Shown here in pieces: positions 1 to 64,000 of a stretch of DNA of 64,000 nt. The position numbers and the translations under genes were made by a program. The notes beneath the pieces are model-generated. The model did no database searches. It was given only the letters and a program-made list of their open reading frames with translations, and was not told where the DNA came from. Source of the DNA: Moheibacter sp. (GTDB lineage Bacteria > Bacteroidota > Bacteroidia > Flavobacteriales > Weeksellaceae); contig DATJBZ010000012.1 in assembly GCA_035515075.1 (NCBI GenBank), forward strand, positions 2,360-66,359. The letters run 5' to 3'. Position 1 is the stretch's first letter; every line of letters begins with the position of its first letter.

Positions 1-1229
1 ATTTAGATGGTTTCCAATACGCAGGCAACCAATTGCAGTTTTTCCCAACAGCAGAAGGCTATGTCAAAGCAACACCTACAGACAGAACCAAAACAAACTA
101 TCATTTTAATTACATCTACAACTATACCGATCATTTGGGCAACGTAAGACTAAGCTACACCTTGGATCCGCAAGCTGGAACGCTACAAATCGTAGATGAG
201 AACCACTACTACCCTTTTGGCTTACGGCACGAAACCCACTACCCATCAGGAAACAAAAAAGACTTTAGAACAAACATAGGAGATGTTGGTTTTGAACCTG
301 TAAATTTGGTATTGGTCACCAGTACAGAATATAATTATAAGTATAATGGATTTGAGTATCAAGATGAGTTGGATTTGAATTGGTACGACTACCAAGCAAG
401 AAACTACGACCCAGCAATTGGTAGATGGATGAACATCGACCCACTGGCAGAAATGAGTAGAAAGACATCGCCTTATGTATATACACTCAACAACCCTGTT
501 TTCTTCATCGACCCAGATGGGATGATGGCAGAAGCAAGTAGTGATAAATCAGGGAGTGACTCTAACAATTCAAGTTCTGGTGAAAATCAGATAAGCTTAG
601 GTATTGCAGGAATAAAATTGGACTTGAATCAAAAAGTAGGTGCTGTTAGCCATGTTAATTATGATGGTGGAAATAGTGGAGATAGTAGCAATGATAAGTC
701 TTCTGAGAAAAATGAAGCAGACTCACCTGCGGAAAGTCCAGATAATGGGGATCCCGAAAAAGAAACACAAAAATCTACAAATTCTGAACGTAATCCTTAT
801 AGCCCACCTCGAGCCGATGGTATTAAGTTTGGAATAGGTTTCTCTTTTAATGGTGTTTTTTTTCGTGGAGATTTCTCATTAGCAATTGCTATTACAGGTG
901 GTGAAATAGGGCTAGTTCCAGAATACTCTGGAGGAATGGGATTAACACTTGCTCTACCTGGAGTAGGGGTAGAAGGTTTTCTTACTCACTATAGTATATC
1001 AGAAGGAGGTAATTTCATGCAATCGATTAGTGGTGAGGCTACCAACACAACTACTAATGCTGTAATTGGCAGCTATACTCATTCTTCTTCTTCAAATGCA
1101 AATGGTTATACTATTGGAATAGGACCAAAAGTTTTTGGCTCAAACTTTGGTTTCAGTCAAACAACGTCTAAATCAGCAGTAATATCAACTTCAGGAATTT
1201 ATGATTTTAATGGTAAGAAGAAAAATTAA
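1..1229 (+). CDS. Rhs/YD-repeat polymorphic toxin, C-terminal end (5' part lies upstream of the window) with a Gly/Ser-rich variable C-terminal domain
   Basis: The reading frame is open from position 3 (LDGFQYAGNQLQFFPTAEGY...). It carries the Rhs core-end signature YDPAIGRWMNIDP...NNPVFFIDPDGMM (ends ~527), followed by an unrelated ~230 aa tail. The core is paralogous to 2618-3156 and 4437-4766. Confidence 0.85.
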   Translation, partial: LDGFQYAGNQLQFFPTAEGYVKATPTDRTKTNYHFNYIYNYTDHLGNVRLSYTLDPQAGTLQIVDENHYYPFGLRHETHYPSGNKKDFRTNIGDVGFEPVNLVLVTSTEYNYKYNGFEYQDELDLNWYDYQARNYDPAIGRWMNIDPLAEMSRKTSPYVYTLNNPVFFIDPDGMMAEASSDKSGSDSNNSSSGENQISLGIAGIKLDLNQKVGAVSHVNYDGGNSGDSSNDKSSEKNEADSPAESPDNGDPEKETQKSTNSERNPYSPPRADGIKFGIGFSFNGVFFRGDFSLAIAITGGEIGLVPEYSGGMGLTLALPGVGVEGFLTHYSISEGGNFMQSISGEATNTTTNAVIGSYTHSSSSNANGYTIGIGPKVFGSNFGFSQTTSKSAVISTSGIYDFNGKKKN

Positions 1230-1239
1230 GTATTTCATC

Positions 1240-1602
1240 ATGATTTTAATAATCTTTCACATCATATCATGTGATCAAGATTGCAATAAGTATAGAGATT
1301 TATTTATTGAGAACGAGTGTAATGTAATTTTATCTAAAGATTATACTGATAATCAACCAGAGTTCATGATTGTAAAAGGAATTAATCCAAATACAAAAGA
1401 AAAATGCAAATGTCAAGATAATGTAAAAAATTGGTATTTTTATAATGGTTATATGGAAAAAGGAGATACTTTAGTAAAAAGGAAAGGGGATGATTTTTAT
1501 AAAATTCATAAAAAAGATACAATCTTTATTATTTATTATGGAGAATGCAATAATTATAATCAGTACGTAAGAATAAACAATAATCCACCAAAAACAAATT
1601 AA
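1240..1602 (+). CDS. small Cys-rich lipoprotein, candidate immunity protein for toxin domain 1
   Basis: The ATG at 1240 lies 11 nt after the rhs stop. Short signal peptide with lipobox-like HIISC. The position directly downstream of an Rhs toxin tip fits an immunity gene. Confidence 0.45.
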   Translation: MILIIFHIISCDQDCNKYRDLFIENECNVILSKDYTDNQPEFMIVKGINPNTKEKCKCQDNVKNWYFYNGYMEKGDTLVKRKGDDFYKIHKKDTIFIIYYGECNNYNQYVRINNNPPKTN

Positions 1603-1607
1603 ATAAT

Positions 1608-2036
1608 ATGAAGAAAGTACCAATAATTTTCTTTTTTTTAATTTTTGTATCATGCAAATTAAATTCAGAAAATGAAAACTTATTAGAAAATAAAAAAGAA
1701 GGAGAAAAAATCATGAATATTTTTTTTAATAATATTGTTTCTAATAATTTCAAGGAGAATAAAAAATTTCTAAGTAAGTCATTTTTAGATTATCCAGGAA
1801 CTAAGCAATTTGAAAAAGATCAAAATCTCATAAAAATAAAATTAGGAAATATAACAAATATTAATTTATTGTATTCAGAAACTACAATTTCAACTAAGAT
1901 AAATTCATTTCCTGAATATATTTATGAATACAATATTGAAAGAGAAAAGAAAAACTCTATAGAAACATATTTTTTGATAAAAGAAAATGACTCATTAAAA
2001 ATTAAAGATTATAAAATAGAATATTTAAACGAATGA
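1608..2036 (+). CDS. small lipoprotein, possible second or orphan immunity protein
   Basis: Signal peptide MKKVPIIFFFLIFVSC (lipobox), very AT-rich, tightly packed after the previous ORF. Confidence 0.4.
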   Translation: MKKVPIIFFFLIFVSCKLNSENENLLENKKEGEKIMNIFFNNIVSNNFKENKKFLSKSFLDYPGTKQFEKDQNLIKIKLGNITNINLLYSETTISTKINSFPEYIYEYNIEREKKNSIETYFLIKENDSLKIKDYKIEYLNE

Positions 2037-2055
2037 AATAGGCAATGCACCCAAC

Positions 2056-2256
2056 TTAGTGACACAGTAAAATCAAGGATGTAACCAATTGATTTTGAGT
2101 AAGGATTAAAACAAAACCAAGAATTATAAGAGCTGGTATTTCCTGCTCTTTGTATTTTTGAATACTTTAAATCGTTTAAAATGGAGAAAAATAAAAGTTC
2201 GTGTATCAGATTGAGGTGTTTTCATTGAAAACAAAACATTCGTTATATTTATCCAT
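2056..2256. repeat. cassette-junction element, copy A (201 bp)
   Basis: Aligns without gaps and at roughly 90% identity by eye with 4102-4302. Both copies sit between an immunity ORF and the next orphan rhs cassette. Confidence 0.85.
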
Positions 2257-2268
2257 TCAATTCAAGAT

Positions 2269-3822
2269 TTGACAACAAGACAATACACATATCAGTTTAT
2301 TCCTACTCACGCAACAGTGAATGGCTCTGATGGCTTCAAAGACGGAAATACCAACCCCAATTTGAATGATTATGAGTACGATGACAATGATTTTCGAGTA
2401 AAAAAGATTGAGAATCTTTTTTGCGAAGAAAGCGAGCGTAGCTCAATGATTTTGGACCGAAAAAAAGGCATCGAAAGCATCACTTACAACCACCTGAACT
2501 TACCTACTAAAGTTAGTTGGTCAAACACTAAATACATTAATTATCAGTACAATGCCGCAGGGCAAAAAGTATCCAAAACAGTTAGAATAGATGCTGATTC
2601 CATCAAAGTTGTAGATTATTTAGATGGGTTTCAATACACAGGGAACCAATTGCAGTTTTTCCCAACAGCAGAAGGCTATGTCAGAGTAAATGCTGATAAA
2701 CTCCAATCATTTCGTACGTATAACTATGTCTATAACCACACCGATCATCTTGGAAACGTACGATTGTCCTACTCCAAAGACCCAAAAACAGGAGAATTGG
2801 AAATTTTGGAAGAAAACCACTACTACCCTTTCGGATTGAAACATGGAGTGTATACGGCTGCTACTTTGAAAGACTTTAGAATAGATGAAATGGGAACAGA
2901 TGCTGTGCCTGGAGGAGGCATGGGAGAGGTTGCTTTGATCAATGTCACTAAAACGGAGTATAATTATAAGTACAATGGGAAGGAGCTTCAAGATGAGTTG
3001 GGGCTTGGGTTGTACGATTATGGATGGAGAAATTACGATCCCGCAATTGGAAGATGGGTCGTTATTGATCCTAAAGCTGAAATAGGGAGACCCTATTCTC
3101 CGTATAATTATGCCTTAAATAATCCTGTTTATTTTATTGATCCTGATGGAATGATGTCTGTAAGTAGCATTCAAGAAATGTGGGATAATACAACATCTTC
3201 AAGCACATGGGTTAATAATGGAGATGGTACTTATGAAGGAGGAGAAAATGAATCGGATTCAGTTGAAAATGGACAATCGGAAGATTGTTGTCCTAATGGA
3301 AAAGGTTTCTTGAAAGGTTTAGCAAATTCTGTTATTGACATAACAATAACAAGTAATCCAATAACAAGTTTAATTGAACAAGGTGGACAATTAATTAATT
3401 CCGATTTTGAACTTATACCTAGATTTAGTGTGGAAGAGGGTGAGCAAGTTGGATATTATGCTGGTATTATTTTATTTGCGATAGTAGAACCTTCGCCTGG
3501 CGGAGAAATAAATGCTATAAAAATATTAATTAAGGGAGGAAAAGCCACTAAAATTACCAAGGCAGTAAATTCTAATTTACAACATGCGATTGACCAAAGT
3601 CTACTTCCTGATAGAAACGTTTTTAAAAATGCAGATGAGGCTAGAACAGCTCTTGAAGCTCTAACAAAACAGGTGGGAACTAATAAACTTCCTGCTGGAA
3701 CAATTATTGACCCTTCTAAAACAGATAGAATATTAGTTCCTGTCGGAAATAACGGTATGGCGGTCTATCAAATAGGTAGTAATGGTACAGCTAAAATAAA
3801 AACAGTATTAGTAGCAAAATAA
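2269..3822 (+). CDS. orphan Rhs C-terminal cassette 2 (about 295 aa of Rhs core tail plus a distinct C-terminal toxin domain)
   Basis: Contains ITYNHLNLP, LDGFQYTGNQLQFFPTAEGY and YDPAIGRWVVIDP...FIDPDGMM (ends 3156), then a unique ~220 aa tail. The only start is TTG; there is no in-frame ATG near the 5' end. Confidence 0.75.
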   Translation: MTTRQYTYQFIPTHATVNGSDGFKDGNTNPNLNDYEYDDNDFRVKKIENLFCEESERSSMILDRKKGIESITYNHLNLPTKVSWSNTKYINYQYNAAGQKVSKTVRIDADSIKVVDYLDGFQYTGNQLQFFPTAEGYVRVNADKLQSFRTYNYVYNHTDHLGNVRLSYSKDPKTGELEILEENHYYPFGLKHGVYTAATLKDFRIDEMGTDAVPGGGMGEVALINVTKTEYNYKYNGKELQDELGLGLYDYGWRNYDPAIGRWVVIDPKAEIGRPYSPYNYALNNPVYFIDPDGMMSVSSIQEMWDNTTSSSTWVNNGDGTYEGGENESDSVENGQSEDCCPNGKGFLKGLANSVIDITITSNPITSLIEQGGQLINSDFELIPRFSVEEGEQVGYYAGIILFAIVEPSPGGEINAIKILIKGGKATKITKAVNSNLQHAIDQSLLPDRNVFKNADEARTALEALTKQVGTNKLPAGTIIDPSKTDRILVPVGNNGMAVYQIGSNGTAKIKTVLVAK

Positions 3823-3827
3823 TATTT

Positions 3828-4079
3828 ATGTCAGAAAAAATAATAACATTAACAAGAGGGGTTGAAATCAATAAAATAACTTTAGAGGAAGATGCTATAG
3901 CACATATAGAGATGAGAGAAGAAAGTATTTTATTAGTTAAAAGAAAAAGCAATAAACATTCTACTTTTAAAAAGCAAGTATGGCTATCTGACTTAATCGA
4001 AAATTACATTGGGCCAAGTATCTATTTAGATTTAGATGAAAAAAATAATTTGATAAGAATTGAAATTTTAGAAGATTAA
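3828..4079 (+). CDS. small cytoplasmic protein, candidate immunity for toxin 2 (DUF2283-like C-terminus)
   Basis: 83 aa, starts 6 nt after the cassette 2 stop. The C-terminal IYLDLDEKNNLIRIEILED resembles the DUF2283 signature as I remember it. Confidence 0.5.
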   Translation: MSEKIITLTRGVEINKITLEEDAIAHIEMREESILLVKRKSNKHSTFKKQVWLSDLIENYIGPSIYLDLDEKNNLIRIEILED

Positions 4080-4101
4080 AGATAATGGTAATGTATCAAA
4101 G

Positions 4102-4302
4102 TTAGTGACGCAATAAAGTCAAGGGTGTAACCAATTGATTTTGAGTAAAAGTTAAAATAAAACCAAGATTTATAAGGGCAGGGATTTCCTACGTTTTGTA
4201 TTTTTGAATGCTTTCAATCGTTTAAAATGGAGAAAAATAAGAGTTCGTGTATCAGAGTGAGATATTTTCATTGAAAACAAAACATTCGTTATATTTATCC
4301 AT
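4102..4302. repeat. cassette-junction element, copy B (201 bp)
   Basis: Paralogue of 2056-2256 in the same position relative to the next orphan cassette. Confidence 0.85.
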
Positions 4303-4305
4303 CTT

Positions 4306-5478
4306 ATGAATGATTTAACAAAACAGCAAAACCACAGCACTACGTGCGCAAATTTCGATTTGGAAATACTCAATTTCCAAAATCTCAGCACTACGTGCGC
4401 AAATTTCGATTTGGAAATACTCAATTTCCAAAATCTCATTTGTCCTTTCGGATTGAAGCATGGGGTGTATACGGCTGCTACTTTGAAAGACTTCAGAATA
4501 GATGAAATGGGAACAGATGCTATTCCTGGAGGAGGCATGAGAGAGGTAGCTTTGATCAATGTCACTAAAACGGAGTATCAGTATAAGTACAACGGTAAAG
4601 AGCTTCAGGATGAGTTGGGGCTTAACATGTATGACATGGACATGAGGCAGTATGACCCTGCCATTGCGAGGTGGGTGGTGCAAGATCCTGTTACGCATTT
4701 TGATTTTTCACCATATAATGCTTTTGACAACGATCCTGTTTTCTGGGCAGATCCAAGTGGAGCAGATGCTACTTCTTTAATACAAGATATTTGGAATAAA
4801 TCTAATGCGAATGAAAATACATTATGGTTAAATAATAATAATGGAACTTTTTTGGGAAGTAATGGAAAATCAGCTGATTGCGACGTTTGCACAACTTCTA
4901 CATCAAAACTGACTCATACTTTTAGTCCTGAAGGGTTCAATTATAAAAATAAAGAAGGGGAAAGAGGAGATGCAAATGACGGTAGTGATATTATAGAGTA
5001 TAAAGTTCAAGTTGTTACTAAAAACGAAAAGGGAATGGTAACATCTTCTGTTCTTATAACATATTTTTTCTCTGTTAATCGAGGTGGTTCTCATGAAAAT
5101 ATAGTTCCAGGAACAATGTATATAATGGGGGTTTATGATCCTGTTAATGTCTCATTTAATATAGATAATCCAGTCACCCCCTATGAGAAAGAATTAGCTG
5201 AATACATATCATATGTATCAAGTTATAGTAAAAAATACAATAGTAGTATTTTAGACGAAATAGCTACATACAATTATTATCTAGAAAAAAATAAAGAAGG
5301 GCCGTATAAAACTCAAGATATGATAAATAAAGTAAGTTCTGCTGCTAAATTGTTCGGTAAGCACGGCAGGATGGTGGGAGGTGCAGGAAATTTTATCAAT
5401 ACGATATTAAAAAACCAAAATCAATCCTCTAATCTTCATGGTGTAAAAGTAGGAATAGTTAATGAAAATAAACTTTAA
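4306..5478 (+). CDS. orphan Rhs C-terminal cassette 3 (short Rhs core tail plus a third distinct toxin domain)
   Basis: ATG start. 4437-4620 is ~90% identical at the DNA level to 2826-3009 (PFGLKHGVYTAATLKDFRIDEMGTD...). Core end is YDPAIARWVVQDP...FWADPSGAD (~4766), followed by a unique ~235 aa tail. Confidence 0.7.
   Translation: MNDLTKQQNHSTTCANFDLEILNFQNLSTTCANFDLEILNFQNLICPFGLKHGVYTAATLKDFRIDEMGTDAIPGGGMREVALINVTKTEYQYKYNGKELQDELGLNMYDMDMRQYDPAIARWVVQDPVTHFDFSPYNAFDNDPVFWADPSGADATSLIQDIWNKSNANENTLWLNNNNGTFLGSNGKSADCDVCTTSTSKLTHTFSPEGFNYKNKEGERGDANDGSDIIEYKVQVVTKNEKGMVTSSVLITYFFSVNRGGSHENIVPGTMYIMGVYDPVNVSFNIDNPVTPYEKELAEYISYVSSYSKKYNSSILDEIATYNYYLEKNKEGPYKTQDMINKVSSAAKLFGKHGRMVGGAGNFINTILKNQNQSSNLHGVKVGIVNENKL
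4335..4436. repeat. perfect 51-bp tandem duplication (2 copies), each copy carrying an 8-bp inverted repeat
   Basis: cagcactacgtgcgcaaatttcgatttggaaatactcaatttccaaaatct occurs twice back to back. Inner hairpin is TTGGAAAT-actca-ATTTCCAA. In frame it gives STTCANFDLEILNFQNL twice. Confidence 0.95.
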
Positions 5479-5483
5479 TAATT

Positions 5484-6026
5484 ATGAAGAAAAGTACAAA
5501 TTTGATAAAGATTTTATGGACAATTCTATTCATTTGCACTCTTTTATTTTTTTATTTTTCCAACGTTAATGATTTATATTTTCAAGAAGATATCATTAAT
5601 TTTGAAAATAGAATAAAGAACATTAAATTTCTATTTTATATAGTAGTTCCATTTATTTACATTATAGTATTGCTATTGATTGATTACAAAGACATTTTTA
5701 AAAAAAATAATTTTGTTTTTTATTTAGTTGTATTTATAATTTTATTTTTTCTATCACATAAATCCATTTTAAATGGATGTTTAATTCTAAATAAAAAATT
5801 TACTACTACAGAAAAAATTGAAAGAAAACATTACTTTAAAATCTATAATGAAAAATTACTATTATATGATCAATTTGCTTACTTAAAAGAATTTAATTTT
5901 CCAGAAAATGTTGATATGATTAAGTTAGAAAAATCTTCATCTTGTTTAGTTATGTTTAAAGTAGGTTATTTTGGCATTCCATTTAACCCTATAATAACTT
6001 CCTTAATACCAAAATCAACAATGTGA
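5484..6026 (+). CDS. polytopic membrane protein, candidate immunity for toxin 3
   Basis: 180 aa, starts 6 nt after the cassette 3 stop. Three to four hydrophobic helices visible (ILWTILFICTLLFFYF, FLFYIVVPFIYIIVLLLI, FVFYLVVFIILFFL). Confidence 0.45.
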   Translation: MKKSTNLIKILWTILFICTLLFFYFSNVNDLYFQEDIINFENRIKNIKFLFYIVVPFIYIIVLLLIDYKDIFKKNNFVFYLVVFIILFFLSHKSILNGCLILNKKFTTTEKIERKHYFKIYNEKLLLYDQFAYLKEFNFPENVDMIKLEKSSSCLVMFKVGYFGIPFNPIITSLIPKSTM

Positions 6027-6193
6027 ATGCGTCGATTGCATACATAGACACAGCCCCAAACCCAGGTAATAATTATTGGAACAATGATTTATTCTCGTTC
6101 AAAATCAATTACAATACGATAGAAAATGAACTCAATGCCAAGACAGAAGCATTGTACAACGGCAACATCGCTCAGACCTTTTGGCGAACAGTA
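6023..6193 (+). pseudogene. Rhs core fragment (about 57 codons) truncated by IS insertion
   Basis: Translates to VNASIAYIDTAPNPGNNYWNNDLFSFKINYNTIENELNAKTEALYNGNIAQTFWRTV*, a YD-repeat-like block (LYNGNI..TFW). It stops at the left end of the IS remnant. Confidence 0.55.
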
Positions 6194-6251
6194 TAATACC
6201 TCGACAAATTAGTACCAGTGTTTAAGTTGAAAATTTTATTAATTTTAAACA

Positions 6252-6440
6252 ATGGAAAACATGAAAAGAACACGCAGGAAATTTAGCAGTGAATTTAAAT
6301 CACAGGTAGCCATAGAGGCTTTAAAAGAACGTTATACACTCACCGAACTAGCACAGAAGTTTGAGCTTCATCCCAATCAGATCAGCCAATGGAAGCAGGA
6401 GTTTTTGGAGCGTAGCAAGAACGTTTCTGGCGTTCCATAA
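6252..6440 (+). pseudogene. IS3-family transposase OrfA N-terminal HTH fragment
   Basis: RRKFSSEFKSQVAIEALKERYTLTELAQKFELHPNQISQWKQEFLE is the typical IS3/IS911-type HTH. The ORF ends prematurely. Confidence 0.7.
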
Positions 6441-6583
6441 AGTATAGACATATCTATTTAAACCCCGCCAACGATGGAATCGAGTTATTCAGAGGAATAA
6501 TGATTTGGATCGATAAGTACAATAATAGAAAACACCAAGGAACAGGTCAAAAACCTATTTCAAGATACCAAAAAGCAGCATAA
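6440..6583 (+). pseudogene. IS3-family transposase OrfB (integrase core) C-terminal fragment
   Basis: KYRHIYLNPANDGIELFRGIMIWIDKYNNRKHQGTGQKPISRYQKAA* matches the usual rve C-terminal tail (W...YN..R.H..L.g.tP). It lies in a different frame from the orfA piece. Confidence 0.55.
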
Positions 6584-7043
6584 ATGTCAATTAAGAAAAA
6601 CTTATTACTGGTCTAAGAAATCGAGGTAGTATAGAGTTTCCATCATGATCATTCAAGAATTTCAAAAGAAAAATTAAAAATTATGGATGAAATTCTGAAA
6701 TTATTATTAAATGAATTAGAAATTTCAGTGAACTTCATTGAGCTAAACTAAACCTAATGAATCCATCAAAAGTCAATTATGTGAATGGCTTTTTTCTCTA
6801 AATATATTTAGTGAAACAAGCGTCCATGATATCCATATAAAAAATCTCTCTTGACGATGTGTTGGGATTTCTTCGTCAGAAGAGATTGGAGATTAACAAG
6901 GAAGAGGTTGAATTCATTATGGGAATTTCTCCAATTCACCGAATGCATACTCCATAGATAGTGCTTAGATACTCCGTAGATAGTGTTTGTCAATAGTTGG
7001 CTTGTAGTCCACAACCAATGTGCTTGATGCAATTTTCATTCCA

Positions 7044-7077
7044 TAAAAAAAGGAGATTCTTGTTGAAGAATCTCCTT
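7044..7077 (-). terminator. rho-independent terminator downstream of tRNA-fMet
   Basis: Perfect 12-bp stem AAGGAGATTCTT/AAGAATCTCCTT followed on the minus strand by a T7 run. Confidence 0.65.
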
Positions 7078-7083
7078 ACTTAG

Positions 7084-7156
<73 letters not shown>

Positions 7157-7199
7157 ATTTGGACTGCAAATATAGAAACAATATTTTAAACCACCAAAC

Positions 7200-8348
7200 T
7201 TATATTGGAATGGGTGGGTTATTTTCTATGAAATTCACCACAAGTTCTGGATCATCAGTGAGATAGAGTAGTTCTTTATATTTTCTGCCTACGGCCAATT
7301 GATGCAAAACGGAGTACAAAGCGGTGTCTTCGGTGTATCTTTTCTTGCCTAGAAAGATCATTGGACTGTAAAAGCCGAAAGTGCCATAGTGGTTTTGTGC
7401 AGCTTCTTGGAAAATTTCTTGGGTAGTTCCTGCGCTGCCTGGCGCATAAACAATTCCATACAGACAAATCGCCAAAAGAATGTCCTCACGGATGCTGTTG
7501 GAAAAGTACTTGGCAATGTCACAAGCAAACAAATTGGAAGGTTCATGACCGTAAAACCAAGTCGGAATCGCCAAGCTGGAGGTGCCATCTGGAAACTTTT
7601 CTAAGACGGTCAATGATTGTTCGAAATAATTGGACACCAAATAATCCATTTGGTCCTCGCTGTCATACTTTAAATCGCTTAAAAGTAAAATGGCATCCAC
7701 CAAGTCCTCTTCTGAGTATTTGGCCATGTAAGCGCCTAAATTTGCTGCCTCCATGATGCCAGGTCCACCACCAGTTGCGATATAATAATCTTTTTGCGCC
7801 AACTCTTGCGCAGCCAAGGCCACTTTGACATAATATTCCGAACCTCTTTTTGTGGCATGTCCGCCCATGAAGCCGACGATTTTCTTTTGTGTCATGCCGA
7901 AATCATCGTATTCGATCAAGTTTCTCAACGCAACATCAATCGAATAATCATGGATCCGCTGTGCCATGGCTTCTTCCATCGAAGGCGTGTACTTGTTTTT
8001 CATGAAATGTTGGTAAATCTTGAAATCGGGGCTTTCCGCCATGTTGGTTAAATTCTCGCCCATCAATTCTTGCCAAGTGTACAATTCTGTTCGATGGGGT
8101 TGAAAAGGCAATCCCGCAAATTTTGGGTAGACCAAAGCACCATTGCTGATCAAGTAAATCGCTTCTTCTTTGTGGAAATCACAGCCTAAGAAAGTGGTGG
8201 ATTGAATATTGTATTTTGTCCAATCAACTTGTAGAGGAATGAAATCGATGTTTTGGAAAACTTTTCCTTTCAAATTGAGGGTGTGTGCAACCAGTTCATT
8301 CCATTCTTGGGTTGAACGGATCAAGTTGATAAATCTTCTTAATGACAT
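7200..8348 (-). CDS. LOG-family (lysine-decarboxylase-like / nucleotide nucleosidase-like) protein with an N-terminal extension
   Basis: GGGPGIMEA and PGSAGTTQEIFQ (PGGxGTxxE-like) motifs. The start was moved to MSLRRF (8348) to avoid overlap with corA. Confidence 0.7.
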   Translation of the reverse strand: MSLRRFINLIRSTQEWNELVAHTLNLKGKVFQNIDFIPLQVDWTKYNIQSTTFLGCDFHKEEAIYLISNGALVYPKFAGLPFQPHRTELYTWQELMGENLTNMAESPDFKIYQHFMKNKYTPSMEEAMAQRIHDYSIDVALRNLIEYDDFGMTQKKIVGFMGGHATKRGSEYYVKVALAAQELAQKDYYIATGGGPGIMEAANLGAYMAKYSEEDLVDAILLLSDLKYDSEDQMDYLVSNYFEQSLTVLEKFPDGTSSLAIPTWFYGHEPSNLFACDIAKYFSNSIREDILLAICLYGIVYAPGSAGTTQEIFQEAAQNHYGTFGFYSPMIFLGKKRYTEDTALYSVLHQLAVGRKYKELLYLTDDPELVVNFIENNPPIPI

Positions 8349-8389
8349 ATTGAATTGAATAAATTTAGTATAAAAATAATTAATTGAAC

Positions 8390-9286
8390 CTACAGAAATC
8401 TTTTGCGTTTGAACCAAAAGAAAATGACCAAAAAGGTAATAATCATGATGACTGACAAAAGATAAAATCCTGCTTTTTCATTCAAACCGGGTAGGTTATC
8501 AAAATTCATCCCATAAAAACCGGTGATGAAAGTCAATGGCAAGAAAAAGGCGGAAAAAACCGTCAAAACCTTCATGATTTCGTTGGAACGTTGGTCCGAA
8601 AAAGACAAAGTCAAAGTAAACAAACTGTGGATGTCCTCGGTATTTTGGTTGTGCAAATGCAGCAATTTCAAATTCATTTCATGTAAATTCTTGAATGAAG
8701 CTGGATTTTTGGTGAATACTTTGAATTCGTTGAGCACATCACGGGTGAGCATTAGCAATTTGCTGCAAGCGGAAGATTCGCGTTTGAGTTGGTATAGTTT
8801 TTTTAAATTGATTTTCAATTCTTTTTCGTTGGCAAACAAAGATTCTTCATATAACTCAATTTGTTTGGCGATTCTTTCTGAAGGAGCTTGGTAGCTGAAG
8901 AGCGCGTGTTCAGCAATTTTATAAAACAATTGATTGCTTGACCCATTTGATTTCAAAGCCAATTCATTTTTGATCTCTTGCCAAAAGGGCACTTTTTTTT
9001 GATGGATGGTAATCAGGAAATCTTTTCCTTTGAAAATGCCGATTTTATGGCTAAACTCTCGAATTTGGTTGGTGTTGGATCTAGGATTTTTGACATAAAA
9101 CCGCAACAAGATGAAGTCAAAATTTTCTGAATGTTCAAATTTGGGCAAATGACCAATTTCGTTGGCATCGTCCAAAGTATAGGCGGTTAAACCAAATTGT
9201 TCCCGGTATTTTCGGATGGTTTCCTCGCTGGGTTTTTCCAAATTGTACCAAGTGAATTGTTCGTTTTTAAAAAAGATTTCTTCCAT
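8390..9286 (-). CDS. corA: CorA-family divalent cation transporter
   Basis: C-terminal two TM helices with the FYGMNF (GMN) signature. Confidence 0.8.
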   Translation of the reverse strand: MEEIFFKNEQFTWYNLEKPSEETIRKYREQFGLTAYTLDDANEIGHLPKFEHSENFDFILLRFYVKNPRSNTNQIREFSHKIGIFKGKDFLITIHQKKVPFWQEIKNELALKSNGSSNQLFYKIAEHALFSYQAPSERIAKQIELYEESLFANEKELKINLKKLYQLKRESSACSKLLMLTRDVLNEFKVFTKNPASFKNLHEMNLKLLHLHNQNTEDIHSLFTLTLSFSDQRSNEIMKVLTVFSAFFLPLTFITGFYGMNFDNLPGLNEKAGFYLLSVIMIITFLVIFFWFKRKRFL

Positions 9287-9417
9287 AGAATTGAATTCTA
9301 TCCGAATTTAATAAGAAATATTGGAAATGAGTGCAGCTTGAAAGAATGGGCACAACTTCATTAGAAATTAATGGGGGATGCTTACCTTTGCCCATTCATA
9401 TTAAAAAAAGTTAAAAA

Positions 9418-10713
9418 ATGAGCGGATTGATACAAGAGTTACAATGGCGCGGTTTGATTCACAACATCATGCCAGGGACGGAGGAGCAACTTGAAAAAGA
9501 GATGACGACTGGTTATTGTGGATTTGACCCGACGGCGGACTCTCTTCATGTGGGAAGCTTGGTACCGATAATTCTGCTGATGCATTTGCAAAAAAATGGG
9601 CACCGTCCTGTGGCATTGGTGGGTGGAGCGACCGGTATGATTGGTGATCCAACAGGAAAATCAGCCGAAAGAAACCTTTTGGATGAAGCGACATTGGACC
9701 GATTTGTTGCAGGAATTCATGCGCAATTAGAGCGCTTTCTTGATTTTGACCCTTCGAAACCCAATGCGGCTTTGATGGTCAACAACTATGACTGGATGAA
9801 AGATTTCAGTTTCTTGGATTTCATCAGAAATGTCGGCAAACACATCACAGTCAATTATATGATGGCCAAGGATTCGGTGAAAAGTCGGTTGAGTGCAGAA
9901 TCTTCTGTGGGCATGTCTTTTACGGAATTTTCTTATCAATTGATCCAAGGATACGATTATTTGCATTTGTACAAAAACTTAGGGGTAAAATTGCAGTTTG
10001 GGGGTTCTGACCAATGGGGAAATATCACCACGGGTTCTGAATTGATTCGTAGAATGGTGCAAGGAGAAGCTTTTGCATTTACTTGTCCATTGACCACCAA
10101 ATCAGATGGCAATAAATTTGGGAAAAGTGAAGGCGGAGAAAATGTTTGGTTGGACAAGGAGAGAACTTCACCGTATAAATTTTACCAATTTTGGTTGAAC
10201 CAAGCCGATGAAGATGCGAAGAAATACATCAAGATTTATACTTTTCTCAGCCAAGAAGAGATTCAGCAATTAATCGCTCAACATGATGAAGCACCGCATT
10301 TGCGTGAATTGCAAAAGAAATTGGCAGAAGAAGTAACGGCCATGGTGCATGGACAAGAAGAATTGGAAAAAGCGATCAAGGCTTCTGAAATTCTTTTTGG
10401 AAAATCCACCGCGGAGGATTTGAAGTCATTGGATGCAGCTACATTTTTAGCGGTTTTTGAAGGAGTACCTCAAGCAAAAATTGCACAAAGTGATTTGGCT
10501 GTAGGATTGGACATCGTGGAGGTTTTGTCAGAGAAAACCCAATTTTTGAGCTCAAAGAGTGAAGCGAGAAGGGATTTGAAAGCCAATGCGATTTCGGTCA
10601 ATAAAGAAAAAGTTGAAGAAGGGTTTCAACTGACTTCAAATGATTTGATTGCGGATCATTATGTGTTGTTGCAAAAAGGAAAAAGAAATTATTTCATCTT
10701 GATTGTTGAATAA
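9418..10713 (+). CDS. tyrS: tyrosine--tRNA ligase
   Basis: Class I motifs (LHVGSL for HIGH, KFGKS for KMSKS), GGSDQWGNI, and a C-terminal S4-like domain. Confidence 0.95.
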
Positions 10714-10737
10714 CTTCAATCGAAAATAATTCAATAT

Positions 10738-10768
10738 AAAAAAGGAGCTCAAAATTGAGCTCCTTTTT
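10738..10768. terminator. bidirectional rho-independent terminator between tyrS and groEL
   Basis: GGAGCTC-aaaatt-GAGCTCC flanked by an A6 run and a T5 run. Confidence 0.65.
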
Positions 10769-10792
10769 GTATTCAAGATGTTCATTGACTGA

Positions 10793-12436
<1,644 letters not shown>

Positions 12437-12520
12437 TTATATATGATATAAAAAGATTAGATGGTTAAATTATCAAGACAAAAGTACATCGTACAATATA
12501 CTTTTTACTCAATACATGAA

Positions 12521-12799
12521 TTAAACAATTGCTAAAATATCCGATTCTCTCATGATCAAGTAATCTTTACCTTCCCACTTTAATTCTGTTCCAGCATATT
12601 TGCCATAGAGTACATTGTCCCCTACTTTTACGGTCAATGGTTCATCTACTTTTCCATTACCTACTGCAATGACGCTTCCTTGTTGAGGTTTCTCTTTTGC
12701 AGTGTCTGGAATGATGATTCCTGATGCCGTTTGAGTTTCAGCTGCTGCTGGTAACACCAACACGCGATCTGCCAATGGTTGAATTGTAATTTCTGACAT
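12521..12799 (-). CDS. groES: co-chaperonin GroES
   Basis: 92 aa, [10 protein letters not shown]...[13 protein letters not shown]...[13 protein letters not shown], directly upstream of groEL. Confidence 0.97.
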
Positions 12800-13101
12800 A
12801 GTTATTATTTTAATTAATTGAACATTTTATGAATTTAATGATGCTAAAAGAACGAAAACTATGCCAAGCAATGTTCAAGCATTTAATGACAGTTTTTTCT
12901 GTCAAATTGAAATTGAATCGCTTTCCTAACTGACAAAATGACGTTTTTTTTTGTGTACAATCCTTCCAAAATCAAATTCTGAAATAATTGCATTTCTTTT
13001 CATGATTTATCTTGTCAATCTTTGTCATGAATGTGGCATGAAGATTGAATATTTACCACGCTTGGAAAATGATTTTCAATTATTTCCTAAAGTTGAAAGC
13101 A

Positions 13102-14571
13102 ATGCAGAAGAGAAGGTTAAATATCATCATACTTGTTTATTTAATGTTGGGGTTTTTGAGCAATTCATTGATAGCCAATGTTAATTTCTTTGGATCAACC
13201 CCCGTCGAACAACCTGCTATCGATGCTATGATCGCATTGGCAGACGAAGAATTTAAGCAAGAAAAATACGCCGAAGCTGAGAAGCTCTACGAAACCATAC
13301 TCGAACAATCCAAAAAAGAAGCTTATTCAAAAGGTTTGGTCTATGCGTATTTGGGATTTTCCAGCATTTATTTTGTCCAATCCAAAATTGAATTGTCCAC
13401 GGATTATTTGATCAAAGCCAAAGCACAAGCTTTTGCACAAAACAATCCCAAAGTTCTCGGTGAAATTTATTTTAGTGAAGCTTTGAACATGCATGCGATC
13501 GGTTTATTGGATCAAGCCATTGAAAGATACCACGAAAGTTTGTCGATGTTGAATCAAATCGAAGACGAAGCTGAGCGTGATGAAAAAGCTTTGGTGGCCT
13601 ACAACAACATCGGCGATGCCTACCAATTGCTCAGTCAAAAAGATTCGGCCTTGTACTATTACAAATTGGCGTACAATTCACCCACAGACAATCCCAACAG
13701 CAAATTTACCAGTGCAGCGAGCATTGCGGATTTGTACATTGACGATGGTGCATTTGATTCTGCCAAAACCTATTTGAGTTTTACCGAATACTACGCCGAC
13801 CAAATCAATACCAATTTTTCAAAATCAATTTCGAGTGAAATTTTTGGCAAATATTACCAAGGCATTGGTCAATACGAAGAGGCAATTGCTTTGTATAAAA
13901 CATCGATTGCACTCAATGATCAAATCAAGCGCCCGAGAGCACAGTTGTTGAAGTTATTGTCTGAAACCTATCGAAAAAATGGGGAAGAACAAGCGGCCAA
14001 TAATTATTTGAAAAAATATGTTTATTTAAAGGATAGCTTGGACCATGTCTCTTTGGCCAACTTGAAAGCCGTACCTTCTTTGATGGATGCCTCATCAAAC
14101 AATGTCAATCCACAAGAAGCAAAAGCCAGCACTAAATGGTATTACATCACAGCGATTTTATTGATTTTGAGCGGAGGATTTTTTTACATCAAACAATTGA
14201 AATCCAAAAGGCGCAAAGGAAAGCAGGAAAATTTACAGCTCAAAAAGAAATTGAACAATGCATTTGAAGAAGTGGTGGAATTGGCAGAAAGCAATTCTCC
14301 GAATTTCTTGGCACGTTTCATTGAAGTTTATCCTGAATTGTACAACCAGTTGATCACGGATTGTCCCGAATTGACGACGGCAGACCTCAAGGTTTGTGCA
14401 TTGTTGAAATTGGATTATTCGACCAAAGAAATCGCTGAAATCACTTTTAGTTCATTGAGAACCGTTCAAAATCGAATGTACAAAATCCGCAAAAAGTTGA
14501 ATTTGAATTCCGAAGAGAAATTAGATCGTTGGATCCAAACTTTGCACATCGAAAGCTTGAACCAAGTTTAA
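13102..14571 (+). CDS. membrane-anchored TPR-repeat protein with a C-terminal LuxR-type HTH
   Basis: N-terminal signal/TM, TPR-like A..Y..A repeats, an internal TM (WYYITAILLILSGGFFYI), and the C-terminal LTTADLKVCALLKLDYSTKEIAEITFSSLRTVQNRMYKIRKKL. Confidence 0.7.
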   Translation: MQKRRLNIIILVYLMLGFLSNSLIANVNFFGSTPVEQPAIDAMIALADEEFKQEKYAEAEKLYETILEQSKKEAYSKGLVYAYLGFSSIYFVQSKIELSTDYLIKAKAQAFAQNNPKVLGEIYFSEALNMHAIGLLDQAIERYHESLSMLNQIEDEAERDEKALVAYNNIGDAYQLLSQKDSALYYYKLAYNSPTDNPNSKFTSAASIADLYIDDGAFDSAKTYLSFTEYYADQINTNFSKSISSEIFGKYYQGIGQYEEAIALYKTSIALNDQIKRPRAQLLKLLSETYRKNGEEQAANNYLKKYVYLKDSLDHVSLANLKAVPSLMDASSNNVNPQEAKASTKWYYITAILLILSGGFFYIKQLKSKRRKGKQENLQLKKKLNNAFEEVVELAESNSPNFLARFIEVYPELYNQLITDCPELTTADLKVCALLKLDYSTKEIAEITFSSLRTVQNRMYKIRKKLNLNSEEKLDRWIQTLHIESLNQV

Positions 14572-14635
14572 TTCATTTTATAAAATTATTTTTCTCCTAT
14601 TTTCTAAGTCTTAAATAAGCTTGTATTTTTGCCGC

Positions 14636-16534
14636 ATGATCATGGTGCAAAATTTAGGCGTTCATTTCGCTGGAAGTTATTTATTTGACAATGTTTCCTT
14701 TCGTATCAACAAAGGAAATCGTGTCGGTTTGGCGGGTAAAAATGGTGCAGGGAAATCCACACTTTTGAAAATTCTAGCCAAAGAGCAAATCTCTGATGAA
14801 GGAGATGTGGTGTATGAAGGGGAAATCAGCGTAGGTTTTTTGCGACAAGACATCGATTTTGAAAAGGGAAGAACGGTTTGGGAAGAAGCTGGAAAGGCTT
14901 TTGAAGAACTCAATTCCCTTCAAAAAAGAATGGATGAAACCAACCGCCAACTGACAGAAAGGACCGACTATGAAAGTGATGCTTATACGCAGTTGATCGA
15001 AGATATCACTCATTTGACGGATCGTTTCACTTTATTGGGCGGTTATACCAAGGATGCAGACATGGAGAAAATTCTGCTGGGATTGGGTTTCAAAGCGGAG
15101 GATTTTCACCGACAAACCACAGAGTTTTCTGGCGGTTGGAGAATGCGTGTGGAATTGGCAAAATTGCTTTTACAAAAACACGACGTACTGTTGCTGGATG
15201 AGCCGACGAACCATTTGGACATTGATTCGATTGTGTGGTTGGAGGAATTTCTACAAGACTACATCGGTGCGGTCGTTTTGGTTTCGCACGACAAATTATT
15301 TTTGGACAATGTGACCAACCGAACTTTAGAGATTTCCAACAAACAAATCCATGATTACAAAGCGAATTATTCAAAATACATCGAATTGCGCCAAGAAAGG
15401 CGTGAGAAAATGGCCCAATCGCAGAAAAATCAAGAACAATACATCAAACATACCCAACAGCTGATTGAGAAATTTAGAGCGAAAGCGTCCAAAGCGGCGA
15501 CTGCACAATCCTTGATCAAAAAGTTGGATAAACTTGATATCATCGAAGTAGAAAATGAAGATGTGCATAAGATGAACATCCGTTTCAATTCAGCGGTTAC
15601 GCCCGGTAAAATCATTTTTGAATTGGAAAATGTCGGCAAAGCCTATGGTGAAAAACAGATTTTTGACCAAGTTTCCTTTTTTGTGAACCGCGGTGAGAAA
15701 ATTGCTTTTGTTGGTCAAAACGGTCAAGGAAAAACGACTTTGGCGCGGGTGATGGTCGATGGATTGGACCACAGTGGCGTGATCAAATTGGGACACAATG
15801 TCGAAGTGGGCTATTTTGCGCAAAACCAAGCCGATGTGTTGAATGAAAAATGGTCGGTTTTGGAAGAGGCTGAATATGCTTCGACCGAAGAGACACGCAA
15901 GCAAGTTCGGGATGTTTTGGGCGCGTTTTTGTTTCGAGGAGAAGAAGTCGAAAAGAAAGTATCGGTGCTGTCAGGAGGAGAACGCAATCGTTTGGCTTTG
16001 GCGAAATTGTTGTTGAAACCTTTCAATGTTTTGGTCATGGATGAGCCGACGAACCACTTGGACATTCAATCCAAAGAAATTCTCAAGAGAGCTTTGCAGA
16101 ATTTTGATGGAACCTTGATTTTGGTTTCGCACGACAGGGAATTTTTGGATGGCTTGGCCAACAAAGTCTTTGAATTCAAAGAAGGAAAAGTCATCGAGTT
16201 TTTGGGGGGCATCAATGACTATTTGACCGAAAGAAAGGCGCAGAATTTCCGTGTCATCGAGGCAGTTATTCAAGAGAAAAAAGAAATTGTTGCAACAAAG
16301 ATTGAAAAAGCAGAATTGAGCCAAGAGGAAATCAAGGAGCAAAAACGCATCAAAAATCGAATTGGGAAAATTGAAGAAGAAATCGCTTCGATCGAAGGCC
16401 AAATCGCTACTTTAGAAAAGATTTTTGAAACTTCACATACCGATGAAGACCAAGAAAAATACAATCAATTGAACCAACAATTGGAACAAACCATGAAAGA
16501 ATGGGAGGAGTTGATGTTGTTGGTGGAAGGGTGA
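14636..16534 (+). CDS. ABC-F family ATPase (two ABC domains, no TM domain, C-terminal coiled coil)
   Basis: Two Walker A sites (GKNGAGKST, GQNGQGKTT), two LSGG signatures (FSGGWRMR, LSGGERNR), and two Walker B sites (LLLDEPTNHLD, LVMDEPTNHLD). Confidence 0.9.
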   Translation: MIMVQNLGVHFAGSYLFDNVSFRINKGNRVGLAGKNGAGKSTLLKILAKEQISDEGDVVYEGEISVGFLRQDIDFEKGRTVWEEAGKAFEELNSLQKRMDETNRQLTERTDYESDAYTQLIEDITHLTDRFTLLGGYTKDADMEKILLGLGFKAEDFHRQTTEFSGGWRMRVELAKLLLQKHDVLLLDEPTNHLDIDSIVWLEEFLQDYIGAVVLVSHDKLFLDNVTNRTLEISNKQIHDYKANYSKYIELRQERREKMAQSQKNQEQYIKHTQQLIEKFRAKASKAATAQSLIKKLDKLDIIEVENEDVHKMNIRFNSAVTPGKIIFELENVGKAYGEKQIFDQVSFFVNRGEKIAFVGQNGQGKTTLARVMVDGLDHSGVIKLGHNVEVGYFAQNQADVLNEKWSVLEEAEYASTEETRKQVRDVLGAFLFRGEEVEKKVSVLSGGERNRLALAKLLLKPFNVLVMDEPTNHLDIQSKEILKRALQNFDGTLILVSHDREFLDGLANKVFEFKEGKVIEFLGGINDYLTERKAQNFRVIEAVIQEKKEIVATKIEKAELSQEEIKEQKRIKNRIGKIEEEIASIEGQIATLEKIFETSHTDEDQEKYNQLNQQLEQTMKEWEELMLLVEG

Positions 16535-16620
16535 ATTGAAACATCTAGGACTACATGAGTTTGAAAATTAGTCGTGGGTGTTTTTTTGAACACAGATAAA
16601 AGAATTTTAATAAAAATAAG

Positions 16621-17976
16621 ATGCTACGATATTGGAAGATTTTTTTAGTTGTATTTACAATTGTTTTTGTTGTTTTCTTTCAATCTTATTGGCTTTTGAA
16701 TGCTTATGAAAATCAGAAAAATGAAATATTGACACAAATCTCATTGGAAGTTCAGCGCGTTTTAACGAATGAACTGATCATTCAAAATACTTCGAGAGTG
16801 GATGAGGTTTTTGATGATGAGATTAAATCGGTCATTAGGGACAAACTTTCTGATATTATCAATGTTCATTCATTGAGTGAGTTGGGTGGGGAATTAATGA
16901 TAACAGTTGATGGTGAGGATGATGAGGGTGATAAGGTTGTTTATTCTAATAAGAATCACCGTGAAGTAGTACAGTTCGATAGTTTGATTTATGGAGAGGT
17001 ACAGTCTTACATTCAGAAGACCTACAAAGATGCAAAGTTTGTTGTTTACTTTGAATATGAAAATGAGTTGAAGACTTATCCTAAGAATTCGGTCATCCAA
17101 AGTGCAAATACAACAGAGAGCATTAAATCTTTATCTTCTCCTCTGTATTCTGTTCGTGTTCATGTAGTTAATTTGCCAAGCGTTATTTTAGAGAAGATGT
17201 ACGATAAGATTCTTTTTTCAGTGTTGTACATTGTTCTTTTTTTAAGCACTGTTTTTTTACTAAATTATAATGTGAAAATTAACCGTAGATTGTTAAAGAA
17301 TAAAGAGATTTTCACAAGAAATGTCACTCATGAATTGAAAATACCAATTTCTACAATCATGATTGCTGCAGAAGCATTTGAAAAGTATGATTTGGTCAAA
17401 GAGCCAAAAGCAGCTAAAAAATATATACATACGATCAAGCGGGCTAGTGAGCAATTGTCATTTTTTGTAGATTCTATTTTACAACATGCAAAAGCAGAGA
17501 ATGGAGGTGAAAAGATGGAGGTCATTAATTTATTGGAATTATTGGAGGAAGTGAAAACAAGCTTATCTCAAATCATTCATGAAAAAAAAGTGAGCATATT
17601 GTTTGAAAATATTCCAAAAGACCTTTGTATCCAAGGTGATTTTAGTGCAATGAAACAAGTTTTTCTTAATTTATTTGACAATTCAATCAAGTATTCGGTA
17701 GAGTCTCCTAAAATCATTGTAAAAGCTGAAAGGGCAAAAGATCGGGTGGTTTTAAAGGTCATTGATAACGGAATTGGCATCCCAAAAGATCATTTAGAGG
17801 ATGTTTTTAGTGCTTATTTTCGGGTGGCTAATAAGGATGTTTATGATGTCAAAGGTTATGGTTTAGGATTAAGTTTTGTGAAATCGACATTAAAAAATCA
17901 AAATGGCCATGTGAGGATTGTAGAGTCAAGTCCTTTGGGAACAATTATAGAATTAAATATTGCAGCAAATGTATAA
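16621..17976 (+). CDS. sensor histidine kinase (two TM helices flanking a ~150 aa extracytoplasmic domain)
   Basis: H box THELKIPIS, N box LFDNSIKYS, G1 DNGIGIP, G2 GYGLGLS. Confidence 0.85.
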   Translation: MLRYWKIFLVVFTIVFVVFFQSYWLLNAYENQKNEILTQISLEVQRVLTNELIIQNTSRVDEVFDDEIKSVIRDKLSDIINVHSLSELGGELMITVDGEDDEGDKVVYSNKNHREVVQFDSLIYGEVQSYIQKTYKDAKFVVYFEYENELKTYPKNSVIQSANTTESIKSLSSPLYSVRVHVVNLPSVILEKMYDKILFSVLYIVLFLSTVFLLNYNVKINRRLLKNKEIFTRNVTHELKIPISTIMIAAEAFEKYDLVKEPKAAKKYIHTIKRASEQLSFFVDSILQHAKAENGGEKMEVINLLELLEEVKTSLSQIIHEKKVSILFENIPKDLCIQGDFSAMKQVFLNLFDNSIKYSVESPKIIVKAERAKDRVVLKVIDNGIGIPKDHLEDVFSAYFRVANKDVYDVKGYGLGLSFVKSTLKNQNGHVRIVESSPLGTIIELNIAANV

Positions 17977-18661
17977 AGCTCGGATATTGTACTTAGAAGA
18001 CGATCTGGATTTGGGAGAAACAACTTTAGATATGTTCCTTAGAGAAGGATACTTTGTCAAATGGGTGAAAGGCGGTTTAGATGGTTTGAAAGCGATAGAA
18101 GACGATGTATTTGACATTGTAGTGGCAGACATTATGATGCCTCAGTTGGATGGTTATTCATTTTTGCAAACGATCCGAGAAAAAGGACAGCAAATTCCAT
18201 TGATCTATTTGTCGGCAAGAGTATTGACAGAAGATATTATCAAAGGCTTTTCAATCGGTGCAGATGATTACATAAGAAAGCCATTTAGTTTTGATGAGTT
18301 GGTAGTGAGGATTGAAAGGTTGTTGAAAAATAACATTCCTCATCAAAGTTCTGAAAAAGAAACGTTTTCTATTGGCTTATATACATTTCGTAGAGATACT
18401 TTTGAACTAAGTTGGGAAGTTGGGAAGGTGATATTATCCCCTAGATTAGGAGAGATTTTATTCCGATTTATCACAAGTCATGACAACATTTTATTAAGGA
18501 AAAAGACACTTTTGGATCTTTGGGGAGATGATAGTTTTTTCAATGGACGAAGTTTGGATGTCTTTATTTCTAAACTAAGAAAGCAATTGTCTGGGGATCC
18601 TAACATAAAAATCATCACCATTCGCGGTGTGGGTTATAAGTTGGTAGTCAGTCAACAGTGA
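17969..18661 (+). CDS. OmpR/PhoB-family response regulator (receiver plus winged helix)
   Basis: Receiver residues (LEDD, ADIMMPQLDG, K in IRKPF) and a C-terminal winged helix (LRKQL...IITIRGVGYKL). The start overlaps the kinase stop (ATGTATAA). Confidence 0.85.
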   Translation: MYKARILYLEDDLDLGETTLDMFLREGYFVKWVKGGLDGLKAIEDDVFDIVVADIMMPQLDGYSFLQTIREKGQQIPLIYLSARVLTEDIIKGFSIGADDYIRKPFSFDELVVRIERLLKNNIPHQSSEKETFSIGLYTFRRDTFELSWEVGKVILSPRLGEILFRFITSHDNILLRKKTLLDLWGDDSFFNGRSLDVFISKLRKQLSGDPNIKIITIRGVGYKLVVSQQ

Positions 18662-18670
18662 TTTTAATTC

Positions 18671-18704
18671 AAGCAATGGTCAAAGTTGAATTTGACCATT
18701 GCTT
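18671..18704. terminator. bidirectional terminator between the response regulator and the convergent operon
   Basis: Perfect 14-bp stem AAGCAATGGTCAAA/TTTGACCATTGCTT with a 6-nt loop. Confidence 0.65.
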
Positions 18705-18712
18705 TGGTTTAA

Positions 18713-19132
18713 TTATTCACCACTTACTTGTTTAGTCTCTGTGATAACATCTTTTAAAATGTCTAATTCGATGATTTTTCCATCTTTATTAAAAGTGAAT
18801 GATCGAGTCATCTCCATGAATAGAATATCGTAGGATGTTTCGATGTGCGTATTGTCTCCTTCTTCAGTTATTTGTATTACCTCATAAGAGGTAGGGATCG
18901 GAAATTGTTCTATGATTTGCGGGACGATGACATCATTCATCCCTGTAGGCAGATCGCCGATTTTCACATTTTCGTCTAAAAGAGGTTTCATTAGTTCGTA
19001 GTTTTGTTTTTTAAATGCTTCAAAAATCAGGTCTAATTCTGCTCCATAGTCTTTTTTTGCTTGTGCTGAAATTGAGACAGAGAAGAGTAAGGTTAAGACG
19101 GATGTTAAAATTTTAGTTTTCATTTCTTTCAT
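18713..19132 (-). CDS. small secreted protein of unknown function
   Basis: Signal peptide ending SISAQA. Last gene of a tightly packed three-gene minus-strand run. Confidence 0.5.
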   Translation of the reverse strand: MKEMKTKILTSVLTLLFSVSISAQAKKDYGAELDLIFEAFKKQNYELMKPLLDENVKIGDLPTGMNDVIVPQIIEQFPIPTSYEVIQITEEGDNTHIETSYDILFMEMTRSFTFNKDGKIIELDILKDVITETKQVSGE

Positions 19133-19140
19133 TTACTTGA

Positions 19141-19977
19141 TTATTTTTCTACTTTTACATCGATGTTGATGGCTGGAGCGGCGATGACTGTTTTCTTCCA
19201 ATCACCATAAAATTCTCTGATATAGCCCGTTCTGAAAAGCGATGCACTAATGAGGACTTGACCATCGAATTGATTTAAAAAATGGATGGCGACAAAGAAC
19301 TTTCCTTGTACCCAGATATTTTGATCAGTTAGATCAATGGAGAAAGTTCCGTCCACTAGTTTTTCTTGGGTCAATTCAAAAGTCAGCTCTTCATCTAAAA
19401 TGTTTTTGTCAGGGAAGCCGTCTTTTTCATTATAAATGGTGTAACGAAGAACAACAGGTTGGTCAGATTCTATCGATGCTACATTGAGGTGGATAGTGTT
19501 AATTTTCGCTTTTTTCTTGGTATTGAATTGGAAGGCTGTTTCTATATTATGATTATTTTCATTGTTTTTTGGGTTTACTTCGTAGACCACAGATTTAGAT
19601 TTAGTTTTTACTCCCCAATTCTTGTCGATCATGGCTTTAGGCGCAATCACGATTTCACTCAATTCGGTGATTTCTTCTTCTAAAAATATCTTTCTGTTTT
19701 GGTGCAAAGAAAATTCTTGTTTGTTTTCTGTAAACAGTTCGTACCCTGCTACATCGATCATGATGATGGCAGTTGGATTGACTTCAGTTAAGTCAATTGT
19801 AAATTCACCATTTTCATTGGTTATGGTACCAATGTTTTCTTTCTGTATTCCAATTTTGGCATAAGGAATCGGTTGATTATCCTCTTTTGAAAAGAGAGTT
19901 CCAGAAATCACTTGTGCTTGCATAGAAATGGAACACACTAAAAATAGGATTGTTAAAATTCTCATAGTTTTTATCAT
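19141..19977 (-). CDS. secreted protein with an N-terminal carboxypeptidase-regulatory-like (CarboxypepD_reg-like) domain
   Basis: Signal peptide, then VISGTLFSKEDNQPIPYAKIGIQKENIGTITNENGEFTI, the typical pattern of that beta-sandwich. Confidence 0.55.
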   Translation of the reverse strand: MIKTMRILTILFLVCSISMQAQVISGTLFSKEDNQPIPYAKIGIQKENIGTITNENGEFTIDLTEVNPTAIIMIDVAGYELFTENKQEFSLHQNRKIFLEEEITELSEIVIAPKAMIDKNWGVKTKSKSVVYEVNPKNNENNHNIETAFQFNTKKKAKINTIHLNVASIESDQPVVLRYTIYNEKDGFPDKNILDEELTFELTQEKLVDGTFSIDLTDQNIWVQGKFFVAIHFLNQFDGQVLISASLFRTGYIREFYGDWKKTVIAAPAINIDVKVEK

Positions 19978-19981
19978 TATA

Positions 19982-21358
19982 TTAAATTATTGGTATAGCA
20001 ACGATGCTGTTTTCTGCAGAAGACGCTCCTGCAAAACTTGATAATTCGTTGCAAGACCCTGGTTGTGGCCGATCTGCTATGGTGCTGTGCACCCAAAAAT
20101 AATAAGTTTTATTTGAAATAGAAGTATTGTTGATGATAAATGATCCTGAGAGCATATCGTATTTGTATACCATTGTACTTGATTTTGGTCCTGAGAAAAG
20201 TCCACTGACCAACTTGTTATTCCCAATGATGTCGGTGGAGGTAAAGAAATTATTGGGCGAATCGCTGAATGTGGTTTTTACCCAAATCCAATCAGTTGTA
20301 GATAAAGTACAAGAAGTTTGTCCAAGACTAAGCAGCATTGTGCTTTTGACTTCCCATTTGCCAGGTGGCAAAGTGATGGATGCACCTGTATAGCTACTGG
20401 AGTTGTTGGATAGGGGGATGTTTACTCCGTTTGTTAAATTGCCCAAGATTCTGTGCATTTTTGGGTATTGCCAAGTGCCTATGCCATTTGCATCAGACGA
20501 GATAACCTTTCCTGCTGCTTGAGAACCGTCATTTAGCCTGAATCCACTTTTGGGAGCAGCAACTGTTCCACCAGTGTGGATTTCAAATTTCTGTAAAGGG
20601 TTTGTGGTGCCAATCCCAACATTTCCTGTTCCAGTAATGATCATTCTTTCTTGGCCCGCAACATTTCCACCAGGAGTGGTGCTGAATCTAATCGGTGCGG
20701 CTGCGTCTGTGAAACTCGTTGATAACCTCAAGGCTGTAGCGTCTCCTGAAGCTGTAATTTGGGTTGCTCCTTCAGAGAAAGCTTGTATGTCAATTCTTGC
20801 AGATTTGTTGTTGTTGTTTCCATCTGCGGCAATGGCTGCAATAGTAGCACTTTTTAATGAAGAAGTAGGTAAGCCTACTTGGTATAATTGCCCATCGTTT
20901 GTGAAAAGTGTTTTTTGGTCAATACCTATAAATTCCATACGATGTCCATTTTTGTTGAGATATCGATTGGAAGTAAGCATGCCATTTGCGTTGTAAATGT
21001 TTTCAACGTTATTGCTACTTTTTAATTTTTGCCAAATTAAACCATCAAAGTAATAGTATCCTTCTTGGTCTACATTTATTCTTTGGTCCAAAGCTGTTCC
21101 GGAAGTCACATCAGTGATGTAAATTAAAGCTCCTTTTTGCTCGGCTTGATAAATGGCGGTATTTTCCGAGAGTTCTCCTCGGGTCAATCGTGGTGCTTGT
21201 AATCCCAACAATTGGTTGTTGTCAATAATATTTCCAGTTGCATCTCTTTTGGCATCTACATCTAAAGTAGTTTTAGGATTTTCAGTATTTATGCCTACTT
21301 GAGCGGATGTTGCTGCCCCTGTGCCAATAAGTGCTAATAATAAAAGTGTTTTTTTCAT
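19982..21358 (-). CDS. secreted protein with tail-fibre-like motifs, unknown function
   Basis: Signal peptide, then VGINTENPKTTLDV and later GNVGIGTTNPLQKFEI (a duplicated motif seen in phage tail-fibre-like proteins of Flavobacteriia). Cys-containing C-terminal beta-rich domain. Confidence 0.5.
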   Translation of the reverse strand: MKKTLLLLALIGTGAATSAQVGINTENPKTTLDVDAKRDATGNIIDNNQLLGLQAPRLTRGELSENTAIYQAEQKGALIYITDVTSGTALDQRINVDQEGYYYFDGLIWQKLKSSNNVENIYNANGMLTSNRYLNKNGHRMEFIGIDQKTLFTNDGQLYQVGLPTSSLKSATIAAIAADGNNNNKSARIDIQAFSEGATQITASGDATALRLSTSFTDAAAPIRFSTTPGGNVAGQERMIITGTGNVGIGTTNPLQKFEIHTGGTVAAPKSGFRLNDGSQAAGKVISSDANGIGTWQYPKMHRILGNLTNGVNIPLSNNSSSYTGASITLPPGKWEVKSTMLLSLGQTSCTLSTTDWIWVKTTFSDSPNNFFTSTDIIGNNKLVSGLFSGPKSSTMVYKYDMLSGSFIINNTSISNKTYYFWVHSTIADRPQPGSCNELSSFAGASSAENSIVAIPII

Positions 21359-21472
21359 AGAGGTTATTCATTAGTAAGATTATATATGATTTATGTTTTT
21401 ATTTGACTTTAAATAAATGAAGATCATAAATGGTTTTATAGGGACAAAAATATAAAGCGCAAAAGCAACATT

Positions 21473-21499
21473 AGGTTAACAGTAGGTTATATAAGGTTA
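21473..21499. promoter_or_regulatory. three helically phased AGGTTA direct repeats (candidate response-regulator site)
   Basis: AGGTTA begins at 21473, 21484 and 21494 (11- and 10-bp spacing), 115-140 bp upstream of the 19982-21358 gene. A fourth copy lies at 21361. Confidence 0.35.
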
Positions 21500-21528
21500 A
21501 CACATCGATTAGTAAGATAGTAGTGGCC

Positions 21529-24500
21529 TTAAAGTGATTTTCTGTTGTCATTTGAATCTCTGTCAATCAGCTTGTTGTAAGGATCTACGCCTACTTCAAC
21601 AGGTTTTTCATCAACGATAATGCTTACTTTGTTGTTGATTTTATTAATCAAGTATTTTTTATTGAAGATTTCATTGTCATGTTCGTAATTGTTCTTCAAA
21701 ATTTTCTCACCAAATACGCCGATTTCTATATAGTCATTGAGGGGATATGATTTTATGATGTTTTTTCCATCTTTTCCTGTCAGGTAATAGTTGCTATCAT
21801 CGGTGAGGATCTGTTTTCCTTTGGGGGTAGTTTTATGTTTGGATACAATAAAGGTAATGTCAACTTGGTATTTACCGTTTTTTAAAGGTTTGATTTCAAC
21901 CTTCTCAACCTTATTGTCATACAGTGTGATGGTTTCAAACATATCGGTAATCAGATAGTGTAAATTTGCAGGTGTATTTTCTTTTAAATGATTTACAAAT
22001 TCAATTGAGTTGGTATAAGGTGCTTCTTGGAATTTCACTTTGGCAATGTAAGCTTTCAGTATCTCATTGAATTGTTTTTCGCCCAAATAATCGCTCATTG
22101 CATACAAGACCAATGATCCCTTATTATAATGGATATACTGTTGGTTTTCATTGTACATTAATGGACTTTCTTCATTCGATTCATTGGCTCTCCCAGTTAG
22201 ATAAGCATCCAAAGCATTCTTCAGAAATTTGCGCATTTGGAATTTACCGTATTCATTCTCTAAAACTTTTAAAGAACTGTATTCTGACAGTGATTCTGAT
22301 AACAGTGTCGCTCCTTTTACATTGGCGCCTATGACTTGATGTGCCCACCACTGATGTGCCATTTCATGTGAAACTACTGAGAAAGGATAATCTACTGCAT
22401 TTGGGTTATACTCATCTACATTGGCAATGAAACCTATGGCTTCAGAGAAAGGCATGGTATTGGCAAAAGCTTGGGCAAAAGTCCCCATGGTTTGTGGGAA
22501 CTCTATGATACGTGCTTGTTTATGTTGATAGGGACCAAAGTTTTCAATGTAATATCTCAAGGATTTCTTCATGGCGTCCATCATTCGCTCTACATTGTAT
22601 TCGTGTCCTTTGTGGTAATAGATTTCAAGGTTCAGGTTGTTCCATTTCTCTTTTTTAACTTCATACCGTGCCGAATTAAACGCATAAAAATTTAGCATAC
22701 TTTGATCCATTTTATAATGGAAATAATTCCTGCCATCGTTGTGCCATTGTTTTTGCAAATAACCTGGTGCGATTGCAGTTTGATTTCCCTCCGTACTCAC
22801 CGTAGCTTCAAAAGTAATCCAGTCTGCTTCGTTCGAAATATAGGTGTTTTTACGTGCTTCGAGATTGTCTGTCGCAGCCATCCGTTCTCGATTATTCAGT
22901 TTATATTTTTTACGAATATTATTATCTTCAATTTCTATTTGGGAATCGTACCCAATGGACGGGAAATAATCGTTGCTGATGAAAGTCCCATTTTCAAGAA
23001 TAGGAGATTGATCTTTTAGCCATGTATTGGGTTTGTTCTGAACAAACATTTCCATTTTCAGCGTATCTCCAGGAGACAAAGGTTGATTCAATTGAAAGAT
23101 CACAAAATTCAAAACACTATCATTAAGAACCAGATGGTAGTCTTTTTCAAATTTTATTTCATCTAAATTATTACTAAGGTTTAAAAATATCGAATCAATG
23201 TTTTGGTTGGACTTGTTGACCAGCTGATAATTTACAACTGCTTTAAAATTTCTTTTTTCAGGAAAAATGTCCATTTTCACTTTTACATCAACGATTCGTG
23301 GTTGAGGATGGTTTTCAAATTTTTTATATTTTTTTTCATAATCGATTTGTTGCTTTTCTATGTCTTTTGAATTGTAAAAAGGTTCTGCGATTGCTTCTTG
23401 ATAATAAATGGCTGAACCTAAGGCTATGAATCCTAAAATAGAGATTGAGAGTGGAACTGAAATGACTGGTTTTAATCTTTTTGCAAATAAATCTAAACGC
23501 TCTTTTGCATTGGTCAGAATGCCTCTTCTCCAGAATAGTAATGTCAATCCATAAAAGGTCAAGCCTAAAAGAAGCCAGTAAAAATTATAAATAAAGTATT
23601 CTCTCACACTCCCAAAACCATTCATATCAGAATAACTGTACTCAGGACTTTTATTAAAACTGAAAACCATCAGTTCAATTCCTAATTTATTCAAAACAAT
23701 TGGCGTCATTTGCAATCCAATGATCACAAAAAATCCAATGAAGTAATTTCTAAAAAATGCCTGAATAAATAAGGAGAATAGGATCAATTGGATATAAGAA
23801 ATTAATTTGAAGCCAAAGAAATCTGTCAGATATTGACCTATTTCAAAATTAAAATAGCCATAGTAAACTTGAATGGCTATTCCTGACAAGATAGCAATTG
23901 TAAAAACCAGAACGACCATTTGTATCAGGGCCAAAAATTTTGACAAAAGCAAACTCCAATTGGGGATGGGAGTAGAGTCAACCAAAGCATTCATCCGTGA
24001 AGACATAGCATTGTTGAGTAAAATACCTGCAAATAGATAAATCAAAATGGGTAGAAAGATAGCCAAAAAATCATCGATTAATAGAATGACTTTCCATGTG
24101 ACAGGCAGCGTTCTTGTGCCCATCAGCTCTTGCCCTAAGGTATAGCCAGACAGGATAATGCAGATGATAAATACCAGCATCAAAGTGCCGAAAATCCAGT
24201 TTTTAGTGAGCGTTTTAAATTCAAATTTAGACAATTGAAAGGCTGTTTTAAAAAATGAATAAAATGAATAATCATGAGAAACTCGACTTAAATTAATCTT
24301 GAAAATACTGCCAAAATTATCTTTTATGACACGCTCTGCTTTTCTTTTTTTTACCCAATTAAGTGTAGAATGAGAGAATGAAAATGTAAAGTAATTCAAA
24401 ACTAAGGCTAAAAAACCTATAGTTATCCAAATTATGCGGTTGAAAACAATGGCCTTATCAAGAGGAATTAGTAAGGTGTTTTGCTCTTCAATGGACCAGT

Positions 24501-25176
24501 ATTGGGTTACATAACTCAATGCTTCTTTTCCAAAAGGCTCTATGAGGGCCACAAAAAACTTGTCATCGATATTATTACTTAGATTTACAATCAATGCTTG
24601 CATTAAAATCAAAACAATGACAAAAATAAAGCCGACGTAAAGTTTTCTTGTTAAGTTGACTAATAAAAAAGTGACTGCTCCTATATAAAAAACATTGGGG
24701 ACTATAAATAAAATATAAGCTTGAAAATATGCTGTGATTTTGATCGGCCCCAACAATTCCTGATTAGCAAAAGGTAAAGTTGAAGCAATTAAGAAGCCCA
24801 AGCCAATCGAGCAAGTGATAAGTATGGTGATAAAAAATCCACTGAAAAATTTACCCATCAAAAATTGAAATTTATTGAAAGGATAGGCAAACAATAAGTG
24901 ATGTGAATCGTATTTGTATTCACGGTAAACTGTAGCGCCAATGATGGTAGGAATGATGAAGTTGACCAAGGTGGACAAATACCGGATAATCCCACTGATG
25001 GCGAGTGGTGAATTGATAATCGTATTGGAAGAGGTTGTCGCTCCAAATGCATCAAAATAGCCTAATGCATCTGCAATCAGAGAAAAGGATAGAGCAAAAA
25101 AAATGAAAAAATAGAGATAAAACTGACGGCTTTTTAACCAATGTTTTGTTTCAAAATTAAATATTGCAGCTAACAT
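21529..25176 (-). CDS. fusion protein: polytopic ABC-2-type permease (N-terminal ~590 aa) plus an M1-family gluzincin metallopeptidase domain
   Basis: About 12 hydrophobic helices in the N-terminal half. The C-terminal half has VVSHEMAHQWWAHQV...LLSESLSEY (HExxH...E). Translationally coupled to the ABC ATPase upstream. Confidence 0.8.
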   Translation of the reverse strand: MLAAIFNFETKHWLKSRQFYLYFFIFFALSFSLIADALGYFDAFGATTSSNTIINSPLAISGIIRYLSTLVNFIIPTIIGATVYREYKYDSHHLLFAYPFNKFQFLMGKFFSGFFITILITCSIGLGFLIASTLPFANQELLGPIKITAYFQAYILFIVPNVFYIGAVTFLLVNLTRKLYVGFIFVIVLILMQALIVNLSNNIDDKFFVALIEPFGKEALSYVTQYWSIEEQNTLLIPLDKAIVFNRIIWITIGFLALVLNYFTFSFSHSTLNWVKKRKAERVIKDNFGSIFKINLSRVSHDYSFYSFFKTAFQLSKFEFKTLTKNWIFGTLMLVFIICIILSGYTLGQELMGTRTLPVTWKVILLIDDFLAIFLPILIYLFAGILLNNAMSSRMNALVDSTPIPNWSLLLSKFLALIQMVVLVFTIAILSGIAIQVYYGYFNFEIGQYLTDFFGFKLISYIQLILFSLFIQAFFRNYFIGFFVIIGLQMTPIVLNKLGIELMVFSFNKSPEYSYSDMNGFGSVREYFIYNFYWLLLGLTFYGLTLLFWRRGILTNAKERLDLFAKRLKPVISVPLSISILGFIALGSAIYYQEAIAEPFYNSKDIEKQQIDYEKKYKKFENHPQPRIVDVKVKMDIFPEKRNFKAVVNYQLVNKSNQNIDSIFLNLSNNLDEIKFEKDYHLVLNDSVLNFVIFQLNQPLSPGDTLKMEMFVQNKPNTWLKDQSPILENGTFISNDYFPSIGYDSQIEIEDNNIRKKYKLNNRERMAATDNLEARKNTYISNEADWITFEATVSTEGNQTAIAPGYLQKQWHNDGRNYFHYKMDQSMLNFYAFNSARYEVKKEKWNNLNLEIYYHKGHEYNVERMMDAMKKSLRYYIENFGPYQHKQARIIEFPQTMGTFAQAFANTMPFSEAIGFIANVDEYNPNAVDYPFSVVSHEMAHQWWAHQVIGANVKGATLLSESLSEYSSLKVLENEYGKFQMRKFLKNALDAYLTGRANESNEESPLMYNENQQYIHYNKGSLVLYAMSDYLGEKQFNEILKAYIAKVKFQEAPYTNSIEFVNHLKENTPANLHYLITDMFETITLYDNKVEKVEIKPLKNGKYQVDITFIVSKHKTTPKGKQILTDDSNYYLTGKDGKNIIKSYPLNDYIEIGVFGEKILKNNYEHDNEIFNKKYLINKINNKVSIIVDEKPVEVGVDPYNKLIDRDSNDNRKSL

Positions 25177-26051
25177 TATTTATCTCTTTTTAATGAAACA
25201 AAATAAACATCTTCCAGATCAGCTGGTGTCGAAACAAAAGTTTCATTCAATTCTACTTCGCTATAAACTCGAATGTTTAAAGTGTTGTCAGGATTGAAAT
25301 GGGAAGAGAGAATGGTGTATTGGTTTGCAAACTCATCCAATTGTTCTTTTTTGATTTGCCGTTGCCATATTTTTCCATTCAACTGCTCTTCTCCACTTTC
25401 AGGAGTTCCTTCATAAAGAATTCTCCCACCATTTAAAATGGCTATTTGATTGCATAATTCGCGAACATCATCTACAATATGGGTTGAAAAAATGACTGTG
25501 TTATTTGTTCCAATTTCACGTAAAACATTCAGAAATCGACTCCTTTCTGCGGGATCTAAGCCCGCAGTTGGTTCATCAACAATGATCAATTGTGGATTGT
25601 TTAAAAGCAATTGCGCGATACCGAAGCGTTGTTTCATCCCACCTGAATATCCACTAACGCTTTTATTGCGCACCTCATACAAATTAGTAATTTCCAAAGC
25701 TTCTTTGATGATCTTTTTACGTTCGCCTTTTTTCGAAATTCCTTTCAATTGAGCAAAATAATTCAAAAGCGTTTCTGCCGACATATTTGGATACACCCCA
25801 AATTCCTGTGGTAAATAGCCCAAAACTTTACGCAGTGCCATTTTGTCCTCCAAAATATTGATGCCGTTTAAACTAATCGAACCTGAGGTTGGCGTTTGCA
25901 AAGTAGCAATAGTACGCATCAGTGAAGATTTGCCCGCACCATTGGGACCTAATAAGCCAAACATTCCCTTCCCAATTTCTATATTTATATTATCTAAAGC
26001 TTTTACGCCGTTTTTGTAGGTCTTAGTTAAACCAGATATTTTTAAACTCAT
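25176..26051 (-). CDS. ABC transporter ATP-binding protein
   Basis: Walker A GPNGAGKSS, signature YSGGMKQR, Walker B LIIVDEPTAGLD. Its stop overlaps the permease start. Confidence 0.9.
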   Translation of the reverse strand: MSLKISGLTKTYKNGVKALDNINIEIGKGMFGLLGPNGAGKSSLMRTIATLQTPTSGSISLNGINILEDKMALRKVLGYLPQEFGVYPNMSAETLLNYFAQLKGISKKGERKKIIKEALEITNLYEVRNKSVSGYSGGMKQRFGIAQLLLNNPQLIIVDEPTAGLDPAERSRFLNVLREIGTNNTVIFSTHIVDDVRELCNQIAILNGGRILYEGTPESGEEQLNGKIWQRQIKKEQLDEFANQYTILSSHFNPDNTLNIRVYSEVELNETFVSTPADLEDVYFVSLKRDK

Positions 26052-26191
26052 AAGATTGGTTTTATATATTTAGTTAATTCACCTACTTTTATGCAGTCGG
26101 CTTACCATGTCTGAAGACTTGTCATAAACGAGCTTTTGACCTTTTTCAAGTAAATGAAAGACAAACTTATATATTCTCAACGAAGACAAGG

Positions 26192-26219
26192 GTTAACTTA
26201 TGTTATTTAAAGTTAACTT
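26192..26219. promoter_or_regulatory. GTTAACTT direct repeat pair upstream of the ABC/M1 operon
   Basis: GTTAACTT at 26192 and 26212 (20-bp spacing), 140-170 bp upstream of the ATPase start. It shares the GGTTAAC core with 21473-21501. Confidence 0.3.
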
Positions 26220-26274
26220 CTATTTTTGAGCGCTTTTTGGACCCATCGAAACGGCATTAAATGACCTTAAAGTT

Positions 26275-27783
26275 TTATTCTTTCAATGCTTTCTGGGTCA
26301 ATTCCATCACTTGGTCAAATTCATTTTCAATGACAGCATTGGGACGGTAAGTGATCTTAGAGACCAATAAATTGGTCAACAAAGCCAAAGTGAAACCAGG
26401 AATGATTTCATACCAATCCTTGAAAGGGTGCTCGAAATAAATCCAAAACAGTACGGTCAAACCTCCGACCAACATTCCACTGAAAGCACCTTGCCAAGTC
26501 GTTTTTTTGTGCAACAAAGCCAACAATATCAAAGGACCAAATGCAGCGCCGAATCCTGCCCAAGCGTTGCCCACCAAATTCAAAATGCTGTCCCTGGGAT
26601 TCAAGGACAAAAGCAAGGCGACGATGGCGACCAACAAAACCGACAAACGGCTTGCAATCAACATTTCTTTGGAAGAACCTTTTGGACGAATGAAGGCTTT
26701 GTAAATGTCCTCAGTCAAAGAACTGGATGTCACCAAGAGTTGAGACGAAATGGTGCTCATTACGGCGGCTAAAATTGCAGTCAATAAAAAGCCACTGATC
26801 ATTGGATGAAACAAAACCCGTGAAAAATAAATAAAAATCGTTTCTGCATCTCGGTTGGAAGCATCAAACAAAGCCATGGTGTTCGTATCATATTTTTGCA
26901 AATAAGCAATGCCGACCAAGCCGACCAACATGGCGCCGCCTACCGTGAAAATCATCCAACTGATGCCGATTTTTCTGGCTTTGATCAAATCTTTGGGTTG
27001 GTCAATCGCCATGAAACGCACCAAAATGTGCGGCTGTCCAAAATAACCCAATCCCCAAGCCAAAAGAGACAATATACCGACAGTGGTCGTTCCTTTGAAC
27101 CAGTCGAGGTAATTCACCCCTTTGGCATCAATCAATTGGAAGGTCTCACTCACGCCACCTATTTCACTAATCGCAACAATCGGGATGATCACCAACGCCA
27201 ATACCATGATGGTTCCTTGTACGAAATCCGTCAAACTCACCGCCAAAAATCCACCAATGAATGTATAGAAAACCACAACCAATCCTGTAATGAAAACACC
27301 ACTGAGGTAATTCATGCCAAAGGCGGATTCAAACAATTTTCCACCCGAAACCATGCCTGCGGAAGTATATAAAGTGAAAAATATCAGAATAAATAGGGAA
27401 GAGGTCATCTTCAACAAATGGCGTTTGTCCTTGTAACGGTTTTCAAAAAACACAGGCAAAGTAATCGCGTTTTGTGCGACTTCGGTATAAATCCTTAGTT
27501 TGGGTGCGACCCAGATATAGTTCAAATACGCGCCGATGGTCAAGCCAATCGCAATCCATCCGCTCGACAATCCCGTCACGTACATTGCACCAGGAAGCCC
27601 CATCAACAGCCAGCCACTCATGTCAGCAGCGCCCGCAGACAAAGCGGTAACGGCTGCGCCCAATTGTCTGCCGCCGATCAAAAATTCTTCTGAATTGGCA
27701 GTGGATTTTCTGTAAGAATAGACACCAATGCCGATCATGACCATCAGATAAATGCCTATTGATACCGCTTCGTATATTTCCAT
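26275..27783 (-). CDS. putP: sodium:solute symporter family transporter, PutP-like (sodium/proline)
   Basis: About 13 TM helices and SSF-type blocks (GGRQLG, LSAGAADMSGWLLMGLPG, GYFGQPHILVRFMA). Confidence 0.75.
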   Translation of the reverse strand: MEIYEAVSIGIYLMVMIGIGVYSYRKSTANSEEFLIGGRQLGAAVTALSAGAADMSGWLLMGLPGAMYVTGLSSGWIAIGLTIGAYLNYIWVAPKLRIYTEVAQNAITLPVFFENRYKDKRHLLKMTSSLFILIFFTLYTSAGMVSGGKLFESAFGMNYLSGVFITGLVVVFYTFIGGFLAVSLTDFVQGTIMVLALVIIPIVAISEIGGVSETFQLIDAKGVNYLDWFKGTTTVGILSLLAWGLGYFGQPHILVRFMAIDQPKDLIKARKIGISWMIFTVGGAMLVGLVGIAYLQKYDTNTMALFDASNRDAETIFIYFSRVLFHPMISGFLLTAILAAVMSTISSQLLVTSSSLTEDIYKAFIRPKGSSKEMLIASRLSVLLVAIVALLLSLNPRDSILNLVGNAWAGFGAAFGPLILLALLHKKTTWQGAFSGMLVGGLTVLFWIYFEHPFKDWYEIIPGFTLALLTNLLVSKITYRPNAVIENEFDQVMELTQKALKE

Positions 27784-27872
27784 AAAATCATTTTAAAACC
27801 TGTGGGTGGGAGCGTTGGCAAAGGTAAAAAAAGCGAATGAATTGACTGCTTTTTACATTGATTTTCAATGAA

Positions 27873-27904
27873 AAAGCGAAAGTGCTTTGAAGTACTTTCG
27901 CTTT
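27873..27904 (-). terminator. rho-independent terminator after the TlpA-like gene
   Basis: 11-bp stem AAAGCGAAAGT/ACTTTCGCTTT with a T run on the minus strand. Confidence 0.55.
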
Positions 27905-27924
27905 GAATCATTTTGGAAATAAGC

Positions 27925-28467
27925 TTAGGGTTGGATCAGTCGCTTTAAACTTTCGACCAAAACGGTATCATCGGCTTTGACAGCATAGTAATGCGCGATT
28001 TTTCCTTCTTGGTCAATCAAAATGTAACGCGGTACCCAGTTCAATTCAATGTCATTGGTGAAATCATTTTTCCAATCAGTGTTGAACCAATAATGTTCTC
28101 CTTCGATGTTGAATTTCTCTACTGCATTTTTCCAAGCATCTTCTTTGCCGATCCGATCCAAAGAAAAGAACAAATACACCACTTCAGGATAATCACTTTG
28201 CAATTGTTTCAATGCGGGCAAACCTGTGATGCAGTCTGGACACCACGAAGCCCAAACGTCCAATAAAATCACTTTTCCTTGGTGCTTTTCGAAAATGGAT
28301 TTGACATCGGTGCTTTTTCCTTCCCAATCAAAAATGGGTTGAAGCAAGGCGTTTTGGTCGAATGTTGTTTTATTTTTTTCAGGTGCTTTTTGTCCAAAGA
28401 CCAAATTTAAACCGAATAATAGCGTACAGAACAACAGTGTTTTTTTCATTTTATGCATTTGTTTCAA
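27925..28467 (-). CDS. TlpA/ResA-like thiol-disulfide oxidoreductase (thioredoxin fold)
   Basis: Signal peptide plus the WASWCPDC active site (CxxC). Confidence 0.8.
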   Translation of the reverse strand: MKQMHKMKKTLLFCTLLFGLNLVFGQKAPEKNKTTFDQNALLQPIFDWEGKSTDVKSIFEKHQGKVILLDVWASWCPDCITGLPALKQLQSDYPEVVYLFFSLDRIGKEDAWKNAVEKFNIEGEHYWFNTDWKNDFTNDIELNWVPRYILIDQEGKIAHYYAVKADDTVLVESLKRLIQP

Positions 28468-28587
28468 AATTAAATCAGGATGTTCTTGAGAAAATCCTTG
28501 GCTAAAATTACAAAAAGCCCGCCAAATTCCGCCCCATATTTTTAAGTAGCCGATGCAAAGTTCCTATCTTCGCAAAAAAATATTGAA

Positions 28588-30093
28588 ATGACTGAAGTAA
28601 ACGTTCGATTTGCACCGAGTCCAACTGGTCCTTTGCACATTGGTGGAGTCCGCACTGCATTGTACAATTATTTATTTGCAAAACATTTTGGTGGGAAATT
28701 TCTATTGAGAATTGAGGACACCGACCAAAATCGGTATGTTCCTGGCGCGGAAGAATACATCGTTGAAGCCTTGAAATGGTTGGGCATCACACCAGATGAA
28801 GGCCATGGATTTGGCGGTGAGGATGGTCCTTATCGACAGTCAGAACGAAAAGAATTTTACGCAAAATATGCGCAAGAATTAATCGATAACGGGCACGCAT
28901 ATTATGCTTTTGATACCGCAGAAGAATTGAACGCTTTGCGGGAAGATGCAGAGAAAAATGGAAAAGTATTTACTTACAATGCAGCTAGTCGAGCGCAGTT
29001 GAACAACTCGTTGAACTTATCTGAGGAAATCGTTCAAGAGCGTTTGAATGCAAACATTCCTTATGTGGTTCGTTTCAAAATTGAAGCCGACCAAACCATT
29101 GCGTTGGAAGACATGATTCGTGGAAAAATCACCATTGACTCCAATGTTTTGGATGATAAAGTTTTGTTCAAATCAGATGGCATGCCGACCTATCATTTGG
29201 CGAACATAGTTGATGATCATTTGATGAAAATCAGCCATGTGATCCGTGGAGAAGAGTGGTTGCCTTCGATGGCTTTGCACGAATTGTTGTACCAAGCTTT
29301 TGGATGGAAAGCACCGAAATTTGCGCATTTGCCATTGATTTTGAAACCAGTTGGCAAAGGAAAGTTGAGCAAGAGGGACGGAGACCAGCATGGATTTCCT
29401 GTTTTCCCTTTGGAGTGGATAACGGAAGAAGGCGTGGCAAAAGGTTACCGAGAAGAAGGTTATTTTCCCGAAGCGGTCGTCAATATGTTGGCTTTGTTGG
29501 GTTGGAATCCTGGAACTGACCAAGAAATTTTTACTATGGAAGAATTGGTCAAAGGATTTACTTTGGAAAAAGTGAGCAAATCGGGCGCACGTTTCAATCC
29601 TGAGAAAACGATTTGGTTCAACCACCAATATTTACAAATGAAAACGGCAGAGGAAATCTTGCCTACTTACAATGAAATTTTACAAAACCATGGCATTGCA
29701 GTTGATGATGCGCTGAATGTGCAAATCATTGATTTGTTGAAAGAGCGCGCCAACTTTGTGCATGAAATTTATGCCCAAGCCCAGTTTTTCTATCAAGCAC
29801 CTGTTGCGTATGATGAAAAAGCAGTGAAGAAAGCTTGGAAAGAAGACGTTCCTGCTTTGCTTCAAGGTTTTGCGAAGGAATTGGATCAACTCGAAAACTT
29901 CGACCAAAAAACCATCCATGAAACCGTTCAGCAATTTGTCGCTACCCAAGAAATTGGTTTTGGAAAATTGATGATGCCGGTTCGTTTGGCGATGGTCGGC
30001 AGTTTACAAGGGCCAGATGTGCCGTTGTTGATGGAAATGCTGGGCAAAGAAGAAGTATTGCGCCGATTGGAGAAAATCGTCGAAAGTCTATAA
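28588..30093 (+). CDS. gltX: glutamate--tRNA ligase
   Basis: RFAPSPTGPLHIGG (HIGH), KLSKRD (KMSKS), class I GluRS layout. Confidence 0.95.
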   Translation: MTEVNVRFAPSPTGPLHIGGVRTALYNYLFAKHFGGKFLLRIEDTDQNRYVPGAEEYIVEALKWLGITPDEGHGFGGEDGPYRQSERKEFYAKYAQELIDNGHAYYAFDTAEELNALREDAEKNGKVFTYNAASRAQLNNSLNLSEEIVQERLNANIPYVVRFKIEADQTIALEDMIRGKITIDSNVLDDKVLFKSDGMPTYHLANIVDDHLMKISHVIRGEEWLPSMALHELLYQAFGWKAPKFAHLPLILKPVGKGKLSKRDGDQHGFPVFPLEWITEEGVAKGYREEGYFPEAVVNMLALLGWNPGTDQEIFTMEELVKGFTLEKVSKSGARFNPEKTIWFNHQYLQMKTAEEILPTYNEILQNHGIAVDDALNVQIIDLLKERANFVHEIYAQAQFFYQAPVAYDEKAVKKAWKEDVPALLQGFAKELDQLENFDQKTIHETVQQFVATQEIGFGKLMMPVRLAMVGSLQGPDVPLLMEMLGKEEVLRRLEKIVESL

Positions 30094-30115
30094 ATATAGT
30101 TGATCAAAGCGTTTT

Positions 30116-30153
30116 AAAATGGATTTGTTCTTCATGAATGAATCCATTTTTTT
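30116..30153 (+). terminator. rho-independent terminator after gltX
   Basis: AAAATGGATT...AATCCATTTT followed by a T run. Confidence 0.6.
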
Positions 30154-30213
30154 GTGGAAATTCATTGGAGATCAAAAGTTTGAATTACATTTAGAAAAGA
30201 GAAAAATCATTGG

Positions 30214-30711
30214 ATGAAAAAAATAGTCAAAACCATTCGAAATTTATCTGCAGGACTGAGTTGGCGGATGTTTCGCGCTTTGTTGTCTAAACCGCATTTG
30301 CTATTGCCAACGGCCTGGGCAACGGTGGAGTCGGTGCTCTTTGCTGAATTGCATTTCAAAGAAGCCCATGGTGGACAAGGCGTGGCAAATGCCTTTCGTC
30401 ATGCTGCTTGGAATCTATTGATTGCCAAAAATTGTTCGGTTTTCACTTCAGAAGAGAAGGCGTTGGCTTGGGCGAAATTTACCACCGATTTGCATGAAGA
30501 ATGTTTTCCAAACGATGATTTTGACCGAGAAATGGATTTGCACAACAATGCTTTTGGACGAAAGGTTTTTGAGGAATTGCGGCTGAATAATGTGCGTTCA
30601 AAAAAGAAAATGATCCTTCATTTGGTAGAGAAAACTAAAACGGCGGTCGGCTTAAATGACGAAAAATTCTTCAAGCAACATTTGGATGAAATGGTTTTTT
30701 TGAAAGCTTAA
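30214..30711 (+). CDS. hypothetical protein with conserved His/Asn motifs
   Basis: NAFRHAAWN, LHEE and MDLHNNAFGR look like a metal- or active-site-type pattern. Family not recognised with certainty. Confidence 0.4.
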   Translation: MKKIVKTIRNLSAGLSWRMFRALLSKPHLLLPTAWATVESVLFAELHFKEAHGGQGVANAFRHAAWNLLIAKNCSVFTSEEKALAWAKFTTDLHEECFPNDDFDREMDLHNNAFGRKVFEELRLNNVRSKKKMILHLVEKTKTAVGLNDEKFFKQHLDEMVFLKA

Positions 30712-30796
30712 AAACATCTGAAATTACTTGAAAAATCGATTTGTTCATGAAAAAAAATAGCAGATAGATTTCAAAAATCACTTGAGCATTTGGCAT

Positions 30797-30830
30797 AAAA
30801 AAAGAGCAGCTGCCACATGGACAGCTGCTC
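30797..30830 (-). terminator. rho-independent terminator after the susD-like gene
   Basis: GAGCAGCTG...CAGCTGCTC stem with a T7 run on the minus strand. Confidence 0.6.
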
Positions 30831-30860
30831 AATTATAAAAACATTAAACTTTACGAATAA

Positions 30861-32228
30861 TTAAGGGTTTTGAACCATTAATGGGTTGGTATTCATTTCG
30901 TTCAAAGGAATTGGGAATACTCTCAATTTGCTTGTGAATGGAACGTTGCTGTTAACTGTACTGTTCGCACTTCTTTGGATGTCCAATCCGTGACGGTTCA
31001 TGTCAAAGTAACGGTGTCCTTCAAAAGCCAATTCGATTCTTCTTTGCAACAAGATTTCATCCAACAAAGCTTGACCTGTTCCGTTGAAATCATAACTTTC
31101 GTCGCGGTAATTTTTTACCCAATCAACTAATTCAGTCAAAGCCAATGAAGGATTGGTGTGGTACAAAGCTTCGATTTTGTTCAACAAAACTTCAGTTGCT
31201 CTGATCACGATCACATCATTGTCCACGTTACCGAATTTCTTCACTCCGTAAGGTTGAGGGATGTCATTGGTATCCCAAAGGTTGTACAAGTCTTTTCTTG
31301 CATCGGTTTCAGCAATCAAATTGTAAAAATCTGTGGTAGCTGCTGTGTCCGAATAGCGCAATCCTTCTGTCCAAGTAGCCGATAAAGCATCGTTCACGTT
31401 AGGGTTGTCTGATTCAGAAAAATCAACTCCAAACAAGGTTTCATTGTATCTGATCGGGTCTTGGTAGTAAGAAGACAGTTGATCAGCAGTTAGCAATTCT
31501 GCACCGCTCAAAGCCAAATCTGCATATTCAGTTGCCTTTGCATAGTTTTTTTGGTACAAATAAACTCTGGACAACAAACCATAAGCTGCTTCTTTGGTGA
31601 ATCTAGACTGTTCTGTACCTGAAGGCAAATGTTCTGCAGCTAAAATCAATTGAGAAGTAACTTCTTCATACACTTCAGCAACGGTGCTTCTTTTTATGGC
31701 TAAGTCTTTTTCGAAAACCGAAGGAATGGGTACACCCAATTCTTGGTCAAAAGTGCCATAAGGTCTTGCATAGTAATTGACCATGTTGAACAATTGCAAA
31801 GCGCGGATGGCTCTTGCTTCAGCATAGTTTACCTCTGTGCCAGGTGTATTGATGGTTTCTTCAAAAGACAACACAAAGTTGGCTCTTGCAATCGCTCTGT
31901 ATCCGATCGTCCACATGTTGGCGATGCTTCCACCTGTTGGTAAAGCATGTTCATAACGATAGAAATCGGTAAAACGGTTGGAGTTTTTTGATAAAACGAA
32001 GCCGTTGTCTGTCAAAATCTCTTGTGCTGAAATATAGTAGTTTCCGTAAGCGAAATTGCTTTGGATTGCATCATATACTCCTAAAGTTGCAGTCTCTAAT
32101 TGTGCTGCGTTGGTAATTGCGCCTTCAGCATCGACCGAGTTACTTGGGTCGTACTCCATGAAGTCGTCTTGACAAGCGGTCAATCCCAAAAGACCGATGA
32201 TGCTCAGGCTAAATATTATTTTTTTCAT
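30861..32228 (-). CDS. susD: SusD/RagB-family nutrient-binding outer-membrane lipoprotein
   Basis: Lipobox LTAC, TPR-like helical content, and a position immediately downstream of a SusC-like TBDT. Confidence 0.85.
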   Translation of the reverse strand: MKKIIFSLSIIGLLGLTACQDDFMEYDPSNSVDAEGAITNAAQLETATLGVYDAIQSNFAYGNYYISAQEILTDNGFVLSKNSNRFTDFYRYEHALPTGGSIANMWTIGYRAIARANFVLSFEETINTPGTEVNYAEARAIRALQLFNMVNYYARPYGTFDQELGVPIPSVFEKDLAIKRSTVAEVYEEVTSQLILAAEHLPSGTEQSRFTKEAAYGLLSRVYLYQKNYAKATEYADLALSGAELLTADQLSSYYQDPIRYNETLFGVDFSESDNPNVNDALSATWTEGLRYSDTAATTDFYNLIAETDARKDLYNLWDTNDIPQPYGVKKFGNVDNDVIVIRATEVLLNKIEALYHTNPSLALTELVDWVKNYRDESYDFNGTGQALLDEILLQRRIELAFEGHRYFDMNRHGLDIQRSANSTVNSNVPFTSKLRVFPIPLNEMNTNPLMVQNP

Positions 32229-32248
32229 TTTCTTTAAAATTTAAATCA

Positions 32249-35200
32249 TTAGAAATCCAATCTCACACCAATCATGAATTGTCTCAAATTCGGTTGTGTC
32301 ATGTTGTACATTCCCATTTGCTCTAATGCATTGTAATCAACATCAGAAGACGATGTTTCTGGGTCAAACCACAAGTCTTTGTCAAAGGTCCATACAAACA
32401 AGTTGTATCCTTTCACATATACATAAACATTGTCCAAACCAGTTCCTTGACCTAAGATGTCTTTACCAAAACGGTATCCGAACTCAGCAGATCTCCAACG
32501 GATGTGGTCTGCGTCATACAAATATCTTGTAGAGCCCACGCTTGATTGAGAGTTACCACCCCAGATGTTTTGAGGCAAAGTAGCATTCCCAGCATTTTCT
32601 GGAGTCCAAGCACCGTTTGCCCAATCTGCACGTGTATTCAGGTCAGCATAAGCTCCGTCACTGTTGTACACAAAGCCCCATTGGTCATACACAGAATGTC
32701 CTCCTGCATAAGTGAACAAAGAGCTCAATACAAATCCTTTGTAGTTCAAAGAAGTAGCCAAACCTGCAGTGTGTACTGGCAAGGCTTGTTTTCCTGTGAA
32801 TACTTGTTTTGCTTCTCTAGCTACACTTGTTGTTTCAGTTCTAGTTTCATCAGTATACCAAAGAGGTTTACCATTTGATTGGTCCACTCCTGCCCATAGT
32901 CTGGTGTAAAACTCAGTTGGGTTGTGTCCGTTTTCCCAAGCTTTGGCAGCATTTCTTACGGCGATGTTTCCGTTGTTCAAGTTTTTGATTTCAGAATCAT
33001 TGTAGGCATAGTTTGCAGTGATCGACCACTCAAAATCATTGGTTCTAACTGGAACCAAAGTCAAAGCAGCTTCGATACCTCTACTTTGCAATTCTCCATC
33101 ATTGATCCAATAACTTGTCAATCCTGTTGCAGAAGCGTTTGTTGGGCGTGTGTACAATAAGTCTTTTACATTTTTCTCGTACACATCTACCGTCGCTTTT
33201 ACACGGTTTGAGAAGATGGCCACATCGATTCCGATATTCGCTTGGTTGGTGGTTTCCCACTTCAAGTTTTCGTCACCCAATTGTACGATAGCTCCCGCTG
33301 GTGCACCTAAGTAAGCTCCATTTACTGCACGGTACAAAGTTCTTGATGCGTAGTTTCCGATTTCAGCATTTCCTACAGTTCCGTAAGATCCTCTTAATTT
33401 CAATTCATTGAATGCAGACAATTCAAATATTCTGTTGAAGTTGATCGCTGCACCCGCACCCCAGAAAGTTCCCCATTGGTTACCTGAACCAAAACGTGAA
33501 GAACCGTCACGACGAAGGTTACCTGTCAATGAGAATTTTCCATCAAAATCATACGCCAAACGTCCAAAGTAACTTACAAAAGAATAGTTGGCTTTGGCTG
33601 AATTAGCGCCTGCGAAATTCGCTCCGTTGTCCAATGTAGGTTTGGTATTTCCTGAAGGGAAACCTCTTTTCTCTGCGCTTACTACGCTGTAGTCATATTG
33701 AATGGCTTCAGTACCTGCAGTCAAAGTCAAATTGTGTAGGTCTGCAAACGTTTTGGTGTAACGCAAAGCGTTGGTCCAGTTCCATGTACTGAAGTTTCTT
33801 TGTGTAGCCAATCCATATCCTTTTCCTAGTGGGTGTGCACCTTCTCCATCACCGAAGTCAGGATTCCAGTACAATAACTCATCGTAGAAGTTGTAGTCAA
33901 CACCAAATCTAGATTCGAAGTTCAAATCTTTGGTGATGTCATAATCTCCACCAATGTTGATAATCGCTTTATAGAAATCAGATACTTGGGTATTGGTGTT
34001 TTGAATAGCTACAGGGTTGAAAGATTCGCTTAAGTACGACAAGTTCAAATTATAGCTTCCATCTGGGTTATAAATTGACTGAGTAGGTGACATCAAGTTT
34101 CCAGCCCAAACTGGGTTAGAGAAAGCCGAACCATCCGTTGGACCTGTTTGTGTCGCTTTGCTCAAGCTCACGTCAAAGTTCAAGTTCATTTTGTCATTCA
34201 CGATCCAGTCTGTTGACAAGTATCCTGAAAGACGGTTGAAGTTAGCATCTCTTGAGATACCATCTTGGTCATTGTAGCTCAATGAAGTAAATACCCTTAC
34301 TTTTTCAGAACCACCTGAATAGTTGAACACATACTTTTGAGAAGCAATTGCATTGTGACGCGTTGCTTTTCTCCAGTCTGTATTGGTTTTTCCATCCCAT
34401 CCTAAGTATCCAACAGCTTGGTCATTGGAAGTTTCAGCATCCCATCCATAAGCATTTCCTAAGGCTTGTGCCATATAGTTTACATGCCCTTCAGCATCCA
34501 ACCAGTCTTTTTTCTCAAATGCAACGTTACCTACTCCGAATTCAGAATTGAACATGAAGTTGTTTTTGTTGTAAGCTCCTTTTTTCAAAGTCACCAAAAT
34601 CACTCCACTTGCCCCTCTTGATCCATACAAAGAAGTTGCAACCGCATCTTTCAATACCGTTACTGTTTCAATGGTTGAAGGATCAATGTTTGCCAATGGG
34701 TTAGATGTTGCTGCGATTCCAGACATGTCGTCTGAAGTTACAGGAACTCCGTTGATCACGACCAATGGACTAGAGTTGGCTGTCAATGAAGTCAAACCAC
34801 GTACATAAATTGGTGATTGTGATCCTGGCTGTCCACTGGACGCACCGATGTTCACCCCCGCAATTTGTCCTTGCAAAGCTTGTTCGAAAGAGACAGATCC
34901 AATTTTTTCAATGTCTTCTGCCTTCACATTGGTATAAGCTCCAGTTTTTTGTTCATCTGTTTCTTTAATACCATAACCCAATACAACGATTTCGTCTAAA
35001 ATCTCAGCGCCTAAAGTCAATACGCCTAAGTTGTTTGAATTTACGTTAAAATCCTTTGATGTTCCATACATATCAGTGATCGTCAAAACGTCACCAATTT
35101 GGGCATCAATTTCAAAAATACCATCGTTATCGGTATAGACAGTATTGTCTCCACCTCTAACAGCCACTTCTGCGTCTGTAACCGCAAAACCGTCTTGGTC

Positions 35201-35284
35201 ATTTACTGTTCCTCTTACCTGGGCTTCCACCATTTGGAAAATCCCAAACAAAAAGAGGAAACTTAATAACACATTTCTCCTCAT
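32249..35284 (-). CDS. susC: SusC/RagA-family TonB-dependent transporter
   Basis: N-terminal carboxypeptidase-regulatory-like domain, plug (VVVLGYG, RGLTSL), a long beta-barrel, and a terminal aromatic (LDF). Confidence 0.9.
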   Translation of the reverse strand: MRRNVLLSFLFLFGIFQMVEAQVRGTVNDQDGFAVTDAEVAVRGGDNTVYTDNDGIFEIDAQIGDVLTITDMYGTSKDFNVNSNNLGVLTLGAEILDEIVVLGYGIKETDEQKTGAYTNVKAEDIEKIGSVSFEQALQGQIAGVNIGASSGQPGSQSPIYVRGLTSLTANSSPLVVINGVPVTSDDMSGIAATSNPLANIDPSTIETVTVLKDAVATSLYGSRGASGVILVTLKKGAYNKNNFMFNSEFGVGNVAFEKKDWLDAEGHVNYMAQALGNAYGWDAETSNDQAVGYLGWDGKTNTDWRKATRHNAIASQKYVFNYSGGSEKVRVFTSLSYNDQDGISRDANFNRLSGYLSTDWIVNDKMNLNFDVSLSKATQTGPTDGSAFSNPVWAGNLMSPTQSIYNPDGSYNLNLSYLSESFNPVAIQNTNTQVSDFYKAIINIGGDYDITKDLNFESRFGVDYNFYDELLYWNPDFGDGEGAHPLGKGYGLATQRNFSTWNWTNALRYTKTFADLHNLTLTAGTEAIQYDYSVVSAEKRGFPSGNTKPTLDNGANFAGANSAKANYSFVSYFGRLAYDFDGKFSLTGNLRRDGSSRFGSGNQWGTFWGAGAAINFNRIFELSAFNELKLRGSYGTVGNAEIGNYASRTLYRAVNGAYLGAPAGAIVQLGDENLKWETTNQANIGIDVAIFSNRVKATVDVYEKNVKDLLYTRPTNASATGLTSYWINDGELQSRGIEAALTLVPVRTNDFEWSITANYAYNDSEIKNLNNGNIAVRNAAKAWENGHNPTEFYTRLWAGVDQSNGKPLWYTDETRTETTSVAREAKQVFTGKQALPVHTAGLATSLNYKGFVLSSLFTYAGGHSVYDQWGFVYNSDGAYADLNTRADWANGAWTPENAGNATLPQNIWGGNSQSSVGSTRYLYDADHIRWRSAEFGYRFGKDILGQGTGLDNVYVYVKGYNLFVWTFDKDLWFDPETSSSDVDYNALEQMGMYNMTQPNLRQFMIGVRLDF

Positions 35285-35707
35285 TTTTTAATTTGGTTTT
35301 TAATATTAGAAACACAAATCAATAAAAGATTCTTCACAATCTATTGTACAATTCTTAAGGCATTGTAAAATGAGTAATAGGTAGGTGTTGGCTAAATCAC
35401 TACTTCGTTTCTACTCACTCTGCGTTTATCTTGCTGTAGAATAGGTAGTTAATATTTCGCGGTGTAAAATTCAAGTAAAGCAATTGTTAAATGAATTGTT
35501 AAATGAAAACGCCCCAAGAATTGTTGGAAATACGCATTATGCCCAGTCCGAATAAAAAGAGTAAAAGGTAAGTAATCTGAAATTAGCCCCTCAAAAATTA
35601 TTGCATTTAATTTGTACCATAATACTTCAGGAAGTAAAATTATCTTGTAATATAAAATAAATTGCTCCTCATATTTCTGAAGAGATTATAACATTATCTT
35701 ATTTATC

Positions 35708-35733
35708 AGGGAGATTTCATTCTCCCTTTTTTT
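35708..35733 (+). terminator. orphan plus-strand rho-independent terminator in the susC upstream region
   Basis: AGGGAGA-tttcat-TCTCCCT followed by T7. No plus-strand ORF of 60 aa or more precedes it. Confidence 0.5.
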
Positions 35734-35897
35734 GTGTCAAATTTTCAGCGCATTCAGTGTTTGATCTCTTTGTTTCAAGTTTAAAAACAGCGGACAATGT
35801 TTGTGTTTATGGTGAAACATTCGGATTAAAGGAGTCTTGTATTTTTCCCTAAGCTTATTTCTCGTGTCTAACATCTCGAGTCTATCTAGCTTCATTT

Positions 35898-37307
35898 TTA
35901 AATCGCATTTTCATCGCCAAAGACCATTAGTTTTGCTGTTTGGTAAATGATCAGCAAATCCAATAAGAAAGACCAGTTCCGGACATAGTAAATATCTGTG
36001 CGGATGCGCATTTCCATGTCTTTGTGTGAGTCAACAGCCCCGCGGTGGCCTCTTACTTGCGCCAAACCAGTAATGCCTGGTTTGACATAGTGTCGGAGCG
36101 CATAACGATTGATGATTTCAGAGTAGGCTTCATTTTCAGACACCATGTGTGGGCGAGGTCCTACGATGGACATTTCGCCTTTCAATACATTGAAGAATTG
36201 GGGCAATTCGTCCAAGCTGGTTTTTCTCAATATTTTTCCCAATTTGGTCACCCTTGGATCGTCTCTTTCGGTTGGTTTTTTGTTGTTGTCCTTGTCAGGA
36301 CGCATGGTGCGAAACTTCAAGCAATTGAATTCTTTGCCATTGAGCCCGTTTCTTTTCTGGGCAAATAAAATCGGACCACCTTGCGAAAAATAGACTGCTA
36401 AAGCAATGATGGGTAGGAGCCAGCTGAGTAAAAAAACAAACACAGTTAACGAAAAGATAATATCGAATGTTCGTTTGATGATTTGGTTGAAAGTATGGTC
36501 GAGGGGATATTTTTTATAGGTTAGAATGGGAAATGAGTCAAGGTAATTGATTTCTAAATTTTGTTTTACTTCAATTGATGAACTAGGGATAAATCCTATA
36601 GAGATGTACATATCTTCGAGAATTTCAACTGTTTTTGCTATCATTGAATCATCTAAACCATTGCCTAAAGAGACATAAGCATAGTCAATCTTGTTTTGCA
36701 TCAAGTAATTGATAAATTCATTGTCATCGAATAGAGTTTGATTCTTTGTAGGATTTGAAATAACAAAAATATCTTGAAGCTTTAGTCCTAGTTCTTTTCT
36801 CTTTCTTAGCATGTTTTCTAATCCCTCAGAGTTGTCATTGTAGCCAATAAAGATGACGTTTTTGGAATTGTATCCTTTTTTACGATAAAACTTTAAAAAT
36901 TGATAGATAGTATATCTAGAAATCAATAAATAGAAGAACAGAATGATTATTAGAATTATAGACTCTTGGGTTGTGTAGAGGTTCTCTTTTTTTCCACCTG
37001 AAATGGCAAATAAAACGACAGTAAACAAAATGATTTGGAAAATTAATCTTTTTAGCGTGTCTAAGAATCTGGAAAATCTAAAATTTTTATAAAGTTTTAC
37101 TTGATTAGAGGCTAAAAGCCAAAAAATAATCATCAAAGTCAATGATTTATAATGAACTTTAGCGAAAGTGGTCAATCCATGTAAGGATCTTTCCCATTGA
37201 GGATCATTGATGAAAAGAAAGATGAAAAAAAGACTTATTAAAAATAGGAAATCAATACAAATCAATAGGGATTGAGTATAAGGAGAATAGTTTTTTTTCA
37301 ACATCAT
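35898..37307 (-). CDS. polyprenyl-phosphate glycosyl-phosphotransferase (WbaP/bacterial sugar transferase family), initiating enzyme
   Basis: Four or five N-terminal TM helices plus the C-terminal KFRTM...DDPRVTKLGKILRKTSLDELPQFFNVLKGEMSIVGPRP. Confidence 0.85.
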   Translation of the reverse strand: MMLKKNYSPYTQSLLICIDFLFLISLFFIFLFINDPQWERSLHGLTTFAKVHYKSLTLMIIFWLLASNQVKLYKNFRFSRFLDTLKRLIFQIILFTVVLFAISGGKKENLYTTQESIILIIILFFYLLISRYTIYQFLKFYRKKGYNSKNVIFIGYNDNSEGLENMLRKRKELGLKLQDIFVISNPTKNQTLFDDNEFINYLMQNKIDYAYVSLGNGLDDSMIAKTVEILEDMYISIGFIPSSSIEVKQNLEINYLDSFPILTYKKYPLDHTFNQIIKRTFDIIFSLTVFVFLLSWLLPIIALAVYFSQGGPILFAQKRNGLNGKEFNCLKFRTMRPDKDNNKKPTERDDPRVTKLGKILRKTSLDELPQFFNVLKGEMSIVGPRPHMVSENEAYSEIINRYALRHYVKPGITGLAQVRGHRGAVDSHKDMEMRIRTDIYYVRNWSFLLDLLIIYQTAKLMVFGDENAI

Positions 37308-37602
37308 TTACATTAATTAATATTCACCTTTGCTACACTTTGGTTACAAATATATCAAAAGCTTTTTAAAAAGAACAATAGCTTAGTCATTTTAAAAAGA
37401 ATACAATTAAACTAAAAAAAATGATAGACAGCAGTATGAATGGAATAAAAGTTATTTACAAGCTTAGATAAATCCGCATGAAACTTTTCAGGCGAAAGTG
37501 ATAATAGGAACAGACCAGGCAGAACAAGCGCAAAAACAGTAAAACAAAAAGAAGGTCAAAACTTCGTTTCATTATTCGATTAAATCTAAAGTCCAGTGGT
37601 AT

Positions 37603-38403
37603 TTAAAAAAATCTTTCTTTTATTTTTTTTAAGACTGTTATTGAATTTCTGGGAGTAAACAATAATCCATAACTTCTTATCAATCCGTAAATCGGATATT
37701 TACCCCAATAAAAGTGGTCCTTTATAATATTAATTCTTGCCCTAATTTGTTCTCGTCTTCCAATTGTGGACAAAGAGTTTGGGTTTATTTCATAATCCAA
37801 TAAGATTTCAGGGAGATTTTCACATTTATACTTTTTTGAAACATTGAAAAAGAAAGCATAATCTTCGCCGTTTCTGTGGTATTTTTCAGGAAAGAGACCA
37901 ATTACTTTTAATATATCTGTGTGAAAAATGACACTTGAGTTCACAAAAGTACTATTTAAGTATAATTGTTTTTTAATTTCCTTATAGGACACTGGATGCT
38001 TTAAAATAAATTGGGAATTACCCTTCATGTCTATCATATTTACCCATGTTCCTAATAATTTGGTTTCAGAATGCTTTTTTAAATAGTCTATTTGAGTAGC
38101 ATATTTTTTTGGATGAACTCGATCTCCGCAATCTAATCTTCCCGTAAATTCATAGTTCCATTCCAATATTTTTTTGTATCCAATATTGGTTGCTATTCCA
38201 ACTCCCTGATTTTTAGTCAGTGTTTTTAAAAATATTTCCCCATTTTTATATGTGGATTTTAATTCCTCTAAATCAGGTTGAGTTTTGCTTCCGTCATCAA
38301 CAATTAAAACATCAACCGGAAAATCTTCGTTAATTGACAAAAGTGAAGATTTAAGTCCTTTCAGATTATTATAATGACATATAAGAATTATTATTTTCTT
38401 CAT
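37603..38403 (-). CDS. family 2 glycosyltransferase
   Basis: IILICHYNN...VDVLIVDDGS (DxD-type GT-A N-terminus). Confidence 0.8.
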   Translation of the reverse strand: MKKIIILICHYNNLKGLKSSLLSINEDFPVDVLIVDDGSKTQPDLEELKSTYKNGEIFLKTLTKNQGVGIATNIGYKKILEWNYEFTGRLDCGDRVHPKKYATQIDYLKKHSETKLLGTWVNMIDMKGNSQFILKHPVSYKEIKKQLYLNSTFVNSSVIFHTDILKVIGLFPEKYHRNGEDYAFFFNVSKKYKCENLPEILLDYEINPNSLSTIGRREQIRARINIIKDHFYWGKYPIYGLIRSYGLLFTPRNSITVLKKIKERFF

Positions 38404-39509
38404 AATTTTATTTCAGTAAAATTTAATCTGGCTCGATCAATCGTTTCTTGAATTTTGGTAGGCGTTTTATAAGTTCCATTCAGGTTCGAAATTATATTCT
38501 GCACACATTCCTCAGCTGAAACTTCTGCATCAAAAACCCTTTTTTGGACATCATAACCTATGTCTTCGAGAAAGTCGCCACACTTTCTATGGTATTCAAC
38601 TAATGTGAATGGAACACTTGCGTAACAAGAAAAAACAGAAGCGTGCAGTCTCGTTGAAAACATATAATCACATTCTTTTATCTCATCCCAGACAGATTTA
38701 ATGTTTTTAGAATACGGAAGAATTGTAACTTTTTCTTCTGGAATTAATGCAGCAGTTTCTAGGGTCAATGCTTCGTCTCCCATTGTAGAATGACCATTAA
38801 AAATGAAAAATTTCAACTGGATATTTTCATATTTTGACAGACGTTTGATTACTTCTTGAACGAATTTATTTCTCTTTTCCTCATTTTTAATATTTCCGTT
38901 TTTGTATCGTTCATAATTACAAATGCTTATTCCAATTGTTTTGATTTTTTTCGTGTTTTCTTTGGAATTACTATTAGAATCATTATAGCATTCGGGCAGT
39001 AAAGCAGCTAAATCAAAAGCTTTTATGGGATTGTAGTCTAAATTAAGAGATTTGGCATAGTCATAAGACTTTGTATCTCTCAATGCCAAGAATTCTAATC
39101 TTTTTAGATATTCAATGACTTTTTTCTCATCCTTTACTGAGTTAAAAGGACCTATTGAAACACCAATGCCTCCATGTTTGATTTTCTTATTGATTATTTC
39201 CGCATTTTGGGCAAAAATAATATCGCTCAAAGGAGTTATTTTACTAAAAACAGAACCACCGGCGTTGATAAAATAATCTGTAGATAAAGCTTCTTTTAAC
39301 ACGAATAATTTTTCTATCAGGCGATTCGACTTATTATTGGGATAGATTCTTTTTATCGGGTTCAGAGTTTCAGGGAGGTCTTTTCCTGGGTAGAATGCAG
39401 ATTCGGTGTTCTTCCAAAAATGACGATTTCCCCAAGAGGTAATTTCAACAAACGCATCGTCTCCTGTGTTTTTGTAACCGTAAAAGCCGTTAAAAATTAT
39501 CTTCTTCAT
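38400..39509 (-). CDS. polysaccharide pyruvyl transferase family protein
   Basis: N-terminal GFYGYKNTGDDAF and a C-terminal RLHASVF-type block typical of the CsaB/WcaK-like family. The call is by memory only. Confidence 0.55.
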   Translation of the reverse strand: MKKIIFNGFYGYKNTGDDAFVEITSWGNRHFWKNTESAFYPGKDLPETLNPIKRIYPNNKSNRLIEKLFVLKEALSTDYFINAGGSVFSKITPLSDIIFAQNAEIINKKIKHGGIGVSIGPFNSVKDEKKVIEYLKRLEFLALRDTKSYDYAKSLNLDYNPIKAFDLAALLPECYNDSNSNSKENTKKIKTIGISICNYERYKNGNIKNEEKRNKFVQEVIKRLSKYENIQLKFFIFNGHSTMGDEALTLETAALIPEEKVTILPYSKNIKSVWDEIKECDYMFSTRLHASVFSCYASVPFTLVEYHRKCGDFLEDIGYDVQKRVFDAEVSAEECVQNIISNLNGTYKTPTKIQETIDRARLNFTEIKL

Positions 39510-39571
39510 ATTTCATTGTAATTTTATTATTCCACTTTTGTGAACAAAATTTTTGATTGGTTTTCTGTACT

Positions 39572-40819
39572 TTACTTTCCTATTTTGATAAATTTTCTAT
39601 AAAAATAGATTAAAGTTAAGTTTGAGCTCAAGAATGCAATAAAAAAAGCTAATGCAAGTCCCATATTTCCAAAAAGTACAATCATTACTGAACCTATTGT
39701 AATTAAACAAATAGCCGCCATTAGATGAGTGTGAAAAAGTGGAAAGGTGATTTCTTTAGCCTTTAATGCCATTGCTAAAGGTCTTAAATATACAGTTACA
39801 ATCTGTGACAGCCATATAATTAGAATGACCCAAAAACCGCTTCCGAATTTATTTTCATACACTAAAGAATATACCCCATAAACTAAAGGAAGAGCTAAAA
39901 GAAATACAGCAATTAGCGGTAATTTGAGCTTCGAATAAAAATCATTGACTTCATTTTGTAAATTATCGGATTTATCCGCAAATTTTGGAATATAATAACT
40001 CTCCATAGAAGCAATTAGGATAGTGAATAACCCCAATAGATTATGAATACTTCTAACTTTACCCAACCCTAATTTGTCTATTCCCAGAATTTCACCCAGA
40101 ATGTAAATCCCTTGACTGTATGCCCAAAACAATACACCACCTCCAATAATCCATTTAGAATAAGTATAATGCTCTTTTAAGATAAGAGTTAAATTCTGAG
40201 AAATTTCATTTTTCATTTTTTTTGATTGCTTTAATATCTCTCCCCATTTGGCTATGCTCAAAATAAGAATAACAATTGAGGCCAAGTAACTAATAGAGTA
40301 AATAGTCAGAATGAAATTCAGCGTTAATTGATTTGAAAAGTAAAAGGTTAATCCAAAAAATAACAACACCAAAAAAAGCGAAGAAACAACAGTTGACACA
40401 AAGCTGACCATTCGACTTGCAAAGATTGTTTTTTTCAAAAGATCATTCATCACCATTCCTAAGTTTAATCCCAAAAATGCCCAAACGCTTACTTGACTAA
40501 TTTGGAGATTTAATATAAGATTGCAGATTAAGCTAATGATGATTGTTCCAGAAAAAGACAGAATGAGTAGTGAACAAAGATAGGTTAAAGGGTTTGATTT
40601 CCACTTTTTAGAGAAAAACACCAAAACAGGTGATGAAATGAAGTAAGAAATAAATATAAAAACAAAACTTGCATAACTGTAAGTGATAACAAAGTCGCCA
40701 AATACTGAAATTGAAGTTAATTTAGATAAAATAAAAATAGCACCAAAGCTCAAAAGTGAGGTCAATGCTTGTTCAAAAAATATCAAGTATTTGTCTTTTA
40801 AAAAGTATTTGGGGTTCAC
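39572..40819 (-). CDS. Wzx-like oligosaccharide flippase (MOP superfamily)
   Basis: About 12 TM helices across 415 aa, in a polysaccharide locus. Confidence 0.6.
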   Translation of the reverse strand: MNPKYFLKDKYLIFFEQALTSLLSFGAIFILSKLTSISVFGDFVITYSYASFVFIFISYFISSPVLVFFSKKWKSNPLTYLCSLLILSFSGTIIISLICNLILNLQISQVSVWAFLGLNLGMVMNDLLKKTIFASRMVSFVSTVVSSLFLVLLFFGLTFYFSNQLTLNFILTIYSISYLASIVILILSIAKWGEILKQSKKMKNEISQNLTLILKEHYTYSKWIIGGGVLFWAYSQGIYILGEILGIDKLGLGKVRSIHNLLGLFTILIASMESYYIPKFADKSDNLQNEVNDFYSKLKLPLIAVFLLALPLVYGVYSLVYENKFGSGFWVILIIWLSQIVTVYLRPLAMALKAKEITFPLFHTHLMAAICLITIGSVMIVLFGNMGLALAFFIAFLSSNLTLIYFYRKFIKIGK

Positions 40820-40916
40820 TGAAAATGGTTTAAATTACCGTTTTGTTTTATATTGGCGAAGTTAAAGTAATTTTGACTACTTTCTAAATTACATGTTTTA
40901 AACTATATATTTTAAT

Positions 40917-42401
40917 ATGAAAATAAAGGTGTTGAGGTTAATAATGATGTTTTTCGTGCCAATTTTGTTGACTAACTGTGTGGGCTTTCAGATGGGTTCA
41001 CAAAAATCAATCAATAAGAAAACAAATGATGTTTTGGATACAGCTGAAGAATTTATTTGGGGCATAAATGGGCATCCGGTGACATCAAAAGATTACATGA
41101 GTGTAAGTATAGATGATCAATTATTACTTCTTCAACAATATCAGATGAGTGATTATCGGTTTGATGTTCGACTTGATCCAGAAGGAAATGTAACTTGGTA
41201 TAAAAGCGAGTTCAATGAACTATTGCGTAAGTCAGAAGAATATCAAATTGAATTGTTGCCGGTCATACTTTTCAATTTGTTTTTGGATGATTATCAAATT
41301 TCAGAAGCCGAAGCTTACAGAAGAGGAGAAATTCAGATGAAGGGATTTGTCAGTAAATATGGCAAGAATTTCAAAGTGTATAATTTAGGAAACGAACAAG
41401 ATTTACGCATTCTGAAGGAAGGTCGCACTGGTGAAAGTCCTTCGGATTATGATTTAGAAAAGTTCAAGATTGTTGCCGCATATTTTAAAGGAATGATAAG
41501 TGGTATTAAACAAGTTGATCCAAAGGCAAAAACACTTATCAATAGTTCCAATAGCTTGTATTTTGGGTACTTTCAATTATTGGAAGACTATCAGGTGGAC
41601 TATGATATTTTGGGCTATCATTGGTATTCTCTTACTGATGGTTCTGATAAAATTATGAAAGAAGCTTTGGTTTCTCTGACAAGACAATTCATAAAACCGA
41701 TTTGGATAACCGAAATTAATCGTAGACACGGTAGTTTTAAGGATTATAACAACAGTCAATCCCATCTGATTGGTTCTTATTTACATTCTATCCGTTTGAT
41801 CCCAGAGATTCAAGCGCTATTCATATATGAATTATTGGATCAACCTTCTCTTGCTGGAGAGAATTTGGATTTTGAACAATCACAATATGGTCTATACCAA
41901 CTAGAGGGTGGTGGTATTCTAAGCAAAAAAAAAATAAGATCGAAACAATTTGCTGAGTTGCTAAAAATTGATATTGAGGAGGCGAAGAATAGTTCTCAGA
42001 ATTATGTATATTCAATTTCACAAAAATTATTAGAGAAAACTCCCTCTGGAAATGAATTGTTATATTGGACAAGTAAAATTAAAAATACTAGATCCATTGA
42101 ATACTTTTTAGATGTATTTTTAAAGGAGCATGGATTATCTTTAACGAATAAAAATTTACAAAATTTGTCTAGAGATGAGAGGAAATTGGCTGTGAATGAA
42201 AAAACAAATTTAGTTTATCAGAAATATTTAAGCCGATTACCGACAGTGAATGAAATAAAATTTTGGGAAAGAAAGTTGTCAAAAAAAAGCATCAGGATGA
42301 ATATAATTAAAACCTTGCTTTTGTCTGAAGAGTTTTGGGAAAACGCCATGCGCTCAGGCTATGAGAGAAATGCTGGATTTAAATTAAATTCAGTTCATTA
42401 A
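40917..42401 (+). CDS. lipoprotein with a clan GH-A-like (beta/alpha)8 glycosidase domain and C-terminal DUF4214-like repeats
   Basis: Lipobox LLTNC. Candidate acid/base in YNLGNEQD and nucleophile in PIWITEINR. Two repeats carry the G/T.NE...W pattern (PSGNELLYWTSKI, PTVNEIKFWERKL). Confidence 0.5.
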   Translation: MKIKVLRLIMMFFVPILLTNCVGFQMGSQKSINKKTNDVLDTAEEFIWGINGHPVTSKDYMSVSIDDQLLLLQQYQMSDYRFDVRLDPEGNVTWYKSEFNELLRKSEEYQIELLPVILFNLFLDDYQISEAEAYRRGEIQMKGFVSKYGKNFKVYNLGNEQDLRILKEGRTGESPSDYDLEKFKIVAAYFKGMISGIKQVDPKAKTLINSSNSLYFGYFQLLEDYQVDYDILGYHWYSLTDGSDKIMKEALVSLTRQFIKPIWITEINRRHGSFKDYNNSQSHLIGSYLHSIRLIPEIQALFIYELLDQPSLAGENLDFEQSQYGLYQLEGGGILSKKKIRSKQFAELLKIDIEEAKNSSQNYVYSISQKLLEKTPSGNELLYWTSKIKNTRSIEYFLDVFLKEHGLSLTNKNLQNLSRDERKLAVNEKTNLVYQKYLSRLPTVNEIKFWERKLSKKSIRMNIIKTLLLSEEFWENAMRSGYERNAGFKLNSVH

Positions 42402-43604
42402 GTCGGATTTGCTTGTGTTTTTCAATATTGAATGAGCAAGATAAAGAACAATTGCAAAAAGCATTGCACCAATTTGGCGACTTATTACATTTTCGAAGAT
42501 ACAGAATAAAAATAAAGCTAAAATCAAAGCAAAACTGTAATAATTTCCTCGATAAATTTTAAAAAGAACGAAGAATAAAATCAAAAATAAGAGCAAAGAT
42601 AGAAAACCACTACTCAAGTAAAAGTTTAGAAACTGGTTATGGGTATTGAAGTTGCTATCAATAAAGAATTTTTGCTGTCCTTTATTCAGAAATTTATCGT
42701 GTGTTGAAAAGCAATCCTTCAAGTTTTTTATGGTGTTTCTAAAACCCAACCCCCAAAAAGTCATTGAATCTGATTGGCTAATATTATATGAACATTCCCA
42801 AATATGAGTACGAGGTTCGAGTTGAATTACTTTTTGCATTTCGATTTTATCCTGACTAAACCCAGCAGTTAAACGGCTAATGAAATTTGGGTTTAAAAAG
42901 CCAAAAGCAGCTAAAGTTAACATACTTCCAAATGAAAGAAGAAAAGTTCGCTTCTTGTTTTTAGCGTAAAAGACAGAACTTCCAATTATGATTAACAATG
43001 ATAAGATTGAAAGTCTTGCAGAAATATATAATATAAAAGCACTGAAAATTACAGCCATGATATTTAATAAAATCTTTGACCATTTTGATTTCTGAAATCT
43101 TTTCAAATAAAGACTCAAACAAAAGCTGATCAAATAAATAAATCCTAAATATGGCCTTTCGCTCATCAGTAATTTATTTACATCAGCGCCAACATCAAGA
43201 TTTAGGCTGTGGTAGGTGAAATAATGAAAAGTTAAGTTGATAATCGATATTAGTAATAAAGTGAAAGAGCTTATTAGAAAAGAATAGAGTGGTATTCTGT
43301 GATCTTTGATTGGGAGTGAGAGAATTAAAATGATTGGAATTGTGATGATTTTTATTAAAAAAGAAATATCCTCCCATCTTTCATGCGCGATTATTCCTAA
43401 TCCTATGGTTAATATTAAAGAGATTAAAAGATAGATAATTGTGGAATTAGGTTTTATCCATTTTCTCTTTTTTATAACAAAAGGAAAGAGCAATAGAAGT
43501 ATTCCAATTAAAATGTTTGGAACGATCTGAATGTGTTCAGTGAAGGGGATTATTGCAAGTAATGACGAGAAAGCTATAGTGTATTTGTTGCCGATTGACT
43601 TCAA
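42390..43604 (-). CDS. O-antigen ligase/polymerase (Wzy-like) family membrane protein
   Basis: About 10-11 TM helices with one larger loop (…HIWECSYNISQSD…NTHNQFLNF). Confidence 0.5.
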   Translation of the reverse strand: MKSIGNKYTIAFSSLLAIIPFTEHIQIVPNILIGILLLLFPFVIKKRKWIKPNSTIIYLLISLILTIGLGIIAHERWEDISFLIKIITIPIILILSLPIKDHRIPLYSFLISSFTLLLISIINLTFHYFTYHSLNLDVGADVNKLLMSERPYLGFIYLISFCLSLYLKRFQKSKWSKILLNIMAVIFSAFILYISARLSILSLLIIIGSSVFYAKNKKRTFLLSFGSMLTLAAFGFLNPNFISRLTAGFSQDKIEMQKVIQLEPRTHIWECSYNISQSDSMTFWGLGFRNTIKNLKDCFSTHDKFLNKGQQKFFIDSNFNTHNQFLNFYLSSGFLSLLLFLILFFVLFKIYRGNYYSFALILALFLFCIFENVISRQIGAMLFAIVLYLAHSILKNTSKSDLMN

Positions 43605-43758
43605 AAGATATTATTTATTTCAAACAAAAGTATATTATTATTATTATAATGTACTAAAATACATAGAGAAAAAAAATATAAAGAAAATTGTTTATACTCA
43701 TATTTAATTTTGGAGATATTATACTTTAAGTATATTTTTAAGATTTTAAATTCAATTA

Positions 43759-44841
43759 ATGAAAAAAGCTCTTGTAGTTGACTGGTTAGACAAGTATGGC
43801 GGTGCTGAAAAAGTGATTCAAGCATTGGAGTATTCTATATGTTTTGATGAAGTTTATACTTTAGTAAACATAATGAGTCAATCAGAATTAGAAAAAATAT
43901 TTCCTGGTAAGCAACAGATAAATACTACATTCCTTCAAAAGTCCGGTAAATTTTTTAGAATTCTTTACCCGTTATTTTTTAAAACTATCAAATGCGTTAG
44001 GGTGTCGAATGATGTAAATTTAATAATTTCGAGTTCTCACTCAATTGCAAAGGGTGTTAGAAAATCAAATCCCAATCAGATACACATAAGTTATTTTCAA
44101 GCGCCAAATTCAAACTATATCTGGCAGGATGCGCCAATGTATTTCAAAGGGTTGTATCCGTTTGTGAAATGGCTCATAAAAATCTTGAAAAAATGGGATT
44201 ATAACGATGGCCAAAACCCAGATTATATAATTTCTAATTCTGAATATGTGCGAGACTGGGTTAAGAGAAATTATAACCGGAACTCTCATGTAATTTACCC
44301 ACCAGTGGATTTAGATTCTTTTCCATTAAGAAATGAAAAAGAAGATTTTTATGTTATAGCTGGACGAATAGCTACTATTAAACGATTTGACCTTGTTATC
44401 AAAGCGTTTAACAAAAATAAGAAGAAATTAATAGTAATTGGTGATGGTGAGGAGTTAGCGAAGTTAAAAAAAGAGGCTAATTCACCTAATATAAAATTTT
44501 TAGGTTTTCAAAAAGTAATGGTTTTATCAGATTATCTTCAAAGAGCCAAAGCTCTTATTCAAATGGGAGTTGAAGGTTTTGGAATTGCAGCCATTGAAGC
44601 ACAGTCTTGTGGGACACCTATTATATGTTATAGGAAAGGAGGCGTAATTGAAACAGTTATTGATACCCAGACAGGATTGTTCTTTGATATTCAAAGCTCA
44701 GAAGCATTAAACAATAGTATTGAACAATTTGAGAAAATGAGTTGGAATTCAAGAACGATTCACAACCATGCTCAAAAATTTTCAGTAGCAAAATTTGAGA
44801 GTGAAATAAAGAAATTTATTGAGGACAAGTCAAATTACTGA
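43759..44841 (+). CDS. family 4 (GT-B) glycosyltransferase
   Basis: EGFGIAAIEAQSCGTPIICYRKGGVIETV (E-x7-E region). Confidence 0.8.
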   Translation: MKKALVVDWLDKYGGAEKVIQALEYSICFDEVYTLVNIMSQSELEKIFPGKQQINTTFLQKSGKFFRILYPLFFKTIKCVRVSNDVNLIISSSHSIAKGVRKSNPNQIHISYFQAPNSNYIWQDAPMYFKGLYPFVKWLIKILKKWDYNDGQNPDYIISNSEYVRDWVKRNYNRNSHVIYPPVDLDSFPLRNEKEDFYVIAGRIATIKRFDLVIKAFNKNKKKLIVIGDGEELAKLKKEANSPNIKFLGFQKVMVLSDYLQRAKALIQMGVEGFGIAAIEAQSCGTPIICYRKGGVIETVIDTQTGLFFDIQSSEALNNSIEQFEKMSWNSRTIHNHAQKFSVAKFESEIKKFIEDKSNY

Positions 44842-45060
44842 GATTAATTAGCTTGCTTAATTTATAAGATGATCTTATGATGGATTCAAGGGCAAGTTGC
44901 TAAGGGTATTTCCATGTTTTAAGGGGGTTGCAATCTAGAAGACGCGTAAAATAAACTAATCGAAAGAAAAGTATTCCACTTTAAAACCTGAAATTAAACG
45001 TTTTTTTAATAATTGAATGAATGGCTGCTTTATGACGTTTTTTAATTAACTTTCGGTAAG

Positions 45061-46485
45061 TTATGCAGGTTTAGGTAAGCTTCGGGCAAAATTTTTACTA
45101 TCATTTTTTACTTTTATCAGTAATACTAAACATAGCCAAACCCCATATTGCCTAAAGAAATCAGTTTGCATCCAATTAAAAAACAAACCTGCAAATGAAG
45201 TTATAAGAATCATTCCTGCATACTTATATTTATTAGGGGCGATTTTCCAAAAAATAACTGAGTAATAAAGACATAGAAATATAAACGTTCCAAAAAGTAT
45301 AAAACCAATAATTCCCAATTCAGATAATATTCGCGTGTATATATTGTATGCTGAAGGGAATGAAGGGTCTTGTTGATCAAAGTATTTTAATTCAAATTCA
45401 TAATTATCAACAGTTGACCAGTAAGGAATATGTTTTAATTTATGATAGGTGTCTTGTCCCAAACCTACTCCAACTACTGGATTTTCTTTAAAAACTTGAA
45501 GAGACGCGTATTGAAGTCCAAATCTTGATTTATTTGAAACATCTGCATTAAAATTTTTAGAAAAGCTAACCCTATCTAACCTTTTACTTGCCAATTTTAA
45601 AACACTATCGCTACTAAATAGGAGAACTAGAAATAATCCCAAAGATGAAACTTTTAAAAAAGTAAAAGTGGTTTTTCTAAACCTCATATCATGTATTAGA
45701 ATTAAAAGAAATATAATAAATTGTAGTGAAACGCAAATTAACGCAGTCCTTGAATCTGAATAAAAGACCAATATAAGTATTAAGATAGTTGGGATGAACT
45801 TATATAGCTTTTTTTCTGTAATGATATAGCTTAATACCCATGGTGCCGTAATAATTAAATAGTTTCCAAGCGCAGGGACTTCATAAGAGACTGAAGAAAT
45901 AGAAACCCTTTTGTTGCCCATGAAAGTAGTGTTTACAAATGGGAAAAGCTCAAAAGATTCAAATAACGGCATTAAAAAAGTCATTCTATAATAAACAATT
46001 GCAATCTCGATAAACCCATAAACAGAAACAAAAATTAAACTAAATAAAATGGTTTTTCTAATTAGTTTGAATACTTCGTTAATAGTATAATTTCTAATAA
46101 TATTCCAAAAAAGGGTTGTGAATAAAATGGATGAAATCAATAACGATAAAGTTTGCCTGAAATACCGATTGAAACCTGTAATTTGTTTGAAAACATTTGT
46201 TCGAACTGATTCTATGTTAAGAAAAGTAGATATAGATGTCCATAAAATGAATAGAATTAAAACTACAGCTAAAGAGTCAGTATATGGTAAGCTTATTTTT
46301 CCGCTTAATAAACTTTCAATTATAAGGATGACAAATCCGATTAGGAAAAAATAAGTAGCAGCTTCATTTTTATATTCACCTAAAAAAGAAAGACCTTCAA
46401 AATTATTAAAAGGAATAAAGAATATCCCTAAAAAGAAAAACATCGTGTAGATCTTTCTTAATGTGATGTGAGGCTGTGCTTTCAA
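45061..46485 (-). CDS. second Wzy/O-antigen-ligase-like polytopic membrane protein
   Basis: About 11-12 TM helices with a large loop (…DTYHKLKHIPYWSTVDNYEFELKYFDQQDPSFPSAYNIY…). Confidence 0.5.
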   Translation of the reverse strand: MKAQPHITLRKIYTMFFFLGIFFIPFNNFEGLSFLGEYKNEAATYFFLIGFVILIIESLLSGKISLPYTDSLAVVLILFILWTSISTFLNIESVRTNVFKQITGFNRYFRQTLSLLISSILFTTLFWNIIRNYTINEVFKLIRKTILFSLIFVSVYGFIEIAIVYYRMTFLMPLFESFELFPFVNTTFMGNKRVSISSVSYEVPALGNYLIITAPWVLSYIITEKKLYKFIPTILILILVFYSDSRTALICVSLQFIIFLLILIHDMRFRKTTFTFLKVSSLGLFLVLLFSSDSVLKLASKRLDRVSFSKNFNADVSNKSRFGLQYASLQVFKENPVVGVGLGQDTYHKLKHIPYWSTVDNYEFELKYFDQQDPSFPSAYNIYTRILSELGIIGFILFGTFIFLCLYYSVIFWKIAPNKYKYAGMILITSFAGLFFNWMQTDFFRQYGVWLCLVLLIKVKNDSKNFARSLPKPA

Positions 46486-46498
46486 CTTGTATTAGGGT

Positions 46499-47413
46499 TT
46501 ATTTATCCATTAGTTCTGCTCTATTATACTTTTTAAAAAGCAATCTAATCACACTGAAAAATAAAAATAGACCGAAAAGTAAAGCAGGAACTAAAAAAGT
46601 ATTAGACATTTTATTTACTTTGATATTGGTAATTTTTGAAGTAGGATATATCGTTTTTATTTCTTCTAATTGATGGATTTCATGTTTGTTGATGTCTAAT
46701 AATGTAGAGCGTTTGCTGGAAATTAAGTTGTTCAATTCAGAATACATTTCTATATTTAAATCTCCACTACCTACATCGGACTTTCCGATTTTATCCAGAA
46801 TCTGGTCAATACTTTCCACACTTTTCTTTAAATTATTGACAAAAGATTTTGTGTTTTCAACCTCAATTTTTTGTCTTTCGGAAAAGTATGGTTCCTTGTT
46901 AAAGACTGTCAAAAGGCTGTCAATTATCTCCCCTTTATCATCTCTTTTAGAGGTCGTAATGGTCATTAAATGATATCGATAAAAATCTTTAATTTCTGAG
47001 TCAGGGGAGTATTTGTTAATTTGAATGTTATTTTGGCTTAAATATTTAGCGATTTCCAGATTATTCCAACCATCATTGATAAATTCATACATGTTTAAAA
47101 TTGGTTCTATTTTAACAGATGTTATTGGAGAATTCCCTAATTCAATATTTTCGATTGTATTATACAAATAACTTGTACTATTGAAATTAGGAACGACAAT
47201 TACTTCATGTTTGTATGTGTTTTCTGATTTTAAGTCTAAAAAATAACCAATTGCAATTCCTGCTAAGACAATTATAGCAATAACGATAATGTTTTTTGCT
47301 AAAAAACGGGAAAACCTAAAAATAGAGAAACCAATATTGTTCAATAAAAGTGATGTCTTTTTGGTTAAATAGGATAAATCGATTTCTTGAGAATCATGAT
47401 TGTTTTCCATCAA
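46499..47413 (-). CDS. Wzz-like chain-length determinant (PCP topology)
   Basis: One N-terminal and one C-terminal TM helix flank a ~220 aa helical/coiled region. No kinase domain. Confidence 0.45.
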   Translation of the reverse strand: MMENNHDSQEIDLSYLTKKTSLLLNNIGFSIFRFSRFLAKNIIVIAIIVLAGIAIGYFLDLKSENTYKHEVIVVPNFNSTSYLYNTIENIELGNSPITSVKIEPILNMYEFINDGWNNLEIAKYLSQNNIQINKYSPDSEIKDFYRYHLMTITTSKRDDKGEIIDSLLTVFNKEPYFSERQKIEVENTKSFVNNLKKSVESIDQILDKIGKSDVGSGDLNIEMYSELNNLISSKRSTLLDINKHEIHQLEEIKTIYPTSKITNIKVNKMSNTFLVPALLFGLFLFFSVIRLLFKKYNRAELMDK

Positions 47414-47497
47414 GCTAAATTTAAGAATTACATTGGCAAATATACTAGATTTTTTGAATCCATTACTTGGATGAAAAATAAGTCTTAATTATATCAC

Positions 47498-47533
47498 AAA
47501 AAAATCCCGAAAGTTTACTCTCGGGATTTTTTT
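47498..47533. terminator. bidirectional rho-independent terminator
   Basis: AATCCCGA...TCGGGATT flanked by A7 and T7 runs. Confidence 0.6.
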
Positions 47534-47554
47534 ATGGATTTTCTTTTATATTAA

Positions 47555-48508
47555 TTAATTCATTGCATTCAACAAAATGATCAATTCGTCCAAGGTGCCT
47601 GGGTTGACTGCAACAGAGAATTCATCATCCCCATTGACAGTGACTTCTTGGGTGCCGAAATGCAATTTTCCTTCGATCAATGCGATTGCTACGATTTTCC
47701 CTTGGGTGCCCATCGGAATGCTTTTCGTTGGCGTGGCCAAAGCATCTTGTTCCACTGAAGTCAAGGCAGCGACGGTTGTCAAATCATTTGACGCAAAAAA
47801 CGCCTGTGCCATGGCAAAGTCAGTTGTACTGCCGATGCGAACTTTGAATTGGGTTGCATCTTCTCCCAATTCGTAAGGAGCAGCGCTTTGGTTCCATTCA
47901 GGTTTTGTGTTGGAAAGGGTAAAAGTATCTGATTCGGAAGTATAAACTACCTCAGTTTGCCCACCAGTCCAAGAATGAATCGCGCCAGAAGGCGCCATTT
48001 GAATTTCACCCGTATAGTGCTTCATTTTTTCTTGGTAAGCATTCGCATCGGTTTTGTATGGAAAAATGGTTTGCACTTCATTGAAAGCCAGGGCGTCACC
48101 ATTGGCATCTGTTCCTACCAGCCAAATTGCACCCGTAGAAACCAAAGGATTGGCGCCTTGAAAAGTTTGTACATTGTGGCGAATCATGTCGCCTCGTTTG
48201 TAAATTTCAAGCAATTGAAAAGTAAAAGGAGGCAAAGCCTCACCGCCATTGTTTAGTTTGATGCTGTTTTCTGGAAAAACAAATTGGGTCCCTTTTGGGC
48301 CGTTTAGCGTATTGGAAATGGTCGGATCTACAATGGTCAGCACGACAGTATCGGTCAGATTCATCGCATCATGCACCGCTTGGAGGCTTTCGTATTCCCA
48401 AACAATGGGAAAACCAGAAAAAATTTCCTCATCATTGGTGCATTGGTGAAAGCCAAATGAAATGATGCCCGCGATGGCCAAGAGCCTTAAAGATTTTATT
48501 TTTCTCAT
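47555..48508 (-). CDS. lipoprotein of unknown function
   Basis: Signal peptide with Cys (GFHQC). No recognisable motif. Confidence 0.45.
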   Translation of the reverse strand: MRKIKSLRLLAIAGIISFGFHQCTNDEEIFSGFPIVWEYESLQAVHDAMNLTDTVVLTIVDPTISNTLNGPKGTQFVFPENSIKLNNGGEALPPFTFQLLEIYKRGDMIRHNVQTFQGANPLVSTGAIWLVGTDANGDALAFNEVQTIFPYKTDANAYQEKMKHYTGEIQMAPSGAIHSWTGGQTEVVYTSESDTFTLSNTKPEWNQSAAPYELGEDATQFKVRIGSTTDFAMAQAFFASNDLTTVAALTSVEQDALATPTKSIPMGTQGKIVAIALIEGKLHFGTQEVTVNGDDEFSVAVNPGTLDELIILLNAMN

Positions 48509-48558
48509 TTTGATATGTATTCAAATTTGGGGTTAAAAATATGCATTTTACTTTGTTT

Positions 48559-49125
48559 TTAAACAGAAGGCGCGCAAAAACAACTTTGGACATGGTCATT
48601 CACGATGCCAGTTGCTTGCAAATGCGCATAAACGATGGTGCTTCCGACGAATTTGAACCCTCTTTTTTTCAGGTCATTACTGATTCGATCCGACAATTCG
48701 GTGGTCGCTGGAATTTCCTCATGGTTTTTCCAATGCCCGACTATGGGTTTCCCATCCACAAATCCCCAAATGTAATTGGTAAATGAACCAAATTCTTGTT
48801 GGACTTGTTGAAAGGCCACCGCATTGCTGACCGTAGCTCGGATTTTTAATTGATTGCGCACAATGCCTTCGTCTTTTAGTAACGACTGAATCTTGTCTTC
48901 ATTGTACAAAGCGATTTTTTTATAATCAAATTGATCCAATGCTTTCCGGAAATTCTCTCGTTTTCTCAGAATGGTCAACCAACTCAATCCCGCTTGAAAG
49001 GTTTCCAAAATCAAAAATTCAAATTGTTTTTGGTCTTCGCGAACAGGCACGCCCCATTCTTTGTCGTGGTACTCGATATACAGCGGGTCATTTCCTGGCC
49101 AAATGCAGCGGGTTTTGTCTTTCAT
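48559..49125 (-). CDS. tag: DNA-3-methyladenine glycosylase I
   Basis: YHDKEWGVP...LILETFQAGLSWLTILRKRENFR, C-terminal zinc-site His/Cys. Confidence 0.9.
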   Translation of the reverse strand: MKDKTRCIWPGNDPLYIEYHDKEWGVPVREDQKQFEFLILETFQAGLSWLTILRKRENFRKALDQFDYKKIALYNEDKIQSLLKDEGIVRNQLKIRATVSNAVAFQQVQQEFGSFTNYIWGFVDGKPIVGHWKNHEEIPATTELSDRISNDLKKRGFKFVGSTIVYAHLQATGIVNDHVQSCFCAPSV

Positions 49126-49179
49126 TTGAAGTTTAAAAATGGAAAGTTATAAAAAAATGAGCTGCAATTTCAAACAAAC

Positions 49180-49209
49180 AAAAAAAACCGTCATTTTTCA
49201 ACGACGGTT
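49180..49209 (-). terminator. rho-independent terminator after ndk
   Basis: AACCGTC...GACGGTT stem with a T8 run on the minus strand. Confidence 0.55.
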
Positions 49210-49232
49210 TTCAAGTATCAATGGATCATTGT

Positions 49233-49658
49233 TTAATAATCGTAGTTGTCTCTTGTTGCGAAATGAAAAGCACTTTCGATCAAAGCATTTTCATCGCTGT
49301 CTGAACCATGGATGGCGTTGGCATCGATGGATTCAGCGTATTTGTTGCGGATGGTTCCTGCTGCTGCTTCTTGAGGATTGGTCGCGCCAATCAAATTTCT
49401 GAAATCTTCAATGGCGTTTTCTTTTTCCAAAACGGCTGCAACGATAGGACCAGAAGTCATGAATTCAACCAAGTCGTTGAAAAAAGGACGCTCTTTGTGG
49501 ACCGCATAAAAACTCTCAGCATCTTGTTTTGACAATTGGGTCAATTTCATGGCTTTGATTGTAAAACCAGCTTGGTTGATGTCCGCCAAAATATTTCCGA
49601 TGTGTCCTTTTTTAACAGCATCGGGCTTGATCATTGTGAAGGTAATTTTTCCTGACAT
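49233..49658 (-). CDS. ndk: nucleoside-diphosphate kinase
   Basis: TFTMIKPDA...NAIHGSDS (active-site His). The start was set at MSGKITF. Confidence 0.95.
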
Positions 49659-49728
49659 ATTCGATTTGTTTTTGAACGGCAAAAATACTGAGAATTTACC
49701 AAATGCAACGACAACTGAAGCAAATATC

Positions 49729-50616
49729 TTATTCCCGGTAAATCAATGGCGCATAACGAGAACGGTTGAAATCTATTTCATTTTGAAATTCAGCGATTTT
49801 CGTTTGCTGTGCTTCTTTTACTTGGTAAATCTCAATGAAGGCATTTTTGTTTTGGTCAAACAAATGGCGGATGTAAATTTGGTAGAAATCTTCGTCCAAA
49901 TAGCCGTCGGTGATGAACGTCAACTCCGCGCCTTTTTCATTTTGAATCAAGGTTTTGTAAGGATCCGATTGTCCGACTTCTTGCAACGACAAGAATTTGC
50001 CCAAAAAGGTTTCTTGTTTGTCTTTGACTTCGTACACCTTGATGTTTTTTCCTTTGAACAAACGGATTTCATACCGAAAGTCTTTTTCCAAAAGGGTGAA
50101 TAGGACAATTTCATCCACGGGATAATCCAATGGATCTACCGAATTGATAGAAGGTTCAACGATGAATCTCAAAGGCACTTCAAAGAGTAAATTGACTTTT
50201 TCACCTGAACTCAATTTACCTGGAAGGATCGGTGGCAATTCCTCCGCAATTTGGTTCAATGCTTCAACGGCTGCTTCAGCCAATGCGGGATCGCTGCCTT
50301 TGACTTCTTCTACATTGACAATCACACCTTCTTTGGTAATGATGAAACGCAATTTCGCTTGGCTTTCCGTGATGCCATGCGCACTCATGAAGGTTTCAAA
50401 ATCTTGTAGTTTGTTGGACAACAATTGAGTCAATTGTTGGGAAATGCACTGTGTCGCCTTCTTTTTTTGCGTGGATTTGATGTTTTCGCAATGAGGGAAA
50501 ACGGGCATTTCATGAATGGACCGTACATTGTACAGTTGTTGCTCTTGCCCAAAAATGCTTTGGCTGAACAACGATAAGAATAATATGAATAAAGTTTTTT
50601 TCATCTGGCTATGCAA
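49729..50616 (-). CDS. secreted protein with a TonB-C-like domain, unknown function
   Basis: Signal peptide. MPVFPHCEN...[21 protein letters not shown] resembles the PVFPGCE-type TonB C-terminal-like domains common in Flavobacteriia. Confidence 0.4.
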
Positions 50617-50817
50617 ACAAAGATAATTGCTTTTTTGATATAGGACGGTTAATTTATTGGATTGCTGGTTGGCCGTATTATCTATTCGTTGGAGGGTTGG
50701 AAACGAAACAACGAGTGCTTGCTGTTTTCATTGAAAGAATTAAGAATGAATTTTCAACAAAAAAAGGATAGAAAATCAATTCTACCCTTTGTTTATCATT
50801 TATCGAAAATCGTGGAT

Positions 50818-51768
50818 TTAATGGATAGTCAATTTCTTTCTCAAATTCACCAACATGGCTTCGGTCATTTTCTCCAAATCAAATGAAGGTTGCCACTGCC
50901 AATCTTTCTGTGCCACGGAATCATCAATACTCGCTGGCCAAGAATCAGCAATCGCTTGTCTAAAATCAGGCTGGTAAGTCATTTCAAATTCAGGCAAATG
51001 TTGCTGGATCGCAGCATACAATTCTTTGGGCGTAAAGCTCAACGCATTCAAATTGTACGAAGTGCGGATGGACAATTTCTCACCATCGGCTTGCATCAAT
51101 TCAATGGTCGCGCGAATTGCATCATCCATGTACATCATGGGCAAAGCGGTGTTTTCGGTCAGGAAACATTCATAATTCCCAGTTTCTAAAGCTTGGTAAA
51201 AAATATCTACGGCATAATCGGTGGTTCCACCCCCTGGACGGGTTTTCCAACTGATCAAACCTGGATAACGAATGCTGCGCACGTCCACACCAAATTTTTC
51301 ATGGTAATAATTGCACCAGAATTCTCCCGCACGTTTGGAAATGCCGTACACCGTAGTAGGGATCGCCAAGGCGTTTTGTTCAGTATTTTCTTTGGGGGTA
51401 TCCGCGCCATAAATCGCAATGCTGCTGGGCCAATACAATTGTTTGATTTGTTTTTCTTTGGCCAATTCTAAAAAGGTCAACAAGGAATTCATGTTCAAAT
51501 CCCAGCCTTTTTTGGGCATTTTTTCTGCAGTGGCAGAAAGCATCGCAGCCAAATGGTAAACAATGGTGATTTGTTGTTCTTGAACGGTTTTTGTGATCAT
51601 TTCGTCGTCCATCACGTCCAAGCAAACATAATTGGGGTCATCGACATTTTCAACTTTTTGGATGTCCGAAGCCACCACATTTTCTACCCCATAAATATTT
51701 CTCAATGCAAGCGTCAGTTCTGAACCGATTTGGCCCAAGGCACCTGTAACCAAGATTTTTTGTTCCAT
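50818..51768 (-). CDS. NAD-dependent epimerase/dehydratase family protein (GalE-like L-threonine 3-dehydrogenase type)
   Basis: ILVTGALGQIGSEL Rossmann motif and YGISK (YxxxK). The start was set at MEQKILV. Confidence 0.7.
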   Translation of the reverse strand: MEQKILVTGALGQIGSELTLALRNIYGVENVVASDIQKVENVDDPNYVCLDVMDDEMITKTVQEQQITIVYHLAAMLSATAEKMPKKGWDLNMNSLLTFLELAKEKQIKQLYWPSSIAIYGADTPKENTEQNALAIPTTVYGISKRAGEFWCNYYHEKFGVDVRSIRYPGLISWKTRPGGGTTDYAVDIFYQALETGNYECFLTENTALPMMYMDDAIRATIELMQADGEKLSIRTSYNLNALSFTPKELYAAIQQHLPEFEMTYQPDFRQAIADSWPASIDDSVAQKDWQWQPSFDLEKMTEAMLVNLRKKLTIH

Positions 51769-51886
51769 AAATTTCTCGTTGTTTTCTGCGCCCAAAGATA
51801 CTATTAATCTTAAAAGGTTGTTGTGAAAAAACTTCATAGATTTGTCACAAGAAATCAATACACTAATGCATTAAAGTTATATTACA

Positions 51887-53905
51887 ATGAAAAAATACAT
51901 CATCATGGGGATTTCCTTATTGGCAAGCGGTGGTTTTGCGCAGGATCAATTCCATGCCATCCATTTGGAACATATGGACCGCAGCGTCCAGCCACAAGAA
52001 GATTTTTACAATTTCGTCAATGGAAATTGGATGAAAACGGCAGAAATTCCTTCGGATCGTGCCCGTTGGGGAAGTTTTGATGAATTGAGAGAAAATACCG
52101 ACGTGGTATCTTTGAACATTTTGAAAGGACTTTTGGGAGAAACTCATACGCAAGGAAGTGATGAGCAGAAAATCAATGATTTGTACGAATCTTACATTGA
52201 TTTCGAAGCGAGAAACAAAGCAGGTTTGGCGCCTTTGCAAACTTATTTCAAGCAAATTGATGCCATCCAAAACATGGCGCAACTTCAAGCGTACTTGACC
52301 AAAGTGACACCCAAAGGATTGAATTCTTTGTATGGTTTTTATGTGTATTCTCACCGAAAAAACTCTGGGCAAAACGCAGTCTATTTGTCTAGCGCAGATT
52401 TGGGCTTGGGAAGAGCGTATTACCAAAAGCAGAACGAAAGCAATGATGAAACTTTGAAACAATACGTTCAATTCATCGATCAAATGTACAGTCATACAGG
52501 CGAAAGAACGCGCGATTTCAAAGGACCAGAGATTTTGTCTTTTGAGAAATTGATCGCAGACAATTTGTTGACCGTAGAAGAATCACGCGATGCGCGTTTG
52601 CGTTACAATCCCATGGCTGTGAAAGATTTGGCGGGATTGTCAAAGAATGTTGATTTGGTGAAATACTTGAAAGATTTGGGTGTGAAAACCGATTCTGTGA
52701 TCATTGGTGAAATCAAGTTTTATAAAAATTTAGACCAAATCATCAACCAAGACAATTTGGGCACCATCAAAAAATATTTGAAATTTCATTTGTTGGATGA
52801 CATGAGTGGCTATTTGACGGAAGAATTGGACGAATTGAATTTTGATTTTTATGGTAAAAAATTGAGAGGGCAAAAAGAGCAAAGAGCCATCGATAAAAGA
52901 GGTTTGGAGTTTGTCAATGGAAATGCTGGAGAATTGTTGGGGAAATTGTACGTCAAAGAAAACTTTCCTCCACAAGCCAAAGAAAATGCACAAGAAATGA
53001 TCGATTATTTGTTCAGATCTTTCAAAATGCACATCAATGATTTGGAATGGATGTCGGCAGAAACCAAAGTAAAAGCTTTGGAGAAGTTGAGCAAATTCAC
53101 GGTGAAAATTGGTTATCCTGACAAATGGAGAGATTACTCAAAATTGGCGGTTGTTTCACATACGGAGAAAGATGCGTTGTTCAACAACATCATGAATTTG
53201 AGAGAATGGCGTTACGATTATATGTTCAATAAAATTGGGAAAGCAGTGGACCGTAGCGAATGGGGCATGTCTCCACAAACGGTCAATGCGTATTTCAATT
53301 CTTCGAACAACGAGATTGTTTTCCCTGCAGCGATTTTGCAATATCCTTTTTACGATTACAGAGCAGATGCAGCAGTGAATTTTGGTGGAATTGGTGCGGT
53401 AATTGGTCACGAAATTTCTCATGGATTTGACGACAGCGGTGCTTTGATCGATGGTGATGGGAATTTGAAAGATTGGTGGACAGCACAAGATTTTGAGAAA
53501 TTCAATGCAGCTGGAGCAGCTTTGGCGGAACAATACAATCAGTATGAACCGGTGGCTGGAAACTTTGTCAATGGTGAATTTACTTTGGGAGAAAATATCG
53601 GTGATTTGGGTGGCGTGAACGTTGCTTATGATGCCTTGTTGATGTATTTGAAAGACAAAGGAAATCCTGGTAAAATCGATGGATTTACTGCAGAGCAAAG
53701 ATTCTTTATTTCTTGGGCAACCGTTTGGAGAACGAAATCTACGGATGAAGCGTTGATCAATCAAATCAAAACTGATCCACATGCACCAGGTTATTACAGA
53801 TCATTTGGTCCTTTGATCAATGTCGATGGTTTTCACAAAGCTTTTGGCATCAAAAAAGGAGACAAAATGTACAAAGCGCCCAAAGACAGAATTAAAATTT
53901 GGTAA
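51887..53905 (+). CDS. pepO: M13-family zinc metallopeptidase (PepO/neprilysin-like)
   Basis: NAYFN, HEISHGFD (HExxH), GENIGDLGG, C-terminal ...IKIW. Confidence 0.9.
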   Translation: MKKYIIMGISLLASGGFAQDQFHAIHLEHMDRSVQPQEDFYNFVNGNWMKTAEIPSDRARWGSFDELRENTDVVSLNILKGLLGETHTQGSDEQKINDLYESYIDFEARNKAGLAPLQTYFKQIDAIQNMAQLQAYLTKVTPKGLNSLYGFYVYSHRKNSGQNAVYLSSADLGLGRAYYQKQNESNDETLKQYVQFIDQMYSHTGERTRDFKGPEILSFEKLIADNLLTVEESRDARLRYNPMAVKDLAGLSKNVDLVKYLKDLGVKTDSVIIGEIKFYKNLDQIINQDNLGTIKKYLKFHLLDDMSGYLTEELDELNFDFYGKKLRGQKEQRAIDKRGLEFVNGNAGELLGKLYVKENFPPQAKENAQEMIDYLFRSFKMHINDLEWMSAETKVKALEKLSKFTVKIGYPDKWRDYSKLAVVSHTEKDALFNNIMNLREWRYDYMFNKIGKAVDRSEWGMSPQTVNAYFNSSNNEIVFPAAILQYPFYDYRADAAVNFGGIGAVIGHEISHGFDDSGALIDGDGNLKDWWTAQDFEKFNAAGAALAEQYNQYEPVAGNFVNGEFTLGENIGDLGGVNVAYDALLMYLKDKGNPGKIDGFTAEQRFFISWATVWRTKSTDEALINQIKTDPHAPGYYRSFGPLINVDGFHKAFGIKKGDKMYKAPKDRIKIW

Positions 53906-54015
53906 AAATTACGGAGTAAATGATGTGAAACAGCCAATGTTGAAATGAATTTAAAACATAAAATACAATGATTCCTAAATTATTCCGTTGGCTGTTTTTC
54001 AAAAAAACAATTGCG

Positions 54016-54300
54016 ATGACAACAATAGATGCAATAAAAAATCCTGAAGCAAGTTTGGTGGATGTTCGTGAAGCCTATGAATTGGAAACCGATGGCGCTG
54101 TGAAAAACGCAATCAACATTCCGATGAGTGAAATTCCAGAGCGTTTGGATGAGTTAAAAGCTTTGCCCAAACCCTTGGTTATTTTCTGTCGAGGAGGAAG
54201 TCGAGCGGCTTCTGTCCTGAATTATTTGTCAGAAAATGATTTGGATGGATGTTTCAACGGTGGCGGATTCAGCGACGTCAATGAAATGTTAAATGCTTAA
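54016..54300 (+). CDS. rhodanese-like domain protein
   Basis: Active-site loop FCRGGSRAAS (Cys-x5-R type). Confidence 0.8.
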   Translation: MTTIDAIKNPEASLVDVREAYELETDGAVKNAINIPMSEIPERLDELKALPKPLVIFCRGGSRAASVLNYLSENDLDGCFNGGGFSDVNEMLNA

Positions 54301-54311
54301 AAAACGAAACG

Positions 54312-54338
54312 ACCTTGTTCATTGGACAAGGTTTTTTT
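54312..54338 (+). terminator. rho-independent terminator
   Basis: ACCTTGT-tcattgg-ACAAGGT followed by T7. Confidence 0.6.
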
Positions 54339-54349
54339 AAACAATTGAA

Positions 54350-54973
54350 ATGACGAAAAAAGAGCGCGCACAGTTCGTGATGGACGAATTGGAAAAGTTA
54401 TATCCCAAACCAGCAATTCCATTGGACCATACCGATCCCTACACCTTGTTGGTGGCGGTGATGTTGTCCGCCCAAACGACGGACAAAAAAGTGAATGAGG
54501 TGACGCCAGAGTTGTTTGCACGTGCAAACAATGCCAAGGCGATGAGCCAATTGAGCGTCGAAGAAATCAAAGAATTGATCAAGCAAATCGGCTTGTCCAA
54601 TACCAAAGCCAAGAATTTACAGAAATTGTCGGAAATCATCGACCAAAAGCACCAAGGAATTGTTCCAGAAACATTTGAGGAATTGGAAGAACTGCCAGGC
54701 GTTGGGCACAAAACCGCTTCTGTGGTGATGGCACAAGCCTTTGGTCATCCTGCATTTCCGGTCGATACGCACATTCATCGCTTGATGCACCGTTGGAAAT
54801 TGAGCAATGGCAAATCAGTCGTGCAAACCGAAAAAGACGCCAAGCGTTTGTTTCCAAAAGACCGTTGGAACAAGCTGCACATTCAAATCATTTATTACGG
54901 AAGAGAATACTCGCCAGCCCGAGCATGGGACTTGGAAAAAGATTTTATTACCAGAAAAATATTGGAGGGTTAA
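54350..54973 (+). CDS. nth: endonuclease III family DNA glycosylase (no C-terminal Cys cluster visible)
   Basis: HhH-GPD region LPGVGHKTASVVM and VDTHIHRL. The C-terminus lacks cysteines. Confidence 0.75.
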   Translation: MTKKERAQFVMDELEKLYPKPAIPLDHTDPYTLLVAVMLSAQTTDKKVNEVTPELFARANNAKAMSQLSVEEIKELIKQIGLSNTKAKNLQKLSEIIDQKHQGIVPETFEELEELPGVGHKTASVVMAQAFGHPAFPVDTHIHRLMHRWKLSNGKSVVQTEKDAKRLFPKDRWNKLHIQIIYYGREYSPARAWDLEKDFITRKILEG

Positions 54974-55047
54974 ACCAATTTTATCTTAACATCAATTAAC
55001 TTGTTAATTTTACTAAATTTGCACAAGCATTTTTTGAAATTTAAATT

Positions 55048-56121
55048 ATGATCAATACAATCATTACTGGATCTGGACACTGTTTGCCACATAGAATTGT
55101 GAAAAACGATGCATTTTTGAATTATGAATTTTATGATGAGCAAGGGCAATTCATTGAGAAGCCAGTGAGTGAAATCATTCAGAAATTCCAAGAAATCACA
55201 GAGATTGAAGAAAGGAGGTACGTGGATGACGATTTGTTTACGTCGGATTTGGCGACCATTGCGGCCAAAAAAGCGATTGAAGATGCGGGGATTGATCCAG
55301 AAGAGTTGGATTACATCATTGTGGCCAACAACTACGGCGACATCGATCCGCACCACCGCCAAGTAGACAATATGCCGTCGATCGCGACGCGTGTAAAAAA
55401 TAAATTGGGCATCAAAAACCAAAGATGCCGTCCTTATGACATGTTGTTTGGTTGTCCAGGATGGATTGAAGGATTAATTTTAGCACACCATATGTTTCTT
55501 TCAGGTACTGCCAAAAAAGCTTTGGTAGTGGGTGCTGATACGCTTTCGAGAGCGGTAGATCCGCATGATCGTACGGCGATGATCTTTGCAGATGGTGCAG
55601 GTGCAGTGATTTTAGAAGCAAAAGAATCGGACGAAAAAGTAGGCATCATCAGTTATGATACGGTTTGCGACAGTTTGGAAGAAATGGACTATTTACTGAA
55701 CGACGTTTCTTTGAAAGAAGATTACGATGGTTCGAAGGTGAACATCAAAATGCGTGGAAGAAAAGTCTATGAATATGCTTTGAAAAATGTTCCCGCATTG
55801 TTGAAATCAGTCATTGATCAATCGGGGTATGGGATTGAGGACATTGATAAAATTTTATTGCATCAAGCGAACGCCAAAATGGATTATGCCATGGTGAGCC
55901 GTTTGTTTCGTTTGTACAATTTGAAAGAATTTCCAGCAGAAGTCGCGCCAATGACGGTGCAGAAGTTCGGGAATTCATCTGTAGCGACGATTCCTACGAT
56001 GTATGATTTGATTGCCAGAAAAGAATTGGGGGCACATGCATTCCATTCGGGCGACAAATTGGTATTGGGCTCTGTTGGTGCAGGAATGAATATTAACGCC
56101 ATAGTTTATAAAATGCCATGA
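55048..56121 (+). CDS. 3-oxoacyl-ACP synthase III (FabH-like) family protein
   Basis: Cys in FGCPGW, His in LHQAN, Asn in FGNSSVAT. Confidence 0.8.
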   Translation: MINTIITGSGHCLPHRIVKNDAFLNYEFYDEQGQFIEKPVSEIIQKFQEITEIEERRYVDDDLFTSDLATIAAKKAIEDAGIDPEELDYIIVANNYGDIDPHHRQVDNMPSIATRVKNKLGIKNQRCRPYDMLFGCPGWIEGLILAHHMFLSGTAKKALVVGADTLSRAVDPHDRTAMIFADGAGAVILEAKESDEKVGIISYDTVCDSLEEMDYLLNDVSLKEDYDGSKVNIKMRGRKVYEYALKNVPALLKSVIDQSGYGIEDIDKILLHQANAKMDYAMVSRLFRLYNLKEFPAEVAPMTVQKFGNSSVATIPTMYDLIARKELGAHAFHSGDKLVLGSVGAGMNINAIVYKMP

Positions 56122-56245
56122 TACAAGCACTTATTTATTTGGTCATCAGTTTATTGATGTTTTTTTATTGCATATAATAAATAAAACTCATTTTTGTATG
56201 TGACTTTTTGACGAGTCATGTGTCATACTTAATGAAACAATAACG

Positions 56246-56815
56246 ATGTCGTTCCAAAAACCAATTGATACACTTGATGACCTGGAACTCATACATGAAA
56301 TCACCAAAACAAATAACACCCATTTGTTTGGGATTTTGTATGATCGGTACGCGGCCATTGTATACAATAAATGTTTGGGATTTATCGGTTCGAAAGAAGA
56401 AGCACAGGATGTAACCCACGATATTTTTGTGAAGCTCTTTGTGAAATTGAAATCATTTAAGGGAGAGGCCAAATTTTCTACTTGGCTGTATTCGTTTACT
56501 TACAATCATTGTGTCAATTATTTGCAAAGAGAAATTAGAGGGAGTAAAAATACTTTTTCTGTAGAGGAAGAGAAGATCGAAGAGAAATTAACGGAAGAAA
56601 TAGATGACGCACGGATTTTTGAGATGAAAGCGGAAAATTTGAATCAAGCTTTGAAAGAAATTTCTCCCAATGAACGTGCAATACTTTTGATGAAATACCA
56701 AGATGACTTGAGCATTAAGGAAATTGCTCAGCTCAATGAATTGGGGGAGAGCGCAGTGAAGATGAGGTTGAATCGCGCCAAAATTAATTTGATTAAAATT
56801 TATAACCAATTGTAA
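56246..56815 (+). CDS. ECF-type RNA polymerase sigma-70 factor
   Basis: Region 2 (FGILYDRY...DVTHDIFVKLF) and region 4 (DDLSIKEIAQLNELGESAVKMRLNRAK). Confidence 0.85.
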   Translation: MSFQKPIDTLDDLELIHEITKTNNTHLFGILYDRYAAIVYNKCLGFIGSKEEAQDVTHDIFVKLFVKLKSFKGEAKFSTWLYSFTYNHCVNYLQREIRGSKNTFSVEEEKIEEKLTEEIDDARIFEMKAENLNQALKEISPNERAILLMKYQDDLSIKEIAQLNELGESAVKMRLNRAKINLIKIYNQL

Positions 56816-57004
56816 GTGAAAAATCCATTCAAAAATATCATCGAAAACCAAGAAGTTCCTGATTTGCTCAGGGACAAAATCATGGATGACATTCGCTTGA
56901 TCAAATTGTCATTGGATTTGGCAGATTTGGTTGCAGTCAAATATCCTTCTTCGATTTTGGATATCTTAGGTAGTACTGAGAATAAGAAAAAAGATAACAG
57001 TTAA
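56816..57004 (+). CDS. small protein abutting the sigma gene (possible anti-sigma or partner), GTG start
   Basis: Begins at the nucleotide after the sigma stop. No TM helix. Support comes from position only. Confidence 0.3.
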   Translation: MKNPFKNIIENQEVPDLLRDKIMDDIRLIKLSLDLADLVAVKYPSSILDILGSTENKKKDNS

Positions 57005-57019
57005 AATAAAACACTCACC

Positions 57020-57814
57020 ATGCTTGAAAATTTATACCATGATTTTTTATTGATCTTGCCCAAAATCTTGTTGGGTATAGGGTTTTTGATTTGCGCCATT
57101 TTGGTCTATAAAATCGTGCTTTGGTCTTGCAAGAAAATTTTGAAAGTTTCAAGAATTGACAAACTCAATGAAATGATACAAAAAAATGAGCTCTTTTCAG
57201 GATCGAATTTCAAATTGGATCTGGGAGATGTCATTTTAGGCGTTGTAAAATTCATCTTGGTTTTGATCATCATGATCGTTGGTGCAGATTTCTTGAATTT
57301 GACCATTGTTTCGGTTCAAATTGGCAAATTGCTCGAATATTTACCCCAACTTTTTACCGGTGTTTTGATCTTTATGGTGGGCGTGTATTTTGCGTCAAAG
57401 GCCAAAAAGTTGATTTACAATTTGATCAAATCTTTGGATGCTGGTGGAGCAAAAGCCATCAGCGGTGTTGTATTCTATTTGATTGTTATTTTCGTGTCCA
57501 TCACTGCCTTGAATCAAATTGGCATTGAAACAGAAATCATTTCCAAAAACATCAGTTACTTTATTGGCGCGGCTTTGGTGTCAATTACCATCGCTGTTGG
57601 TTTGGGGTCGAGAGACATTGTTTATCGATTGATTTTGGGTTATTATACCAAAAAGAATTTGGAAATAGGCATGAGAATTCAACTGAACGAAATCGTTGGA
57701 ACGATTGAAGCCATCGACAATATTTGTCTGGTGTTGCAAACCGATCAACAAAGAATGGTCATTCCGATCAAGAAAATTAACAATTCTGAAGTGATTATTT
57801 TGCCCCAAGCATGA
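57020..57814 (+). CDS. small mechanosensitive-channel (MscS-like) family membrane protein
   Basis: Four or five TM helices plus a C-terminal beta-domain pattern (IGMRIQLNEIVGTIEAIDNICLVLQTDQQRMVIPIKKINN). Confidence 0.5.
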   Translation: MLENLYHDFLLILPKILLGIGFLICAILVYKIVLWSCKKILKVSRIDKLNEMIQKNELFSGSNFKLDLGDVILGVVKFILVLIIMIVGADFLNLTIVSVQIGKLLEYLPQLFTGVLIFMVGVYFASKAKKLIYNLIKSLDAGGAKAISGVVFYLIVIFVSITALNQIGIETEIISKNISYFIGAALVSITIAVGLGSRDIVYRLILGYYTKKNLEIGMRIQLNEIVGTIEAIDNICLVLQTDQQRMVIPIKKINNSEVIILPQA

Positions 57815-57983
57815 ACCTGTCGGCTATCGCTTTTTCGTTGCCGATTTGATTTCTTAAATTTTGTTAACAAATTTCAACTTTCGTTAAAATTTCCCTAAAC
57901 TTTGTGAAAACGTATGGATTGACTCAAGCTTCTTAATTAGATTTGCTCGCAGGTAAAAGTTAATCCAAATAGCATCACATTCA

Positions 57984-58619
57984 ATGAGGGGAATTCACTT
58001 CATCTTTATTTTAATCATTTCAATTTCAGCTACATCTTGTGGAACGCTAATCTCGACCGATCAAGCCAAATCGAGCTACACGCCGATTGATCGTTCTTTT
58101 TATGCCCAAAGCAGGGTCATCAACAAAACTTTGTTTGCTGAAAATAAATTGAATGAAGTAAAGCCAGTAAGCCCAAAAAGAGAGAAAACAGCGATAGAGG
58201 AAATCACCGATATCCATAAAATGTTTACGCACTCTTTTGTTTCTCAATTGTTGTCTGAAGCAGAATCCTATTTGGGCGTTCCTTACCGTTACGGTGGAAA
58301 CAGCAGAAAAGGCATCGATTGTTCGGCTTTCGTACAAAGTGTTTTTCAAATCTTTGACCACCAATTGCCACGGGTTTCTGCCGCGCAATCCCAAGAAGGA
58401 TATGTCGTTTCCAACGATGAACTTCGTGCAGGAGATTTGGTGTTTTTTGCGACCAACGGAAGAGGCAGGGTTTCGCATGTCGGAATTGTTCACAATGTTT
58501 CGGATGAAGGCGATGTTGAATTCATCCATGCATCTACTTCACAAGGTGTGATCGTGACGCCGTTGAAAAGCGATTACTGGGCCAAACGTTATTTGTACGC
58601 CAAAAGAATCATCGATTAA
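57984..58619 (+). CDS. NlpC/P60 (C40) family peptidoglycan peptidase lipoprotein
   Basis: Lipobox SATSC, YRYGG...GIDCSAFVQ (catalytic Cys), SHVGIV (His). Confidence 0.85.
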   Translation: MRGIHFIFILIISISATSCGTLISTDQAKSSYTPIDRSFYAQSRVINKTLFAENKLNEVKPVSPKREKTAIEEITDIHKMFTHSFVSQLLSEAESYLGVPYRYGGNSRKGIDCSAFVQSVFQIFDHQLPRVSAAQSQEGYVVSNDELRAGDLVFFATNGRGRVSHVGIVHNVSDEGDVEFIHASTSQGVIVTPLKSDYWAKRYLYAKRIID

Positions 58620-59590
58620 ACCGAAGGGAAATTTTCCTCAATCCATTTTTCAGCCAATAAATAAGGGTTTTCTTCTTGAATTTCCCCCCAAGGCTTTTCC
58701 TCAAATTTACGCATGGCGCGGTCCATCAATTGCTCTTTGATGTATTCTTTGGTGCGTTCTTTTCGCTGTAAAATCCTTCTTTTTTCCAAATAACCGTTGG
58801 ACTGAATGGTGTCAAAATACTGTTCGATCATTTCCCAACATTCTTCCAAACCTTCCCCGCTGATGCCAGATCCAATCAATACTTTTCGTTTCCATGCTGA
58901 ACTTTTTGGGGGCAAAAAATAAAGCGAATGCGCCAAAGTTACTTTCACATCTTTGGCTTGATTCCAACCAAATTGATCGACTTTGTTGATGAAAATAATG
59001 TCAGACATCTCCATGATGCCTCTTTTGATGCCTTGCAATTCATCGCCAGCACCAGGAATTTGAAGAAATAAAAACAAATCCGTCATGTCATTGACCAAAG
59101 TTTCCGACTGACCAACGCCCACCGTTTCAATTAAAACAACATCATAACCCGCCGCCTCACACAACAACATTGCTTCATAGGTTCGCGAGGCAATGCCGCC
59201 CAAGAAACCACTGCTGGCAGAAGGACGGATGTAGGCTTTCTCGCTTCTGGACAAATCTTCCATTCGGGTTTTGTCGCCCAAAATACTTCCTTTGGATAGC
59301 GTACTACTGGGGTCAATCGCCAGAACAGCTACTTTCAAACCTTTTTGAATCAGCAATTGTCCAAAACCTTCGATAAACGTACTTTTCCCTACACCAGGTA
59401 CACCAGTGATGGCAATTCGTTTGGCGCGACCCGTTGCTGGCAGAACTTTTTGGATCAATTCATGGGCTAATTTTTGATGTTCGATCAAAGAACTTTCCGC
59501 CAAAGTAATTCCTTTGCTCAGTGCGACACGTTCTCCTTCAAGGATTTTTTGTGCCAATTCATCGATAGTATGCGTAGTGGGTTTCATCAA
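58616..59590 (-). CDS. meaB: MeaB/ArgK-family G3E GTPase
   Basis: P-loop GVPGVGKST, ETVGVGQSE, NKVD. Confidence 0.85.
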   Translation of the reverse strand: MMKPTTHTIDELAQKILEGERVALSKGITLAESSLIEHQKLAHELIQKVLPATGRAKRIAITGVPGVGKSTFIEGFGQLLIQKGLKVAVLAIDPSSTLSKGSILGDKTRMEDLSRSEKAYIRPSASSGFLGGIASRTYEAMLLCEAAGYDVVLIETVGVGQSETLVNDMTDLFLFLQIPGAGDELQGIKRGIMEMSDIIFINKVDQFGWNQAKDVKVTLAHSLYFLPPKSSAWKRKVLIGSGISGEGLEECWEMIEQYFDTIQSNGYLEKRRILQRKERTKEYIKEQLMDRAMRKFEEKPWGEIQEENPYLLAEKWIEENFPSV

Positions 59591-59666
59591 AACAAAGATA
59601 TGGGTTTGAAATTGGATTTTGATTGTCCAGTTAAGTGCAATTCTTTAATTTTGGTAAAAATTCCCA

Positions 59667-60590
59667 GTGAAATCCAAATTTCTTCGACCCAAAGACAAAG
59701 TTGCGGTCATTGCGCCTTCAGGAAGAATCTTTGAAAAAGATTTGGAAGACAATCTTCAATGGTTACAATCCTTGGATTTGGAACCTGTTTTTGGAAAAAA
59801 TCTTTTCAACGATCATTACAACGGCTATCACTATGCTGGAAACGTGGAAGAGCGAACCGCTGATTTACAATGGGCGCTGGACGACGATGAAATTCAAGCG
59901 ATTTGGTGCGCACGCGGTGGCTATGGAGCGGTGCATTTGTTGGACAAAATCAATTGGGAGAAATTTCAACGAAACCCCAAATGGCTGATCGGTTATTCTG
60001 ATACTACCGCTTTACATGGCCACATCAATGCGATGGGCATCGGCAGCATTCATGGCATCACGGTCAAAAAACTGAATTGCGATTACACTGTCGAAAGTTT
60101 TGAAAGTTTGGAAAAGGCTTTGTTTGGAGTGCCAATGAAGTACGAAATCGCTGCGCATCCTTTGAATCGTTTGGGAAAAATTCAAGGAAGATTGGTCGGT
60201 GGAAATTTATCATTGTTGTACAGCTTAGTCGGGTCAAAATCGTTTGATTTTCAAGGAGAAACTGTTTTGTTCGTTGAGGATTGGAATGAAAACTGGTACC
60301 ACATTGACCGGATGTTGACGAATTTCAAACGGTCTGGACAATTGGCAAAAATCAAAGCTTTGCTGGTGGGGAGTTTTACACGAATGGATGTTGCGCAAGA
60401 AAATCCTGATTTTCACAAAAGTTTTGATCAAACAACGCAGCAAATCATTCATCAAATGATGCAAGCCTATGACATTCCGATGGCTTTTCAATTTCCTGCG
60501 GGCCACATCGGTGACAACCGCGCTTTGTTGTTGGGAACAACAGTTAACTTAGAAATCACAAAAAATAAAGTAACTTTAGAATTTAGATAA
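59667..60590 (+). CDS. ldcA: LD-carboxypeptidase (S66 family)
   Basis: GYSDTTAL (nucleophile Ser), FVEDWNE, PAGHIGDN. GTG start. Confidence 0.8.
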   Translation: MKSKFLRPKDKVAVIAPSGRIFEKDLEDNLQWLQSLDLEPVFGKNLFNDHYNGYHYAGNVEERTADLQWALDDDEIQAIWCARGGYGAVHLLDKINWEKFQRNPKWLIGYSDTTALHGHINAMGIGSIHGITVKKLNCDYTVESFESLEKALFGVPMKYEIAAHPLNRLGKIQGRLVGGNLSLLYSLVGSKSFDFQGETVLFVEDWNENWYHIDRMLTNFKRSGQLAKIKALLVGSFTRMDVAQENPDFHKSFDQTTQQIIHQMMQAYDIPMAFQFPAGHIGDNRALLLGTTVNLEITKNKVTLEFR

Positions 60591-61220
60591 ATGAGCAAAG
60601 TATATATTTTGGACCATCCTTTGGTTCGTTCAAAAATGACCCAAATGCGTCAAACTCAAACGCCGACCAAGATGTTCAAAGAGTTGGTCAAAGAGATCAC
60701 TTCGTTGATGTGTTATGAATTGACACGTGAATTGGAAACCGAAACCTTTGAAATCGAAACGCCGATTTGTAAAACCACAGGCTACCGAATCAAAGGAGAG
60801 GATTTGGTGATTGTTCCCATTCTTCGTGCAGGTTTGGGCATGGTTGAAGGCATTCAAGATTTGATTCCCAATGCGAAAATTGGGCACATTGGTATTTACA
60901 GAAATCCAGAAACTTTGTTACCAGTTGAGTATTTGTGCAAATTGCCTCCCAATCTGGAAAAACGCGACATCATCATTCTCGATCCGATGTTGGCCACGGG
61001 TGGCTCGGCAGAGAAAGCCATTGAAATCTTGAAAGAAAACCATGTCAAATCCATTCGATTGGCTTGTTTGGTCGGTTGTCCAGAAGGAGTGAAATTCATC
61101 CATGACCGCCATCCTGAAGTGGCGATTTATTTGGCAGCGATGGACGAAGGTTTGAATGAGCACAGTTACATCGTACCGGGTTTGGGCGATGCAGGTGATC
61201 GGTTGTTTGGTACGCAATAA
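60591..61220 (+). CDS. upp: uracil phosphoribosyltransferase
   Basis: ILRAGLGM, ILDPMLATGGS (PRPP loop), YIVPGLGDAGDRLFGT. Confidence 0.95.
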   Translation: MSKVYILDHPLVRSKMTQMRQTQTPTKMFKELVKEITSLMCYELTRELETETFEIETPICKTTGYRIKGEDLVIVPILRAGLGMVEGIQDLIPNAKIGHIGIYRNPETLLPVEYLCKLPPNLEKRDIIILDPMLATGGSAEKAIEILKENHVKSIRLACLVGCPEGVKFIHDRHPEVAIYLAAMDEGLNEHSYIVPGLGDAGDRLFGTQ

Positions 61221-61235
61221 AAAATTATATCAACC

Positions 61236-61601
61236 ATGGCAGAGCACAATGCATTTGGCGCTGAAGCAGAAAGAAGGGTCGCTCAGTTCTTAGCGGAAAA
61301 TGAATACAAAATCCTCAAAAGGAATTGGCGGTATCTGCAGTTGGAAATTGACATCATCGCGGAAGATTTGTTGTCCAAAGAAATTGTGATGGTTGAAGTG
61401 AAAGCGCGAACCAACCCAATGGTCGATCCTTTGGAGTCAATCACCCAAAAGAAAAGAAAAAACTTGGTCACGGCGGCAGATTATTTTATCACGTCAAATG
61501 AAATTGCTTTGGAGTGTCGATTTGACATTGTTTTGGTTGAGAGAAAACAAAACGAATGGACATTTGAACATTTGAAAAATGCTTTTTTGGCCTTTGAATG
61601 A
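61236..61601 (+). CDS. yraN: YraN-family (UPF0102) endonuclease-like protein
   Basis: GAEAERRVAQFLAENEYKILKRNWRY...EIDIIA...VMVEVKAR...RFDIV. Confidence 0.85.
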   Translation: MAEHNAFGAEAERRVAQFLAENEYKILKRNWRYLQLEIDIIAEDLLSKEIVMVEVKARTNPMVDPLESITQKKRKNLVTAADYFITSNEIALECRFDIVLVERKQNEWTFEHLKNAFLAFE

Positions 61602-61673
61602 ATTAAGTTTAATTTATTATTTATTATCCATAAATTAAGCTTAATTTAGTGTCAATCAATTAAGCATACAAAT

Positions 61674-62099
61674 ATGAAGAAATCAATTTTAGGAAGTCTC
61701 CTCATTTTATTGAGCGCATTTACTTTGGCTCAATCCCCAATTGGTACTTGGAAAACAATTGATGACGAAACAGGTAAAGCGAAATCACACGTCAAGATTT
61801 CAGAGAACAAAGATGGAAACTTAGAAGGTGTCGTTTCGGAAATTTTAACCGTCCACAAAGATGCCAAATGCACCAAATGTTCTGGTGCGAAAAAGGACCA
61901 ACCGATTCAAGGTATGACCATTTTTTGGGACATGAAAAAAGATGGTTCAGAGTGGTCTGGCGGAAAAATTCTTGATCCCAATAGTGGCAAAGAATACAAA
62001 TGCATTTTGCGTTTAAAAGACAAAGACACGCTTGAAATCAGAGGTTTTGTAGGCATTTCTTTGTTGGGACGTACCCAAACTTGGCACCGCGTCAAATAA
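61674..62099 (+). CDS. DUF2147-family secreted protein
   Basis: GTWKTIDDETGK...CTKCSG...GMTIFWDM...GGKILDPNSGKEYKC...LEIRGFVG...GRTQTWHRV. Confidence 0.7.
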   Translation: MKKSILGSLLILLSAFTLAQSPIGTWKTIDDETGKAKSHVKISENKDGNLEGVVSEILTVHKDAKCTKCSGAKKDQPIQGMTIFWDMKKDGSEWSGGKILDPNSGKEYKCILRLKDKDTLEIRGFVGISLLGRTQTWHRVK

Positions 62100-62127
62100 A
62101 CATTTGACCATGCATCATGGTTCAAAA

Positions 62128-62159
62128 ATCTCTTTCTCTAACACGGAAAGAGATTTTTT
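62128..62159 (+). terminator. rho-independent terminator
   Basis: ATCTCTTTC-tctaacacg-GAAAGAGAT followed by T6. Confidence 0.6.
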
Positions 62160-62213
62160 GTTTAATTTTGAAAGCAAATTATTTCGGTTGTAGAACCGAG
62201 TAAAATTTTTCCG

Positions 62214-63128
62214 ATGAAAAAACTATGGGCATTTTTGGGTTTGATGATGGTGGTGATCAGCTGTACCGAAACCGACATTTTAAATGAAACTGGACAAATG
62301 GAAATCAGTGATTTCTCTTTGCCTTTACTGCCGGATGGACATTTTTATGAAGCTTGGTTATTGGTCGATGGCAGTTATGTTTCCGTTGGGAAAATCAACA
62401 ATGACTCCATCCAAAACAATTTGGCGAGGATGAGCCGAATTGACGCCAGTGATTTGAGTCAAGCGCAATCTTTTGCATTGACGGTAGAAACTTCCTCGGG
62501 CGCGCCCTCCAACTATGTTTTGTTGGTGGGGGATTTCAATGGAAATGCTGCGGAATTGACAACCACTGGTACAACTTCCAACGGTGTGCAAACATTGGCG
62601 CAAAGAATTGCTGCAAGTTATACCGTTCAAAATGCTTCGGTCCCAGCAGAAGATGCGCATTTGTATGGGGTCAATGGAATTTGGTTTTTCAAAGGAAATG
62701 GACAAGAAAGCGCAACGACTTTGCAGTTGGATTATGAAGGTTTGCAATACCAAGCTTGGTTGGTCAAAAATTTAAACAATACCGATTGGAATTTGAATAT
62801 GGGGGTCATCAAATCCGATACTTTGGCAGACAATTGGAAAAGTTTTATTCCTGCGCCTTATACAACCAATATTCCCAATTTTTCAGGAGAGGACTTTTTG
62901 CAACAACCGGGTACAGGAAGTTCGTTCCCAGAAGGCTTTTTTCCAGTCGATGTGCGAGGAAGCAAAGTGGTGATCACACCGATTTTTAACAATTACAACA
63001 ATGCGGATGTGCCTTTCCCAATTCATTTGTTGCAAGCCAATATTCCTGCTGATGCAACGAAAGATGCTGATTTGGTTCGTGTTTTAGAAGTCAATCAACA
63101 ATACCGCGCAAAAGCGACCAAGTTGTAA
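62214..63128 (+). CDS. lipoprotein with RskA-C-like (anti-sigma-K C-terminal type) beta-sandwich repeat(s)
   Basis: Lipobox VISC. HFYEAWLLVDGSYVSVGKI...FALTVETSSGAPS, with a second YQAWLV block further on. Confidence 0.45.
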   Translation: MKKLWAFLGLMMVVISCTETDILNETGQMEISDFSLPLLPDGHFYEAWLLVDGSYVSVGKINNDSIQNNLARMSRIDASDLSQAQSFALTVETSSGAPSNYVLLVGDFNGNAAELTTTGTTSNGVQTLAQRIAASYTVQNASVPAEDAHLYGVNGIWFFKGNGQESATTLQLDYEGLQYQAWLVKNLNNTDWNLNMGVIKSDTLADNWKSFIPAPYTTNIPNFSGEDFLQQPGTGSSFPEGFFPVDVRGSKVVITPIFNNYNNADVPFPIHLLQANIPADATKDADLVRVLEVNQQYRAKATKL

Positions 63129-63185
63129 TTCGTTTGGCCCAAAAGTTTTCTTCACATCAAGAATAATGCTTACATTTGCGGCGCA

Positions 63186-63270
63186 AAGAAAGGGGTGCTT
63201 CCTTGACAGGAGGCTGAGATTATACCCATAGAACCTGGGCAGGTAATGCTGCTAAGGGAAGTTTTTACAA
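63186..63270 (+). promoter_or_regulatory. TPP (THI-box) riboswitch
   Basis: GGGGTGC...GCTGAGA...ACCC...GAACCTG..GGTAATGC..GC conserved blocks in the canonical order, ~110 nt upstream of the next ATG. Confidence 0.85.
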
Positions 63271-63379
63271 CTTTTCCTTTACTCATTCATTCGAAAATTC
63301 CGGACATCTGAATGGACAAAGTATAGGAAATCTAAATAGGGTAAAATCCACCTTTCATTTAATGATTAAACAATTAGAA

Positions 63380-64000
63380 ATGAAAAGTAGGATTTTTTTA
63401 TGCGCTGCTTTAGGTAGCGTGATGGGATTGGGACAAGAGCAAGAAGCGTCCGTTCAGGACAGCAGTTCCATTCAGTTAGAAACCATCGAAATTATTCAGA
63501 AATTGCCGCTGACTTCAGAGCGGATCACTCAATCCAAATTAGACGAAAAAAACTTAGGCCAAGACTTGACGCAGTTGTTGCAAGGCGCGACTTCATTGGT
63601 CAGCACAAGTGATGCCGGAGCTGGTGTAGGCTATTCGTCCCTTCGAATTCGTGGCGTGGGGCAGGACCACATCAATGTTTCGATGAATGGTGTGGCGTTG
63701 AACGATCCAGAATCACAAACTTTGTTTTGGGTCAATATGCCTGATTTGGCTTCGCAAACGAGTTCAGTCAGCATTCAACGCGGCGTGGGAACTTCCACTT
63801 CGGGTTCGGCGTCTTTTGGTGCCATCATCAACATCGAAGCTGCGCAGCCTTCCAAAGAAGCTTTTCTGGAGTCTTCTAATTCTTGGGGAAGTTTTGCCAC
63901 CCAGAAATACACTTTGAAAGGAGGGACTGGAAAGATTTTGAATGATCGTTTGCGCATTGATTTGAATGCTTCGGTGATTAAATCTGATGGATACATCGAT
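63380..64000 (+). CDS. TonB-dependent receptor (3' end beyond the window), riboswitch-controlled
   Basis: Signal peptide and plug-domain blocks (LETIEII, DAGAGVGYSSLRIRG, INVSMNGVALNDPE, IQRGVGTSTSG). The ORF is open to the window end, so it is absent from the ORF track. Confidence 0.85.
   Translation, partial: MKSRIFLCAALGSVMGLGQEQEASVQDSSSIQLETIEIIQKLPLTSERITQSKLDEKNLGQDLTQLLQGATSLVSTSDAGAGVGYSSLRIRGVGQDHINVSMNGVALNDPESQTLFWVNMPDLASQTSSVSIQRGVGTSTSGSASFGAIINIEAAQPSKEAFLESSNSWGSFATQKYTLKGGTGKILNDRLRIDLNASVIKSDGYID

Follow-up and report, generated by a model that had tools for sequence, protein, structure and literature searches.

Architecture of the locus

We analysed a 64,000-nt stretch of Moheibacter sp. 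DNA (the window), which opens with Rhs core tails, each followed by a C-terminal tip and small downstream genes (Table 1). There are three such tails with a DPxG end, as an earlier note made by eye had claimed, and all match NCBIfam TIGR03696 (RHS repeat-associated core; cut-off 32.5 bits). They end in DPDG (nt 521), DPDG (nt 3150) and DPSG (nt 4761), close to the ends given earlier (about 527, 3156 and 4766). The LDGFQY..GNQLQFFPTAEGY start, which the note had assigned to all three, was found twice only (nt 3 and nt 2620); the third copy starts at PFGLKHG (nt 4444), its tail being reduced to 109 aa. The first copy enters at the window start, with its N-terminus outside the window; it may be the full-length main gene, a status presumed for a gene of which the window holds the 3′ part. 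Neither of the orphan fragments 2 and 3 has a convincing start codon. Fragment 2 carries an in-frame 57-nt insertion with a hairpin (nt 2389-2445), and the DNA of fragment 3 is 76% identical to that of fragment 2.

The tips that follow DPxG are 235 (tip 1), 223 (tip 2) and 238 aa (tip 3) long. Downstream ORFs begin after gaps of 10 nt (a 29-nt overlap with the ATG at 1201), 5, 5 and 5 nt, and are those claimed from the ORF list: two lipoproteins, an 83-aa protein and a polytopic membrane protein.

Table 1. Features of the Rhs locus, in order along the window (positions in nt).
Feature	Position	Strand	Evidence and description
rhs gene, 3′ end (core tail to DPDG)	1..521	+	TIGR03696 E 7.8e-17; DPDG nt 510-521
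Tip 1	522..1229	+	~95-aa Ser/Asp/Asn/Gly-rich linker, then 138-aa Gly-rich (18% Gly) domain
Candidate immunity gene 1a, lipoprotein	1201..1602 (alternative start 1240)	+	Signal MVRRKIKYFIMILIIFHIISC, lipobox IISC; GC 23%
Candidate immunity gene 1b, lipoprotein	1608..2036	+	Signal MKKVPIIFFFLIFVSC, lipobox FVSC; GC 18%
Spacer repeat D1a, IS1-family transposase gene remnant	2055..2290	+	Left end and first ~15 codons (..IFEYFKSFKMEKNKSSCIRLRCFH*)
Orphan rhs fragment 2, 294-aa core tail without ATG start	2269..3150	+	TIGR03696 E 2e-17
Tip 2	3151..3822	+	Linker, ~80-aa poorly modelled middle, ~90-aa C-terminal toxin domain (nt ~3550-3819) with RelE/ParE-like fold (predicted)
Immunity gene 2, 83-aa acidic cytoplasmic protein, DUF2283-like	3828..4079	+	Pfam DUF2283 E 2.3e-4
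Spacer repeat D1b, second IS1-family left-end remnant	4101..4336	+	
51-nt unit in tandem duplicate, junction of D1b and third rhs stub	4327..4428	+	96% identical
Orphan rhs fragment 3, 109-aa core-tail stub, PFGL to DPSG	4438..4761	+	TIGR03696 E 2.2e-15
Tip 3	4762..5478	+	Shared linker, then ~190-aa domain; P0014 as distant relative
Candidate immunity gene 3, 180 aa	5484..6026	+	Three transmembrane segments, then ~85-aa soluble tail (hydropathy); GC 19%
Fourth rhs core fragment, more upstream core part, cut by IS3 remnant	6023..6196	+	tblastn
IS3-family remnant, internally deleted: OrfA N-terminus and OrfB C-terminal end (putative)	6252..6583	+	HTH_Tnp_1 E 4.5e-11
tRNA-Met gene, locus border	7083..7156	-	ARAGORN and Rfam

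Tips and their candidate immunity proteins

None of the three tips had a match in Pfam, NCBIfam, PHROGs or PDB sequences. The earlier note could see no known toxin motif by eye, and likewise no described Ntox/Tox profile fits any of the tips. It had also held the tips to be mutually unrelated, which does not apply to tips 2 and 3: they have a common linker of ~30-45 aa after DPxG (S.IQ..W...W.NN..GT...C..C), seen again in L020, L038, L050, L081, L094, P0015 and P0016.

Tip 2 has 11 homologues, ten of them at Rhs C-termini. Rhs proteins of Pectobacterium, Caballeronia and Weeksellaceae carry its ~90-aa domain, and a CdiA-like (hemagglutinin-repeat) protein of a Rhizobium plasmid terminates in it too. 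In the family alignment K, N-S, H, R, D, R, Y-Q and K are invariant, and tip 2 of the window retains all of them. Structure prediction, proposed in the earlier note, gave a confident AF2 model for this domain (pLDDT 75-97) and an unreliable one for tip 3 (pLDDT 40). Foldseek matched the tip 2 domain to YoeB, YafQ, HigB and ParE (probability 0.8-0.97, TM 0.5-0.6), and RelE/ParE-superfamily toxins made up nearly all matches of ~90 aligned residues, with E-values of 0.03 or higher, i.e. not significant. No sequence profile ties tip 2 to RelE, ParE or any Ntox family.

On the predicted model, the tip 2 domain probably has a RelE/ParE-like (BECR-type) fold and is probably an RNase. We think it quite unlikely that it is a ParE-like gyrase poison, or another non-nuclease toxin of this fold: although ParE structures (8c24, 5cw7 and 7r5a) are among the Foldseek matches, with scores like those of YoeB, YafQ and HigB, the His, Arg, Tyr and Lys that are invariant in the family resemble the residues used for catalysis by RelE, YoeB and YafQ (a likeness of residue sets, not of positions mapped on the model). 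Polymorphic-toxin domains of the BECR fold are, moreover, generally RNases (bioRxiv 10.64898/2026.08.28.747851). As an RNase, tip 2 would most likely cut RNA in the cytoplasm of the target cell and would be blocked by the acidic DUF2283-like protein encoded downstream. The product of immunity gene 2 has no hydrophobic segment and scores 21.7 bits against the 23-bit cut-off of DUF2283. A DUF2283-like gene lies 8 nt downstream of the tip 2-type toxin in both readable loci, those of Pectobacterium, where the match is weak, and Rhizobium, where the gene is annotated DUF2283. Given the recurrence of the module, the RelE/ParE-like fold predicted for it and its DUF2283-like partner, tip 2 is undescribed at the level of the sequence family, although toxins of its kind are known.

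Database matches to tip 1 were identical fragments only (copies of itself), and a search of plasmids returned none. The tip lacks Cys and transmembrane helices, and its beta-amphipathic signal was no stronger than that of shuffled sequence. Identical copies of immunity gene 1a adjoin tip 1 in L001-L003; in L002 and L003 a D1-like piece precedes the tip, which is truncated at nt 803. Since its immunity partners are two lipoproteins, the neighbouring genes, from which alone the compartment is read, suggest a periplasmic or envelope site of action for tip 1.

A search of 1.84 billion representatives brought up a single distant relative of tip 3, P0014 (E 4.4e-7), in addition to linker-only matches. 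P0014 comes after the shared linker, itself preceded by an Rhs DPSG, and ahead of a 3-TM protein; the gene that follows it (L094) encodes a product with an architecture like that of the immunity gene 3 product, without sequence similarity to it. The maximum 19-residue hydropathy of tip 3 is 0.91. By the same reading of the neighbouring genes alone, the 3-TM immunity partner suggests that tip 3 acts at or in the membrane. The proposal of undescribed toxin families was too strong for tip 2; tips 1 and 3 are indeed near-orphans. Such tips are the norm in the clade: ~25 of the 118 distinct tips of related Flavobacteriales loci have a Pfam match, and ~80% have none.

Insertion-sequence remnants and cassette turnover

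The conserved inter-cassette spacers are remnants of an IS1-family element. D1a is 84-90% identical to the D1b copy at 4101-4336; further matches are to L065 and to intact IS1 ORFs of L047 and L049, the L047 ORF matching DDE_Tnp_IS1 (E 1.4e-22). Intact IS1-family transposase genes adjoin Rhs cassettes in Flavobacterium MAGs. A search for further copies of the 51-nt unit found none. The fourth rhs fragment, which the earlier note had missed, has tblastn matches in more than 50 related loci, where the matching region precedes the tail by ~300-400 nt. Within the IS3-family remnant, nt 6500-6583 may be the end of OrfB, as read by eye.

Conserved IS1 remnants of ~200 nt lie directly upstream of both orphans, which might then be expressed from internal promoters, perhaps IS1-derived, and behave like toxin-antitoxin (TA) modules inside the producer instead of being stored ammunition. 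Orphan Rhs modules of Salmonella have indeed been reported as type II TA modules (PMC7043789). At this locus we regard such a role as very improbable: the Bacteroidetes-type promoter motif (TTTG..TAnnTTTG) is absent from the spacers, sigma-70-like matches in them are no commoner than in shuffled sequence, and the exported or membrane immunity partners of tips 1 and 3 misfit an intracellular TA role.

The nearest relatives are Weeksellaceae MAGs, and 35 of 77 related Flavobacteriales Rhs loci have more than one stacked Rhs tail. Arrays of orphan tips are already known in this family, in Ornithobacterium hominis and Bergeyella cardium (PMC13183296). The comparison of related strains that the earlier note had recommended revealed cassette turnover (L002-L006, L085-L088), with signs of cassette exchange. 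In L004-L006, the toxin end of cassette 2 is partly duplicated, a second, divergent immunity gene is present, and the tip 2 frame is broken upstream of the toxin domain with the immunity gene 99% conserved; in L085-L088 immunity gene 2 occurs alone.

These observations in relatives would suit downstream cassettes that are decaying debris of IS rearrangement, their toxins non-functional and irrecoverable, and their immunity genes alone selected, against neighbours. So would the fusion of both orphan fragments to IS1 remnants, the tandem duplication at the junction, the missing ATG of fragment 2, and the longest exact tract between fragment 3 and tail 1, which is merely 10 nt. Decay of this kind is possible and, in our judgement, rather unlikely, because the frames of tips 2 and 3 (223 and 238 codons) run unbroken in the window, every family-invariant residue is kept in the tip 2 domain, and exact tracts of 40 nt and 30 nt join fragment 2 to tail 1 and to fragment 3, respectively. 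Salmonella orphan modules, in addition, have been shown to be recoverable (PMC3967940).

Full-length relatives of the first rhs gene begin with a Sec signal peptide, and a PAAR or VgrG-type start was not seen in their N-terminal ~120 residues. Export is therefore probably T6SS-independent, as judged from the relatives alone.

Discussion

The locus is of the ordinary Rhs polymorphic toxin type: one tip looks active, two more are displaced spares, and every tip is accompanied by an immunity gene. The best overall explanation is, very probably, a Flavobacteriales chromosomal locus for an Rhs (YD-repeat) polymorphic toxin, of which the window contains the 3′ part. The earlier reading of a main gene with two orphan modules is supported as regards cassette architecture and the pairing of toxin with immunity genes, with signs of exchange in relatives; it lacked the fourth core fragment. 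An Rhs shell protein releases its C-terminal tip at the DPxG motif; the rhs gene entering the window would thus encode a shell protein from whose C-terminus tip 1 is freed at DPDG. Downstream, the two displaced cassettes, each a 5′-truncated rhs fragment with a tip and an immunity gene, and the further rhs fragment after them would, to judge from the anatomy, have been left by one C-terminal displacement after another, along with rearrangement around IS1 and IS3 elements. The main role of the spare cassettes may be to provide immunity, and cassette 2 could move onto the main gene by recombination via the 40-nt identical tract.

Tip 2 resembles the RelE/ParE-superfamily (BECR-fold) toxins, such as YoeB, YafQ, HigB, ParE and the BECR-type CdiA-CT and Ntox RNases, in its predicted beta-alpha-alpha-beta-beta-beta order over ~90 aa, its conserved basic, His and Tyr residues and its small acidic protein inhibitor (putative). 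A further likeness is its use as the last module of Rhs and CdiA-like scaffolds. It differs in having no Pfam RelE, ParE, YoeB or Ntox profile match, the fold match not being significant, and in having a DUF2283-like partner instead of an antitoxin of the RelB, YefM or DinJ type. Pore-forming colicins and CDI ionophore toxins have polytopic membrane immunity proteins (PMC11630599), and tip 3 is likewise paired with a 3-TM integral membrane protein; however, it has neither a hydrophobic helical hairpin or bundle nor sequence similarity to them.

The spacer repeats hold the left end and first codons (MEKNKSSCIR..) of intact IS1-family genes, but only ~200-235 nt are left, without transposase, and each copy is joined to an rhs fragment. 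H-rpt/ISAs1 elements are classically linked to Rhs of E. coli, whereas IS1-family remnants precede the present orphans. The Sec signal of full-length relatives, with no PAAR or VgrG-associated start seen, places them nearer the WapA type than T6SS Rhs. In E. coli, Salmonella and Serratia, arrays of a main rhs gene and orphan CT/immunity modules arise by C-terminal displacement (Jackson 2009; Poole 2011, PMC3150448; Koskiniemi 2014, PMC3967940). The present locus shares with these arrays, and with those of O. hominis and B. cardium, the conserved core tail up to DPxG, the mutually unrelated tips, the immunity gene directly 3′ of each tip, the 5′-truncated orphans, the short identity tracts that could permit recombination, the AT-rich immunity genes and the association with IS elements.

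Organization of the Rhs locus

We analysed the layout of the locus by ORF listing and translation, which placed Rhs core tails in three plus-strand reading frames (coordinates of this and other features are collected in the table below). All three tails match the RHS repeat-associated core profile TIGR03696 (NCBIfam; E 7.8e-17, 2e-17 and 2.2e-15 for tails 1, 2 and 3), with scores above its 32.5-bit cut-off. The observation of an Rhs locus is genuine and far above chance. The earlier note had described one core tail repeated three times; the profile recognizes all three copies, but the third is a stub of 109 aa of core, beginning PFGLKHG at nt 4444, and the LDGFQY..FFPTAEGY block, present in the other two copies only, is missing from it. 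A second DP lies about 22 residues upstream of DPxG in each tail, and in all three DPxG is the predicted boundary or autocleavage motif ahead of the variable C terminus. The motif ends at 521, 3150 and 4761, within about 6 nt of where the tails had been said to end, and the C-terminal regions that follow (tips 1, 2 and 3) are 235, 223 and 238 aa long.

The locus had also been described as a main rhs gene followed by two orphan modules. The displaced cassettes are confirmed, but the status of the first copy as the main gene is unproven, its rhs gene entering from beyond the window start. The reading frame of orphan 2 opens no earlier than nt 2269, at a TTG, and retains 294 aa of core; both orphans fit the pattern of 5′-truncated rhs fragments that lack a start and a delivery region and lie downstream of another rhs tail. 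Reading the locus as Rhs with displaced cassettes is right. Tracts of exact identity measure 40 nt for tail 1 with orphan 2, 30 nt for orphan 2 with orphan 3, and 10 nt for tail 1 with orphan 3. Recombination of orphan 2 onto the first gene is therefore plausibly conceivable, and that of orphan 3 scarcely so by a direct route.

Features of the locus and its flank (window coordinates)
Feature	Position (nt)	Strand	Remark
DPDG, tail 1	510-521	+	motif position
Tip 1	522-1229		
Lipoprotein (immunity candidate 1a)	1201/1240-1602	+	lipobox ..IISC
Lipoprotein (immunity candidate 1b)	1608-2036	+	lipobox ..FVSC
Spacer, first copy	2055-2290		upstream of orphan 2
57-nt insertion	2389-2445		in orphan 2
DPDG, orphan 2	3139-3150	+	motif position
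Tip 2	3151-3822		
Linker, tip 2	3151-3290		
83-aa acidic soluble protein (immunity candidate 2)	3828-4079	+	
Spacer, second copy	4101-4336		upstream of orphan 3
Two tandem 51-nt units, 96% identical	4327-4428		exactly at the junction of IS1 remnant and third rhs stub
DPSG, orphan 3	4750-4761	+	motif position
Tip 3	4762-5478		
Linker, tip 3	4762-4900		
180-aa protein, three hydrophobic segments (immunity candidate 3)	5484-6026	+	
Fourth rhs core fragment	6023-6196		overlaps stop codon of membrane immunity gene; truncated by IS3 remnant
IS3 remnant, internally deleted	6252-6583		cuts fourth rhs fragment
tRNA-Met	7083-7156		ends locus
405-aa protein, weak SLOG cluster4 (LOG-like) match	7200-8417	-	adjoins tRNA gene

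Each tip is directly adjoined downstream by one or more candidate immunity genes, and these small ORFs are as first described: two lipoproteins behind tip 1, a soluble protein of 83 aa behind tip 2 and a protein with three hydrophobic segments behind tip 3. A striking AT-richness marks all the candidate immunity genes, whose GC content is 18-25%, compared with 39-44% for the rhs parts and 37% for the whole window.

Spacers and flanks

Upstream of both orphan fragments lies a segment of about 200-235 nt, whose two copies are 84-90% identical. It reads IFEYFKSFKMEKNKSSCIRL.. in one frame and aligns with a piece from a Flavobacteriia MAG (L065) at 77% nucleotide identity, as well as with the start of intact ORFs in two further related loci (L047 and L049). 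The ORF in L047 matches DDE_Tnp_IS1 (E 1.4e-22), HTH_Tnp_IS1 and Zn_ribbon_InsA. Because of these alignments we take the spacers to be IS1-family left-end remnants, which include the first ~15 transposase codons (MEKNKSSCIR..). The window holds a remnant of the IS1 element only; an intact or partial IS1 stands just behind a tip-plus-immunity cassette in L065, L047 and L049, and L042 and L071 match more weakly. A 25-mer from the spacer was absent from the genome collection. A structured RNA would be another reading of the spacer, and against it stand a fold z-score of -0.34, the absence of any Rfam match there and a hairpin that differs between the copies. A regulatory role was likewise rejected, since the segment carries neither a Bacteroidetes promoter motif nor any other recognizable promoter.

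Two further local rearrangements were noted. In orphan 2, a 57-nt in-frame insertion (DFRVKKIENLFCEESERSS) replaces GN of a canonical YD.NGNM repeat and forms a strong hairpin (-17 kcal/mol). It is 85% identical to an insertion in the orphan of the Flavobacteriia MAG (L065 1937-1995) and was not found in the full-length relatives examined. The second is the tandem 51-nt duplication ahead of the third rhs stub, whose unit has no extra copies in the window or in the related loci. We rejected the insertion and the duplication as a dispersed mini-element, because nothing beyond the orthologous L065 insertion was found as a further copy.

Beyond the tRNA gene and its neighbour, the flank is ordinary chromosome with Bacteroidota housekeeping genes (CorA, TyrRS, GroEL, SusC/D), and the large ORFs that were scanned included no secretion-system genes.

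Tip 2 is a mobile module with a predicted toxin domain and a DUF2283-like partner

A word-indexed search of 5.8 billion proteins returned 11 homologues of tip 2, of which 10 have the complete toxin domain, located C-terminally. Several carry Rhs tails or an Rhs annotation; a Weeksellaceae MAG, Caballeronia temeraria and Pectobacterium each supply one or more of these. What the family has in common is its final ~90 aa, in which K, N-S, H, R, D, R, Y-Q and K are invariant. In the proteobacterial proteins this domain comes straight after DPxGL, whereas in the window it is preceded by a linker and a middle region of ~80 aa, which is common only to the related protein P0002. The middle region may serve entry or translocation.

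The earlier note had held all three tips to be unrecognizable. As far as sequence profiles go, this stands for tip 2: no Pfam toxin family was matched at E up to 1 by any of 12 members of the family, the domain has no profile match to a described family (Pfam RelE/ParE, YoeB, Ntox, DUF4258), and a PDB sequence-profile search with the family returned no relevant match. Structure prediction, however, points to a recognizable fold class for tip 2, which also comes with an immunity family that is conserved; tips 1 and 3 are the ones that do remain near-orphans. The AlphaFold2 model of the tip 2 domain, built on the family alignment, has a pLDDT of 75-97 and the order strand, two helices, three strands. 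With Foldseek against the PDB its top match is YoeB (7v6w_E; probability 0.95, TM 0.61), and the matches over ~90 residues are almost solely RelE/ParE-superfamily toxins, all with E-values of at least 0.03. Besides YoeB, these toxins were YafQ, HigB, ParE, HP0892 and a Streptococcus pneumoniae TA toxin; Txp40 and a CdiA-CT were matched as well. On the strength of this model, the fold of tip 2 is probably of the BECR/RelE type, and its activity would most likely be that of an RNase.

The neighbourhood of the domain is kept across phyla. In Pectobacterium versatile, a 69-aa protein with a weak DUF2283 match follows 8 nt past the toxin. On a Rhizobium indigoferae plasmid (L095, NZ_CP140636.1, 193601-198861) the domain (52% identity, E 4e-23) terminates a hemagglutinin-repeat, CdiA-like protein of ~3200 aa; 8 nt further on comes a gene annotated as DUF2283, with IS3 and IS110 transposases behind it. 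The co-occurrence of tip 2 and DUF2283 is kept in two proteobacterial genera, and a Weeksellaceae MAG has a divergent copy of the toxin-immunity pair. The 83-aa protein in the window itself matches Pfam DUF2283 (PF10049) with 21.7 bits and E 2.3e-4, below the gathering cut-off of 23 bits. Its Pectobacterium homologue is 35% identical, again with a weak DUF2283 match, and its Rhizobium homologue is 22% identical and named a DUF2283 domain-containing protein in the RefSeq-derived record. A PDB profile search with the family of this protein gave nothing relevant. The protein also matches TriTu, though weakly, with E 0.006 and 16.8 bits where the cut-off is 27 bits; TreTu was absent from the top 50 fold matches listed, and this assignment was set aside. 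We predict that the immunity partner of tip 2 is of the DUF2283 type.

The end of the toxin gene (window 3691-3810) is 73% identical in nucleotides to that of P. versatile (L083 698-817). This identity is high across phyla and so suggests horizontal transfer of the module. We regard tip 2 as a bona fide mobile polymorphic-toxin module. In the same Pectobacterium locus (L083 1274-2252), the tip 2-like cassette is immediately followed by another, which pairs a barnase-family ribonuclease with a barstar-like gene; this arrangement parallels the stacked layout of the window.

A linker common to tips 2 and 3

The tips had been thought mutually unrelated. For tips 2 and 3 this does not hold over their first part, where a recurrent linker of ~30-45 aa follows DPxG. 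The linker has the pattern S.(I/F)I(Q/D)..W......W.NN..GT(F/Y)..., frequently ends in C..C or CC, and is also found in five related loci (L020, L038, L050, L081, L094) and two related proteins (P0015, P0016). In some Flavobacteriales Rhs proteins it precedes unrelated toxin domains. The linker could represent a pre-toxin module.

Tips 1 and 3

Tip 1 consists of a low-complexity linker of 95 aa and a domain of 138 aa with 18% Gly and no Cys, and its database matches were identical fragments only. For tip 3, an exhaustive phmmer search of 1.84 billion representatives returned its own protein, one distant relative (P0014), two linker-only matches and nothing else. P0014 matches over ~120 aa (E 4.4e-7, 26-31% identity). 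In its locus (L094), an Rhs DPSG and the common linker lie upstream, with the frame shifted, and downstream comes a protein of 188 aa that has three TM segments at its N terminus. This protein has the same architecture as the 180-aa protein of the window, with undetectable sequence similarity. Neither tip gave a match by tblastn against plasmids, a PHROGs search had none, and there was no similarity beyond the linker to the 118 tips of related loci. The AlphaFold2 model of tip 3, made with its one homologue, had a pLDDT of 40 and was unusable.

We considered whether tips 1 and 3 could be helical pore-formers or ionophores. A polytopic membrane immunity protein, as beside such toxins, is found next to tip 3 only. 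Neither tip, however, has a hydrophobic segment: in 19-residue Kyte-Doolittle means, tip 1 peaked at 1.12 and tip 3 at 0.91, so that no segment reached 1.6. A small beta-barrel or amphipathic beta toxin was rejected for tip 1, the mean beta moment being 0.79 against 0.71±0.10 for shuffled sequences. The nature of the immunity proteins suggests that tip 1 acts in the envelope or periplasm and that tip 3 is membrane-associated. It is conceivable, if somewhat doubtful, that the two tips found two toxin families with undescribed activities, tip 1 being Gly-rich, Cys-free and neutralized by lipoproteins, and tip 3 soluble and neutralized by a three-TM protein, both carried by a Flavobacteriales Rhs shell that is exported by Sec and lacks PAAR.

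Relatives, cassette turnover and export

When the tail of orphan 2 was used to scan the genome collection, the loci found were from Flavobacteriales and at most 61% identical; a Flavobacteriia MAG, Moheibacter, Weeksellaceae MAGs and numerous species of Flavobacterium are among them. At least two tails reaching DPxG were present within the ±10 kb fetched in 35 of the 77 loci. Within Weeksellaceae, RHS arrays of orphan tips have already been reported in Ornithobacterium hominis and Bergeyella cardium (PMC13183296).

The earlier note had proposed a comparison of related strains, and cassette turnover is visible among near-identical or related assemblies (L002-L006, L085-L088). In L002 and L003, tip 1 is truncated at nt 803, behind a piece resembling the spacer. 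In L004-L006 (Weeksellaceae MAG; ~1750-3330), cassette 2 is present at 89% identity with a broken toxin frame; the toxin end and the 83-aa immunity gene are partly duplicated (97.7% identity), and there is a second, divergent immunity paralogue of 69 aa (35% identical). In L085-L088, the gene for the 83-aa protein stands alone between accA and msrA (L085 10001-10252; 95% nucleotide identity). Beside it only the final 14 nt of the toxin's coding sequence survive, so this copy is an orphan immunity gene.

Full-length relatives, taken as the ORFs containing position 10001 in L007, L008, L010, L012, L015, L016 and L019, are ~1180-1400 aa long, or ~1180-1250 aa by a narrower estimate, and open with a Sec-type signal peptide; the ~120 N-terminal residues that were read showed neither a PAAR- nor a VgrG-linked start. 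Export of Flavobacteriales Rhs proteins seems to go through Sec, and T6SS-linked N-terminal domains seem to be lacking.

Significance

To place the tips in context, we collected 118 distinct tips of at least 100 aa from related loci and compared every one with Pfam. Some 25 of the 118 match any family at E ≤ 1e-3: Ntox44 five times, Peptidase_M91 four times, Toxin-JAB1 three times, and Ntox10, Amidase_3, NucA/NucB, Tox-REase-7, Ntox8, Tox-URI2, HINT and others once each. In this clade, then, an unrecognizable tip is the usual case. With about four fifths of Flavobacteriales Rhs tips unannotated, the tip repertoire of Rhs proteins with Sec signals is a second useful lead; together with their apparent Sec export, this makes the clade a large unexplored reservoir of antibacterial domains, of which the window is one ordinary sample.

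The most useful concrete result is the small cross-phylum module with a RelE/ParE-like predicted fold and a DUF2283-like immunity partner. This pairing offers at least some of the uncharacterized DUF2283 Pfam family a function that can be put to the test. Tip 2 is new as a sequence family, the kind of toxin being already known, and the locus as a whole brings three more candidate pairs of toxin and immunity gene to a type of system that is well understood.

What the first reader, a model, noticed from the sequence alone, without database searches (positions are those of the whole stretch)
2056..4302. Conserved 201-bp junction element precedes each orphan rhs cassette
2056-2256 and 4102-4302 align without gaps at roughly 90% identity, although the flanking immunity genes are unrelated. 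In both copies the element ends 4-13 nt before the orphan ORF start and lies in the same frame as that ORF (…FIENKTFVIFIH-x3-DLT…). It contains a 15-codon mini-ORF (MEKNKSSCIR[LV]R[CY]FH*, at 2181-2228 and 4227-4274). Copy A also has a terminator-like hairpin (AGAGC-tggtatttcct-GCTCT followed by T-rich sequence). Both copies have an AT-rich TAtaTTTa box near the 3' end that resembles the Bacteroidetes -7 promoter element (TAnnTTTG). Non-coding spacers between unrelated cassettes are not expected to be conserved unless they act as internal promoter/terminator units, recombination substrates, or a shared leader.
Basis: seen in the sequence. Interest (0 to 1): 0.62.

Follow-up and report, generated by a model that had tools for sequence, protein, structure and literature searches.

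The report
IS1 remnant between rhs toxin cassettes
The repeated 200-bp "junction element" is the decayed left end of an IS1-family insertion sequence (terminal repeat, hairpin, transposase promoter and first ten codons) joined to a short conserved box. Intact relatives of this insertion sequence sit at the same place in rhs toxin-gene arrays across Bacteroidota.

Summary
The repeat is real: 2056-2256 and 4102-4302 are 180/201 identical without gaps, against 27% for random pairs. It actually spans 2041-2286 and 4087-4332. It is not a dedicated spacer.

Positions 2041-2210 and 4087-4256 are the left end of an IS1-family insertion sequence:
- a terminal inverted repeat matching E. coli IS1 ends at 17/23 positions;
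- the family's canonical 140-nt leader with a terminator-like hairpin;
- a TAnnTTTG box;
- the first 10 codons of the transposase gene.

In Weeksellaceae MAGs the same sequence runs straight into a 237-aa IS1 transposase (NCBIfam NF033558, 183 bits).

The remaining 3' part (2211-2286) holds a 29-nt box identical in both copies. In another metagenome contig this box stands upstream of a truncated rhs without any IS. Its origin is unresolved. A native rhs promoter or leader is my preferred reading.

The hairpin has decayed in copy B, so the IS part looks neutral. Of 80 IS1-family loci from Bacteroidota genomes, 39 lie within 5 kb of rhs cores, and all 57 rhs hits are on the transposase strand. 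The junction role is therefore recurrent. A promoter or recombination role is plausible but untested.

The parts
2041..2063 (+). IS1-family left terminal inverted repeat (IRL), copy A: GGCAATGCACCCAACTTAGTGAC
   Evidence: Aligns with the IRL of full IS copies in L028/L006, L086/L016 and L027. Matches E. coli IS1A IRL and IRR at 17/23 positions. Repeat identity starts here.
2064..2128 (+). IS 5' untranslated leader, copy A
   Evidence: Homologous to the IS leaders of Weeksellaceae MAGs. The IRL-to-ATG distance is 140 nt here and 138-140 nt in 37 of 39 IS loci.
2129..2149 (+). Terminator-like hairpin of the IS (AGAGCTGG-tattt-CCTGCTCT), followed by a T-run
   Evidence: Folds at -9.9 kcal/mol, z = -3.2. 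A hairpin in the same position occurs in about 54 of 56 IS relatives, with many different stem sequences, at -9 to -21 kcal/mol against -2 to -5.5 for shuffles.
2153..2160 (+). TATTTTTG, matching the Bacteroidetes -7 promoter consensus TAnnTTTG; presumed transposase promoter
   Evidence: Read directly from the sequence. Invariant in all aligned IS copies and remnants. Promoter activity is inferred, not tested.
2181..2210 (+). First 10 codons of the IS1-family transposase gene (MEKNKSSCIR); the mini-ORF 2181-2228 is this stub running to the next stop
   Evidence: In L005/L006 the same sequence continues into a 237-aa ORF. That ORF matches Pfam DDE_Tnp_IS1 at 9e-25 and NCBIfam NF033558 at 182.7 bits. 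Alignment A4 shows divergence after ...GTGTATCAGA.
2211..2227 (+). Deletion or recombination joint; filler of unknown origin
   Evidence: Homology to the IS stops here and homology to the IS-less locus L026 begins at about 2228. Copies in L023-L025 share the same joint.
2228..2256 (+). 29-nt box GAAAACAAAACATTCGTTATATTTATCCAT, identical in both copies; contains TATATTTA (2244-2251)
   Evidence: 29/29 identical between copies A and B. Present in L023-L026. In L026 and in an abundant strain of run X1 it lies next to an arsC-like gene with no IS left end. No variants at 10% or more in runs X1, X3, X4 and X5.
2257..2330 (+). Weakly conserved lead-in to orphan 1 (the putative TTG start at 2269 lies inside it)
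   Evidence: 60% identity to copy B over 2257-2286. 2228-2328 aligns to the IS-less locus in X1 and L026. No protein homologue for its translation.
4087..4109 (+). IRL, copy B: GGTAATGTATCAAAGTTAGTGAC
   Evidence: Contig joints in X1 and X3 land at 4086/4087.
4110..4226 (+). IS leader, copy B, with decayed hairpin (4175-4195) and TATTTTTG box (4199-4206)
   Evidence: (-4.9 kcal/mol, z = -0.3).
4227..4256 (+). First 10 codons of the transposase, copy B (mini-ORF 4227-4274)
   Evidence: tblastn 10/11 identity to the L006 transposase N-terminus.
4257..4332 (+). Joint (4257-4273), identical 29-nt box (4274-4302) and weakly similar lead-in (4303-4332), copy B
2269..3822 (+). Orphan rhs cassette 1: 5'-truncated core, Rhs_assc_core domain and C-terminal toxin region
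   Evidence: NCBIfam TIGR03696 at 2e-17, aa 228-295. ORF listed.
3828..4079 (+). Presumed immunity gene of orphan 1; its stop lies 7 nt before IRL B
   Evidence: Weak DUF2283/TriTu hits. Co-transcribed with the toxin region in metatranscriptome X21, in another genomic context.
4306..5478 (+). Orphan rhs cassette 2; core homology starts only at about 4440, after a 51-nt tandem repeat
   Evidence: TIGR03696 at 2.2e-15, aa 89-152.
1608..2036 (+). Lipoprotein-like ORF (second gene after the main rhs toxin region); its stop lies 4 nt before IRL A
   Evidence: Logan contigs carrying it end inside the repeat.

Best explanation
The junction element is a composite.

IS part. Its first ~170 nt (2041-2210; 4087-4256) are the left end of an IS1-family insertion sequence that lost almost all of its transposase gene by deletion. 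What remains is the terminal inverted repeat, the 140-nt leader with the hairpin that in intact copies sits just upstream of the transposase promoter, a TAnnTTTG box, the ATG and ten codons.

3' part. The stub is joined to about 45-75 nt that include a 29-nt box conserved in every copy seen. This part also occurs without the IS directly upstream of a truncated rhs gene in a related organism. It is therefore most likely native 5' (promoter/leader) sequence of an rhs cassette rather than IS DNA.

History. All composite copies share the same joint, so one ancestral 'IS stub + box' unit arose once. It was then spread to several cassettes by recombination within and between rhs arrays.

Shown: the IS identity, the architecture, the shared joint and the recurrence of IS1-family elements at rhs cassette junctions.

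Inferred: the IS part is now mostly neutral baggage. It may still act as portable homology, and its promoter, or the 29-nt box, may transcribe the downstream orphan toxin/immunity genes.
For: - Direct continuity of the element with a full transposase gene in L005/L006.
- Transposase family: Pfam DDE_Tnp_IS1 at 9e-25 plus HTH_Tnp_IS1; NCBIfam IS1 family transposase at 182.7 bits against a cut-off of 100.
- blastn of the element to the IS left ends of L006, L016 and L007 gives 77-83% identity over 130-181 nt, ending at 2210/4261.
- The IRL matches E. coli IS1A ends at 17/23 positions.
- IRL-to-ATG is 140 nt, as in 37 of 39 relatives.
- The hairpin is conserved by structure, not sequence, across about 54 of 56 relatives.
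- The hairpin is decayed in copy B. Element identity (89.6%) equals that of the neighbouring rhs core repeat (90.6%).
- The same composite stands after different immunity genes in L023/L025. It carries an extra internal deletion in L024.
- The 29-nt box occurs without the IS in L026 and in X1's abundant strain.
- Other IS1 stubs sit at other rhs junctions: L026, two more junctions; L003/L004.
- 39 of 80 IS1-family loci have rhs core within 5 kb, and 57 of 57 rhs hits are on the transposase strand.
Against: - No full-length IS copy is present in the window.
- No right inverted repeat and no target-site duplication could be found, so the insertion event itself cannot be reconstructed.
- The origin of 2211-2286 is not settled. 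It shows weak, non-significant resemblance to IS 3' ends ending in ...TTTATCC.
- The perfect conservation of the 29-nt box, and the retention of hairpin + promoter + ATG in several independently deleted remnants, could mean that part of the element is under selection.
- No transcription data bear on it. The RNA runs were uninformative.
Confidence: 0.85

Rival explanations
1. Exapted regulatory module. The IS stub has been kept because its hairpin terminates transcription from the preceding cassette, and its transposase promoter (or the 29-nt TATATTTA box) drives the downstream orphan toxin/immunity genes. That would keep orphan immunity expressed. This adds to the IS origin rather than excluding it.
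For: - The hairpin + TATTTTTG + ATG block is the best-conserved IS part: 92% over 2146-2210 against 85% over 2066-2145.
- L024 lost 55 nt of leader but kept that block.
- The 29-nt box is invariant in all copies and contexts.
- The orphan start codons lie 4-13 nt downstream of the repeat.
- Small low-depth RNA contigs cover 2219-2316 and 4098-4246 in X22.
Against: - The hairpin is broken in copy B.
- Other junctions keep only an IRL stub with no promoter (L003/L004, third junction of L026).
- The RNA evidence is at depth 2-7 in a metatranscriptome and may be DNA carry-over.
- No 5'-end data exist.
Confidence: 0.25
2. The whole 2041-2256 unit is a non-autonomous MITE-like derivative of the IS: both ends kept, the interior deleted, and moved in trans by full-length copies to sites after immunity genes.
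For: - Internally deleted IS1-family elements with a recognisable right end (...TTTTTACATAGCAAACC, like L006 ...TTTTTGGCATAAACC) do occur at two junctions in L026.
- The unit ends in ...TTTATCC, as do the 3' ends of the Flavobacterium IS subfamily.
- In L024 the left flank also ends in ...CATTTATCC.
Against: - No sequence in 2195-2330 or 4241-4376 matches the reverse complement of the IRL above shuffled controls.
- There is no target-site duplication at either window copy.
- An nhmmer profile of six IS 3' ends does not hit the region, and local alignments are within the null range.
- The 3' part occurs alone next to an arsC-like gene.
Confidence: 0.1
3. A single recent segmental duplication of one spacer, with no wider meaning.
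For: Only two copies exist in the window. Both have the same internal joint and are about 90% identical, like the adjacent core repeat.
Against: - The sequences on both sides of the two copies differ: unrelated immunity genes upstream, and joins to the rhs core at different positions downstream.
- Further copies stand after other immunity genes in three metagenome contigs.
- Parts of the element occur in 20 public runs from soil, groundwater, gut, manure, sludge and food-production samples.
Confidence: 0.03
4. A structured regulatory RNA or leader peptide specific to rhs orphans (riboswitch-like leader, attenuator).
For: A short ORF plus a hairpin upstream of a gene resembles an attenuator layout.
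Against: - Rfam finds nothing in 1-8000 except a tRNA.
- The ORF is the N-terminus of a transposase.
- The hairpin lies upstream of the promoter-like box and of the ORF, not between the ORF and the gene.
- The hairpin is decayed in copy B.
Confidence: 0.02

Closest known systems
IS1 family insertion sequences (type element: E. coli IS1A, 768 bp)
   Same: - Terminal repeat GGTAATG..CAA(C/G)TTA.TGA matches at 17/23 positions.
- The transposase of the full-length relatives hits the IS1 models for zinc ribbon, HTH and DDE domains.
- Small size, about 0.9 kb.
   Different: - The Bacteroidota relatives encode one continuous ORF rather than insA/insB with a frameshift.
- They have a 140-nt leader with a strong hairpin.
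- The window copies keep only the left 170 nt, with no right repeat and no target duplication.
H-rpt (ISAs1-family) components of E. coli Rhs elements (Zhao et al. 1993, recalled from memory, not checked here)
   Same: An IS-like element is a recurrent built-in component of rhs loci, lying downstream of the core extension and its small ORF.
   Different: It belongs to a different IS family and a different phylum. Here the IS is co-oriented with rhs and sits exactly between cassettes, often directly followed by the Rhs_assc_core tail.
Orphan rhs tips produced by C-terminal displacement (Jackson et al. 2009, PMC2935791); rhs arrays with many orphan tips in Weeksellaceae such as Ornithobacterium hominis (PMC13183296)
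   Same: A main rhs gene is followed by 5'-truncated core + toxin + immunity cassettes in the same orientation.
   Different: Those descriptions do not mention an IS at the junctions. Here every junction examined in this lineage carries an IS1 stub or the 29-nt box.
MITEs and solo IS ends
   Same: Short non-coding remnants of an IS that persist as dispersed repeats and can carry promoters or terminators.
   Different: A MITE needs both ends and target duplications. Neither was found here.
Integron attC sites and recombinase-associated immunity gene arrays of Bacteroidales (rAID; recalled from memory)
   Same: A conserved repeat sits between unrelated cassettes of an interbacterial-conflict array.
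   Different: There is no tyrosine recombinase nearby and no attC-like imperfect palindrome. The repeat is demonstrably an IS end.

Membership tests
IS1 family insertion sequence | Encodes an IS1-type transposase (InsA-like zinc ribbon/HTH plus DDE_Tnp_IS1) | tested here: inconclusive
   The window copies keep only 10 codons (tblastn 9-10/11 identical). The contiguous full-length homologue in L006 matches NF033558 at 182.7 bits against a cut-off of 100, and PF03400 at 9e-25. The window copies therefore derive from a member but are not functional members.
IS1 family insertion sequence | Terminal inverted repeat of the IS1 type at the left end | tested here: met
   GGCAATGCACCCAACTTAGTGAC and GGTAATGTATCAAAGTTAGTGAC match 17/23 positions of the E. 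coli IS1A IRL and IRR. They align with the IRL of the Bacteroidota IS copies.
IS1 family insertion sequence | Matching right inverted repeat | tested here: not met
   The best match of the reverse-complemented IRL in 2195-2330 and 4241-4376 scores within the shuffled range.
IS1 family insertion sequence | 8-9 bp target-site duplication | tested here: not met
   The flanks of 2041/2256 and 4087/4302 share no direct repeat (read). The right boundary is uncertain.
MITE (non-autonomous IS derivative) | Both IS ends retained, with target duplication and multiple dispersed copies | tested here: not met
   No IRR and no duplication. The copies seen are all in rhs arrays.
Rhs orphan cassette (the genes that the element precedes) | RHS repeat-associated core domain followed by a variable C-terminal region and a small downstream gene | tested here: met
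   TIGR03696 at 2e-17 (orphan 1) and 2.2e-15 (orphan 2), and also in the main rhs 3' end. Small ORFs follow each. Toxin and immunity activity were not tested.
Bacteroidetes sigma-A promoter (-33 TTTG / -7 TAnnTTTG) | -7 box TAnnTTTG with a -33 TTTG about 19-21 nt upstream, and a mapped start site | not testable with these tools
   TATTTTTG (2153-2160) fits the -7 consensus. TATATTTA (2244-2251) fits 7 of 8 positions. No convincing -33 was seen. The promoter scanner offered covers only sigma-70-type sites, and the RNA runs gave no 5' ends.
Intrinsic terminator | G+C-rich stem-loop followed by a T-run | tested here: inconclusive
   Copy A: -9.9 kcal/mol with one T-T mismatch, followed by TTTGTATTTTTG. 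Copy B is decayed. Intact IS relatives fold at -13 to -21 kcal/mol with A-rich and T-rich flanks. Termination was not measured.

The most novel reading that the evidence does not exclude
IS1-family elements are not accidental residents of Bacteroidota rhs arrays but part of the cassette-exchange machinery.

The unit [toxin tip - immunity - IS1 - short leader - Rhs_assc_core tail] would travel as a block. It would give an incoming toxin/immunity cassette a second homology arm (the IS and/or the core tail), or a transposase-made joint. Each acquisition would then push the old tip downstream as an orphan that starts at a fixed core position.

The stub in this window would be a fossil of that process. 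It may also supply the promoter that keeps orphan immunity genes expressed.
Probability: 0.3. Interest if true: 0.65.

Novelty: new member of a known kind. Interest (0 to 1): 0.38.

Why it matters
For annotation, the two "conserved spacers" should be labelled as IS1-family remnants. The mini-ORF should not be called a gene or a leader peptide.

For biology, the wider pattern is the part worth following. Half of the sampled IS1-family loci in Bacteroidota sit in rhs arrays, always co-oriented with rhs. In five Flavobacterium species they are fused through the same ~70-nt leader to the Rhs_assc_core tail of cassettes with different toxins.

If the IS supplies homology, joints or promoters, it would explain how orphan toxin/immunity arrays are built and kept expressed in this phylum. 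I found no description of this in the papers searched.

Tried and rejected
- Rfam scan of 1-8000: only a tRNA.
- Exact 22-mer from the 5' part in GTDB genomes: one chance hit in an unrelated Flavobacterium hydrophilum gene.
- Copy number from run X1: I first read depth 2000-2400 over 2145-2189, against 25 for unique sequence, as 80-100 copies. I withdrew this when the 183x contig proved to be a single-copy locus of a more abundant related strain.
- The 3' part as IS right end: blastn-short, shuffled local alignments, an IRL reverse-complement scan and an nhmmer profile of six IS 3' ends were all non-significant.
- The 3' part as Rhs N-terminus or core: its translation has no protein homologue.
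- RNAalifold on a MAFFT alignment of IS leaders gave no structure, because the hairpins were out of register.
- Metatranscriptomes X21 and X22: the orphan-1 toxin and immunity genes are transcribed, but in another context, and there are no usable 5' ends over the element.
- Fetching the closest transposase contig (P0001, L027) did not define the right end of the window's subfamily.
- Integron-like, attenuator and segmental-duplication readings were considered and rejected (see rivals).
Full report
**Observation.** The window opens in the 3' end of a main rhs gene (to 1229). This is followed by two small ORFs (1240-1602, 1608-2036) and repeat copy A. Then come orphan rhs 1 (2269-3822), a small ORF (3828-4079) and repeat copy B. 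After that come orphan rhs 2 (4306-5478), a small ORF (5484-6026), an rhs fragment and IS3 remnants. NCBIfam finds the RHS repeat-associated core domain (TIGR03696) in all three rhs pieces.

The claimed repeat is real. It is 180/201 identical without gaps, against 26.8% +/- 3.4% for random 201-mer pairs, and there are only two copies in the window. Its true extent is 2041-2286 and 4087-4332. Identity is 86% over 2041-2210, 100% over 2228-2256 and 60% over 2257-2286.

**What it is.** A degenerate pattern from the centre of the repeat hit one GTDB contig, a Weeksellaceae MAG. There the same sequence lies just after an rhs immunity gene: GGTAGTGTTTCAAAGTTAGTGATAC..., hairpin, TATTTTTG...AAAATGGAGAAAGATAAGAGTTCGTGTATCAGA. 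It runs on into a 237-aa ORF. That ORF is an IS1-family transposase (Pfam DDE_Tnp_IS1 at 9e-25, HTH_Tnp_IS1; NCBIfam NF033558 at 182.7 bits against a cut-off of 100).

blastn aligns window 2053-2210 and 4085-4261 to the left ends of three such IS copies at 77-83% identity. A multiple alignment shows colinearity from the terminal repeat through codon 10, then abrupt divergence. The terminal 23 nt match both ends of E. coli IS1A at 17/23 positions. The distance from terminal repeat to ATG is 140 nt in both window copies and 138-140 nt in 37 of 39 relatives.

The "mini-ORF" is therefore a truncated transposase start. The "terminator-like hairpin" is a standing feature of this IS group. About 54 of 56 relatives have a strong stem-loop (-9 to -21 kcal/mol; shuffles -2 to -5.5) ending 25-40 nt before the ATG. 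The stems have many different sequences and A-rich/T-rich flanks. In the window the hairpin is weakened in copy A (-9.9) and lost in copy B (-4.9, z = -0.3). The element is no better conserved than the neighbouring rhs core repeat (89.6% against 90.6%). The IS part thus looks like decaying mobile DNA.

**The 3' part.** Homology to the IS ends at 2210. A metagenome scan with the invariant 22-mer found four contigs.
- Two carry the same composite, with the same joint, after a different immunity gene and before a copy-B-type orphan.
- One has the composite with a further 55-nt deletion.
- One (L026) has the 3' part alone. It lies about 110 nt from a divergent arsC-like gene and is fused to a truncated rhs core.

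The same IS-less locus is the 183x contig of run X1. All tests for an IS right end were negative: no inverted-repeat match, no target duplication and no profile hit. The translation has no protein homologue.

I therefore read 2228-2330 as native 5' sequence of an rhs cassette, and its invariant 29-nt box (with TATATTTA) as a candidate promoter. I keep about 25% for an IS-derived 3' region, because several IS subfamilies also end in ...TTTATCC.

**History.** The shared joint means the "IS stub + box" unit arose once and was then copied to different cassettes. Its joins to the rhs core differ:
- copy A at ...QFI|PTHATVNGSDGFKDGN;
- copy B after a 51-nt tandem repeat, at YYPFGLKHG;
- L026 at YSKDPQTG.

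Other junctions carry other IS1 stubs. Two more occur in L026 with different deletions. In Logan contigs from other samples, a 32-nt terminal-repeat stub is fused to the main-rhs toxin region at window position 803. Recombination and deletion around IS1 ends are thus common in these arrays.

**Wider pattern.** I searched GTDB genomes with the transposase alone, and so without bias toward rhs.
- 17 and then 80 loci were returned.
- 39 of the 80 have rhs core within 5 kb, across Flavobacterium, Chryseobacterium, Moheibacter, Pedobacter, Paludibacter, Microbacter, Chitinophagales and Bacteroidales.
- All 57 rhs hits are on the transposase strand.
- The core typically ends a median 1378 nt before the transposase ATG, which leaves room for a toxin tip and an immunity gene.
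- At six junctions in five Flavobacterium species, the IS is followed by the same ~70-nt leader. The rhs piece starts at the same point, the beginning of the Rhs_assc_core domain. It then continues into unrelated toxin regions.

Some of these loci may be orthologous, so the counts overstate the number of independent events. The co-orientation and the fixed junction are nonetheless striking.

**Mechanism.**
- Shown: IS identity, architecture, shared joint and recurrence at junctions.
- Inferred: the IS inserted next to, or was carried with, rhs cassettes. Deletions then removed the transposase. The stub persists because it is neutral, or because it offers homology for cassette shuffling and/or a promoter for the orphan genes.

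No transcription evidence could be obtained.

**Literature.** The papers searched describe rhs orphan arrays, including in Weeksellaceae, and C-terminal displacement, but none mentions IS1 at the junctions. The closest precedent I know is the H-rpt (ISAs1-like) component of E. coli Rhs elements. I recall this from memory and did not check it.

**Verdict.** The element is a new member of a known kind, an IS1-family remnant. The IS1-rhs linkage across Bacteroidota is a lead worth a proper census.

Noticed in passing
window 2390-2455: An in-frame insertion of about 66 nt in the rhs core of orphan 1 (DFRVKKIENLFCEESERSSMIL), containing a perfect AAAAAAGATT/AATCTTTTTT hairpin. The same insertion is in a cassette at the end of L026. 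Other copies in runs X1, X3 and X22 lack it (joints 2389->2455/2458/2478). It may be a small mobile hairpin element inside coding sequence.
   Followed up: partly
window 4327-4428: A 51-nt tandem repeat (2 copies, 96% identical) with an internal inverted repeat TTGGAAAT...ATTTCCAA. It forms the 'N-terminus' of the orphan-2 ORF. L023-L025 have a single copy.
   Followed up: partly
window 6023-6640: A fragment of the early-to-middle part of an rhs core (6023-6196) abuts the last immunity gene with no junction element. It is followed by IS3-family transposase remnants (6252-6580), which are multi-copy in run X1. A tRNA lies at 7084-7156 (-).
   Followed up: no
L003 193-262, L004 19-55 (Logan contigs): In other samples the distal half of the main-rhs toxin region (from window 803) with its two downstream genes is preceded by a 32-nt IS1 terminal-repeat stub instead of the rhs core. 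The same cassette therefore exists in both 'main' and 'orphan' positions.
   Followed up: partly
L006 3019-3041 and all IS relatives (transposase codons 7-13): A direct copy of the terminal-repeat motif (GTGTATCAGAGTTAGTGATAC against IRL GTTTCAAAGTTAGTGATAC) lies inside the transposase gene, 160 nt from the end. The deletion in the window copies starts exactly there (2210/2211).
   Followed up: no
L063, L070, L083, L017, L020 (upstream of the IS): Two or three partial terminal-repeat stubs stand in tandem immediately before the complete IS (e.g. GGTAATGTGGTAATGTATCAAAG...). This suggests repeated insertion or abortive events at existing IS ends.
   Followed up: no
L040, L043 (x2), L049, L059, L106: In five Flavobacterium species the IS 3' end, a ~70-nt leader and the start of the Rhs_assc_core tail (LVKxVxNPYKYKYNGKELQDELGL) are nearly identical, while the toxin regions that follow are unrelated.
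   Followed up: partly
L007 890-1400, L008 660-1270: Downstream of the IS in two Weeksellaceae/Flavobacteriia MAGs there are repeated ~300-nt units (GGATAAACATACCCATTTGTCAAA..., with a GC-rich hairpin). Their nature is unknown.
   Followed up: no
run X1: The soil-metagenome run that holds the window strain at about 25x also holds a related strain at about 183x with an IS-less version of the locus. Depth ratios in this run are therefore not copy numbers.
   Followed up: yes
window 3130-4078 in run X21: The toxin region of orphan 1 and its immunity gene are present at 99% identity in a compost metatranscriptome but with different flanks on both sides. The cassette is therefore expressed in another organism or context.
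   Followed up: partly
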